This document shows, one piece after another, positions 1 through 64,000 of a DNA stretch of 64,000 nt. Made by a program: the position numbers and the translations under genes. How positions within the stretch are numbered: the stretch's first letter is position 1; each line of letters begins with the position of its first letter. Below the pieces are notes generated by a model, which did no database searches, had not been told where the DNA came from, and saw only the letters and a list, made by a program, of their open reading frames with translations. Source of the stretch: Callorhinchus milii (taxonomy: Eukaryota); NCBI RefSeq assembly GCF_018977255.1, contig NW_024704742.1:98024001-98088000 (forward strand), given 5' to 3'.

Positions 1-374
1 ACACTCACTCACACACACACTCACTCACACACACACACACATACACACACTCACACACACACTCACAAACACTGACACACACACACTCACTCACACACAC
101 TCACTCACACATACACACACTCACACACACACACTCACACTGACACACACACACTCACACACACACACTCACACACACTGACACACACACTCACACACAC
201 TCACACACACACACACTCACACTGACACACACACACACACTGACACACACTGACACACACACTCACACACACTCACACACACACACACTCACACACACAC
301 TCACACACACTCACTCACACACACTCACACACACACTCACTCACACACACTCACACACTCACTCACACACACTG

Positions 375-406
<32 letters not shown>

Positions 407-970
407 ACACACTCACACACACTCACACACACACTCACACACACTCACACACACACTCACTCACACACACACACACTGACACACACTCACACACACTCAC
501 ACACTCACACACACACTCACACTCACTCACACACTCACACACACACTCACACTCACACACACACACACACACACTCACACACACACACTCACACACACAC
601 ACACTCACACACACTCACTCACACACTCACACACTCACACACACTCACTCACACACACACACTCACACACACACACTCACACACACACACACACTGACAC
701 ACACACACACTGACACACACACACACACAGATACACACACACTGACACACACACACACACAGATACACACACACATACACACACACACACACTCACACAC
801 TCACACACACACTCACTCACACACACACACACACACTGACACACACTCACACATACACACACTCACACACACTCACACTGACACACACACTACACACACA
901 CACTCACTCACACACACACACACACACACTGACACACACACACACACACTCACACACATACACACACACT

Positions 971-1007
<37 letters not shown>

Positions 1008-3180
1008 ATACACACACTCACACACACACTCACACACTCACACACAGATACACACACTCACTCACACACACTCACACACACACACTCACACGCTCACACA
1101 CACTCACACATACACACACACACACACTCACACACAGAGATACACACACACTGACACACACACACTCACACACAGATACACACACACTGACACACACACA
1201 CACACAGATACACACACACTGACACACACACACACACACACAGATACACACACACTGACACACACACACACACAGATACACACTGACACACACACACACT
1301 CACACACACACACACACACACACTCACACACAGATACACACAGATACACACACACTGACACACACACACTGACACACACACACTGACACACACACACACT
1401 GACACACACACACACACACTGACAAACACACACACACACTGACACACACACACTGACACACACACACTGACACAAACACACACACACACACTGACACACA
1501 CACACTGACACACACACACACACACACACACACTGACACACACACTGATACAGACACACACACAGACCCTGAGACACACACACACCGACACAGACGCTGA
1601 GACACACACATACACACACTGACACACACACTGACACACACACACACTGAGACACACATACACAGACACACACACACTGAGACACACACACTGAGAAACA
1701 CACTGAGACACACACAGACACTGAGACACACACAGACACACACACACTGAGACACACATACAGACACTCACACAGGCACAGACACACACAGAGACACACA
1801 CACTGAGACAGACACACACACACGCATACGGACACACACACACACACACTGAGACACACCCACACACACAGACAGACACACACACGCAGACAGACACACA
1901 CTGAGACACACACAGACAGAGAGACACACACAGACTGAGACACACACAGACTGAGACACACACACACACACAAACTGAGACACACACACACAGACAGACA
2001 CACACACAGACTGAGACACACACACACACACAGACTGAGACACACACACACACACAGACTGAGACACACACAGACTGAGACACACACAGACTGAGACACA
2101 CACAGACTGAGACACACAGACAAACTGAGACACACACACAGACTGAGACACACACACACACAGACTGAGACACACACACACAGACTGAGACACACACACA
2201 CAGACTGAGACACACACACACACACAGGCTGAGACACACACAGACTGAGACATACAGAGACACATACACACACAAACTGAGACACACAGACTGAGACACA
2301 CACACACAGATGCACACACAGAGACTGAGACACACGCACCCAGATTGAGACACACAGAGACACCCATATACAGACTGAGACACACAGAGACACCCACACA
2401 CACACACAGAGACTGAGACACAGACACACAGACTGAGACAGACTGAGACACGCACACACAGACTGAGACACACAGAGACACACACACACAGAGACACCCA
2501 CACACACACACACAGAGACTGAGACACAGACTGAGACACGCACACACAAACTGAGACACACAGAGACACACACACACAGACTGAGACACACTTACACATA
2601 TTGAGTCACAGACTGAGACACACACAGAGACTGAGGCACACACAGACTGAGACATACAGACTGAGACACACACACAGAGACACACACAGACAGAGACACA
2701 CGCAGACAGAGACACACACACAGACAGAGACACACACACAGACAGAGACACACACAGACAGAGACACACACACAGACAGAGACAGACACACACAGAGACA
2801 AACAAACACACACATAGAGAGACAAACAGACACACACACACACAGGCAGACACACACACGCACACAGAGACACACACACACACAGACAAACACGCACACA
2901 CAGGCAGACACACACACGCACACAGAGACACACACACACACACACACAGACAAACACGCACACAGAGACACACACACACAGACAAACACGCACACACAGG
3001 CAGACACACACACACACAGACCAGGTAAAGAGGGACTGAGACATGCAGAGAGACAGACACACACACACAGGGACAGACAGACACACACACACAGAGACAG
3101 ACAGACACACACACACAGAGACAGACAGACACACACACCAAGGAACAGACAGCCAGAGAGAGAGAGAGACACACACACAC
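1..3180. repeat. CA-rich compound microsatellite/satellite, about 3.2 kb, truncated by the window start
   Basis: (CA)n interrupted by CT/CTGA/GATA (1-~1560), then CAGACTGAGA(CA)n units (~1560-2670), then CAGACAGAGA(CA)n units (~2670-3180). Confidence 0.97.
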
Positions 3181-3309
3181 AAGAGGGAGGGACTAAGGAA
3201 TAGAGAGAGAGGTGGTGGCAACCGATACAGGGACAGGCAGACACAGGGATGGATGGAGAGGAACAGATAGGCAGAGAGGGACAGGCAGTGAGAAACAGAC
3301 AGACACAAT

Positions 3310-3497
3310 AACAAAACAATAATAAATTGCTCATTTTCAATCCATGACTGTTTGTGGGACACTGCTGTGCGCAATTGGCTGCTGCGTTCGTCCACAAATA
3401 TACAGTCAAATTCACTTTACAGTATATATTGTGAAGCGCTTTGGGATGTCTAGAAGACGTGAAAAGCGCTATATCAAATGCAAGGATTATTATTATA
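3310..3497 (+). mobile_element. SINE 3' half (Deu-like core plus L2-type tail)
   Basis: CTGTTTGTGGGACACTGCTGTGCGCAATTGGCTGC core, then GTGAAGCGCTTTGGGA...GAAAAGCGCTATATCAAATGCAAGGA(TTA)n; near-identical to the copies at 20433 and 62880. Confidence 0.85.
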
Positions 3498-3667
3498 AGG
3501 GGACGGTCAGAGACACACAAGGGAGACACAGAGAGGAGGGAAGAGAAGGGGAGAGAGATTCAGGAAAAGAAGGTGTTTCGAAGTAAGTTGGTGAAGAGCG
3601 GAATGATGAGCAGCAGGAGAGCGGCAGGTTCCGGGGGTGTGGGGGGAGGAGAGTTTCTGGGGGCGAT

Positions 3668-4100
3668 AATAATAATAATCCTTGCATTTGAGTTTTGCCC
3701 ACAAAAAAACACAGTCACTTCACTTTACAGTATATTCTGTGAAGCGCTTTGAGAAGTCTCGGAAGACCTGATCAGGTGCTATATCAAACGCAAGGATTAT
3801 TATTATTAGTTAGTAGTAGTATTATAAAGCGTCTTATCACATTGTTTCAAAGCGCTTCACAGGATATACTGTAAAGTAAATTGACTGTATTTTGTGGGCG
3901 AAATGAGGTGGACAATTGTGCACAGCAATGCCCCACAAATAGCCATGGAGTGAATGACCAACATTTTTTTTATTTTGGAGGGATTGTTAGCCAGGACACT
4001 GGGAAAAACTCTTCTCTTTTCGAATGGTGCCGTGGGATCTTCCAACATCCGCCTGAACAGGCAGATGAGAACTTGCTTTAACATCTCATCCAAAGGGTGG
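3668..4100. mobile_element. Cluster of SINE fragments in both orientations
   Basis: Minus-strand tail at ~3668, plus-strand tail at ~3698-3808, minus-strand body at ~3830-4100. Confidence 0.7.
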
Positions 4101-5254
4101 GGGATGGTACTGAAGGAAAAAGGGAATCTTTTGACAAACACCTTGGTATAGCACGAGGCATAGGCTGTCTTTATGGCAGACTGTATCTCTCCCTTCTCTG
4201 ACATGTGAAATGCTTCGAATCTCAATTGCACTTTGTTTACCCCCTCACCCCCGACGCTTCATTTATTGCATTTTCTTGACCACAGCGTTGATACTTCAAG
4301 GTTAAAATGCTTCTAAACTAGCAATTGCTGTCAGATTTGTCATTCAGAGAAAGCCTGTCTCGGGACATACCTCTGACTGTGATGAAGAACGGGGAGGGGA
4401 GTACCGTCCGGGGGTTGATGAGGAGTGGGAGGCAGTTATCTTTCCCCTCCCCAACTCCTTCGGCTCCCATCCCCACTTGGGGTGCTATGGAAAAGGTTTA
4501 TTGCATTGTCGGTCCAAATCCTGATTGTCCATTGCCTTGGGACAACCTCCCGACTTGAAAAAAACAATAATAAATGGGTCGTTTTCAATCCACGACTGTT
4601 TGTGGGACACACAAATATACAGACGTGAAAAGCGCTATATCAAATGCAAGGATAAAAAAAAGGCGCTAATCAAATATAATACAGAGATGTCAAGTGCTGT
4701 TAATGCCAGTAGAAAATCATGACTCTCGGATAGTTTCATTGTTGTTTAAATACAGGGAGGAGGGGGCTGGATATTTAGTAATAATTTCCATTGTGAGTTG
4801 AATATATATGCAAATACCAATACATGCAATTCTTCATATTCCTAAGTTTTAAACAATCCATTTTCGAAGGTCTGTCCCAGGACACTTGCTTATGATTGAT
4901 TCAGATAATCTCTATCTTGTTTTCTGCACTGTTTGAAGCAGTGGTATTTGAAAATATCATCACTGAATGACATTGAAACCAAGCTATAAGTCCATAGACC
5001 CGAGTGAACTTTTTTATTCACCGGTGGTATCTTTAGTATATTCTTTAAGCACCATATCATTTTCTTGGTACGTCTTGGTACACCCATTAAATATGTTTTG
5101 TTTTCTTCTCTGTGGATATGGCTGGCTGAAGGTACTGCACCGCCAGATGTCAGTCCTAAGTGTGGCTTGTTGGGTATCAACAAAATTAAGCAAATAAAAT
5201 TGAATGTTCAGTTTTTACTGCCTCAGTAGTTTTGTAACGTAATGTAATCCTTGT

Positions 5255-5620
5255 ATTTGATATAACATATCTAATGTCAAAGTCTCAAAGTGCTTTATAA
5301 TTATACTATATAATTATATAGTATGCAGCAGTGAATTTGCCTTCAACACCCAGAAGGCGAATGACCTATTTATTTTTGAGGATTGTTGGCCAGGAAATTA
5401 AGAACAGTTTTGAGTAGTGTCATGGGTTTTTTAACTTCCACCCGAACTTTGGTTTAATATTTACTCATCCAAAGGAATCCAACAATGCAGTGCTCTCCAA
5501 CACTGCACTATCATGTCAACCGAGACTGTGAGCTCAGAGCACTGACATGGCACTTCAATTCATACTTTTCTGACCCAGAGCCAAGGGTGCTACCAACTGA
5601 ACAAGTTGACATACCTTGTA
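5255..5620 (-). mobile_element. Decayed tRNA-derived SINE
   Basis: Reverse tail TAATCCTTGTATTTGATATA and reverse tRNA head GTGCTACCAACTGA. Confidence 0.6.
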
Positions 5621-8600
5621 ATAGTTTTTTCCTTTCATTATAACACAATATTCAATTTAAAGAAAGCTTTATCAATTTAACTTTTTGTCAACAACATCAG
5701 TTTACCACCTCAATCTGTCAACCCATGGGATTCGCGCACAAATCTCCTGAACATAATTACAGATTTTGATGGAAATCTTGACATTTTTGAATGTTTCTAC
5801 AACTGAAGAAGGCCGTGACAACAGGTATGCTGTGTTTATACTGCTGGAGCTCATGAGAATATGCTTCGACGCTGCAGCATTATGTACCCAGACTAAGCCA
5901 AAACATATTATCTGCTGTTCTTTGGAAAATATTTCCCTCACGCATCCAGATTTTAGTAATCCATGCTCTGGCATAACACCCAACATTTCTTGAATTACTC
6001 ACTGGACAGCCACAGAACAGAAATTAAACTAAGATGATTATATTCACATAGTGAAGAGTGTAAAAATTGAGCTCAATAGAAATTAAACCTTTATCAAATC
6101 AAAACTGCCACTCATGACAATTCAAAGTGGTCTCAAGTCTTTAATGTTCAAACACACTAAAATGAAACTTCTGGCGTTATTAATTATTAGTTCTGGGTTT
6201 TCCTTGCTGTGTCATAAAATTGCCATTTAATTGTTCCTTATTTGGGTATTGTGTTTGTTTTTCCAATACCACATATTTTTAAACACCAAAGATAAATTGT
6301 TGTGTAATACAGTAATTATTATATAACCCAACCAATGCAAATCTCTGGAATTTCTATGTGTAGTTGGGATGCGTGGAACTCTATTTGGTTTGGATACTTT
6401 TAAGCATGGTGATGGGTTTCTATATGTGTCAGACATCTGGCTGACCATTAAAAAAACACACCAATGCAAAGCAGAACAATTACTTCCAGCAGTATAAACA
6501 CAGTACAGCTTTCACAGCCACTTCTAATAGATAGTGGCTGTCCAGTGAGTAGCCCAAGAAATATTAATGATCACATGTTTCAGAAGAATTGGTGTAAAAC
6601 GGAAGCTCCAAGTCACACTGTACTGCTCAGTGAGCACAGCAGTCTGTGTTAACTGATGTTTGAATGTCAACTACATTTTTATTACTGATGAATTTTGGCT
6701 GTCTTATTGACTTCAGTCAATAAAAAAAGGTAGGGGTGGTTGAGCATATTGTCCGGGAAATTTTTAAACCCTCGATCTGAATTAAAGTTTGGTTCAACTG
6801 CAAGCAGTGTAGTTGCAGTGATACTCCTGCTGAAGCACTCCGGGATCCCACCCCACATGAAGGGTGCTATATAAATGCAAGTTGTTGTTGCTGTGAAGCT
6901 GAAGCAGTGTGAGAATACCGCCTTTAGGAGTGCGAAACGGTTAGTTAAATTGGGATCAGCAGTGTAAAGCCACCAGTAAAATAGCAAATTTTACATTGAA
7001 TTAAAATTATTATACACAACCTCACAAATAAACGCCTTAGTACTGTAAACAATCTCAGAACGTCTTTTCAGAGTGTGTGGGACACTGTTTGGTGTATTTT
7101 TATAGCATTGGTAGCTGAAAATTCTCGAAGTGCAGTGATAGTAATTACAGTCGCATGTAGTGATAGTTTCTTGTAAGCAAACATGTAGCCAATTTGTGCA
7201 CAACAAAGTATCATAAAGAGCCGTGAGGTGAATGATCAATTAATAAAGGAATGATAATCCTCTGCATCTGATAGAGTGCCTTTCACGTCAGGAGGATGTC
7301 TCAAAGTTCTCAAAAGGTGAATAACTTTTTTTGGAGTACCGTTGGCCGGGATACTGGGAGAAACGCTTCTCTTTTCAAAGTGTGACACAGGATCTTTAAT
7401 GTCCGCCTGAACAGGTAGATGGGACTTTGGTTTAACATCTCACTCGAAGCACAGCACTTCCCACGATGCTGCGCAACTCCTGCAACATATTGGAGTATCA
7501 CAGATCAGTAACAGATTTCTGTTCGAGAAACTTATTTATGCATTCCTGCAAATAGTGACAGAGGTATTGACAATAGTGACTATCTGTGGAAGAAATGGAA
7601 GCTGTTTATAGGTGAAATCAAACAGTGAAGCTCTGTCTTTAAAGAATCCAATCTAATGTCCTGAGCAATCAGCAATAGCTGTGAGAGTAATTATTGTCCT
7701 GTTCTAATGAAGTTACTGCCCATTCACAATGGAAATAGAGTCCTGAAGTATTGGCCTTGAAAATGTGCATTCAAAGTCCTGATGTGGGCCTTGAGCCCAC
7801 AACTTTGTGAGTAAGTGGCGAGACTGCTATCAACTGAGTTGGCACCTGGAGGATCTCTTGCACATGACACTGGGAGAATCTGCCTTCTGTGTATGAATAA
7901 TGTCATGGGATCATTATCTATGGTCTGTGGACAGACAGACAGACAGGACCGCAGTTTAATGTCTCATTCGAAGGACGGCACCCTCACTCCCCCAGCACCG
8001 AGCTGGAGTGGATGTGCCGTCCACTCCAGCAGTGCTGAGGGAGTGGAGTCGAATAATTCACTTTGAAGAGTCACTGTGTCGCAGAATACCTTTTTTTATT
8101 GCTTGAACCTGACCTTGCTTTGTATCACATTTGTCACAGTGTTTCCTCAGCATACAGTACTAGCACCATTCCTACAGTGGTTGACCCTGCCTTCTGTGTT
8201 TTTTGTAGTTGGCTGTTTTGGTGTGGAGTTGCTCTGAGTTTTTTTCTCTTTGTTTTAAATTGTTGTGGGTAAACTACAAACTGCACTCTTGTGATTTCAC
8301 AGCCTCTGAGTTTATCAGTAGTTGGTAACTGGATGACTTCTTGCTTTCTGTAGCCTCAATAACTTTCTTTGGTTATTGCTTTTGTGGAGTCATTTCCAAT
8401 GCGGCATTTTCCTCTTTTATGTTAACTGCTTATTTGCTGGCATGTTTTGTTCAGTGAATGCTTAGGGGTTGTGAAAGTAAATATCAGACCACAGCTACCA
8501 AACTACCAAATGGTCTGATAAGTATAGCAGCTAAAACATTTTACTTTACACATGTCTAGTTCTCTACTTCTAATTCAGGCAGGCATTGCTGATTTTATGT

Positions 8601-8809
8601 GTACCTCAGGGTTTATTTCTCAGCGAAGCCACAACATCAAGTCACTTGTTTTACATATGCATTTGTACTGAATGACCTGAACTTTTCAAGTTTCTAACCT
8701 ATTTTCTCAGATGGAGAGTTTGTAATGTCCAGGATGTTTTCATACATTCAGTTTTAAATTGTGATGCCCGCAGGGTGCCACATCTTTCACATAAGGTGAC
8801 CATGTCATA

Positions 8810-9060
8810 GAACAACTCACATTTTTTATGGCACCTATGGAGCTGGGGATCAGGATCAGGAGTGTGGAGGGCACAGGGAGAAGGAGGGTGATTGAAGGCA
8901 TGGTGGAAGAGGAGGGTCTTGAGATGGGTCTTGAAACAGGCAAAGGAAGGGGTGAGGTGGAGGGACTGCAGGATGGAGTTCCAGAGGGTGAGGGCAGAGT
9001 GGCTGAAGGCCCACCCGCCAATGATGGGGTGGGGGCGGTGGGGGACATGAAGCAGGCTGG
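8810..9060 (-). mobile_element. L2 LINE 3' fragment
   Basis: Shares GAAGGCATGGTGGAAGAGGAGGGTCTTGAGATGGGTCTTGAA with the L2 copy at 38085; similar to 14550 and 53783. Confidence 0.75.
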
Positions 9061-9631
9061 AGCCATGCTCACAACTTAAAGCATGTTAAAGAAATGGCTC
9101 ATCATTTGATTATGGTACAAAAACAAAGGGTATTGGGACTGAGAGCCCTCTTATTTGGATTTATTCAACCATAGCATCATTTGACATTCTCAAGCCTCTC
9201 TGGTTGAAGCTTCCGCACAATGTATGAATCTTTTGATGGACTCTCCTATTGCATTGTGAGGATCTGCCATTCAGTGCAGCCTATTGCAAACCTCCACTTA
9301 TGTCAGCTATGCATTTGTCATCAGAGCACCTGCATTAATTCAACAGGAATTCCTCCTGGATGCTGCTTTCTGAGTTGTGGGCAGGAAGATGGCTGCAGTT
9401 CTCTCGCACACTTCATGTTGAGATGTGTTGCTCACCAGGAAACTTGCAGGGAGTTCCTGGTATCTGCCATCCACCTTGTGAGGACTCAAACCTGTGCTTG
9501 TCAGATGTCAAATGATCAACTGGTGACTTTCCTACTATGGGTGGGGGGCGGTGGTGGAAACAAACTAATCTGATCTTTTAGGCAATAAAAAGATAACTAA
9601 AATAATAAACAAACTTCTGCAATATCCTCAT

Positions 9632-10730
9632 TCATAGAAACATAGAAACAGGAGTAGGTCATTCAGCCCTTCGAGCCTGTTCCGCCATTCTATAAGTATC
9701 ATGGCTGATCTGTACCTCAAGATCAATTAGTGCCCTTGCCTCGTATCCCTTATATACTGACCTAACAAATATCCATCCACTTCAGTCTTGAACATTTAAA
9801 TGGATCCAACGTCCACAACTTTTTGGGGAGAGAGTTCCATATTTCCACTACCCTCTGGGTGAAAAATTGCCTCTTAATTTCACTCCTAAACAACAATCAC
9901 AACAACTTAGATTTATATAGCTCCCTCCATGCCAGATGGCGTCTCAGAGCGCTTCACAGTAAAGAATCCCAGGGCCGAGCCAGGAGGAGGGGGAGGAAGG
10001 TGACCAAAGGCGCGGTCGAAAAGAAAGGTCTTCAGCCGAGACCTGAAAGTGGAAAGAGAGGGGGCGAGGTGAAGGGAGTGAGGAAGGGAGCCTCGGGGCA
10101 TAGTGGCTGAAGGCACGGCTGCCGATGGTGGAGCGGAGGACTCGGGGGACAAGGAGGAGGCCAGTCCCGGTGGAGCGAAGGCAACGGGCACTGTTGTGAG
10201 GAGAGAGGAGGTCAGAGAGGTAGGGGGTGCAGAGGAGTGGAGGGATTTGAAGACAAGGGTGAGGATCTTGAAGTCGATCCTCTCTGGGACAGGGAGCCAG
10301 TGTAGTCTGGCAAGGACTGGGGTAATCGGGGAGCGGAGTTTGGTGCGGGTAAGAATATGGGCAGCAGAGTTTTGTATGACCTGGAATTTATGAATGGTTG
10401 ATGGTTTAGTTCTAATTTTAAGATTATACCCCCTTGTTTTGGATTCTCCTACCAGATTAAGTAGTTTCTCTGTAGCTACCCTATCAAATTCCTTTATTAT
10501 TTCAAAAACCTCAATCAGATCATCCTTCAACCTTCTAAATTCAAAGGAATAGAGACCAAGTTTATACAACCTATCCTCATAATTTAACCCTTTTAGCCCT
10601 GGTATCATTCTGGTGAATGTGTGTTGCACCCCCTCCAAAACTAATATATCCTTCCTGAGGTCCGGTGCCCCAAACTAAATGCAGTACTCCAGGTGGGTCT
10701 GACTAAGGCTCTATATAGTTGAAGCATCAC
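9632..10730 (-). mobile_element. CR1 LINE 3' fragment interrupted by an L2 insertion
   Basis: Minus translation EGVQHTFTRMIPGLKGLNYEDRLYKLGLYSFEFRRLKDDLIEVF (CR1 ORF2 C-terminus); 3' tail read as (CATAGAAA)2 on + at 9632. Confidence 0.9.
9891..10400 (-). mobile_element. L2 LINE 3' fragment nested in CR1
   Basis: QNSAAHILTRTKLRSPITPVLARLHWLPVPERIDFKIL (L2 ORF2 C-terminus) plus (TTG)n-like tail. Confidence 0.9.
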
Positions 10731-10744
10731 ATTCAGTTTGTGTT

Positions 10745-11010
10745 ATAATAATAATCGTTGCATTTGATATAATAATAGTGTCTTGTCAAGTCATCGAGAC
10801 GTCTCAAAGCACTGTTAATTGTAAGTGAGGCAGACGATTTGCGCACAACAATATCACACAAACAACCATGAAATGAATGACCAATTTTATCTGGAGGATT
10901 ATTGGCAAGGACACTGAGAGAAACTCTCCACTTTTCTAACTGTGCCATGGAATCTTTCACGTACACCTGAACATGCAGATGGGATCTCATTTTAACGTCT
11001 CATCCAATAA
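10745..11010 (-). mobile_element. SINE fragment
   Basis: Reverse tail ATAATAATCGTTGCATTTGATATA and Deu-like core. Confidence 0.65.
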
Positions 11011-11530
11011 CCCAATCTCAGTCAATAATTTTAAGTGATGTATCGTCTTCACACCATGCTGTAAGCCTAGTGTTGACTTGGTTTTTTTTCCAGGCCAAGA
11101 GTGTTTGATGTTAATATATGGGAGGAATTGGGAAGAGGTTGTGTGAGCCACTTCCATTTCCATCTTCAGCCAAGAGTTCTACAAGTTGGCTTCTTTCCAG
11201 GCAAGAATGATTCACAGTTGCTCTGCCCAGTAATACTGTTGGTAATTTGGCAGAAGGTGCTACCCTCTCATTTACAGTTAAATTTCACCTTGAGGCCACT
11301 TCAATAATGAGGGTAATCCACTATTCATACCACTTTTTAGTCTGTTTCAGTCCCAATCTCACTTCGAAGAGTAAAATAGTCCAGTCTGTTAACTTCTTTA
11401 ATAGCAAGTTTCCAATGTAATTTACAGTTTTTAAGATGAAATGTGGCAGTTTTGTTGGATTTTTCTTTGTGGTGGAATGTTCACTTGGTATGAGACACAT
11501 ACTTAACAGCTCATTTTGTTTTATTTCCAG

Positions 11531-11735
11531 GATATATGCTCATGAAAGGGTAACCCGTTCCGAAAAACAATTTAGATCTCTTTCAGCATCTCACCGCAAG
11601 CTGCTTCCTAACTTCCTCCCCCACGTGAACAAATTGAGGGAATGCATCGAACATAATTATGAGATCCTGAAAGCGATCATTAACAACTGCAACCATATGT
11701 TTGAAAATAAGGAGTATGGAGAGATTGACATTGAG
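11531..11735 (+). CDS. CARNMT1: Carnosine N-methyltransferase, coding exon 2
   Basis: ttccag|G ATA TAT GCT...GAG|gtaata; [68 protein letters not shown] matches recalled CARNMT1 (HERVNRTERQFRSL...[10 protein letters not shown]). Confidence 0.95.
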
Positions 11736-11789
11736 GTAATATTATAGGCTATAATAGTAAGATTATAGGGGGTGGGGGAAGTAATCAGT

Positions 11790-12358
11790 GTTTCCTGGGA
11801 GCTGAACTGGTTCCAACATGACATGTTTGGCAACGAAATGTCGGAATCGAGAAACGCCTCTGTGGCGGTTCTGGTATTCTGGTTCTTGAACAAGGTGGGT
11901 CCACAGTATTCCAAGGCGTTGCTGATGACAGCACAGCAGCCTGGCTCAACGGTAGGATCTGGAAGGACAGACCAGTCACTGGTGGCAGGGAGTCCTCATT
12001 TTATCCCTGCAAACCAAAGCCCTAACGGGTATGGTGGTCCTAGCTGGACAAGCAACGGGTAAACTTGACAGTGCTATGAATGGCAAGCTATGCGGTTTTA
12101 GCTGGTTAGACTCCAGCAGTATCCCACGCACACTTTGAGGTCCCCAAAGGTTGGTTCTTGCCAATCTGCACCTAATACTTCCGGAAATAGGTAAGCAGGA
12201 TGCATCCTCCAGAGAGAGCATGCACATCCCAATAAATATCTCTCAGATTTTCATTTGTAGGTCGAATGGGTGGACCCCCGTTTTGGTTTGGATACTCTTA
12301 AGCATGGTGAAGGGTTTCTGCATATGTCGGACACACAGCTGACCATAAAAAAAAACCA
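11790..12358 (+). mobile_element. Unclassified dispersed repeat, longest copy
   Basis: Homologous segments at ~6340-6460 (+), ~33640-34170 (-), ~43000-43210 (+) and ~45520-45680 (+); ends GCTGACCAT(A)n. Confidence 0.75.
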
Positions 12359-12517
12359 AATCGCTACTTTATATCCAGATACCTATCAAGAGTTTTTATT
12401 TCCTTTCACGAAAGTTGATAGATTATTGTAATATTTCATTGCCATTTTATTTAATGTGTCATTTATTTTTCTGTTCTTTTCTCCTGTTTGATAATGTCTT
12501 GGCTATAATTTGGACAG

Positions 12518-12684
12518 GGTGATTTGGGACCATTAAAACCAGCGTCCACTTTTGACATGGATAAATTGAAGTCCACCATCAAGCAGTTTGTGCGAGACTG
12601 GAGCGCGGATGGCCAAGCAGAACGGGATACCTGTTATCAACCAATCATTGATGAAATCCTAAACTTTTTCTCTTTGGATAAATG
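12518..12684 (+). CDS. CARNMT1: CARNMT1 coding exon 3
   Basis: gacag|GGT GAT TTG...AAA TG|gtacag; [41 protein letters not shown]. Confidence 0.95.
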
Positions 12685-13229
12685 GTACAGTGCTATATTC
12701 TATAAATGTGTTTAGACTATAGATGTGTATATACTAAAAAATATCTATTTTTAAAAATGTATGTTTCTCTTCACCTGACATCTCTAGAACTTGTCTTTTA
12801 TATTTATCTCTGTTTGTATCAGTGCGGACACAATAACTGCTGGATTGAACCTGTAATTTAAAAAATCTGCTTTTTGTTAATAATACTTCCATTTATATGT
12901 CACCTTTTCACACAATTGAGATGTCTCAGAGTGCTTCACATGATTTACTGTAAAGTGACTACATTTCGCCCACAAATATACGGTCAATTCACTTTACAGT
13001 ATATTCTGTGAAGCACTTTGAGATGTCTAGAAGACGTGAAAAGTGCTATATCAAATGCAAGGATTATTATTATTTTGTAGAAAGGTGTGGCTGTTTGTGG
13101 TGCTTTGTTATGCACAAATTGGCTGCCACATTCACCTACAAAATACACAGTCACCGCAAATCCTGTGAACAGATTTGAGAAATGAAATACGTGGTATCAA
13201 ATGCAACAATTATACATTTTTTGTAATAA

Positions 13230-13620
13230 CTTTTCCTGTTTGTTTTCATCAGCCCTTGATGTCCACCCCAAGCTCTGCAATGTTATCACCCCCATCTTTG
13301 CTCAGCTCCATTGGCTCCACATCCCCCAGCTGCTTATCACCTTTAAGTTCCTCCATGGTCTCATCCCAACCTACCTCTGCAACTTCCCAAACTCTACTGA
13401 TCCATCCACTTCCTTCCCTCAGCAAGCACTGGCCTACTTCATGTCCCCTGCCCTATCTGCCCCACCATCAGTAGGCTGGCTTTCTGCCACCACTCTCTGA
13501 AACTCCATCTCGGAGTCCCTCTGACCCACTCCCTCCCTCATCTCATTCAAGGTCGGCTTAGGACCCATTCCTTTAACCATGCTTTTAATCATCTTTCCGC
13601 GCCTCACTTTCCACACTTTC
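13230..13620 (+). mobile_element. Decayed L2 3' fragment
   Basis: ITPIFAQLHWLHIPQ...HGLIPTYLCN, similar to the other L2 copies. Confidence 0.7.
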
Positions 13621-13934
13621 ACCTTAGAAGTTGTTGGCAGTCTGTTCCTAAGCTTTTTACAGTGTCGCTCATACCCAGAAGTTGGGAGACTCCTGAAAAT
13701 GCCACATTCCACACCTCTCCATGCAGTTGTGGTAGAGAACTCAGCAGAGTGATATAATGGGCGTGCACCCGAACAATGTTAAAATGCAACTCAGCACTTC
13801 CATAGTTCGACACAATGTATATAGCAGCTGACCTCCAACTAGGGATTTCAGATTCTAAACAGGCTACTTCTGCTTCTAGGTTTAGCCTGACGTGCATCAT
13901 CACTAAGTAACAAATGCACAAAAGGGAGCTTTAT

Positions 13935-14300
13935 ATTGTGGCAAAGTGGAGTCCAGTTAGTATATTGGTTAGAGCACTCGCCTCGCAAGCGAGAGGATCT
14001 GGGTTCGATTCCCAGGTGGGGCGAAATCTTAGGCAAGTTTTCTTACTCCACAAGCCTCTGTTTACCGAGCAGTAAGTCAGAACCCGGTTGTTAGTCGATT
14101 GGCAGATTGCTTTCCAGGGGTAATAATCCATTCAATAAAAATAAATAAAAATAATAATAATTTGGTCACTCAATCCAAGACTGTGAGACATTGATGTGCA
14201 CAATTGGCTGCCTTGTTTCACCCACAAAATACACAGTCACTACCCTTTATGGTATAAAGTGATAAGGTGCTATAGCACATGCAAGGATTATTATTATTAT
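13935..14300 (+). mobile_element. tRNA-headed SINE
   Basis: TGGTTAGAGCACTCGCCTCGCAAGCGAGAGGATCTGGGTTCGATTCCC (A/B boxes), core and (TTA)n tail. Confidence 0.85.
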
Positions 14301-14549
14301 AAAGGGCAACATTTGAGAATTGAATAAGAGAGCTAGGTTTGAAATAAATGTGGAGATCCAATTGATGACCAAAAACCAAGAAGGGTGGCAAAAAAAAAAA
14401 TTCTGAAATGAAATGTACTTCGAACAGTCCATGATAACTCAGGGACAGTTTCTTTAAAAAAAAACTTGGGTGCTAGAGCTTACTGCGTGTGTCAAGGTAA
14501 TCGGTTAAATGCATTTTGGAGTATGTGAGTATGCTCACAACTGCATTAA

Positions 14550-15370
14550 ATAACAACAACAAAATTACATTTGTATGGAGCCTTTCATGTCGAGAGGACG
14601 TCCCAAGGGGCTGGACAGACAGAGTTTCGGACCCGCGCTGGGGGTCAGGGTCAGGAAGTGTGGAGGGCAGGGGGGAAGCAGGGAGATCAAAAGCACGGTC
14701 AAAGAGGAGGGTCGTGGGATGGGTCTTGAAGGAAGCGAGACAGAGGGGCTGCGTGATGGAGTTTCAGAGGGTGAGGGCAGAGTGGCAGAAGGCCCGTCCG
14801 CCGATCGAATCCTATGAAAGTTGAGCGTTCATTGTATTCTAAAGGGGACGTGAAGCAGTGGGCGAGACCATGGAGGGCTTTGAAGGTGAGGACAAGGATC
14901 TTGAACTGTATTCTCTGTGATGGGAAGCCAGTGGAGTCGGGCGAGGATGGAGGTGATAGGGTCACAGAGCCTGATGCAGGAGAGGACGCGGGCAGCAGAA
15001 TTCTAGATGCCTATGGAGGGAGGAGTTGGGGAGGCCGACAAGAAATGAGTTTGCGTAGTCAATCCTCAATGTAATGAAAGCATATATGAGGGTTTCAGTG
15101 GCCTGTGGTGCGAGACAGTGATGGAGTTGGGCAATATTGCGGAGGTTGGGGAAGGCAGAGCGGGTCATGTCGCAGATGTGGGGTAGAAAGGATAGTTGAG
15201 GGTCAAACAAGGTTCCGGACTGGCTTAGCGAGGTGGAGTGTGCGACCATGGATGGTGATATTGTCGGCGCCTGAGGTGAGGAGGCGCTGACGGGAGCCAA
15301 TCAGGAGAGCCTCGGTCTTGTGGACGTTCAACTGAAGAAAATTAGCTCTCATCCAGGACTTGATGGTCGA
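14550..15370 (-). mobile_element. L2 LINE 3' fragment
   Basis: FDPQLSFLPHICDMTRSAFPNLRNIAQL...ETLIYAFITLRIDYANSFLVGLP and QRIQFKILVLTFKALHGLA. Confidence 0.9.
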
Positions 15371-15561
15371 TGTCCGATAAATAAGTGTAGGAGATTGGAG
15401 TAAATTAGATTATTAAATCTAAATTAATTAGATTAAAAAAGGTTTAACTTGTTGCAATTTTTTTAAAAAATCACCAGTCCTTAACGTAGTACTGTATAGT
15501 ACAGGGTTAAGAATCCTTTTATGTAAAATGAATTGTTGAACTATTTACTGTTCCAATGCAG

Positions 15562-15702
15562 CAATCCTGCTGATGTTAGCGTGCTCGTACCAGGAGCAGG
15601 ACTTGGAAGACTTGCGTGGGAGATTGCCAGACTAGGCTTTAACTGCCAGGGTAACGAGTGGAGTCTATTTATGCTCTTCTCTTCACATTTTGTACTTAAC
15701 AG
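15562..15702 (+). CDS. CARNMT1: CARNMT1 coding exon 4 (SAM-binding motif I)
   Basis: tgcag|C AAT CCT...AAC AG|gtatgt; [41 protein letters not shown]. Confidence 0.97.
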
Positions 15703-15883
15703 GTATGTGTCTAAGTTCATGTTTAAGTGTTCTGATATGCTACCCCGTGTGAAGGGTGCTATACAAATGCAAGTTGATGAATAGAGCTATTTTACGTTTA
15801 AATTATTAAGCCAGGTTATTTAGTATTTTTGAAACTTTAAAAGTGTATAATTAGCTTGCCAGGTCATTGTGTTTTTTTTGTAG

Positions 15884-16062
15884 ATGTCCTGGAGTTAACA
15901 CAATGACACTTTATCCCTGGATCCATCAGTTTAGTAACAACAAGAGATCAGCTGATCAGATTCGACCAGTGTATTTCCCTGACGTTAATCCTCATAGTCT
16001 TCCATCTTATGCAAACTTTTCTATGACAGCAGGAGACTTTCAGGAGATATATGTGGAACCAA
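15884..16062 (+). CDS. CARNMT1: CARNMT1 coding exon 5
   Basis: tgtag|A TGT CCT...CCA A|gtaagt; [48 protein letters not shown]. Confidence 0.97.
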
Positions 16063-16794
16063 GTAAGTAGGCTGCTTTCCTAGCATTTCTTAAACTGTTT
16101 GCTAATTTTTTTAACCCATAGTATATGTGTTAATAACAGACCAGAAATTTGTTACATGTTAGGTATTTCAATTGGCTCTTTCTTTTCAAGTTGGGTTGTT
16201 TTACTGTGGGCAGGACATTTATTGTGGGGCATTTCACCCACAAAATGTACAATCAATTCGCTTTACAATATATTCTGTGAAATGCTTTGAGACGTCTCGA
16301 AGACCAGATAAGGCACTATATCAAATGTTAGAATTATTATAATTATTATTATTGTGGTAACAGTTTTTGAGAAATGCACATTATGTTTTTAGATACAGTA
16401 TTTGACTCTTCTAGGCTAAGTAGTTATTTCATTGGAGTCTGGACAGTTTCAAGAGGAAATAGAAAGGTTAACGTGATGAGGAGGATCGAGGGGGGTTATG
16501 TGAGAAAGAAAGCTACAGTTCTGGCCAGTCTTTACTAGTCATATTCATTTCAATTGGTAGGGGCCCATGAGGTTTATTGAAAGCTCAGAAGTAGAGGAAT
16601 GTTAGCAAACACAATAAATGAAAGATGGATAAAATGCTTGTCTTAACCATGCATCCTGCCACTTGTAAAGGAATTGAAAAAACAGGAGGATGTAGTAGAA
16701 GAAATCATTCCTATCATACTAAAACAGGAGTATTAGAGAATGTTGAACTACTTTTACGACTTTAATATTGTCTTTGGTTATTCTTTATTGACAG

Positions 16795-16908
16795 ATACGT
16801 GGGACTGTGTAGCAACATGTTTCTTTATTGACACAGCGCATAATGTTGTTGATTACATTGACACAATATGGAAAATTCTGAAGTTTGGAGGAATCTGGAT
16901 AAATCTCG
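16795..16908 (+). CDS. CARNMT1: CARNMT1 coding exon 6
   Basis: gacag|AT ACG TGG...CTC G|gtgggt; [37 protein letters not shown]. Confidence 0.97.
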
Positions 16909-18979
16909 GTGGGTATCCTCTGAATACCCTATTTACATCTGAAGTTTTTTTCCCCCCCGTGTTGAAAACAGCTAAAATTAAATACCTGTGTATTGCTGTT
17001 GTATTTTTCAAATGTGCATCCTAAGACTAATTTGTTTCAGCATTTGAACTAAAACCTTAGAAAATGATTAAAACCAAATTTGTCTTATCATTAGCCAAAT
17101 TTTTATTCTGCCTGTCTGTGAAAAAAAAGTCACATCAGTGTGGATAGTTAGTGAAGAAAATGCTCTGTGTATGTCTGTTCTATGTTTTCTCCAGAAATAA
17201 TGATCACAACTGCCTTGATTCCTTAAGGTATAGCCATAATAAAGTAAAATATGACTAGGCTGCTATCTGCTTTATGAATGTAATGCAGGAATACTAATTA
17301 CAAACACTAGTGGTATTTAAATTATGTTCCTCTGATGCTTTTCCACCTATTTCCTTATATAGACAACACAATGCATCGTGCAAAGTGCAAAACCTGATAA
17401 AGAAATCACCTTGAAGACTCTTTGTAGGTGACCATTATTCTGAAGATTGTGTGTGTGTTCTTTTTACATTTTAATACATAAATATATAAGATGAGCAGAC
17501 TAGAGAACTTATCTGACGTAGATGTACCTCGACGTTATCAATCATGCCATGTATTAATGGTTAGTGGGAAGACTAGTGGCATGGACTTTATTGTGATCTA
17601 CATAGGCAGGATACAATTGTAAAAAGGTTATGGGAATATAATGTAATAGAATTTGTCCGAAGGACAATGTTAAAACTAAAGGTTAGATCTGTAGTGAAAG
17701 ATCCTGGAGAATTTTGAAAACCTGTAAAATGAATAGATAGCCTGGAAAAGACCATTTATAATACCCCACATTTTAAAGAACATGATCATTATTTTGTACA
17801 GTCAATTGGGCTCATTGAGCCTGTTCCTTTTTCCATTTACAATCTGTTACAATGCATTCTACCCAACAAATCATAATCTAATTAAATCATACAATGGAGA
17901 GTCTTGTAAAAATATATTTTCCCTAACCTCACAAAGGTGTTGGAGTAAAACTCTTAAAATGTCTGTCTAAACTTAAACTGACGTTTCCATGGATCCACAA
18001 CACAGGACCAATTGTCTTCCACAGAGAACGTATATTTTTATGTATTTCTCAACTCCAGTCTCATTATTAACTAGATATTGAACTGACTTTTTAAAAACAA
18101 AATAATTGACTAATATTACCTATCTGCATATTTGTGTGTTTGTGTGTGTGTGTGGGGGAGGTGGGTGGGGGTAGATGGTGAGAGCGCAGTAAACTCCCAT
18201 TTAATTCTAGTCTTGCTTGATCTTTGTTAATTTTGTTCTCATGCCTTCTTGTTCTGCACCCATTGTCCAATAACCTGCTTACAGTTACATTATCTAAAGC
18301 TCTCAGCATTTTAAAGACCTGGATCATATGCCCTCTGACTTTTCTAATGGAAGTGTAGGGGATCTACGTAGCTACTCAGAATTGTTTTCAGAATCCTATG
18401 AAGGTTGAGCACTCATTGTATTCTAAATGTGATTTTACAAATGAGTTATCTATTGTTAAAATAAACTATTGATTTACCATAGATGCCTTCAGACCCATTC
18501 TAGTTGTTGACTGGTCTTATTAGTAATAGGCCTGTAGCAATTGGGTATACTTTGTGTATGGTAATCACATCCAGACCATCCTCCTTCTCCACTTATTCCA
18601 CTTATTTATTGTGCAACATAGTTCATTGTGCACTATTGGCCATTCATTGGCCTTTACTTGTAATGGTTTGGGTTCCTATCAAATTTCTATACACTAGTCA
18701 CATAGTTGTAATGATTGAGGACATTGTCAAAATTATCCATCATGTTTATACTGCAGTTTAACATAAAATGAATTCAAGCCCATTTCTTAGAGTGGAACAC
18801 AAAAAATATGGCTTGGCTTCTTCTAGTCAGCATATATTTAGACACATTAATGAAATAGTAATTTTAACAAATATTTCATTTTTAGCCACTTTTTTTTTAA
18901 AAAAACCCATTTGTGAAAAAATCATATTCGTGATTACCATCCGTAGTTCTAAATTTATACAATCTAAATTTAAAATCTA

Positions 18980-19650
18980 AATGATACATGGAAAGAAATT
19001 TTCAGCCCAGAAGAAGCTTATTTGGCCCATCCACTCTCAGCCACTGCTACATGTAACACCAAATCACCCTGTCATTTATCCCATTTATCCAGTTTCTTTT
19101 GACCAATTTCCATTGATCTAGCCTCAGCAGCTTTCTGTGGTGATGAGTTCTAAACTCTTAACAGCGCTCTGGGAAAATAATTGCTCCACTAAATTTTGTT
19201 CCAACAATCTAAGATTGTGCTCTGATTGTCACCGATTCCCCAACCAAAAGATCTTTTTTCCTATTCCGTCTTATCACATTCCTTCAGAATCTTGAAATGA
19301 CTCCATCTTATTCCTTTATCGTGAAAGAAACTATATACTGTACATGTAAATTTGTATTGTATCATATACCTTCTCAATCTCTGCTTCACTCAAAAAGCCC
19401 CAATTTAGCCAGTCTCTCTTTATGTGTACATTTTCTGTTCAATATTATCCCAGTGTATATGTGCTGCACCCTCTCTAGAACTGACATCTTTCCATAATAG
19501 AGACCCAAATTCTCCCAAATACAGTCTAACCAATGTTCTATACAATTCAAACATGACTTCTCTATTTTATATTAAATATTCCTCTTTATAAGTCCTAAAC
19601 TCCATTTGTCTTCTTGACAGCTCTTGGGACTTGCCGTTCCACATTGAATT
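18980..19650 (-). mobile_element. Old CR1 3' fragment
   Basis: Reverse CR1-type motifs (TTTGGCCCATC, TGCTGCACCCTCTC, TACAGTCTAACCAATG). Confidence 0.55.
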
Positions 19651-19764
19651 AATTAAAGATATGTTCTCTCAGATTTTGATACTAATACCTTAGTTTTGTG
19701 ATTTATCCTAATTTTGTCATTGTGAATAATGGCTTGAGTTATTTTTCTTTGTATGTCTGCTTGT

Positions 19765-21317
19765 TTCCTTTTTTATTTTGATGAAGTAATGGAGGGTGGA
19801 TTAAGGTGGTGCAGTTGATGTAGTTTATATGTATTTTCAAAAGGCGTTTGATAAAGTGCCACATATGAGACTTGTAAGCAAAGTAGAAGCCCATGGTATT
19901 AAAGTGACAGTGGCAGCATGGATACAGAACTGGCCGGGAGACAAAGCAAAGAGTCGTGGTGAACGGTTGTTTTTCTGACTGGAGGGAAGTGTGCAGTGGT
20001 ATCCCTCAGGGGTCGGTATTGGGACCACTGCTCGTTTTGATCTATATACATGACCTGGACTTGAGTATAGGGAGTACAGTTTCCAAGTTTGCAGATGGTA
20101 CTAAGCTAGGAAAGGTAGTAAACAATGAGGAGGATAGTAGTAAACTGCAAGAGGACATAGACAGACTTGTAAAATGGGCAGACACGTGGCAGATGAAGTT
20201 TAATGTAGAGAAATGCCAAGTGATGCATTTTGGGAGGAAGAATGAGGAGAGGCAATATAAGCTGATGGTACAATCTTAAAGGGGGTGAAGGAACAGAGAG
20301 ACCGGGGGGTTCATATAAGTAAATCTTTGAAGGTGGCACAACAGGTAGATAAAGCTGTTAAAAAACGTATACGGGATACTAGACTTTATAAATAGGGGCA
20401 TAGAATACAAAAGTCAGGAAGTTATGATGAACTCGTGGAATCCTGTAGCTCAGTGGTTAGAGCACTCGCTTTGCAAGCGAGAGGCCTGAGTTCAATTCCA
20501 GGCAGGGCGAAACCTTGGGCAAGTTTCCTTACTCCACACGCCTAATAATAATCCCTCCAAAACCAAAACAATAATAAATTGGTCATCTTCAATCTACTAC
20601 TGTTTGCGGGACATTGCTGTGCGCAATTGGCTGCTGCGTTCGCCCACATATACAGTCAATTCACTTTACAGTGTGGTCTGTGAAGCGTTTTGGGACGTCC
20701 TCCCGACGTGAAAAGCGCTATATCAAATGCAAGGATTATTATTATTATTATATGAACCTTTATAAACACTGGTTACGCCTCAGTTAGAACTGTGTTCAGT
20801 TCTGGGCACCACACTTTAGGAAGGATGTCAAGGCATTGGAGAGGTTGTAAAGGAAATTTACCAGAATGGTACCAGGAATGAGTGACTTCAGTTATCAGGA
20901 GAAGCTAGGATTATTCTCCTTGGGTAGGGAAGGTTAAGAGGAGACTGATTAGAAGTTTTCAAAGTTATGAGGGGGTTCGATAGGGTGAACAAGGAGAAAC
21001 TATTTCCACTGGCAGGTGGGTCAGTAACCCTAGGACACCGATTTAAAATAGTTCTTAAAGAAAGAGAGGGGAGATGATGAGAATTTTTTTCACTCAGCAA
21101 GTTTTTTGAATCTGGAATGCATTGGCTGAAAAGGTGTTGGAAGATGATTCGATAACAGCGTTTAAGAGTGGTGGATAGTTATTTGGGGAGGATAAGTTTG
21201 CAAGGCAATGGGGAGAGAGCAGGGGAGTGGGATTGATTTGGATAGCTCTTTTCAAAGAGCAGGCATAGACACGATGGGCCGAATGGCCTCCTTCTGTGCT
21301 ATATGATTCTATGATTC
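19765..21317 (+). mobile_element. CR1 LINE 3' fragment (RT region) interrupted by a SINE
   Basis: SGIPQGSVLGPLLVLIYIHDLD...SKFADGTKLG...WQMKFNVEKC; 3' tail (ATGATTCT)2 at ~21302-21318. Confidence 0.92.
20433..20751 (+). mobile_element. Complete tRNA(Ala)-like SINE with target-site duplication
   Basis: GTAGCTCAGTGGTTAGAGC...CTCGC TTTGCAA GCGAG...GAGTTCAATTCC head, Deu-like core, L2-type tail, (TTA)n; flanked by ATGAAC at 20427-20432 and 20752-20757. Confidence 0.93.
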
Positions 21318-21359
21318 TCTCTTCCCTAATCCCTTTTACTCCTTTTTTTTCTCTTCAAC

Positions 21360-21527
21360 TGTGCCTTCAGCTCCCCTTTCGACTCTCTACCCCCTCCTCG
21401 CTCCCTCCCTCCTCTCCCTCACCCTGACCATTTCCCCCTGCTCAGGTCCCGACCCAACTGTCCAGCGCCTTGGGACGTCCTCCCGACATGAAAGGCGCTC
21501 TATAAATGCAATCTTGTTGTTGTTGTT
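21360..21527 (+). mobile_element. L2 3' end
   Basis: CTGTCCAGCGCCTTGGGACGTCCTCCCGACATGAAAGGCGCTCTATAAATGCAATC(TTG)n. Confidence 0.75.
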
Positions 21528-23524
21528 CTCCATTCTTTCATTTCCAATACTATCTTTGAGAAGATGACCAGAGTAAACAAACAACATAGAGAAGAATGAC
21601 CTGAGATCAACCTAAGAATGATCTTAGGTTGCTAGGAAACTTCTGGTTGTAAGACATTTCTGCACAGAAACCTATATGGCCAGCAGATATTAAGGAAATG
21701 CTTGTTACTGAAGTAAGGATATGCTAGTTATGAGTGAGGAAAGGGGGAAATATGACAACCAATTGAAGGAGCTGTAGAATCCCATCATTCTCTTGTACCA
21801 AACCATGCTGTCATGCAATGCGGCAAGCACTATTCTTGTATTTGTTGTGGAACAACAACAACTTGCGCCCTTCACGTGGGGTAGCCCAGAGCGCTTGGAG
21901 GACCAGGAACATAGATGACTGAGGAAGAGTGCAGTAATGACTAGTTGCCATAAGTATTTTCACACTCTTAATTTTTGTATAACCCTTAGACTGACTGGAG
22001 GTCCAGGGAAACTGTCTGGCTGTGTCAAGCAGTTCTGGATAACTTTGACTTTAAAATTAAATCCTAATAATAAATGTCAGGAATTGTTTTATTACTAAAC
22101 ACAATTTAAGTAGAAATAATTATTTGTTTTGATTTGGGCTCACCCTGGCATTCCTTTTTCCTTTTCTCTTGCATATATTTATTTTCCTTAACCTTAATCC
22201 TTTTAGTTCTTGCAACACATTTGTGTTTGAAGCTATTTATCTTGTCTTTCTTTCATCTTCTTGACCATATTTAACAAGTCCTTCCTTAGGATCATTCCCT
22301 TATCTCTCATCACATTCTCTCCCACATAGTCTAGCATGTGTTCCCTTGACTGCCTTTGATGACCCAACTTCCTCATCTTGGGTCCCAGTTTAACTTATAG
22401 TAACATCTCTCCATCTTCTATAACGGTACATCCTCTTATCACTGCTGTCATCTCTACCTTCTCAAAAAAATAACCTCAACAACTTTACCCTCTTAAACTA
22501 TTGCCTTACCTCTGGCTTGCCATTTCTTTATGAAGTACTGGAACATGCGACTTTCCAATGTATCTCCCTTCTCTCCCCCTATTCCCTCTTTGAGACTATT
22601 CAGCTTGGTTTTCAGTTTGCTCAGAGCACTGGCACCACCCTGGTTAAATACACGCATGATTTCCTATCTCTGTGACCATGGCTCACTATCCCTCCTCCTC
22701 TTCCTTCACTTCTCTTCATATTTGACACAGATGACTACTCTATTCTCCATTTTGTTTGGCCAAATTCTGCGGCTTTGCACTTTATTGATTCTACTCCTAT
22801 GTTTATCACCATCTCCACTATATTTTTCTATCTCTGGGACATTGCGTGTTTACATCCTTGCCTCACTCTCTCCACTGCTGAAATACTCTTTCATACATTT
22901 ATCCTTTGAGTAGATTTCTCCAGTGATCTCTTCACCACCCTCCACAAGCTCCAATCAGAATTTGGCAGTGAATTCTCTCCCACAACAAGCTCTGCACTCC
23001 TATCATCACCATGTTTGGAATGTGTAGCAGAAGAATTGCATTACTATACGGAACTCACCAGTGAGAATGACTTAAGACCAAGATTATTGCTTTAGAATAT
23101 AATGCATTACTTTTGATGTCACATCAGACCACCCAATCTGTTCATAAATGAGGGCTGAATGTCTACAGGATCATCATAGCATTAGGATCAATAATGTATG
23201 TGTTAATTGTTAAATGTAGCACGGTGCAATTGTGATTTGAGTACTGTAATAGCACTTTTGCTTCAGGTTTTTTAAAAATGGAATTTGTTTATTTTGGCTG
23301 CTGAATACTGCAAATGAAACAACGGGACAGACCTCAATGCATTTTTAACAGAAACTATGATTATATTGAATGGATTAATGCCCAATTAATCAAACTTTTG
23401 TTGATTAACTAACATAACATAGAATTTTCCTGTATATATATAGGGTTTCAGTTAAATTAATTCTAATCTTACAAATAAATGAATTTGGTAAGAGTATTAC
23501 ATAATCTATCCTAATTTATTCTAG

Positions 23525-23628
23525 GTCCTTTGCTGTACCATTTTGAAAATATGGCAAATGAAAACTCAATAGAACTGAGTTACGAAGACATCAGGCATGT
23601 CATTGTTCAATATGGATTTCAATTAGAG
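23525..23628 (+). CDS. CARNMT1: CARNMT1 coding exon 7
   Basis: ttctag|GT CCT TTG...TTA GAG|gtgaga; [34 protein letters not shown] (not in the ORF track). Confidence 0.95.
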
Positions 23629-24833
23629 GTGAGAACTTATAAATTGGGGAAGTCTAACATATTCTAAATAGTTTAAGATTCTGAAAGGGCAGTTTAATAC
23701 TGCTTTTTGAATGCATGTATAGTAGTGAATCAAATGATTTTGGCAGGGATTCTGCACTAAATAGGGAAAAGTTAGTCATTTTCCTGTGTTTTCACCATAA
23801 GTGGGGTTTCAGCCAGAATCATGTTGGAACTGCTGTTTGTGATACCACCCTGGGGAGCTGGTGTCAGGAATAGTGTGATTTTTTTCATTCCAGTCTAAAA
23901 TAATGGATGTGAATGACATGAGTTTTCTTTCAGTGTTTTGTTAAGATACTGTTGGGTGGTCTAGGGCTAGGCACTTTCAATAACTATTTTGCTTTGTTAT
24001 TGAAGAGCAAGTCACATGACCAATGTTACAACATTAAAAAAAATAACATCTGATTTTGGCAATCTGTTCACTTGTCAAACTGTGGATTTGCAGAACTCTG
24101 AGTGATGAGAGGGTTCGCAGTTCCCTAATCACATTGGACTTCCTTCCAACGTGAAAAGGACTAAACCAAATGTAAGAATTATTATAGAGATATTGAGCAT
24201 GAAATTTAAATCAGACTTTCACATTACCGTACTGCTAAGAACAAAATTTAATATTACACTGAGCAAATTTCTTTGGGGATGAAATACACTTTTCCTGCAA
24301 TAAAGAATGCTAACTGAGTTACTGATTTCAATTTAGCTTTAAAGAGGCAGAGTACGAGAGGTGAATGAGAGACTAGGGCAGAGCAGGAGAGGCAAGAGGG
24401 AGGCTGGGCAGATAAGATAAGTGAACAGTAAACTGGAGCAGAGTTGGCACTGAAGAGACAAACAAAATATTGGGAAATAAATTCTATAACTAAACAATTA
24501 AGACGGAAAACATTTCACAGGTGAGGATTGGTGAGGAAATAAGATAAGATAGAAATAATTATGAGAAAATGAATGAAATTGTAAAGGAGGTTGTGACAGA
24601 AGTGAAATGATTAATATTAAGCAATTTTAATTTAAAAATAACAAAGTGGTAGTGAAAAATTAAAAACAAACTTTACAAAAGTTAAAATATATTGGGCCTG
24701 TTACCTAAGCACAGATACAATTCTAATAGAGAAGGGTGATATAGAACTGTCTTTCTGCTGAAAAACTAAATATACATTATTGAATTTCAGAAATAATTAA
24801 CTGATGAAAACGATGTGGCATTTTGTATTTCAG

Positions 24834-24974
24834 ATGGAAAAGAACTCTGTAGCATCCACATACACAGAAAATGACCAATCCATGTTAAAATACCTTTATG
24901 ACTGTGTCTTCTTTGTAGCCAGAAAGCCAAAACACTCATCCAACCTGAATGGTTTTCCACCAACAAATTGTTGA
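24834..24974 (+). CDS. CARNMT1: CARNMT1 last coding exon with stop
   Basis: ttcag|ATG GAA AAG...[52 protein letters not shown]. Confidence 0.93.
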
Positions 24975-26082
24975 GAAAGGAAACTTTCATCTCTTCTGGG
25001 GGAGAACAGACAGTATATAAAGCTGGTGAAGAAGGAGTTACTTGGGAGTCAGAACAATATAAATGACTTGGACTACTCTGCTCCAGTCGTGCCTTTTTCT
25101 TTTTAAAATCGACTTCAGGAAATTCAAAACTTCCAGTGGTTCAGTGGATGCCTACGAATGTGCAATGAAATGAGGAATGATTATTGTGATGGGCGAACAG
25201 AGAAAAGCTAAACAAGAGAAACTGGTCCCCAAGATATAAATGTCAATTAGTTGTAGTAAGAATGCAAAAATATTTGCAATTCTGGGCTTTGCATATAATG
25301 GCCACGGTGGTGTTTTTGGACTGTCATTAAGCCATGGTAGCTGATAAGCTACTGCCTCTCAAGCCAATTTGTTTTCATGAGTTTATAATTCTTTACACAA
25401 GTATTTAAAAACAAGGTTTGTTGTTGTGTTCTCTCTACACTTCACTGACCTAAATCTTACTGTATCAGATGAATGTTTTGTAAAAATACCACTATGCATT
25501 TTCAGACTTTTTTAACATGATGAGTGAAATGTTAAGACTTTATCAATGGATTAGGAGCTCATTCAGTATCTTTGTATGAGCTTTTTTTTAGCAAGAAATC
25601 TTTTGGCATATCAATGCACTGTTACAAAGTGATATTGTGAAGACTGGGGAATATCACACAGCACCAAGAACTAGGGAGATCATCATCAATGCTGTGGTAG
25701 GCTAAAACAATGTAACACAACACCCCAGAATGTGCTGTTTTGTATTGCTGCTGGGCACTATGGTCATCTGTATTGAAACTGCTGCCATCACATCAAACAG
25801 AATCCACTTTCAATATCCTTCTATTTTATTTATATCAGTGCAGTATTAATCCCTAAAGAGTATTTTTTTTTAAAAATCTCTTAGCAATAATGAACTGAAA
25901 AGATATATATCAAGACTTTTTTTAAACTAGACAATAATCTGTTTTAGCACTTCATAAAATCCTTGATATATACAGTACTTGACTTAATGTTCGTTATTGC
26001 TTATTCAACATTTGTTGCTCATACTTTTTACCAGTATGTGACCGATATATACAGGATATGCTGTTCACTTGTAACATAGTAC

Positions 26083-26216
26083 AATAAAACCCTGGTGTTC
26101 AAATCGCATGGCACAATCGTGTCTCTGTTACACAATACAAGATTTGATTGTGAAAAATCCTTTTTGTCTGTCACGATGCCTAGATGCAGCTAAGTAAAAT
26201 TGAGAAGCAGAATAAA
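26083..26216 (+). terminator. Candidate CARNMT1 polyadenylation signals
   Basis: AATAAA at 26083-26088 and 26211-26216, after about 1.1 kb of repeat-poor, AT-rich 3'UTR-like sequence. Confidence 0.4.
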
Positions 26217-26699
26217 ATTGCCCTCATTAACTTGTATATAGATGATCTGGAATTATTTCAACAGCACCAAATATTTTTCTTCAAGTTCTATAATTTTAGC
26301 TGGATTCAGTTCTGTCTTTAGACATTGCAACCTACATATAATTCTATATGTAGTTTAAAATCTTGCATTTGACAAGTCCAGATTTTATCATGTATATAAT
26401 GGAAAAATCAGCACTTGTTAAATACAGTAATTATCAACAAACAAAATATGTTATGGTCCTATATGCATAAAAGGACTAAATTTAAACTGACTCATATCCA
26501 GTGGCCTGAGCAAGATTATTGAACATGTTTGTGTCATTCACTGATTTTCGTGATGCCTGTGTCTTGCATCTAGAATACATGAATAGAATAATGTTGATTG
26601 TTGAGATGTGGAGATTTTGTTCAGTGTAATGTACAGGAGATTTTTCGACAATGTTTCTCATTGTGACAGTTTTATGCCTGCAATGTACATTTGTATGTA

Positions 26700-26795
26700 C
26701 AGGGTGACCAAAAAGTCATGATACTATTACAATGTCTTAAAGAAATTATGATTTTTTAAAAATAGGGTAGTTATCACAACTTTTTGATCACCCTG
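26700..26795. mobile_element. 96-bp Tc1/mariner-type MITE
   Basis: TA|CAGGGTGACCAAAAAGTCATGATA ... TATCACAACTTTTTGATCACCCTG|TA: 24-bp terminal inverted repeats (3 mismatches) with TA on both sides. Confidence 0.8.
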
Positions 26796-27039
26796 TAGTC
26801 GATCAGTGCACTGCTTGTTTTGAAACGGTATTATTCTGCGGTGTATCACCCTTAAAAAAAAGCTATGCCCAAATGGGGGAAAATGGGGATAAATTTATGC
26901 TCTCACTGCCACCAGTGTATTCAGATTTAGTTTTATTTAATCCATACAAATGCAATTTATACCCGATCTGTGATTTCTGCACTATTGACACATAATACAC
27001 TTCGATTCATCTATGAGTAGAATGATTTAATTTTAATTA

Positions 27040-27203
27040 CCTATTGAAAATGACCAATTTTATTATTGTTTTTTGGAGGGATTATTATCAGGCGTGTGGC
27101 GTAAGGAAACTTGCCCAAGGTTTCGCCCTCTGCCTGGAATTGAACCCGGGTGTCTCGCTTGCAAAGGCGAGTGCTCTAACCACTGAGCTGCAGGGCTCCA
27201 CGA
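27040..27203 (-). mobile_element. tRNA-headed SINE 5' half
   Basis: Reverse complement TCGTGGAGCCCTGCAGCTCAGTGGTTAGAGCACTCGCCTTTGCAAGCGAG...GGGTTCAATTCC. Confidence 0.85.
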
Positions 27204-28038
27204 CAACAACAGAAAATAGGTTATGAAAATCATACGGTCCTTTTACTCAATGGAGTATCTCCATTTCTGTAAATCAGTTTACTAAACAAATATAGTAATA
27301 GTGGATTACAACAACATTGTATAATATATACACACAAAGTCCTGTTGCCACGTGTTTTTTTTCTACAGTGCACTGACGCAACAACTGAAACGTGACCGAA
27401 TGATGCTAATTGTATTTAGAAGTACTGAGTTGCATTCAGTACAAGTGTTTAACTGTATTTCGTCCATCCAGAGGATGGGTGTGAGTGAGCGAGCGCCATC
27501 GTTTCCGTGGCAGGTTATGATCCGTCGCCATGTCGGGCGCCGCATCTTCTGTAACGCGGGCGGAGTGAGGAGGCAGTTGCTGGGATCAGACATTGTTACC
27601 CGCCACTCATCTGCAAATCAATCAATCAAATAAAAATTAATTGTCAGAAAAAAAGACAGGTGGTGAGTGAGTGGGGTTGAGAGTGTGTGTGTGTGTGTGT
27701 GGTGTGGGGGGGGGGGGGGGTAACAGGACTTTGTGAACACCCTGTGGGTTCCTATCACTGGGTCTGGAGGTGTCCAACCCCCCAGTCACGGGGTGTGCAG
27801 AGCCGGTGTGGAGCGGGGGAGTCCTCCCCGCCTCTGGGGGGCGACATGGCATTGCCGTCACCTGTAAACCCTGGAGGACTCGCACCTCTCCGCCGAGGAG
27901 AAAGTTTGTGGCGGCTGAGAGCAAAGATTTGAACAGAGAAGAAACTGCAGCGGCAGCAACAGGGAGACAGTGAGGAGACGGTCACACACACACACACACG
28001 CGCGGGGTCAGGGACACGGGGGCTTTGCAAACAGACGG

Positions 28039-28491
28039 ATGCCGAAGAGGAAGGCGGGGGGTGTTTTGTGGGACCATCAGCCTTGGAAACGGTTTATTCC
28101 GACCTTTGTGGAGAAGAGCAACAGAGACATCGCCAGAGCCGCGGGGAGACCTCAGCCCAGACCCCCAGCCCGGGGCCTGGACACCCCCAACCCGGGGCCT
28201 GGAGACTCCCAGCCCGGGGTCTGGAGACCCCCAACCCGGGGCCTCGACACCCCTAACCCGGGGCCTGGACACCGCCAACCCGCAGCCTGGAGACCCCTAA
28301 CCCGGGGCCTGGACACCCCTAACCCGGGGCCTGGACACCGCCAGCCCGGGGCCTGGACACCCCCAACCCGGGGCCTGGACACCCCTAACCCGGGGCCTGG
28401 ACACCGCCAGCCCGCAGCCTGGAGACCCCCAGCCCGCGGCCTGGACACCCCCCGCTCACAGCCTCGGCCTCAGCCCGCAGCACCCGCCCAG
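28039..28491 (+). CDS. C9orf40: C9orf40-like protein, coding exon 1
   Basis: MPKRKAGGVLWDHQPWKRF resembles the recalled N-terminus MAKRRA...HVPWKR; phase-0 donor CAG|gtcagc; lies between CARNMT1 and TRPM6 as expected from synteny. Confidence 0.8.
28169..28452 (+). repeat. 22-bp GC-rich minisatellite, about 13 units, inside the coding exon
   Basis: Unit CCCGGGGCCTGGACACCCC(C/T)AA with variants; three units encode a 22-aa repeat such as RGLDTPNPGPGHRQPAAWRPLT. Confidence 0.95.
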
Positions 28492-28631
28492 GTCAGCCCC
28501 TCCCTCTCTCACTCCCTCCCTCTCTCCCAGCAGCTAATGGCGGATCGTCGCAGAGCCCCGAGTTAACGGGAAGCTCTCAGTGTATAACCATCTTGTGTTT
28601 CGGTGTCGAGACACGTGATCAGGTACCTCGA

Positions 28632-29453
28632 GAAGAGGAAGGTGGGCTCGGGGTGTACTGAAGAGGAAGGTGGGCTCGGGGTGTACTGAGGAAGGTGGGC
28701 TCGGGGTGTATTGAAGAGGAAGGTGGGCTCGGGGTGTATTGAAGAGGAAGGTGGGCTCGGGGTGTATTGAAGAGGAAGGTGGGCTCGGGGTGTATTGAAG
28801 AGGAAGGTGAGCTCGGGGTTTAATGAAGAGGAAGGTGAGCTCGGGGTTTAATGAAGAGGAAGGTGGGCTCGGGGTGTATTGAAGAGGAAGGTGGGCTCGG
28901 GGTGTATTGAAGAGGAAGGTGGGCTCGGGGTGTATTGAAGAGGAAGGTGGGCTCGGGGTGTACTGAGGAAGGTGGGCTCGGGGTGTATTGAAGAGGAAGG
29001 TGGGCTCGGGGTGTATTGAAGAGGAAGGTGGGCTCGGGGTGTATTGAAGAGGAAGGTGGGCTCGGGGTGTATTGAAGAGGAAGGTGGACTCGGGGTGTAT
29101 TGAAGAGGAAGGTGGGCTCGGGGTGTATTGAAGAGGAAGGTGGGCTCGGGGTGTATTGAAGAGGAAGGTGGGCTCGGGGTGTATTGAAGAGGAAGGTGGG
29201 CTCGGGGTTTAATGAAGAGGAAGGTGGGCTCGGGGTGTATTGAAGAGGAAGGTGGGCTCGGGGTGTATTGAAGAGGAAGGTGGACTCGGGGTGTATTGAA
29301 GAGGAAGGTGGGCTCGGGGTGTATTGAAGAGGAAGGTGGACTCGGGGTGTATTGAAGAGGAAGGTGGACTCGGGGTGTATTGAAGAGGAAGGTGGACTCG
29401 GGGTGTATTGAAGAGGAAGGTGGACTCGGGTTGTATTGAAGAGGAAGGTGGAC
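28632..29453. repeat. 28-bp G-rich minisatellite, about 29-30 units, in the C9orf40 intron
   Basis: Unit GAAGAGGAAGGTGGGCTCGGGGTGTATT, nearly homogeneous and head-to-tail with no spacers. Confidence 0.97.
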
Positions 29454-30033
29454 GTGTATGAGGTGAAGCTACGGTTTCACACGAGACACCAGGACAGGGC
29501 AGAGAGTGAGGAGTGGGAGACATGTGGAGTGTAAGCAGCGGCAGCAGCAGTGGGGACTGTGGGCCCAGTGGCTGCTTTGCTATACACTGCATTCTGTGTC
29601 AATCTTCTGTGTACCTGTGTCTGGTGCTCCCAACCTCTACTCCTGCAGCTGAGCTTTTGCAGTTATTTTTGATTCTTTTTTTCTTTCCCCCCCCCCCAAA
29701 AAAAAAATCTGCTTGTGTCTTTGCTTTTTTGCGGTTATTTTCCACCTGTTGCTTTTGCAAATGCAACATTTAAGATGGTTGGGGGTCGGTTGTTATGGGG
29801 GAAGAGATCAGCAAAACACACAAAGAAGTAATGGCCTTCCTAAATTATTGGATCCAAACCTTCTTTGGCAATTATAACAGTGTTTTCATGTGTGAATCTA
29901 CCATATATCTGAGCTACTGTATTGTAATAACTGACATTTACTGTTGTATACTTTGGCTTCTATGCTTATAGTTGAAGAATAACAGGCGTTTTTTTTTCTT
30001 AATTTTTTTCCTTGAATTTTTTTCCCTCTCCAG

Positions 30034-30210
30034 AATGTAGAGTTGAATGATGTGCCGTCCGCATTCAACTCCTTCCAGTTTTGGAGAGTTCCTTTACCTA
30101 CTATCAACTTGGACGAGATTGAGAATCCCACCTTGGAGAATGCAGCCGAAGAAATGAACTGTGAAGAGACAGAGGAGGCAGCACATGTGGAAATGGATGT
30201 GCAGAACTAA
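30034..30210 (+). CDS. C9orf40: C9orf40-like protein, coding exon 2 with stop
   Basis: tttccctctccag|AAT GTA...AAC TAA; FNSFQFWRVPLPTINLDEIE...HVEMDVQN* matches the recalled C-terminal motif YNTFQYWRNPLPPIDLADIE...EVDMES. Confidence 0.9.
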   Translation, partial: NVELNDVPSAFNSFQFWRVPLPTINLDEIENPTLENAAEEMNCEETEEAAHVEMDVQN

Positions 30211-33200
30211 GATTTGCATTTTTTTTAAAAATTAAGTAAGGCAACATTTAAAAAAAAATCCTCCCAAAGGGAAATGGGAAAGTGTCTGCAGACATCTTGG
30301 TAATTTCCAAATACGCTCATTCTGCTGTGAAATCTGCATTTCCGAGTTCCCATGGAGAAGGCCTAACAGGTCACATGTCTCATTCCTTTCAGAGAAGCAT
30401 AAAAGGTCAACAGACTTTCAAAGTAACCCTTTCCCGGTCTGTATAGGCTGATAGCAGTGCTTGGCTGTGTAAATTAATATGTTGTCATTGCTATAGAAGT
30501 AGTAATCAGTTGGAAAAAAATACACACACTTCCAAATAGTACATGTGCTGAATTCAAGTGAAATCATCATAGCACAAATTAACACAACAATGATACACTG
30601 GCTTTAAGGGCTGTGAAGGATAGTGGTGGGGGTTGCTGACTGGTATGTGAAATACTTAAGTGTGTTCTATCCTTTATTCTAATTTAAAATTGTTTATTTC
30701 TTGTTTTCTTTCCATTTGATTTTTTTTATTTTCATTCATCTCTTTCACGTTTGTCTAATCCTTAAAAATGTAATGTATGCCTAGTTTGCTTTATTTCCTA
30801 GCGTGTTTCAATTAAAATTTTATCTCTCATACACTCACAATACCATTAACTATTTCCTGCCACCACTGCAGGTTGAAGGAAAGTCAGTTTTGTATTAATG
30901 GAGGCAGTGCTTGCCCATAGTGCTCTCCAAAATTGAAATGTCTGTGACATCTGCAATGATTATACAATAGTTTTACTTTTTTTACTGAGTAAGTGCTGCT
31001 TCTATCAGCATGAAACTGACTTCTCTTAATCTGTCAGTTGGTAACAGAGTAGATAATTATCTCTCTGTTTTCCTCTGTTCATCTTTATGAAGCAACATCT
31101 GATATTACAATACATTTTACAATTACATTTGTATAGCACCTTTCACGTCAGGAGGACATCCCAGGCGCTGGACAGTCAGGAATTTGGACCTCCATATAGT
31201 CAATTAGATGTCAGCCTGGCTTAGTTGGTAGCACTCTGACTGAAACAGTTCAAGCTACCTAGAATCATAGAATTATACAGCACCAAAGGAGACCATTTGG
31301 CCCATCGTTTCTATACCTGTTCGGACTTTGAATTCAGTCTTGGCTGACACTTTGATACAATGCTTAGCCTTGAATGTCAGAAAGAAGATATGTTGGGATG
31401 TAGGTCTCGCATGTCTGTGTTTATATCATGAAAAGTCAATACTGTGTGAACAGTTTATTTTTAATTTCTTATTCCACTAATGTGCCTCGGTATTAAAATA
31501 AAACCTGTGCACTGGAAGAGTCTTCTGCACAACTTCCAGGCACCAGTTGCTAAATTTTACTTTCCATTTTATAAAAGCAAATTGTAGAAAAAGCTGAAAT
31601 ATTTTATATAAGAAAGGTTTATGATTTGGATCATTTGTGGATTCTATACGGACAAAGGTTAGATTTTTCCCGATGGTTGTTTCCAGAAGCAGTGTAGCCA
31701 CCGGCTCTTCTGATCTTAAACTTACAGTACTATAGTGAGATAAAACTGATTGCTGCCAGGAGTTTTGTTCCCTCTCAACTCGCTTTCCCTCCCCTCACCC
31801 CAGATATTGGCATGGGTAAAAAATGTACCCGTACTGCCAAAAGTACAGGGAAGGGAAGTTGTGGTAATAGTAGCTCTCCAAATAGTACAATAGGGGAAAG
31901 AATAGTTACTAGCAGTTGTTACCCTGTGTGATCAACAGATCACTTACTTGGTCTTTTTGCCCTCATCAAAACTGCAATTCAAGTTAGCATATGAATTGCA
32001 TGTTCAGAAATGTTTGATGTGCTAATCAAGGTACCTCACCCTGGGAACAGTTGGAAAAGTGGCTACTGCAGCCTGCATCACTGCCTTAAGAGAAACAGAT
32101 CGTAAAGTTGAGCTGTGACTGATTTATTGTTGCTGCTTGTAGTAGATTGGTAGACATCTTTAGTTGAGGCAAAAATAATGTAAGTGTAAAAAGGTGCCTT
32201 TTTCGGGACTTGGGGCAAGGAAATGTTTCCTGGACAGGAATATTTAGCTTTTAATTATTTTACAGATAAATGTTGGGTGTTTCTTCAGAAGAATGAATGA
32301 ACAGCTAGGGAAATGTGCTGACTCCTAAGTCTTTTTTGTATATATTTGATATTGCCCTTTTTCTGAGCAGTGTTGCTGTTCAGGAAAAAAATAAACTTCA
32401 TTGAAAAAAAACTGAATTTGTGAACAAAGTGATGTAGACAAAGTGTTCAATAAATTGTTTTATATAATTTTAAGAATTCTGTGAACAATAATATTTATTA
32501 TTTTTTAGGATTATTTTCAGTGTAATCCACTAAATCTTTAGATACCATCCTGTGTATTAATCTTTAAAAGACAGTCATTGATTGCAATATATTTATTGGG
32601 GTCAAAATTCCTAAAGCATTCATTTTCCTTATATAAGTAACAAGGTTAAAATATGTTTTGAAATACCCCATCTTCCTCAGTTCTGAATAATGGCAAACTG
32701 AGTTAAGACAGTTTCCTTTGAATAATCCCAGACGGAAGTCTTCAGTCTTATTAACGTTCAATCCACTTATTTGTCAACAAAATGACTCGTGCCACCAATT
32801 TTGGTTTAAATGCTGGTTTTATTTTATCTCCTGTTCTGACACATTATATGGTGCACATGCATTATAGCATCAATGTAGTACAGTTCTGTACATTTATTCT
32901 GTTGCAGGCGCTCCAGGAGGCACTGGGTACATAAAACCTGGCACAATATCTGTAAAGGTGTAAAATTATGGCGCCTTGAAAAACTTTTAGGCAAATCAAA
33001 CACCTAAATCCAAAGACTGATTTAAGTCACCTTGCTGACGTCAGGAACACCAGCTCTTGCACTTTTTTTTAATCCAATTGCTCCTCCTTTAGGTTTAATT
33101 CAAAGACATCTTTTCTTCGGGCTCGCTCTAAACTGATTATTTTCTCTTTCAGGCTTCCCTATGTTACAAAACTGATGCATAGGCCAAATTGAAAGTTTAA

Positions 33201-33639
33201 TGTTTTCTTCTAAGTGGCTGAAGAAAATATATGTTTTGTGATTAGTTAATACAGTTAAACATTGAGTCTTTATTTTTGAATTTGATAGAGAACATCCAAA
33301 TGTAGTGATGAAAATGGAAGCAAACTCCTGAAACTACCCATCTTTTACAATATCTTTTATATTTTACTGTCCAACATTTTTCTAGCTGTACATACAAGAA
33401 CAATTATATATATATATATTAGGAATTTCTTAGAACCAAGTTGATGTCATTTAGCTGTGGACTTTCAAAAGATAGACACGCTCAATATGGGTTGAACTTA
33501 TTAATAACATATACAATGTAGTACTGAAAAACTATGATATCTTGGAACATATTCTTTATTTTACGGTATTGTGTGCGTCTATAATTTACCCTGTTGGTCT
33601 TGTGGAAGGATGGCATTTTTTTGCCAGCAGGTATCCATA

Positions 33640-34170
33640 CCAGACTGAGATTTAAACATAGTATATACACATATATATATGCCGCCTTTGCATGGAAATA
33701 TCCTTGTGTCTGAAAAGGAAAGTGCACATTCTCTTCCAGGAGAGATGCACCCTGCTTACCCAATTACCAAAAGTATTAGGCTAATGGTGGCAAGAACCAA
33801 GGCTTACGTATGCTAGAGTTTCTATCAGTGTACCGCTGGAATTCAACCAGCTAAAAGCATAGATTCCCATCGAGAACATGACCTGGTAAGTTTCCTGGTA
33901 CTTGTCCAGCTAGCACCACCCTACCTGTTAGGAGTTTTGACTTGCAATGTTAACAAGAGACAAGTGGGAAGAATCCATGTCCCCACTTAAAGGTCTACCC
34001 CTCCAAATCCTGTGGATGACCCATGCTGGCTGTGGTCTGTCATCAGCAGTGCCCCGGAGTACTCCAGATCCACCTAGTTCAAGAATAGGTCTATAGAGAC
34101 CAGTGCAGAGGCTTGTCTCGATTCTGACATTCTGGTGCCAAAAGTATTGCCTTGGAGCCAGGAAGGAGGC
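33640..34170 (-). mobile_element. Unclassified dispersed repeat, inverted copy of the 11790 family
   Basis: Reverse complement of motifs such as GCTGGACAAG, TTTTAGCTGGTT, GGTTCTTGCCA, GTAAGCAGG and GAATCGAGA seen at 11790-12230. Confidence 0.7.
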
Positions 34171-35209
34171 TTACTTTCTCTGAACAATTTATAGTTACTA
34201 GTTCTGTAAAATCTGGCAGGTTTGAGCCTTTACTAGTTGGATAGCAAGTCCTGGTTATACTGTGAGCCTCTTGGTGACCAGCACAACTCAGCATGATATG
34301 TGGGCAGCTGGAATATCCTGTACTATTACCAGGATGATGTGAGGACATTCCACCCAGAACAACTTCACTCTCATAAAATATGCATTAAATTGCTCTCAAT
34401 CCTCCTTTATACCTCTAATTTCATAGATGGCAAATTCCTTATGCTGTTAAGTATAACTCAATTGACAATGGATTTATACAAGGAAAATCCCATGACATGC
34501 TCACTTCAACAAAGTTGCTACGTTTAACAGTGAGAGCAATATCTCACAAGATGTCATTAGTGTAATTCTTCATAAAGCACTCCAAAGCTAACATTGATGC
34601 AATACCTATATCTAATTAATCTGTCACAGAATCGTATACAACTTCTCTGATAGAGACGGATATTTCATCTCTATGTTAGTGAACAAAAATATTTTTAATC
34701 CATTGTTTAGCTTTGTGAATGTGTTAATAATAATCATTGCTATTGACATAGAGTCTTATCAATGTAAAATGGATTGTGGGCGAAATGCGGCAGCCAGGTT
34801 TGTGCACAGCAATGTCCCACAAACAGCTATGGAGTGAGTAATCAATTTTATTTGGGGATTATTGGCCAGGACACTGGGAGAAACTCCCTTCTCTTTTCGA
34901 ATCCTGCTATGGGTTGCAACCCCCGCATGAAGAGTGCTATATAAATGCAAGTTGTTGTTGTACATCTTAGATCTTACAAACTAATTTTAGGTGGAATTAT
35001 GGGTCCATGATTACTTACCTTTGGAACAATATTCAGCTAAGGAAATACAGAATTCCTGCCAACCTTAATTTCAGACTCAGTTTACAAAGGAAGCATCATT
35101 AATTGACAAACCACTATTTTTTCTGGATTAAAATGGGATGGGGTGCAGTGTTAACCCAATGTTTAGCAATCAATACCATTTGATTCATCCAGAACGTGCA
35201 GATCTCTAT

Positions 35210-35975
35210 CGAATTAAGCACTCTTGAGACCCCATCTGGCATCAACATCTTCACTTCTGTGGATCTAAAGTCCTCAACCTCCCTGGGCTCTCCCTCAGTC
35301 ACACCGAACCAGCGTGCAATCTAGGCGTCCGGTTCGACCCCCAGTTGTCCTTTGTCCCCCACATCTGGTCCCTGACCAGGTCCGCCTTCCTCCACCTCCG
35401 CCACATTGCCGGCCTCCAATCATACCTTACTCCAATTGCAGCCGAAACCCTTGTGCATGAGTTTGTCACCTCTCGCCTGGATTACTCAAACGCACTCCTC
35501 ACTGGTCCTCTCAGCTTCACTATTCAAAAAATCCAGCTTATTCGGAACTCTGCTGCTCACATACTTACCCGGACCAAACTCTGCACCCACATCTCACCAG
35601 TTGTGGTCAGTCTCCACTGGCTCCCCATTACTGAACGGATTGACTTCAAGATCCTCACACTCATGTTCAAATCCCTTCACTCCCTGGCACCTCCCTACCT
35701 CTCCGACTTCCTGCTTGTCCCTTGCACCCTCCGCTCTACCATTGGAGGTTGTGCTTTCAGCCACTACACCCCAAAACTTTGGAACACTCTCCCTCAATCC
35801 CTCTGCCTCACCCCCTTCCCTTTTTTAAGTCCAACCTTAAGACCTTCCTTTCGACTGTGCTTATGGTTACGTACTCTCCAGCGCCCCCACCCCCCGGAGT
35901 CAGGCTCCGCCATTGTTAAGCATTCAGAGACGCTGCCCTACGTGGAGGAAGCTATACAAGTGCAAGTTATTATTT
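35210..35975 (+). mobile_element. L2 LINE 3' fragment
   Basis: SFVPHIWSLTRSAFLHLRHIAGL...ETLVHEFVTSRLDYSNALL...LHWLPITERIDFKIL...KLWNTLP. Confidence 0.92.
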
Positions 35976-37019
35976 AAATACTTTGGATTATCGTATTCTA
36001 CATCTAAAGACACCTTTATTGGAGAACACGCCTCTTCTTCCCTTCCCCAAGTTAAAGCAGGCATGAATTTACAGCAATAAAAGTATTAGGAAAAGCAACT
36101 ATTGGATATGATCTGAAAAGTTAGCTTTTAAATATCCTGCATTGGTGAAATCTTTGCCGACCTGTATTATGAAACAAGGCTATTGGGAAAAGCACCATAT
36201 CTTGTTCTCTCAATAACTGATCCTCTCTGTCACTGCGTGTAGATCCAGTTCCCACCTGAAGTTAGGCAAATGAGGCAAGTTTCGATAATTTTTGGATCCA
36301 AGCCAGAAAGTATAAGTGATAGAACAACACCCTTGTGGTCCAAAGATCAGCGTTGGGCAAACAGGTAGTAAGTAGGCAGGTGGCAGTGTCCTGGGTAATG
36401 TCAGACTGTCTGGTGACACTGGGGAAATCCTGTTAATTACTTAATGTCCTGCAGAGAAACCAGGTTTCATTCTTGCTGTAGATCCATCAGACCACTTCTC
36501 TTCTCCCCAACTTCAAGCAAAAGAAGTCAGATTCAATGAAGGTGCTGTTAAAGGTAACAACTCTCATGGCCATCAGATGCTGTGTTCCTCAAATCTTCTT
36601 ATTCTTGTAACTCTGCTGCAGTGTCAGATCGGGACATTGCTCACTTTACACTACACTCTTTACACAGTCAACATTCTGACTTCCAGCTGCTAGAGATATA
36701 TGTCTGATGTTTGTAATTCCAGGGATGCAGTTTAATGCTTAATCTATGAATCTTGCTTCCCTTCAATTGATTCCAAAGTTCATCCCTGTCCCCGGGAGAA
36801 GGCTTTCCCAGGACCCTTCTCTACCGTGCAGAGTGTGCAAATGAACTCGACCACAGGTACATCACCAATGAAGACATAAGCAAGGTGATCGGGGGCTTAA
36901 TGTGGCCAAACCTTGGTGCAGTTGATAGTTTTGAAAAGATTAAGGGGGGAAATAAACTATGGGAAAGAAATTCCACCTGGATCTAGATTGATCCTGTTAC
37001 CTTGATATTGTGTGTACAG

Positions 37020-37425
37020 TGTATCAGCCTGGTGCAGTGGTAACACTCTTGCCTCTGAGTCAGAAGTTTGTGGGTTCAAGCCCCTGATCTGGATTTGTCT
37101 AAGATGATTTCAATGCAGCATTGGGGGGGTGTGGCATTGGATAGGACTGTAAACCGAGATCCAGTCAGATTCAGATGGACTTTAAAGATTCTGTGGCACT
37201 ATTCAAAAAGAAAAGGAAATTTCTCCCTGTGAGAAATGCCAACAAATCCTTCCAAATGCAATTGATCTCTCATTTAATGGCTATTTGTGGGACACTGCTG
37301 TGCAAACTCGCTGTCGCATATCGCCCGCAAAATACAGTCAATCCTGTGAAGGATTTACATTAAGTCCTGTGAAGTGTTTTGAGATGTGGTAAGGCGTTAT
37401 ATCAATTGCAAGGATTATTATTATT
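37020..37425 (+). mobile_element. Older tRNA-headed Deu-type SINE
   Basis: GCAGTGGTAACACTCTTGCCTCTGAGTCAGAAGTTTGTGGGTTCAAG head, core TTTGTGGGACACTGCTGTGCAAA, (TTA)n tail. Confidence 0.75.
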
Positions 37426-38084
37426 TCACAGAGCGTCCAGAATTCGTCAAAGCTTCATATTGAGTCTCAGTTTTGAAGTTGGTTTTCTTTGGATCTCATT
37501 AAGAACTACTGGAAACCGACTTCAGAATTAAGAATGAATTGGAGAAATTGATGAATTCTGCCTGTGTTGAAATACTAAGAAAATAGTGTAAATCCCTCAC
37601 CCAGGTGAAATTTCTGCCCCTATATGTTAATTTGAAAGTAGCTCTATAAAGAGGCAATGTGGCTTTACTTGCACACCTGAGCCCGTCAACATTTAGAAGA
37701 AGTTATTCCTGAATGGCAACCATTATGCCCCTCCCTCTTAATGTGTCTCCCCAAACCCTCTACCTTCAAAACTGTGTTAAAACATGTCTCTTTAACCATG
37801 GATTTTGTTAGTACTCTTAAAATTGTTCCTCCTCTTCTCCCTGCAACCTTACTGTTTCTGTGAATCGTTTCAATGTGTAAATCCTACTTAAATTTGCTCT
37901 TTAATAATAATAATCATCCTTACATATGATAAAGTGGCTTTCACATCAGGATGACATCTCAATGTGCTTCAGATGATATATTGTAAAGTGACTGTATTTT
38001 ATAGGTGAATGCAGCAACCGGTTTTACACACAGCAATGTCCCAGAAACAGTCAAAAGGGAATGATCAATTATTTGGGGATTGTT

Positions 38085-38350
38085 ACAATTACAAATTTAT
38101 ATTTGTATAGCGCCTTTCCCATCGGGAGGGCATCCCAAGGCATTGGACACTCAGGGATTTGGACCCGAGCTGGGGTTCGGGATCGGGGAGAGTGGAGGGC
38201 AGTGAGGGTGACTGAAGGCATGGTTGAAGAGGAGGGTCTTGAGATGGGTCTTGAAGGAGGCAAGGTAGGGGATGAGGCAGAGGGACTGTGGGATGGAGTT
38301 CCAGAGTTGGGGATGGGGTCAGAGAGGCTGAAGGCCCGCCCGCTACTGGT
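38085..38350 (-). mobile_element. L2 3' fragment nested in a minus-strand SINE
   Basis: L2 tail and body, flanked by SINE sequence at ~37905-38080 and ~38365-38580. Confidence 0.7.
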
Positions 38351-40127
38351 GGAGGGAGTAGACAGGTCGGTTGGCCATAACACTGGGAGAAACTCCTCTT
38401 TTCAATTACCTGAACAGGCTTAACACCTCATCTGAAGGATGGCACCTCCAACAACGCAAACGCCCCTAGAACTGTATTGGTGTGTCAGCCTTTAATGTAC
38501 GAGTTCAATGTACCAATGTGGGGCTTGAACCCACAGCTTCTGAAACGGAGGCGAGAGTGCTACCAACCGAGCCAGAGTGACACACTAATGAAAGTTGTCC
38601 TCATTTATCAGAACACAGTTGGTTTGTGTGTATTTCATTTTGTGAAAATGACAATCAACTGGAAATTCCTTAAATCACAGACAACGAAGGCAAAACATTA
38701 AGGTCATATTTAACGATGTTAAACGACTGACATAATTCAAAATTCTGTCTTTTTTTCAAATACAATGGTGTCTGATGTCATTGAATTATATTGCATGAAA
38801 AATTAAGCAACCAGGCTGGATTATTTTTCAGAGGGGAAATTAGCTTAAATCCCTAGAGGCAACCTACTGGTAATCTGCAACATTTTATACAAAAGTAGCC
38901 TATTAATCATCCAACTCGCAGCTTTTATTATTACAGGCATCATAAAAGCACTGATAACTGGGCATTAACAATGAGGCACAGTGTGTTCTGCACAAGATAT
39001 TGATTTTTAATATAGTTTGTGATTTATGGAAACAAGGGTCAAGTGGAATACAAAATAAACTGATTAGGAGTTAAAGAAAGTACTTTAGTCATTGAGTCCC
39101 ACTCATAAATTATATTCATCCAATTTGATAAGTACTTGACCGCTGCTCTGTGCCTCGTTTGTTGAGATCAAAGAGGTACTAAAAACATTAATAAGCAAAT
39201 GGTTCATGGTTCAGTTGGCCATACTCTTGCTTCTGAGGCAGAAGGTCGTAAGTCCATACTTACGGCCACCTCCCCCCATCCCGGCTCGGAGTCAGGCTCC
39301 GGCACTGTTAAACACTCTGAGATGCTACCCTGCATGGAGGGCACTATATATATACAAGTTGTTGTTGTTTTTCCTCGGAGAAAAAGCTGCACTTCCCACT
39401 TCTCAAACTGCCAGTGATCTTATCAGGCTGTTTTGCAGAGAAATAGCTTTTGGGAGGCTTCTGCCCACTCTCTGTTTCTTAGTTTTGAGATAAGCAGATG
39501 TCTGAATCTCAGATGGGACAATGGCATGAACCTAGAAATTGAATGAGGGAAAGTTATCAGAATCTCACCTCAGCCTGGGTTAAGCCAATATGTTTTTACC
39601 TTTGCTAATGCTAATTAGCACATGTACCCAGGAACAGAACAGGAGAAAAGCTAAGGAATGCTGACACTGATTACCACAACCCCCTCAGGGGGCCTGAGCT
39701 AGTCATTAAAACAAACATTTTTGTCCATGTCCTAGTAACTAAAAAATGCTATCCTAAAAAGATTATACATGTTTGGTTACATTCTAAAAGGTATATAAAG
39801 ACTAATTAAAAGCCTTAAAAACATTAAGCATTACAAATATAATCTTACACATGCTATTGCAGTACTTGGAGAGGGCAGCATTGTCATAGGTCTCATCCTA
39901 CAGACAATGCATTTAACTCAAGGATGCCATCAATTGAATGTTAAAGATCCCATGATACTATTGGAAAAGAAAAGTGAATATCTTCTGGTATCCTGAACAG
40001 AAATCCTCCAGATTAACTGGTCATTCATCTCATGGCTGTTTGAAGGATTTTGCTCCATGCAAATAAATGGCTGCTGCAATTTCCTGAAAAAAACATTCAC
40101 TTAAATGGTGAACTTAATGGTTTACAT

Positions 40128-40702
40128 AACAGCAACAACAAAAACTTGCACTTATACAGCACCCTCCATTCAAGGTAGCATCTCAGAGCACTTAACAGTG
40201 GTGGAGCCTGTCTCAGAGCCGGGGGGAGGGGGAGGTGGCCATAAGCACGGTCGATCAGGAAAGTTTTCAGGCAGGACTTGAAAGAGGGGAGAAAGGGAGC
40301 AAGGAGGAGGGATTGAGTGAGAGTGTTTCAGTTTCGAGGCATAGTAGCTGAAAGCACGAACCTCCAATGGTGGGGCGGAGGGTGCAAGGAACAAGCAGGA
40401 GGCCGGTGCCAGTTGAGCGGAGGCGCTGGGTGGTGGATTGTAGAGTGAGGAGGTCAGAGAGGTAGGGAGGTGCCAGGGAGTGAATGAATTTGAACACGAG
40501 AGTGAGGATCTTGAATGTCGATCCGTTTGGTGATGGGGAGCCAATGGAGCCTGGCCAGAACTAGCGAGATATGGGTACGGAGTTTGGTCTGGGTCAGTAT
40601 GCGGGCAGCAGAGTTCTGAATGAGCTGGATCTTGTGAATGGTGGAGCTGGGAAGACCGGCAAGGGTACATTTGAGTAATCCAGGCGGGAGGTGACTAAGA
40701 AG
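40128..40702 (-). mobile_element. L2 LINE 3' fragment
   Basis: VTSRLDYSN...IQLIQNSAARILTQTKLRTHISLVLARLHWLPITKRID. Confidence 0.9.
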
Positions 40703-42340
40703 TGGATGCAAGAAATGCTGCAGTATCGGAGGAGAGCGTAGAGGAAATGGATAGGATAAGTATAAACAGAGTGGAAGTACTGAAAAGGTTGACTGCGCTG
40801 AAGGTAGATAAGTTGCCTGGTCCGGATGGGATGCAACCGAGGTTACTATGGGAGGCACTGGTACAAATAGCGGAGGCTTTGGCTACAATTTTTCAATCTT
40901 TGTTGGACACAGAGGACTGGAGAGTGGCCAATGTGACTGCCCTGTACAAAAAGGGACAGAAGGACAAACCTGGGAACTACAGGCCAGTCAGCCTTACATC
41001 AGTAGTGGGGAAACTCCTGAAGACTATAATCCGGGACAGAATAAATCTTCACCTAGAAGAATATGGGTTAATTAGGGACAGCCTACATGGATTTGTTAAA
41101 GGCAAATCTTGTCTAACAAATCTAATAGAATTTTTCGATGAGGTAACGGGGAGGGTGGATAAAGGTAGTGCAGTTGATGTAGTTTATATGGACTTTCAAA
41201 AGGCATTTGTCAAAGTGCCACATGAAAGACTTATAAGAAAGTTAGAAGCCTATGGTATAAAGAGTGGCAGTGTGGATCCAGAACTGGCTGGGAGACAGAA
41301 AGCAGAGAGTTGTGGTGAACGGCTGCTTTTCTGACTGGAGGGAAGTGTACAGTGGCTTCCCCCAGGGATCGGCATTAGGACCACTGCTCTTCTTAATATA
41401 CATAAATGATTTGGACTTGGGAAGAGCAAGCACCATTTCCAAGTTTGCGGACGACACAAAGTTAGGTAGGGTGGTAAACAGTGAGAAGGATAGTAGCCAA
41501 CTGCAGGAAGACACAGACAGAATGGTAAAATGGGCAGACACATGGCAGATGAGTTTCAATGTAGAGAAATGCGAGGTAATGCATTTTGGTAGAAAGAATG
41601 AGGGGAGGCAATATAGGCTGGAAATATAATCTTAAGGGGGGTAAAAGAACAGAGAGACCTGGGGGTGCAGGTAAATGAATCCTTGAAGGTGGCAGGACAG
41701 GTAGATAAGGCTGTAAAAAGGGCATATGGGATACTAGGCTTTATAAATAGGGGCATAGAGTACAAGAGTCAGGAGGTTAGGATTAACCTATATAAAACAC
41801 TGGTTAGGCCTCAGTTGGAATACTGAGCCCAGTTCTGGGCACCACACTATAGGAAGGATGTTAAGGCATTGGAAAGGGTGCAGAGGAGATTTACAAGTAT
41901 GGTACCAGGAATGAGGGACCTTGATTATGAGGAAAGGCGAGTGAGGCTGGGATTATCCTCATTGGAGTAGAGAAGGTTACGAGGAGACCTAATGGAGGTC
42001 TTCAAAATCATGAGGGGATTTGATAGGTTAGAAAGGGAAAAACTGTTTCCACTGGTGGGTGTGTCGGTGACTCGAGGTCACAGATTCAAAATAGTATCTA
42101 AAAGAAGCAGAGGGGACGTGAGAAGAATTTTTTGAATCTGGAACGCATTGCCTGAAAAGGGTGATTGAGGCCGATTCGATAACTACTTTTAAAAACGCGG
42201 TGGACGGGTATTTGAGGAGGACGGGTTTGCAGGGTTATGGGGAAAGGGCTGGGGAGTGGGATTGACATTAATTGCTCTAATCAAAGAGCCGGCACAAACT
42301 TGATGGGCCGAATGGCTTCTTTTCGTGCTGTATGATTCTA
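40703..42340 (+). mobile_element. CR1 LINE fragment (RT domain to 3' end)
   Basis: PGPDGMQPRLL...GNYRPVSLTSVVGKLL...KSCLTNL...VYMDFQKAF...PQGSALGPLLFLIYIND...FADDTKLG; ends TATGATTCTATGA. Confidence 0.95.
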
Positions 42341-42552
42341 TGAGGAGGCCAGACCCGGAGGAACGAAGGCAACGGGTACTGTTTTGAGGAGGGAGGTAGG
42401 GGGGTGCAGAGGAGTGCAGGGACTTGAATACAAGGGTGAGGATCTTGAAATTGATCCTCTCTGGAACAGGCAGCCAGTGCAGTCTGGCAAGGACTGGGGT
42501 GATCGGGGAGCGGAGTTTGGTGCGGGTGAGAATGCGGGCGGCAGAGTTTGAA
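42341..42552 (-). mobile_element. L2 internal fragment
   Basis: NSAARILTRTKLRSPITPVLARLHWLPVPERINFKIL. Confidence 0.88.
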
Positions 42553-43249
42553 ATGTAAGCTTTGTTCTCAATGCACCTGAATCCATAGTCTGCGGCGAGA
42601 TTAAGGAAGTTACTGTGTAACACTGAATACCAGGTTATGTCGCAGCCATTGGTTAGCCTTTGAGTAGCCTTATAACTAGTTTTTGCAGTGCTTCCTTGAG
42701 GCTAAATCTTTTAAATATGTTGCATTTTCTTAAAGGGTTTATGTCTTGAGGAGGGAGGGTCCCTTTTTTGTTTCGGAACAGTTTTCCAATAAATGACCCT
42801 CTATCAGGTCACACCTTAATCTCAGTTCTCGTAAGAAAAGCCCTACCCAGTATATATAAAAAAACTTCCAATAGGTTTATATAAACACAATCCTCTAACA
42901 GTTATTTTAGTTTCTGTGTTACTATAGTTGTGCAAAAAAACAAATCTTTGAGACTGAATTTGTTTCTCTACGAGGGAGGTGACATTAATCCTTCCTTCAG
43001 CAGGTCTGTTGGCAATGAGCACAGCCTGGTTCATCAGCAGGAGTTTAAGGGACAGACCAATCACTGGGAGTAGGGATTCTTCCCATTAAGTTCCTGTTAA
43101 CCCTGCAAGCCAAAGACCTAACGGGTCCGAGCTGGACAAGCAGCGGGAAACTTGCCAAACTTGCTTTCAATGGCAAGCTCTACAATTTTAGCTGGTTAAA
43201 TTCCATCATATGCTATAGGATCTCCAACTACAAAATTGATGATAGAGTG

Positions 43250-43700
43250 ATCGAATAAGGTCTTCAAGATTATTACAGATTTATGCAAGGATAAATAGAA
43301 ACAGATTATTTCCACTGACCTGTGATTTAGTACACTGTACACTGTACACTGTCCAGCCCTTGGGATGTGCTTCCGACGTGAAAGGCGCTATACAAATGTA
43401 ATCTTGTTGTTAGTAATAGGAGGACATAAATTGAAATTAACCACAGAAGGAATTAAAGGTTAGAATGAGAAAACAGTTGTTTGCACATTAGGTGGTGAAA
43501 TTCTCTACTATATTATTGAATCAGAGTCCATGAATTATTTTGAAGGGGATTCGATGGATGGTTGAAAAGAGGAATATTATAGGTTACGGGACCTGGACAG
43601 TGAGATTGGATTATACGACTCAAGTGGAGAAAACATCAATGCAAACTGGATGCACTTAATGACCTGTCTCTGTGCTGTAACTTTCTATGATTCTATGATC
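43250..43700 (+). mobile_element. Old CR1 3' end carrying a short L2-tail insertion
   Basis: Ends CTGTGCTGTAACTTTCTATGATTCTATGA; insert 43333-43409 is flanked by TTAGTA. Confidence 0.7.
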
Positions 43701-44915
43701 CAGATATCAAAATGTATTAATTCGATGCACATCATCGACAATACTGTTCCTTGTAAAATAAGCATTTTTTAAAAAAAAGTGTGAGAAATGATTGATTTTT
43801 CTCCCTCATGAAAGGAGCTTTAAGTTTATACCTTTAATTACATTTTACTTGCCTACAAAATGCAATGACTACACTTCCCAGAAAATCCCATGAGATGCTA
43901 TGGAGATGTTTCAATGATGTGATGAGGCGGGTGTTGTGTCAAATACAAGGGATATTATTATTATTAATTAGGAACCAACCAAGTCTTTGATTTCTTAATT
44001 TGGATGTAACTCTTCTTAAATGTGCAATTCTTGAACACATTTTAATTATCGTTTGAAAAAGCAGTGAACACTTAATGAATCCAATAAAGGAGGTGCAGTA
44101 TAAACTCAGTGTAAGGCTCTAAAATCTACTGCAAACCGTTTAATTATGCTGAGGTAATGAACTTGTACAGTTCACTTGGTTCTTGCTAAATGTTGATTTT
44201 GATCAGTTCTTAGCTGTCATGTATCGGTGAATTTTGCACAGTTCCAATTGAATAATACATTACCCAAAGACAGGTTTACTCTGGTTACAATGCTGTTTTC
44301 TATGGAATGCAGATATACCTGTCTAGGGTCTTAACTGTTGACCCGCTTTACTAGTGTGAGTGTGTGTAACGCTAATATTTAACTATTTGTATACTCAGTG
44401 TCTTCTGCACATTTCATTTTACTTGTATGTAATATCCTCCATACATCTGTGCATTTTAAACACTACACTTTATATAATGGAAATGATAATATGTGCGAAG
44501 ATGATTGAAAATATCTAGATACTGCATTCCTTTACTGTAATAAGTCTTGGTGCAGTCCTGAAAGAGTTAAATGCATATCACTATATTTTTCTTGAAGTGT
44601 GCACTTTTTCCATTAAAAACTCAATTAGGACCATGTGAAGCCTTTCCTAGCACTTTAAGTGAAAGTTTCTGATGCTGGAGATCACCTTCGAAAGACAGAC
44701 TGGGGCTGAAGAGTCTTGACAAAAGATCAGCATTTGTTTTGTGAAACTTGCTACTTAATTGTGTGTGAATCTGCAATCTGAAAAAGAGTAAATCTGTGTG
44801 CGGGGATCTTTGTGGTCAATCCTATTAGTGACACGTGTAAAAGATTGTTTTGCTGCTTGAAGAAATAAGAAGGAAACTTTAAAATTATGTAGATTTTTTT
44901 CTCAAACACAAAAAT

Positions 44916-44918
44916 ATG
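44916..44918 (+). CDS. TRPM6: TRPM6 putative coding exon 1 (ATG only)
   Basis: AAAAAT ATG|gtaagt: consensus donor, A at -3, phase 0 compatible with exon 2, in-frame TAA upstream at 44880. Confidence 0.65.
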
Positions 44919-46362
44919 GTAAGTTAATTTATTTGGATAAAACAGTCAACCTTGTAGGTAACTGCAGTTATCATATTTTGAAATATTTTGACAAAGTTGA
45001 CATTTTGTATCAGTGTCAATATGTATGTAGGTATTGATTACTGATTTAATAATGCATGTTTTCTTATAACTTTTTTATTGAAATGTTAACACTGGAAAGT
45101 GTAGTAATATGAATGTGCTTAATTGTGAATGTTAAACCAGTTTACTTTGTTCTGTTTTGATTGAAGCTGTTGTGTTAATGACATGTTGTCCTTTGAATCC
45201 ATTATGAAACATCACATCTCTCATCCCCAAGGTATATATGTTGCAGTTTATTCATATTAATTATTCACCTTAACCTTTATCAGACAAAATGGTGGAATGT
45301 TTATCCATGATACCTAAAAATGAGCTGTAACTCCCAAACCATGTCATAATATGTATGACATTAAGATTAACCAGAGATATACACTATCAATGACATTCCT
45401 TCTATGCTCAAGCCCATTTCCTTTTGGCTGTGGCTGCCCTAACTTTTGTTTCCCTCCTAAAAGTCTCCAGATTGTAACATTAATTGGTCGATATCTGCCT
45501 AGATTCAGTGTTAAGTGACAGCATATCAATGGGAGGCTACGTGCTTTTAGTTGGTCAGACTCCAGCAGTATCCCAACGCACACTCTGGGGTGTCTTGGCT
45601 CTTGCCAATCTGCGAGTAATTCTTTACGGAATTAGATAAGCAGGATATGTCCCTCCAGGGAGAGAATGTGCAAAAAAAAATACACTTGATGGAGCAACTG
45701 TCAATCAGATTGGGGCATGTAACCCTGAAAAGAAAAAATACTTGAAAAGAAAAAAATTGCAGGTCTATGGGGAAAGTGCGGGGGAGTGAGACTAATTGGA
45801 TAGATCTTTCGAACAACCGGCACAAGCATGATGGGCTAAATGGCCTCCTTTTGTGCTGTAGGATTTTATGATTCTACAAATTGTAGCCTTTCACAAAGCT
45901 CTAAAGTCTGAGAATTTAGTCTGGGCAGAATAACATGGTCAGAAGCATTACCTTGCTGACAAATTCAAAAAGCATCATTGGCTTTGAAATTTTAGATGTA
46001 GATTGTTATTTCTTTATTATACGTTTTTCAAACAAGTAGCTATAAAAGATATTGACAATAAGACACTTCAAAGATTAACTAAAGAATTTGAACAATGTGA
46101 AGAAAGTAACTGTGAAAGTAACCTATACACCAAGAGGCTGAAGGATTTACATCTCAGAAACTCGATTGGATATTCCCCCCCAAATGCCAATCTGTACAAG
46201 AAAAGATAATTTTTATTTTTCACCTATGGATTATCCATATTTTACATTCTACAGAATTATTTCAAATTAATGTCTGATGCACATAATACTGGATTATGGG
46301 CCAAATGGGGAGTATCCAGTCAGAGTATTGAATGAATAATTAATTACTTTTTTTATCTCTAG

Positions 46363-46442
46363 CCCCAAAAATCGTGGATTGAAGGAGTTTTCTTTAAACG
46401 AGAATGTGCAAACATTATACCCAGTTCAAAAGATGCACACAG
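46363..46442 (+). CDS. TRPM6: TRPM6 coding exon 2
   Basis: ctctag|CCC CAA AAA TCG TGG...CAC AG|gtgaga; PQKSWIEGVFFKRECANIIPSSKDAHR. Confidence 0.95.
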
Positions 46443-47135
46443 GTGAGAGATGTTTCATCAGTCCTAATATCCAGATGATCACTTCTATTCATGTGATTCA
46501 GATATTAAGCCTATAGCAGGCCTTCATTGCAGTGTACTGCTGTTGCAGCATAACAATATTTAAAAGTTTACAATGACAGGGCCCAGGTAGCAACGATGAA
46601 GGATTTTGCTGGTTCTGAGTTTTATATCAAAAATTTTGGTCACAAAACAATAACAACTTGCATTTATCACTAGAAGCATCTTTGAGCGGTGAAAGCTACT
46701 CCTAACATAATACAAATTAGTTCTATAATTAGCAATTACACTTGAACTAAGTATAGAATGCCTGGTATAAGAAATAGACATGCCCAATGTTGGGTCATGG
46801 GAGGAAGTACCATTCTGAGCCTAGGATTAAATGTACATTGTGTACATTCTTGGGGTACAGTAGAAAAAGTTTTCAATGTATTTCATCTTCAAGTGCCTGA
46901 AGCTGGTACTGAGGAAAATAATGATAATAATCGTTGCATTTGATATAGTGTTGTATCATCTCATCGAATTGTTGCAGGATAGGCAAAAAGTGTTCCATTC
47001 TCCAGCACTAAAATCATTTACCTTAATGCGTGCAAAAGAAAATCATCAAAGAGGGAAAATATTTATTTTGTGACTGTTGTCAGACATGTTGTTTAAATAT
47101 AAATCTTATTTAAATATAAATCTTATTTATCATAG

Positions 47136-47174
47136 GTGTCTTCCACGATGTCAGATTTGCCAGAACCTTGTCAG
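47136..47174 (+). CDS. TRPM6: TRPM6 coding exon 3 (39 nt)
   Basis: catag|G TGT CTT CCA CGA TGT CAG ATT TGC CAG AAC CTT GTC AG|gtaagg; CLPRCQICQNLVR. Confidence 0.93.
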
Positions 47175-48760
47175 GTAAGGTCACTTTATTGCAGAATCAT
47201 TTACAGAATAATTCATACCACAGAATGAAGCCATTCAGTCCATTGAGTCTGTACTAGCCCTCAGAGCAAGCTACACTTTCAATCTCATTTCCCTGCCCTA
47301 TCTCCAAACCCCTTCAAGCATTTAACTTTCAAATACTTGTCTACTTCCCTCTTGAAACCCACAATGAACTTTGCCTTTACCAACTTACTTGACAGGCATT
47401 CCATATCCTAACAAATCTCTTTGCAAAAAAAAATCTCCTTAGCTCTTCTTTCGATCTTCTTGTAACTATCTTAAATTCATGGCCTCCAGTCACTGACTGC
47501 CCTACCATTTTCATTAATTAACCACATTTTTAAAAAAAACATATAAACCATAATGGATTGTTTTTCTTATCGGATTTTATGAATCTCAGGATCAACCTTC
47601 ATGAAGCGAATGTGCCTGAATGCTTTCCATTCAAACCAAGCTTAGGAAAGCATTGTCACAAGATCATAATGTACTTCCAGTGGTCAAAGTGTAATTGAAA
47701 ATAGTAGGAAAAGTTACTCTTTGCTTAAATTCACCTGGAAGGTGAAGTGTTAGAATTAACAGGTGTGAGAGAGAACATTTATACAGTACAACTCTTACAC
47801 CAATCAAAACACACTAGGTGGAACACAGGTTGAATATTGCTTTGACATCTTAAGGAATCTTGGCTGGATATACATAATAACATAATAAAACATCACATAC
47901 ACAAAAGAGAAACTAAGAAACAAAACTGTACAAATATTTAACAAAACTCAACTCAAAGCCTCAATCTATGTGGCATCCAATTCAGCACTTTCTTCAACCA
48001 ACACACCTTGCATGAACCGTATCTCTTTGAAGTTATTGGGGGTTATTTTCCACTTGTCAATAATGTAGCAACTTTGCATCCTACCCTGAATGCTACCAAA
48101 ACATACAGTGTATAATGTTACCAACCTTCAGTGCATGCTTATAAAGTAATGTTTCCATCAAAACAATAACCCCACTTACAAAGAGAGTGTCACTTCTCTT
48201 GACACTATTGCATGCATATTGGTTATTTACAACGCTAGCATTTCCAGACTTGCTGCACTTGTGTGGTGTAATACTTATATAACATTTACAATATTAATTA
48301 ATATATTATTGATATTAATATACCATATCCAGTTGGAGTAGAATATTTGCCTACTATAATCTTGTCTATCTACTTCACATCTTCACTCAGCGTTACCAGC
48401 ATTGCAGATTCTTAAAGGATCTTTCTCTCTAGTTTGCCATCACCCACGTTCCCAGGCATTTACTGTTCGCATTCTTAACCCATTGTTCTGTTTGCCCTCA
48501 AATTGGAGGTTCACTACAAGTTGAGAAAAAACATAACTAGAATAAACATATCTTACAAATAAGTAGGAGGGATGTTTGCTTTGACAAGATATTCAGTTTG
48601 TCAATTTCGAAAAGATGAATGAGATTCAATCTCATAACTTTATGATCCCAAGGCCAGTGTTCAGCCAATTAAGTTGGATGGGATATTCCACTTCAAATGA
48701 ATCAAAAACAAATGTTTTGGACAATATTGAACTCTATCTGAATCTTGTGTCCGAATCCAG

Positions 48761-48941
48761 ATGTTGCTGTGGTCGGCTGGTTAGGGATCACCCCAGTGTG
48801 GATTGCACCTTGCCGGTCTATCTTTCAGCCCTTGGAGATGAACAGGAGGAGTGGTGTGTTGAGAAACACACCCAGAAAAGTCCAACTGATGCCTTTGGTA
48901 CTATTGACTTCCAGGATGGGTCTCATTCCTCTCGAGCAAAG
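48761..48941 (+). CDS. TRPM6: TRPM6 coding exon 4
   Basis: tccag|A TGT TGC...AAG|gtttgt; CCCGRLVRDH...EWCVEKHTQKSPTDAFGTIDFQDGSHSSRAK. Confidence 0.95.
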
Positions 48942-49792
48942 GTTTGTGGGACTTCTATAGGCAGTAGATACAGAAATCAGAAAACATGGGATATTGGGCC
49001 AAGCTGTCTACTAACAAACATAAGGCGGCTTTGGTCACCTTCCTCTCCCTCCCCCTGGCTCGGGCCCGTGATCCATTACTGTGGAGCACTCTGAGATGCT
49101 GTTAGGCGTGGAGGGCACTATATAAATCCAAGTTGTTGTTGAAATTTGTGGTATCACATGTGATGGCTATCAGCTGGGTTGATGGGGAGCGATGATTTAA
49201 CACTTCTTCACTGAATAGTGGTCTAATCTTACTTTTAAGAGTATAACATTAAAATTAAAAAGCTGTTCCAGTGGCCTGGGATTCAAAAACAATACCTGTT
49301 GTGAAGGTGAATCACTCAGAGGATAATAAATGTTTGGAACAGGTTGCCAGGATAGTTGAGGCCAAGATACTGGACTCATTTAAAAAGCAGTTTGATACTG
49401 TGAGGTGGGTAAGAATGGCAGGGTGGATGTTCTGGAGGGATGGACCGAACATCTTGTGATCTTGTATTCAATGGTGCCTTTATTCAGTTCTGAGCTGGAT
49501 TGGTGGGAGAAACCATTCTCTCGAAATGGTGATACAGGAGCGGATCAATCCCAAGCCAGTTTCAAGTACAAGAAAAAAATTACTGTGAAATCTGTTCTTG
49601 TTATGTACCGTACATCCCATTCTCCTCCCCCACATTTAGAAATGATTAGTAAACTGTATACACCTGGTTCAATCATCAATTTCAGCAATTGCTTTTCGGT
49701 AACTAAAGATTATCGAAAATTGGAGGGACATTCCAGCACTCAGTTCTTTTGTTACCTTATTTTTCCACGGTATGCTCTTTCTCTGTCTCCAG

Positions 49793-50006
49793 TATATTAG
49801 AGTCTCGTACGACACTAAATTGGACCAGTTATTACATTTGATGGTGAAGGAATGGCTAATGGAATTTCCAAAGCTGCTTATATCTGTTCATGGAGGCATC
49901 CAGAACTTTGAGCTTGCCCCAAAGGTAAAACAGGTCTTTGGGAAAGGACTTATCAAAGCAGCTGAGACCACCGGAGCCTGGATAGTGACTGAGGGCATCA
50001 ACAAAG
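49793..50006 (+). CDS. TRPM6: TRPM6 coding exon 5
   Basis: tccag|TAT ATT...AAA G|gtactt; [21 protein letters not shown]...SVHGGIQNF...[17 protein letters not shown]. Confidence 0.97.
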
Positions 50007-50074
50007 GTACTTTGGGTTCTGTTAATTGAAGAATTATAGTTGAGATTCAGGACATTAACAGTGAAATGGCATGT

Positions 50075-50478
50075 GCCAACCTGGCTCAGTTGGTAGCACA
50101 TTCAGTTCCTAGACAGAAGGCTGCGTGTTCAAGCCCAATGTTAGGACTTGGAATTGATATAATCTTGGCTGACACTCCAGTGCAGTACTGGGGATGTGCT
50201 ATATTGTTGAAGGGCCATCCTTCGGATGAGTCTAAACTGAGTTCCCATCTGCCTGTTCAGAAAGATCCCATTGCAAAAAGGGAAGGCAACAGTCCCCCAA
50301 ATAAAAAAAAATGGTCAGTAACTTCATGGGTGTTTGTGCGACATTAGTGTGTGCAAATGGGCTGTTTCATTCATCCACGACATACACAGTCATTGCACTT
50401 TACCATGTATCCTGTGAAGCACTTTGAGACATCCTCCTGACATGAAAGGTGCAATATCAAATGTAAGGATTATTATCA
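50075..50478 (+). mobile_element. Older tRNA-headed SINE
   Basis: GGCTCAGTTGGTAGCAC...GTTCAAG head, core, L2-type tail. Confidence 0.7.
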
Positions 50479-51267
50479 AAATAACAAATGAGGAAGTGAG
50501 GAGCCACCTGTTCAATCAGCACAGGTTTATTCTCACAGGAGAAACATCAACAGACCAACAGCAACAACTTACATTTATATAGCATCCTTCATGCAGGGTA
50601 GCATCCCAGAAAGCTTGACAGTGGCAGAGTCTGACCCCAAACCAGGGGAGAGGGAGGGGGCAGGTGACCGTAAGCACGATCTAACAGTGACATACCACAG
50701 TCCTTATACAATGCAAATTGAAGGGCTGCAGGCATTTGGGTTCAGGCCCGACTGTGCAAAGTGCAATGACTGTGCAACCCCTCTTACATGCGGCTTCACA
50801 ATCCCCCCCCATGTTCTAGACACCCATGCCAGCCTATGGCTCAGACAACTTTGTTCCCTGGCTAAGCTCCAGAGGGGAAAGAGAGAGAGGTTTGAGGGCT
50901 CAATGACACCCTTTAAACCCGCACAAGCTCTGCACCTCTCTCAGGTACAACCAAAGGGCTTCATTCCCAGTGTCTGTTACAATACTTACAAACCAATATG
51001 TGTGAGATTTATAGTAACGCGTATTTACTGCATATTTCATAGAATCATAGAATAATACAACACGGAAGGAGGCCATTCGGCCCATTGTGTCTGTGCCGGC
51101 TCTTTGAAAAGAGCTATCCAAATCAATTCTACTCCCCATAGCCCTGCAAACTTGTCCTCCCCAGTAATTGTAGGTTAACTTATCAAGTTAAATGATGGGC
51201 TATGTGTGACAAATGTTTTATTTGTGTGATACTTGCAACAACTATGTGCCTTCTGGTTTTGGATCAG

Positions 51268-51392
51268 GAACTTCTAGACATGTCGGAGATGCCCTCAGAG
51301 ATCATGCTTCCTATTACCTGCGAAAGATCTGCACAGTGGGAATTATGCCATGGGGAGTTATCGAAAACCACAGAGACTTGATAGGAAAAGAT
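51268..51392 (+). CDS. TRPM6: TRPM6 coding exon 6 (GC donor)
   Basis: atcag|GA ACT TCT...AAA GAT|gcaagt; [41 protein letters not shown]. Confidence 0.92.
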
Positions 51393-52532
51393 GCAAGTAT
51401 TCCTCAGTACCTTTGACGTCTGATTATTTATTTGATCTTTTGGGCTTCTCCCATGCAACAAATATGCTGTCTATGTTGACACTACAGTTCCCTTTAATTC
51501 CAATCCTCTTATCTAAAGTGTCTGTACTGACACCTGGTGACAGTATAAATAATTTCAAGGAACTAGGTAAACACATCTATACGCTGAATATATGTCTTAC
51601 AAAAATCTTCCCCAAAGAGATTACAAGAGAGGAATTTCATTTGATTTAACAGTACTTTAGTGGTTTAGAACATTTTCTTAATCCTCTACAGATAGTATAG
51701 CCTATTTAGCCAAATATATTTCGCTATTTCCAATACACAATATAACACAAAATCACATTTTATAGCGCTTTTCACCTTGGGAGGACATCCGAAGGTGCTG
51801 GAAACACAATATAAGATAACGGTGGTTGAATCAGATAGTGTATTCAAGAGGATGCTAAGTCTTCACATGAGGGAGAGAGGAATAGAAGACTTTGGGAGGG
51901 AGTAAGGATTGAGTGAAGACTTATGCGGAGTATAAATACTGACCTGGACTGATTGGGCTGAGTGACCTGTTTCCACGCTGTATATTCTTTGTAAATCTTT
52001 GCAGATATTTGGATTGCATTTGTTCTTTAAAAAGAGGCAGCAGAAAACGAGCTTTGAAATTAAGCCCGGATTTAAGAGTCTTCCAAAACGTCGCTATCAA
52101 TTCGCTTTGGAATGCTTAAAAGTGCCTCAAATGTTGAAGTAAAATGTGTCTCCACATCAAAGCCAATGGGGTGTTTATGTGCACTAAACAAAGTGCTGTA
52201 TTGAGAGAAACACAAGAGTTTGCGTCGCTAGCTTTAACCAGCTTTTAAACATTAGCAAGTCTTTTGCAGACTAAAATAGACTAAGACAGACAAGAAGAAA
52301 ACATTGATAATACAAACACTGACTAAGATACAAGAGTGATAAAATTGTTTCCAATGTTTTCAGAGTTGATGTGCAATGTGGTTACCAAAGGGATCGGTGG
52401 AGGCCAGGACATTGGGTTCATTTTAAGGAAACTTGATGCTGTAATGGGAATGGGGTATTCTAGAAGGATAAGATCAAATGGGCCAGAGGATCATCTTCAT
52501 TCAAACCTCTCTTATGATCCTATGTATTTCAG

Positions 52533-52704
52533 ATAGTGTGTCCTTATCAGACTCTTGGAAATCCCCTGAGCAAACTCACCAGCCTGAATAGCAAGCATTC
52601 ACATTTTATACTGGTGGATGATGGAACTGTTGGCAAGTATGGGAATGAAATGAAGCTCAGAAAAAAGCTGGAAAAATACATTGCTCTTCAGAGGATAAAT
52701 ACAC
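52533..52704 (+). CDS. TRPM6: TRPM6 coding exon 7
   Basis: ttcag|ATA GTG TGT...ACA C|gtaagt; [57 protein letters not shown]. Confidence 0.97.
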
Positions 52705-53782
52705 GTAAGTGCAGTCAAATTTTCATATCAATGATTCCCTCCACTCTTTATCCACAGCTACCCATTGTTGTACTAATGATTCAACGTTAAACTCAGCAAC
52801 TTTCTTGATCTCATATGTCCTCTACTGACATTCTTCAATTATCAGTATTCTTGGGCTCACTAGGATCTGACTGGATTTGATTTTCAAATTGAATTTGATT
52901 TGCAAATAGAAACCTCCAGTTGCGAATACTGAAAACTTACCATATTTACTATTATGATTTCTAAAAGTCAGCTGAATCCCAAAAGAATGCCAGAGTGCCT
53001 TGCATATGTGGAGAGATCTTTCTACAATCTCTTTCACTGCTGGACACAACACAAGAAAATGTATGTTGCCTGATAGCTGAGCTTTCCCTTTCTTCTAGCT
53101 TCCAATCACTCTTTCTCATACTCCTCTATTGTTCTTTTCTTTCTCTAATTCATAAATGCAGCTATAATCATTACGGTTACAATATTTTCCTTTTGTATCT
53201 ACTAGGCTCTAAATATGGCATGTTCCATAATCCTTCTCCTAGCTCCATCACCATTGTATTGAAATCAACACATATCGTCCATCTTCTACTGTAACTCATT
53301 CTTTGCCGTTAAGGCTGTGGAACTCCTTAGCCCTCTCAGTCATCTCTTATAAACTACGGCTATGATATTCAAGAATGGCGTCAATTTCTATGCTACTTGG
53401 CTTCTTTCCTTTTTTATTCTATTTTTAACCTCTGGGATACTCAAAATTCAAGTCTTGGCCTTTCACAGAGGTTTCTCAATGATTGAAAAGATGCGCAGGT
53501 AGTGAAGGGAGCGAGATGTGAAGATGTTTTTCTCGCAGTTGGATGAACAGCAGCTGTTGAATATCAAACGATTGAGAGTTTCATAACACAAATGGAAAAT
53601 GGGATTCATTTGCAAGTTCCTAACTTCTTTGGGGCCTAAAATGCAACAATTTCAATAAGATCTGAAATGGAGGATCCTTGCTTTTGGAAGTAAATTGTAA
53701 ATTTCTGACATTCAGGTTGATGTATTGTACTTTAATATATCAGAAAGATAGATAATAGAAGGAGATTCCATTTGTGTGACTC

Positions 53783-54355
53783 AACAACAACAACAAATTA
53801 TATTTGTATAGCACCCTTCACGTCAGGATGACATCCAAAGGCGCTGGACAGTCAGGGATCTGCACACGAGCTGGTGGTTGGGTTCAGGAGGGGTGGAGGG
53901 TTGGGGGAGTAGGGATAGGAGGGTGACTGAAAGCACGGTCGAAGAGGAGAGTCTTGAGATGCGTCTTCAAGGAGGCAAGTGAGGGGGCAAGGTCGAGAGA
54001 CTGTGGAATGGAGTTTCAGAGGATGGGGCAGAGAGGCTGAAGGCCAGTCCGCCAATGGTGGGTCGGCAAAGCGGGGGATGTGAAGCAGGCCGGAGCCCGG
54101 TGAGTGGAGGGAGCAGACAGATTTGTAGGGGGTTAGGAGGTAACAGAGGTATGGAGGAGTGTGGCCATGGAGGGCTTTCAAGTTGAGGACCACGATCTTG
54201 AACTGTATCCTCTGTGTTATGGGAAGCCAGTGGAGTTGGGCACGGATGGAGGTGATAGTGTCGTGGAGCCTGGTGCCGGAGAGGACACGGGCTGCAAAAG
54301 TTCTGGATGATCTGCAGCCTGTGGAGGGAGGAGTTGGGGTGGCTGACAAGCGGGG
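53783..54355 (-). mobile_element. L2 LINE 3' fragment
   Basis: AARVLSGTRLHDTITSIRAQLHWLPITQRIQFKIVVL; (TTG)n tail. Confidence 0.88.
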
Positions 54356-54742
54356 AGTTTGCCTGGGTGTGATGATTCAGTTATTTTATCAAAGAATCTT
54401 GACAGATTATCCCATTATAGATCCCTTTATATTAATTAATTTAACAATGATAAAATGTCTTACGTCTTTGAAAAAACTTGAACATTCAGTTTTACTTATT
54501 CTGGCTCTTTTCCATAAATCAGGATTACTTAAGAATGAAAAGAACTTGGTGCAGCTGTGACCCCAGGCATAGGAGTATGTATAGAAGATATTGGAACAGC
54601 AAAAAGCCTTGGTAGCTCAAATAAACATTCAAAATTGACCTACAGCACTGAATGCTCTACTATTTTCAGGATTTCTGGATGAGTTCACTGCATTTTACAT
54701 ATAAATCTTGGGTTAATAAGTTGTTGCTTTTATTTCAAACAG

Positions 54743-54917
54743 AAATGGGCCAAGGTGTCCCTATTGTGGGGCTGGTAATTGAAGGTGGTCCTAACGTGAT
54801 CCTGACAGTGTGGGAATATGTCAGGCATACTCCCCCCACACCTGTCGTTGTTTGTGAAGGAACAGGCAGGGCAGCCAATATCCTGGCTTTTACACATAAG
54901 CATACTGCAGATGGTAG
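54743..54917 (+). CDS. TRPM6: TRPM6 coding exon 8
   Basis: aacag|AA ATG GGC...GGT AG|gtatgt; [25 protein letters not shown]...[21 protein letters not shown]. Confidence 0.96.
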
Positions 54918-55833
54918 GTATGTTCCTGTTCATATATTCTCTCTTTCCCTCTGTATTCGTGTACTGTGTTTATAAAACAACAGTAATCCTTGCATTTGAT
55001 ATAGCACCTTCCACATCAGGAGAAAGTCTCAAAGCGTTTCACACGATTTACTTTAAAGTAGTGACTGTATTTTATAGGTGAATTTACTTGGATACAAAAT
55101 GTGTGTATACATATAACTTAGGCCATTTGAACAGTGAAATGGTTACTAGTATCATACAGTTTAATTGGTTACATAGAGATGTTTAAATAGAGTTGTCATA
55201 AATGCATGCAATCGGATTTTCAGTAATCAGCAGTTTATTGAAATATGCTTTCAAGGGTCATTTTCTTCCAGAAAACCTGCTCGACAGATATTTTAACAAA
55301 CATACAAGGTGTATCAGATTGAAGCATTGTTGTATCATTGACAGCATTCGAATGAAATTGACATAAGATTATTCTTATACTTCTGCCCTTAACAAAAATG
55401 TGTTGCCCAGCATATAATCTTGATGCCACTCATGTCCATTAGATGCCAATGCTACGGATCTTTTTGTTGCTGGAATTCCCATTATCTACACAGAATAAAA
55501 ATTTGCCTATCAAGAGTGATGAATACCTATTGGACCAAATTGCCTCTCTAAATATATATATATATATATATATGTTTCTACCCAGCATATTACTGGCCAT
55601 TACTGCATCCTCCATCGACCAGGGTTGCAATGATTTGATTTTGAGGTTTCAGTGTATTGTGCTACAATTAGTGAGTGTTCTTAACACTATGGCCAAGAAG
55701 TAGATCTTGATATTTTAAGAACTTGGTCATGAATTCAATAACATGTAAATAGCAGATCTCAGCTCAGACTGATTTCATTTGTTCACACCCTCTCTGATGG
55801 ACTATTTGACATGCACATTTACGTGTATTACAG

Positions 55834-55957
55834 ACACCTTTCTCCTGGGTTGGAGGATGAGCTAATACTGATGATACAGAAGACCTTCAATTTTGGACAG
55901 AAGCAATCCAATCATTTATTTAACATTCTTACAGAATGCATGGAGCACAGGGAATCG
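55834..55957 (+). CDS. TRPM6: TRPM6 coding exon 9
   Basis: tacag|A CAC CTT...TCG|gtgagt; LEDELILMIQKTFNFGQKQSNHLFNILTECMEHRES. Confidence 0.95.
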
Positions 55958-56744
55958 GTGAGTGCGTTCCAACCTGCAGCGATCTTGGGTAAAGTTTCAG
56001 AATGTTTATGTTTACATAGTTCAAGATCACAAGATTGGTTTGAGTGAAGAAGGCCCTTTTCCCCCTCTGATCCCATCCTTCCAGGATATCCATCCTATCA
56101 TCCTCCCATCACAACATCAAGCTGATTTGTAAATGAGTTCAGTGCCCTGGCCTCAACCACTCTGCATGGCCACCTGTTCCAGATGTTAATTACCCTCTGA
56201 GTAAAGCAGTATGCATGTGTCCAGTGCAGAGCAGCTTCATTGGTAAATATACTGTATCCAACAGATTGGGATGTCCTCCTGACATGAAAAGCGCTATACA
56301 AATGTAATTTTGTATTGTATTGTGCAACTTCAATTCGTGTGATATTTTTGGGCAGTGAGAGAATGTTTAATCCCTTGGGGTGAGACAAGTCAAGACTGGT
56401 GAATGGTGACCAGTGTTGGTGAATGGAATACATTTCCATTCCTGTTTTTCCTTCTTGACATTATACTCCCTTCCCAAATGTTGGGCTCCAAAGGACCGAT
56501 AGTAGTGGAGTTAACCACTCTATTGAAATCAGCTTATTCTGTTTGCCAGAATTTATATATAATGACCCATGAACAGAGGAACCAAAGTCCATTGTATTTT
56601 ATATTTGAAGCTTGTTTCCTTAGTAAATTATAATGTCAAAATAAATATCAAAATCCATAAGTTGTAGACTAAAAGTCTCAAGATCTCTTGTTTCAGATGG
56701 AAAATCTTGAACTAGTGAGTATTGTCTCTGGAACTGGCACCCCT

Positions 56745-56916
56745 GATAATCACTTCATGGCTGTTTGTGTGAAATTGTTGTGTGCAAATTGGCTGTCATG
56801 TTTGCCTACAAAATACACAGTCACTACACTTTACAGTAAATCCTGTAATGTGCTTTCAGACACCTTCCTGATGTGAAAGGCGCTATATCAAATGTAAGGC
56901 TTATTATTAATAATAA
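56745..56916 (+). mobile_element. SINE 3' half abutting the TRPM6 exon 10 acceptor
   Basis: CATGGCTGTTTGTGTG...GCAAATTGGCTG core, then GTGAAAGGCGCTATATCAAATGTAAGGCTTATTATTAATAATAA. Confidence 0.8.
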
Positions 56917-56934
56917 CTTCTGTTGTGAATACAG

Positions 56935-57007
56935 ATAACAATTTTTGACACAGAGTCAGAAGACCAACAGGACATTGATTTAGCAATCCTGACCGCTCTT
57001 CTGAAAG
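56935..57007 (+). CDS. TRPM6: TRPM6 coding exon 10
   Basis: tacag|ATA ACA ATT...AAA G|gtactt; [24 protein letters not shown]. Confidence 0.95.
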
Positions 57008-57116
57008 GTACTTATTCTCATGTTAAATCTTGCAGATTCCTAAAGCTTACCTAATGAACTTTGTAATAGAATTTAGTTTTATATTGGAAACCTACAATGT
57101 TATTTTGCTTCTAAAG

Positions 57117-57217
57117 GTACAAATGCTTCAGCATCAGACCAGCTAAGTCTGACGCTGGCTTGGGACAGAGTTGACATTGCCAAGAAAAATGTTTTGGTTT
57201 ACGGACAACATTGGAAG
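57117..57217 (+). CDS. TRPM6: TRPM6 coding exon 11
   Basis: taaag|GT ACA AAT...AAG|gtattt; [33 protein letters not shown]. Confidence 0.96.
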
Positions 57218-57277
57218 GTATTTCAATATATACTGTGTTAAAATTGATCATGCACTTCATGGCTGATTGGGAGACAT

Positions 57278-60200
57278 AAAAAAAAAGCGAGAAATTTAAA
57301 AAGTGTTACATCAGAACGACGTCAGTATCAACAGTAAACTAACAACTATCAACACATTACACATCATGGACTTAACTTGATCAACTTAATTGGATCAACT
57401 TGATTAAATTAAAACTTAATTAACTTAACCTAATTAACTTAAGTTAACTAATTAACTAACTCAAGTTGGAAGAGGTGACAATGGCCCGGCAGTGTTATGT
57501 GAGGAGTGTGACATGTGGGAGCTGATGGAGGGCAGTCTGACCCCGGGTGACCACATCTGCAGAAGATGTCTGCAACTGAGCTGAGCTGAGCTGGAGTCCG
57601 AGGTGCAGACACTACGGAGTATCAGAGACAGTGAGTGCTTCCTGGATAGCTACATCCTGGAACCAATCACTCCCCTGAAGGAATATACACTCAACATTGA
57701 TTATGGTCAGGATAGGTCAATGGACAGTCAGGAGGTCAGGGGGATAATGGAAAGAATGGTAGTAAATCCGGCATTAACCTTGAACAACAGGTATGAGATC
57801 CTTGGAACTTGTCTCAACAAGGAAGCCGGTGAGGTGGAAGGAAAAGCTACCTCTAACACTGGGGCAAAAGAGCAGATGGTTGTCGTCATTGGGAATGAGA
57901 CTATTAGGCAGACAGACACAATCATCTGCAACACCAACCAAAACACCAGAAGGCTTTGCTGCCTCCCTGGGACCGGGGTGAAGGATGTCTCGGCAGGGCT
58001 AGAGGATAATTTAAAATATGAGGGCAAGGATCCATTGGTGGTATTTCACATAGGTACCAATGACATTAGTAGAGTTGGCCAAGATGACTTGAGAAGGGAA
58101 TTCAAAGAGCTGGGGTCCAAATTGAAGTCAAGATCATCGAAGGTGGTAATATCGGGACTACTTCCTGTATCATACGACAATTGGTACAGGAACAAACAAA
58201 TTAAGGACTTGAACGCATGGCTAAACGAGTGGTGCGTAACTCAGGGGTTTCTTTTTATGGGCCATTGGCATGAGTATTGGGGGAAAAGAGCTCTTTCAGA
58301 GCAATGGGCTGCATTTAAATCGGGCTGGGACAAATGTCCTAGCTAAACAAATTAATAGGGAGGTAAATAGGAATTTAAACTAGTAAAGGGGGGGAATATA
58401 TCGGTAAGAGAAACCATAAGTTAGCATTAGAAAAAGTAAAGATGACAGTGCAGAATAGCATGCCAGATAATAGGAATATGTTAACTAGGGGTAAGAAGCT
58501 TGGCAAAGCAGATAAGGAATCAGAGAGTACAGGAAATGTTAGGAAATTAAAAATGTTATATTTGAATGTGCGAAGCATTCGGAATAAAACTGATGAATTA
58601 AAAGCACAGATAGACACATGTGGGTATGATCTAGTAGCCATCACTGAAACATGGTTACAAGGAGATCTAGGGTGGGAGTTAAATATTCCAGGGTTCTCAG
58701 TTTACAGGAAAGATAGGCACTGTGGGAAACGAGGTGGTGGTTGTGGGTGGGGGGGTGGCCCTGTTAATTAGGGATGAAATAAAAGCAGTGGAGAGAAAGG
58801 ATCTGAAATCTGATGACCAGGAGGTTGAGACAATATGGTTGGAAATAAAAAATAATGAAGGGCAGAAAATATTAATGGGAGTGGTTTATAGACCCCCAAA
58901 CAGCGATCACAATGCAGCACAGGGTATCAACCAAGAAATCAGTGGAGCGTGTAGGATAGGTAAAGCGATCATAATAGGTGATTTCAATCTCCACATAGAT
59001 TGGGAAAACCAAATCAGCAAAAGTAGGTCAGAAGAAGAGTTCATTGAGTGTATGAGAAATAACTCTCTAGAGCAGCATGCCAAGGAACCAACTAGGGGAC
59101 AGGCCATCCTAGACCTTGTTTTGTGTAACAAAACAGGGCTTGTCGGCAGTGTAAGTATTAAGACTCCTCTAGGGCAGAGTGATCACAATATGATTGAATT
59201 CTGCATTAAGTTAGAGAGGGATATAGTTAAATCCGAGGCAAGTATTCTGAATTTAAATAAGGCTAATTTTGTAGGTATGAGGAAAGATTTAGGTAAAATA
59301 GACTGGAGAATAAGATTAAGAAGTAAAAATGTAGACCAACAGTGGCAAATATTTAAGGATGTAGTGCAAAATTCTCAGCGGTCGCATATTCCCTTGCGGA
59401 ATAAGAGTACCACAGGGAAAGCAATTCATCCGTGGCTAACTAGAGCAGTTAGGGAAAGCATCAAATTAAAAGAAAAGACTGATAAAACTGCCAAGAAAAG
59501 CAGCAAATCTGAAGATTGGGAGAGTTTTAGAAATCAGCAAAATAAAACTAAAAAACTCATTAAGAGTGAGAAAAAGGAGTATGAGGGTAAGCTAACCAGG
59601 AACATTAAGTCAGATTGTAAAAGTTTTTACAAATATATTAAGAGGAATAGGCTAGTGAGGGTAAATGAAGGTCCACTTCAGTCAGAGATGGGAGAAGTTG
59701 TAATGGGGGATAAGGACATGGCAGAGTCCCTAAATGGGTACTTTGCATCTGTCTTCACCCTAGAAGACACAACAAGTCTGCCAACAATAGAGATGCAGCA
59801 AGGGGATAAGGACAGGGAGCAACTTAGGGAAATTTTAATTAGTAGAGAATTGGTGCTAGAGAAACTGTTAGCACTAAAATCCCCTGGTCTGGATGGCTTG
59901 CCTCCCAGGGTTTTAAAAGAGGTAGCTTATGAGATAGTGGAGGCCTTATGTCTGATCTTCCAAAATTTCTTTGATTCTGGAACAGTCCCCATGGATTGGA
60001 AGATCGCAAATGTCACACCACTATTTAAAAAAGGTGGAAAGGAAAAGATGTGGAACTATAGGCCAGTTAGTCTCACATCAGTGATAGGAAACATTTTAGA
60101 ATCATTGATTAAGGATGTGGTAGTCTGGTATTTAGGGAGCACAATATAATTACGCCAAGTCAACATGGCTTTACAAAAGGGAAGTCTTGTTTGACAAATC

Positions 60201-61460
60201 TCATAGAATTCTTTGAGGCTATTTCGAGTAAACTAGATAAGAGTGAATCAGTGGATGTGGTCTATTTGGACTTCCAGAAGGCATTCGATAAGGTGCCGCA
60301 TAAAAGGTTAGTCCAAAAGGTAAGTGCCCATGGAATTGGGGGGAGCATATTAACGTGGATTGGGGAATGGTTAACGGGTAGAAAACAAAGAGTAGGGATA
60401 AACGGGTCCTTTACAGATTGGCGGGATGTGACTAGTGGAGTGCCACAAGGATCAGTCCTTAGGCCTCAGCTATTTACCATCTACATCAACGATCTAGATG
60501 AGGACATCGAAGTTAATATATCTAAATTCGTGGATGACACAAAACTAGGAGGAATTGTGAACACAGAGGACGACATTAAAAAAATGCAGCGAGATATAGA
60601 TAGGTTAGGTGATTGGGCAGGTGGGTGGTAGATGACGTATAATGTAGGGACGTGCGAAGTCATCCACCTAGGTAGCAAAAACAGTAGAGCGGGTTATTTT
60701 TTAGAAGGGGAGAGATGGGAATGTGTTAGCGTCCAGAGGGACTTGGGTGTCCTTGTACACCAATCACAGAAAGTTAGTCTGCAGGTGCAGCAGCAATTAG
60801 GAAGGCGAACGGTATGTTAGCATTCATTATGAAAGGATTAGAGTGTAAAGGTAGGGAAGTCTTGCTGCAACTGTATAGGGCCCTGGTGAGACCACACCTG
60901 GAATACTGTGTGCAGTTTTGGTCTCCTTATTTAAGGAAGGATGCACTTGCCTTGGAGGAGGTGCAGCATAGATTTACTAGGTTAGTACCAGGGATGAAGG
61001 GGATGTGTTACGAGGATAGGCTGACCAATTTTGGCTTATATTCTCTAGAATATAGAAGAATTAGAGGGTATCTTATAGAAACCTATAAGATCATCAAAGG
61101 GCATGATAGAGTAGATAGTGGGAGATTGTTTCCCCTGGTTGGAGAAACTAAAACCAGGGGTCACAACCTTAAAATCAGAAGCCAGCCCTTTCGCACTGAG
61201 TTGAGGAAGAACTTCTTCACTCAAAGGGTGGTGAATGTATGGAACTCACTACCCCAAAGGGCTGTTAATGCTCAGTCCTTGAACATATTCAAGACTGAGA
61301 TAGATATATTTCTTATTGCAAAAGGGATTAAGGGATATGGGGATAAGGCATGGTTATGGTATTAGCTGGAGTTAGATTAGAAGATCAGCGATGATTGAAT
61401 GGCGGGGCAGGCTTGAAGGGCCGAATGGCCGACTCCTGCCCCTACATGTTATGTTATGTT
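57278..61460 (+). mobile_element. Near-full-length CR1 LINE (ORF1 zinc finger + SGNH esterase; ORF2 AP endonuclease + RT), inactivated
   Basis: ORF1 CEEC-x16-CRRC (~57498-57570), CCLPG and HIGTND; ORF2 YLNVRSI, ITETW, GVVYRPP, GDFN, SDH, NYRPVSLTS, PQGS, FVDD; frameshifts near 58740, 60140 and 60800, stop at 60629; (ATGTT)3 tail. Confidence 0.96.
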
Positions 61461-61911
61461 ACATTCCTGTGGGCAAATTGGCTGCCACGTTCAACTACAA
61501 AATGCACACTCTACAGTGTATCCTCTGAAGTGCTTTGCGTTGTCCTCCCAATGTGATTGGCACTATATCAAATGCCAAGATTACTATTATTTTATTAAAA
61601 GGGGGAACATTTTTACAGATTTCTAAAATACTTTGTGCCCTTGTAGGTGAGGGACTACAACCCTCAACCTCCATCTTCCTGATGCAAACATTTAGAACAT
61701 TTCATGTAGGAGAACATCTCAAAGTACTTCACACAGACCATGTGGACCAAGACCCTGAAACTTTGTACTGATATGATTCGCAGTGCAAATTATTTTATTA
61801 AATATACCTCACACCTCACATGAGGTGTTAACCAGTTTCCCTGAAGTTTCTTTCTAAGGGTGAGACACCCTCTTTAAGAATAAGAACAATGCTTTTATCT
61901 GAATGGTGCAG

Positions 61912-62046
61912 GTTGGATCCCTGGAACAGGCCATGCTCGATGCTCTGTTGATGGATCGTGTGGATTTTGTGAAGCTGCTGCTAGAGAACGGTGTGAGCAT
62001 ACATCACTTCCTCACCATCTCCAGACTCCAAGAGCTCTACTACATG
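61912..62046 (+). CDS. TRPM6: TRPM6 coding exon 12
   Basis: tgcag|GTT GGA...TAC ATG|gtctgt; [45 protein letters not shown]. Confidence 0.95.
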
Positions 62047-62879
62047 GTCTGTACATCATTGTTCTCCAAAAGCACAGACTTCCTTGTTTAAAACTTTTTT
62101 TGTGCTGCTGTGCGGAATGACTTCTAGTCAACCCAAATCAATTGGGATTTAAGTGATGCATATGAAAGAAGGAATTTGATTAATATGGGGGGTGGAGGGG
62201 GGTTGGGCAGAGTGGGGGAGTAGAGAGCTTTTTAAAATAAATATCTGACATTCAGAGAATGATTTCTCTCAGCGCTGCTGTAGTCTCAATGCTGGACAAC
62301 ATGCTTTGTCTAAGTGAGGGAGGATTCTGGCCACTGTTGTTCCCAGTCGTGTGAGCAGTTATTCAATGCTGCTTCACCGCACAATGGTTTAATTGTACTG
62401 CCCCAACCTGGATTACCAATTCTATTTCAGATCTGGATGGAGCCAGTGATTATTGTTCAATACAATAGGAAACGTGAGCTACATCAATATTGACTTACAA
62501 ATATTTAATTCCACAGAAACAAGGTCCCGCTAATCTCCTGCTGCATCACCTTGTCGGAGATTTGAAACAGGTAAATCCAGGAACAGATTAAAGAGATATC
62601 TGGCCTCAGGCTCTTTTCCACCTTAAGTGCTTTTGTGGGTTCTTAATGATAAACTGCTTACCAGATACATCTGTTCTCAGTGCTAACATTTTTACAAGGT
62701 TCTGCCTTTAAAATCCAATTACCACATGATTCAGGAAGTATAGTACAAAATTACATTTGTATAGAACCTTTCACATTGGGAGGATGTCTGAATGCTGTAG
62801 TTATATCTATGTGATGATTGTGGGGCCACCAAATTAACAACGCAGCATACTTTGTTAATTTACCTCCAAATACCTGAAA

Positions 62880-63177
62880 AATCAGTGGTTAGAGCCCTCG
62901 CCTTGCAAGCCAGAGATCTGGGTTCGATTCCCAGCAGGTCGAAACCTTGGGCAAGTTTCCTTATTCCACACGCCTGATAATAATCCCTTAAGAAAAAAAA
63001 AAATAATTTGGTCACTCAAACCATGACTGTTTGTGGGACACTGCTGTGCGCACTTGGCTGCTGCATTTGGCGCACAAATATACAGTCAATTCACTTTACA
63101 GTATATTCTGTGAAGCGCTTTGAGACGTCTAAAATATGTGAAAAGCGCTATATCAAATGCAAGGATTATTATTATTA
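62880..63177 (+). mobile_element. tRNA(Ala)-like SINE
   Basis: TCAGTGGTTAGAGCCCTCGCCTTGCAAG...GGGTTCGATTCCC head, core, (TTA)n tail. Confidence 0.9.
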
Positions 63178-63239
63178 AATACTTCTGCTCTCTCTGATTC
63201 TTTTGAGGCTATTACTTGGTACATTTTATCATTGCCATG

Positions 63240-63900
63240 ACCCACTCTGCCTTCCCCCACCTCCGCAACGTCACTTGGCTCTGCCACTGCTTCACCCCTT
63301 AGGCCGCCGAAACATTTATGTACTCATCCACACATTCATCACATCTAGGCTCAACTACACCAACTCCCTACTTGTTGACCTTCCCAACTCTTCCTCCCAC
63401 AAGCTGCAGATCATCCAGAACTCTGCAGCTTGTGTCCTCTCCTGCACCAGGCTCCGTGACCCCATCACCCCCACCCTCGCCTGGCTCCCCATCCCCCAGA
63501 GGACAGAGTTCAAAATCCTCTACAGTCTTGCCCCTCCCTACCTCTGCGACCTGCTGACCCCATATCAACCTATCTACTCCTTCCACTCAACAGGGTCTGG
63601 CCTACTCAATGTCCCCTGCCTGGGCTGCTCCACCATCGACGGCTGGGCTTTCAGCCTTTCTGCCTCCACCCTACAAAACTCTATCCCAGATTCCCTTCGT
63701 CTCGCTCCCTCACTCGCCTCCTTCAAGGTGCGTCTCAAAACCCTCCTCTTCGACCGAGCCTTCGGCGACCCACTGAAAATCTTGCCCTCCACCCTCCCTG
63801 ATCCCGACCCCCAGTTCGGGTCCAAATTTCTGACTGTCCAGCACCTTGAGACATCCTCCCAATGTGAAAGGCTCTATACAAATGTAATTTTGTACTGTAC
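63240..63900 (+). mobile_element. L2 LINE 3' fragment
   Basis: LIHTFITSRLNYTNSLL...LQIIQNSAACVL...WLPIPQR...FKVRLKTLLFDRAF. Confidence 0.9.
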
Positions 63901-64000
63901 TGCCTGGATCATGTGGTAATTTGGATTTTAAAGGCAGATCCTTGGTCTCAATGTGAAGTTATGTAGCTTTGACAAACACATAAGATATTCCACATGCGTA

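What the first reader, a model, noticed from the sequence alone, without database searches (positions are those of the whole stretch)
28169..28452. Coding 22-bp minisatellite translated in all three frames, with stop variants excluded from the in-frame position
Seen: the 22-bp unit is not a multiple of 3, so successive units shift frame and the protein repeat is 22 aa per 3 units (about 4.3 copies, e.g. RGLDTPNPGPGHRQPAAWRPLT). Each unit ends CAA, CAG or TAA. TAA occurs in units 4, 6, 7 and 10, where the triplet is out of frame. Units 2, 5, 8 and 11, where it is in frame, all end CAG or CAA. The array supplies about 95 of 209 residues. Inference: selection keeps the frame open, the array can change only by multiples of 3 units (66 bp), and +/-1 or 2 unit slips would be null alleles, making a built-in mutable switch. 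Caveat: the numbers are small, and duplication of a 66-bp higher-order unit could give the same pattern.
Basis: partly seen in the sequence, partly recalled or inferred. Interest (0 to 1): 0.7.

Follow-up and report, generated by a model that had tools for sequence, protein, structure and literature searches.

The report
Coding 22-base repeat in C9orf40
In the elephant shark, nearly half of the small protein C9orf40 is encoded by a variable 22-base DNA repeat that stays in frame only in blocks of three units; it looks like tolerated repeat growth in a floppy linker under selection against frameshifts, not a gene switch.

Summary
Thirteen 22-bp units (28159-28454) lie in coding exon 1 of a two-exon gene identical to RefSeq XP_042194220.1 (Callorhinchus milii, 209 aa). 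It is the C9orf40 orthologue (Pfam WRNPLPNID; flanked by CARNMT1- and TRPM-like exons), misnamed SF3A2. Contigs of two probable RNA runs enter the array from the start codon and leave at the donor after it. The TAA pattern alone is weak (p 0.14-0.18) and partly circular. Better evidence for frame constraint: units are ordered with period 3 (p 0.0045), unlike the intronic 28-bp array next door (p 0.93), and an older RefSeq model's array is 66+1 nt longer. Laid runs show different unit variants, none a stop; array lengths could not be genotyped. The array fills a disordered linker that varies in sharks and has its own repeats in 2 of 10. It probably grew from an ancestral W-x4-RGL motif. An internal KRK motif seen in 28 of 28 orthologues is missing. 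Nothing supports an adaptive switch. This scan noted similar non-triplet coding repeats in bacteria. Verdict: real, an unusual member of a known kind.

The parts
27862..28038 (+). Probable 5' UTR of exon 1
   Evidence: Contigs of two RNA-guess runs cover from 27862 (X6) and 27902 (X5) through the ATG; contigs cannot show a true start
28039..28491 (+). Coding part of exon 1 of the C9orf40 orthologue (aa 1-151)
   Evidence: Spliced ORF identical to P0001/XP_042194220.1
28039..28113 (+). Conserved basic N-terminal block (MxKRK...PxKRF), aa 1-25
   Evidence: 11-14 of 25 residues identical to 10 shark and ray orthologues (alignment)
28159..28454 (+). 22-bp minisatellite, 13 units plus a partial one, ordered as a 66-bp higher-order unit; encodes about 4.3 copies of a 22-aa Pro/Gly/Arg repeat
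   Evidence: predicted disordered, pLDDT about 46-56
28254..28388 (+). Span holding the four out-of-frame TAA triplets (28254, 28298, 28320, 28386)
28492..30033 (+). Phase-0 GT-AG intron
   Evidence: Both RefSeq models join here; X5 and X6 contigs match up to 28491 and have more letters beyond, with no depth after 28505, while X1 and X2 run on
28632..29451 (+). Intronic 28-bp minisatellite, 29.5 copies; used as non-coding control
   Evidence: no period-3 order, p 0.93
30034..30210 (+). Coding part of exon 2 (aa 152-209 and stop), with Pfam WRNPLPNID motif
   Evidence: PF15017, E 1.3e-7, 32.8 bits, cut-off 27; 26-33 of 58 residues identical to 10 shark and ray orthologues

Best explanation
A lineage-specific, polymorphic coding minisatellite has expanded in the disordered linker of the elephant shark C9orf40 orthologue. 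The protein's conserved parts are its two ends; the linker tolerates almost any length and sequence. [quoted passage not shown] The out-of-frame TAAs are hitch-hikers of that order. Shown: coding status, orthology, period-3 order, unit polymorphism. Inferred: selection as the cause, 66-bp allele steps, and origin by slippage between the TGG of Trp and a TGG spanning Leu-Gly 22 nt later in an ancestral W-x4-RGLG motif.
For: Spliced ORF equals a RefSeq protein. RNA-guess contigs of two studies enter the array and leave at the donor. Orthologues keep both ends while the linker is 81-118 aa against 126 here, and 2 of 10 sharks and rays carry their own 10-aa repeat there. AlphaFold2 gives no fold: mean pLDDT 53.7, pTM 0.15. 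Period-3 order p 0.0045 in the coding array against 0.93 in the intronic array, whose unit is also 3n+1. Toy simulation: order this strong in 4-17% of unconstrained arrays, 92-100% of frame-restricted ones. Older model P0002 is 67 nt (66+1) longer between fixed anchors. The four variant sets read from the runs give no stop. W-x4-RGL occurs with the same spacing in 2 of 10 sharks.
Against: No contig spans the array, so no allele length was measured. P0002 carries an unexplained extra base and could be an assembly overlap or error. One 3- or 6-unit duplication can give period 3 without selection (4-17% in the toy model). The intronic control is more homogeneous, so it has less power. The internal KR[KR] motif of 28 of 28 orthologues is missing, which hints at relaxed function. 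No shark DNA and no other chimaera was seen, so the origin model rests on protein motifs picked after seeing the alignment. No peptide evidence.
Confidence: 0.72

Rival explanations
1. The gene is under relaxed selection or decaying in this lineage; the frame is open in this allele largely by luck and a recent 66- or 132-bp duplication made the period-3 order.
For: Loss of the internal KR[KR] motif; P0002 implies an allele or assembly with a 1-nt frameshift; 15 of 25 unit variants change an amino acid; free evolution gives such order in 4-17% of toy runs.
Against: Exon 2 is 45-57% identical to shark and ray orthologues, with intact splice sites and the same length; the variants read in four runs give no stop; RNA-guess contigs from two studies.
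Confidence: 0.17
2. One reading: the non-triplet array is a contingency-type locus kept because unit slips turn C9orf40 on and off.
For: The architecture allows it: every +/-1 or 2 unit change removes the C-terminal motif; the array differs between runs; P0002 may reflect an out-of-frame allele.
Against: No such allele observed; period-3 order points to removal of such alleles; a diploid, slowly reproducing vertebrate gains little from stochastic germline switching (own knowledge); knock-down of human C9orf40 induced a senescence-like phenotype (PMC7333371, passages).
Confidence: 0.04
3. The 22-aa repeat is a new functional module (multivalent Pro-rich docking sites or P-T/S-P phospho-sites) and copy number tunes it.
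For: Phase-specific variants recur (R in PGHRQ, R in WRP); the family motif is annotated as a putative WW-binding element; sharks also expand this linker.
Against: Repeat sequence is not shared with the shark repeats; the copies differ freely; recurrence follows from block duplication.
Confidence: 0.07

Closest known systems
Vertebrate C9orf40 (Pfam PF15017 WRNPLPNID family, with AF1q/MLLT11)
   Same: Basic N-terminus, C-terminal NSFQFWRVPLP motif, variable linker; lies between a carnosine N-methyltransferase exon and a TRPM gene, as human C9orf40 lies with C9orf41 and TRPM6 (PMC6978610 passages; C9orf41 = CARNMT1 is recalled)
   Different: Linker is a 22-bp minisatellite; internal KR[KR] motif absent
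Human coding VNTRs with motif length not a multiple of three
   Same: About 21% of 2,254 short human coding repeats and 12% of 265 polymorphic ones are not zero-mod-3 (PMC9379575 section 18); non-3n exonic VNTRs are described as typically purged (PMC12776774 passages)
   Different: This array is 290 bp, about 45% of the protein, with a visible three-unit order and a non-coding control 180 bp away
KSHV kaposin B/C direct repeats
   Same: GC-rich 23-nt repeats translated into 23-aa repeats, variable copy number (PMC8906436 passages; PMC10266750 passages)
   Different: Viral; several frames are used from separate starts; here one conserved cellular ORF needs one exit frame. An analogy, no homology
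Bacterial simple-sequence contingency loci (phase variation; recalled)
   Same: Non-triplet repeat in a 5' coding region could shift the frame
   Different: No switching shown; long unit, diploid host, conserved intracellular protein

Membership tests
C9orf40 orthologues | WRNPLPNID (PF15017) motif near the C-terminus | tested here: met
   above the curated cut-off
C9orf40 orthologues | Homology of both ends to proteins named C9orf40 | tested here: met
C9orf40 orthologues | Synteny with CARNMT1 and TRPM6 | tested here: met
   CARNMT1 match E 1.3e-23; TRPM exons downstream. TRPM subtype not resolved: best solved matches are TRPM3, TRPM1, TRPM7
C9orf40 orthologues | Internal KR[KR] basic motif | tested here: not met
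   Present in 28 of 28 orthologues, absent from P0001 and not seen in the other two frames just before the array
SF3A2 (the RefSeq name) | SF3A2 family domains | tested here: not met
   Only PF15017 is found in P0001
Coding VNTR | Tandem array inside a spliced coding exon | tested here: met
   RNA status of runs X5 and X6 is the tool's guess
Coding VNTR | Copy number varies between alleles | tested here: inconclusive
   Unit sequence and contig pattern differ between runs; P0002 is 67 nt longer; no contig spans the array
Contingency (phase-variable) locus | Frequent reversible on/off alleles with a selected phenotype | not testable with these tools
   Needs long-read genotypes and phenotype

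The most novel reading that the evidence does not exclude
A conserved vertebrate gene acquired half of its protein from an out-of-frame slippage in its own coding sequence, passing through frameshifted null alleles, and on/off alleles (+/-22, +/-44 bp or the +1 form implied by the older model) still segregate commonly, so that C9orf40 behaves as a repeat-driven polymorphic switch in elephant sharks.
Probability: 0.08. Interest if true: 0.7.

Novelty: new member of a known kind. Interest (0 to 1): 0.32.

Why it matters
A recent review states that formal tests are lacking for whether frame preservation in exonic VNTRs reflects purifying selection (PMC12776774, passage). This locus offers a clean test: a coding 3n+1 array and a non-coding 3n+1 array 180 bp apart in one amplicon. 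It also shows how a non-triplet unit can turn into an effective triplet-length unit, and it corrects a RefSeq name (SF3A2 for a C9orf40 orthologue).

Tried and rejected
TAA exclusion as proof of selection: p 0.14-0.18, and only two of three phase classes carry the variant. Array length from the laid runs: all are contigs, none spans the array, 12 of 40 pieces were not shown, so depth was not turned into copy number. No run was on record as RNA; X5 and X6 are guesses. Bins without cover in X1 and X5 are not counted as absence. No whole genome was held, so no genome-wide count of such arrays. No other chimaera appeared in four protein searches. A hidden KRK motif or a compensated frameshift in the other frames: not found; linker alignments reach z above 3 only for 2 of 10 orthologues and are explained by the shared W..RGL motif and low complexity. 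Full-length search hits from the repeat alone (such as P0003, P0004, P0033) were treated as low-complexity matches. Paper searches: 'elephant shark' + 'C9orf40' 0 papers; Callorhinchus + tandem repeat + minisatellite 3, none on this locus by listing; Ohno's oligomeric-repeat idea 0 papers (recalled only). A search of this scan's notes by sequence found nothing.

Full report
1. Observation. The array is there: period 22 x13.3 and period 66 x4.4 at 28159-28452, with 13 unit matches in the window, all here, against 0.08 expected. The four TAAs are out of frame, but 4 TAA units missing 4 in-frame slots has p 0.18 among 13 units or 0.14 among 12. The T variant sits in two of the three phase classes, three times in one of them, so there are about two independent events.

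2. The gene. ATG 28039 to 28491, joined to 30034-30210, gives 209 aa identical to P0001, RefSeq XP_042194220.1 of Callorhinchus milii, named 'splicing factor 3A subunit 2'. The only Pfam family is WRNPLPNID. Its full-length relatives are shark, ray, lungfish and amphibian proteins mostly named C9orf40 homolog. A carnosine N-methyltransferase exon lies upstream and TRPM exons downstream, as for human C9orf40 near C9orf41 and TRPM6 (PMC6978610, passages). The gene is the C9orf40 orthologue. Its function is poorly known: listed among uncharacterised S/G2-M genes (PMC6788831, passages), and knock-down gave a senescence-like phenotype (PMC7333371, passages). Supplements of these papers were not read.

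3. Is the array in the mRNA? I laid 4 of 24 listed runs (14 hold the stretch; none is on record as RNA). In X5 and X6 (RNA by the tool's guess, two studies) single contigs run from 27902 or 27862 through the ATG to 28194 or 28198, inside the array. Others match up to exactly 28491 and have more letters (98 of 122; 85 of 1206), and depth is zero from 28505, whereas X1 and X2 continue into the intron. The letters beyond 28491 were not displayed and no contig spans the array. Both RefSeq models use the same junction. Translation was not tested.

4. Protein context. Ten shark and ray orthologues share 11-14 of 25 N-terminal and 26-33 of 58 exon-2 residues; their linkers are 81-118 aa against 126 here, and 2 of 10 (Cetorhinus, Mustelus) have their own 10-aa repeat there. 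AlphaFold2 on a 15-row alignment gives no fold (mean pLDDT 53.7, pTM 0.15). An internal KR[KR] motif is present in 28 of 28 orthologues examined (12 sharks and rays, three of them near-identical; 16 amphibians and lungfish; fragments P0014 and P0034, and P0002, P0037, P0038 left out) and absent here. Whether that loss is older than the array is unknown; no other chimaera was found.

5. Frame constraint. In silico, 50 of 50 one- or two-unit gains and losses remove the conserved C-terminal motif, by an in-array TAA (29) or a stop 7-17 nt into exon 2 (21); 22 of 22 three-unit changes keep it. So TAA is not needed for a null; it only decides whether the stop would be a likely NMD target. Units three apart are more alike than others (p 0.0045; periods 2, 4, 5 not significant; period 6 p 0.014), while the 29 units of the intronic 28-bp array show no such order (p 0.93). 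That control has low diversity and so less power. In a toy model of duplication, deletion and point mutation, order this strong arose in 4-17% of free arrays and 92-100% of frame-restricted ones (assumptions are mine). Several variants cross phase classes, so out-of-register exchange or recurrent mutation does occur.

6. Variation. The older model P0002 (XP_007897576.1) starts from an upstream ATG, reads units 1-6 in another frame, then switches to the canonical frame at a point equivalent to 67 nt back; its array is 351 nt against 284. That is one 66-bp block plus one base, with two further residue differences. It may be another allele with an error, a real frameshifted allele, or an assembly overlap. 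In the runs, unit 12 takes at least three forms other than the window's and unit 4 one; as placed, they give A126G, A132T or silent changes and no stop (placement within a repeat can be off register). Contig breaks and depths also differ from what the window allele alone predicts, for example X2 at depth 26 on words single-copy in the window against 16 in the flank. The array is polymorphic in content; its length steps remain unmeasured.

7. Origin (inference). The repeat reads W-x4-RGLD; Heterodontus and Pristiophorus have W-x4-RGLG once in the linker (2 of 10 exact, 6 of 10 loosely; 0.001-0.002 per shuffled linker, but the pattern was chosen after looking). In that motif the Trp TGG and a TGG across Leu-Gly would be 22 nt apart, which is the spacing of TGG in the array. 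Slippage there gives a 22-bp unit, and the present array is about 12 units (4 x 66) longer. Birth would need frameshifted intermediates or one multi-unit jump. Shark DNA was not seen.

8. Comparison. Non-3n coding repeats are a known minority: about 21% of short human coding repeats (PMC9379575, section 18), and are said to be typically purged (PMC12776774, passages). Kaposin's 23-nt to 23-aa repeats are the closest in arithmetic (PMC8906436, PMC10266750, passages). PMC1273636 (passages) reports 14% of human coding repeat polymorphisms as not multiples of three. This scan's notes hold bacterial cases with 7- and 10-bp units (unchecked). Searches showed no paper on this locus; subscription journals are mostly not covered.

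9. Verdict. Real, coding and polymorphic; best read as tolerated repeat growth in a disordered linker filtered by frame (0.72). Relaxed selection 0.17, functional repeat module 0.07, adaptive switch 0.04. New member of a known kind; interest 0.32, mainly as a test case with a built-in control.

Noticed in passing
window 28632-29451: Second minisatellite, 28-bp unit x29.5 with two 25-bp units, 180 bp downstream in the intron; 96% matches, purine-rich top strand. Two arrays side by side suggest a local hotspot at this GC-rich gene start.
   Followed up: partly
window 28039-28491: Internal KR[KR] motif found in 28 of 28 orthologues is absent from the elephant shark protein.
   Followed up: partly
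P0006, P0042: Basking shark and Mustelus orthologues carry an independent 10-aa repeat in the same linker.
   Followed up: partly
P0001: RefSeq name 'splicing factor 3A subunit 2' does not fit; some shark orthologues are named 'protein AF1q'.
   Followed up: yes
P0022 (Pelobates): The frog orthologue has the C-terminal NSxQFWK motif twice.
   Followed up: no
window 27982-28000: CA microsatellite in the probable 5' UTR varies in length among the laid runs.
   Followed up: no
window 11535-11723 and 48585-56050: CARNMT1-like exon upstream and TRPM-family exons downstream.
   Followed up: partly
window 1-3181: 3.1-kb degenerate AC-rich simple repeat.
   Followed up: no
window 57585-61365: Long, broken LINE-like element (endonuclease and reverse-transcriptase-like frames, recognised from memory) within the TRPM gene region; further fragments at 9.9, 19.9 and 40.7 kb.
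   Followed up: no
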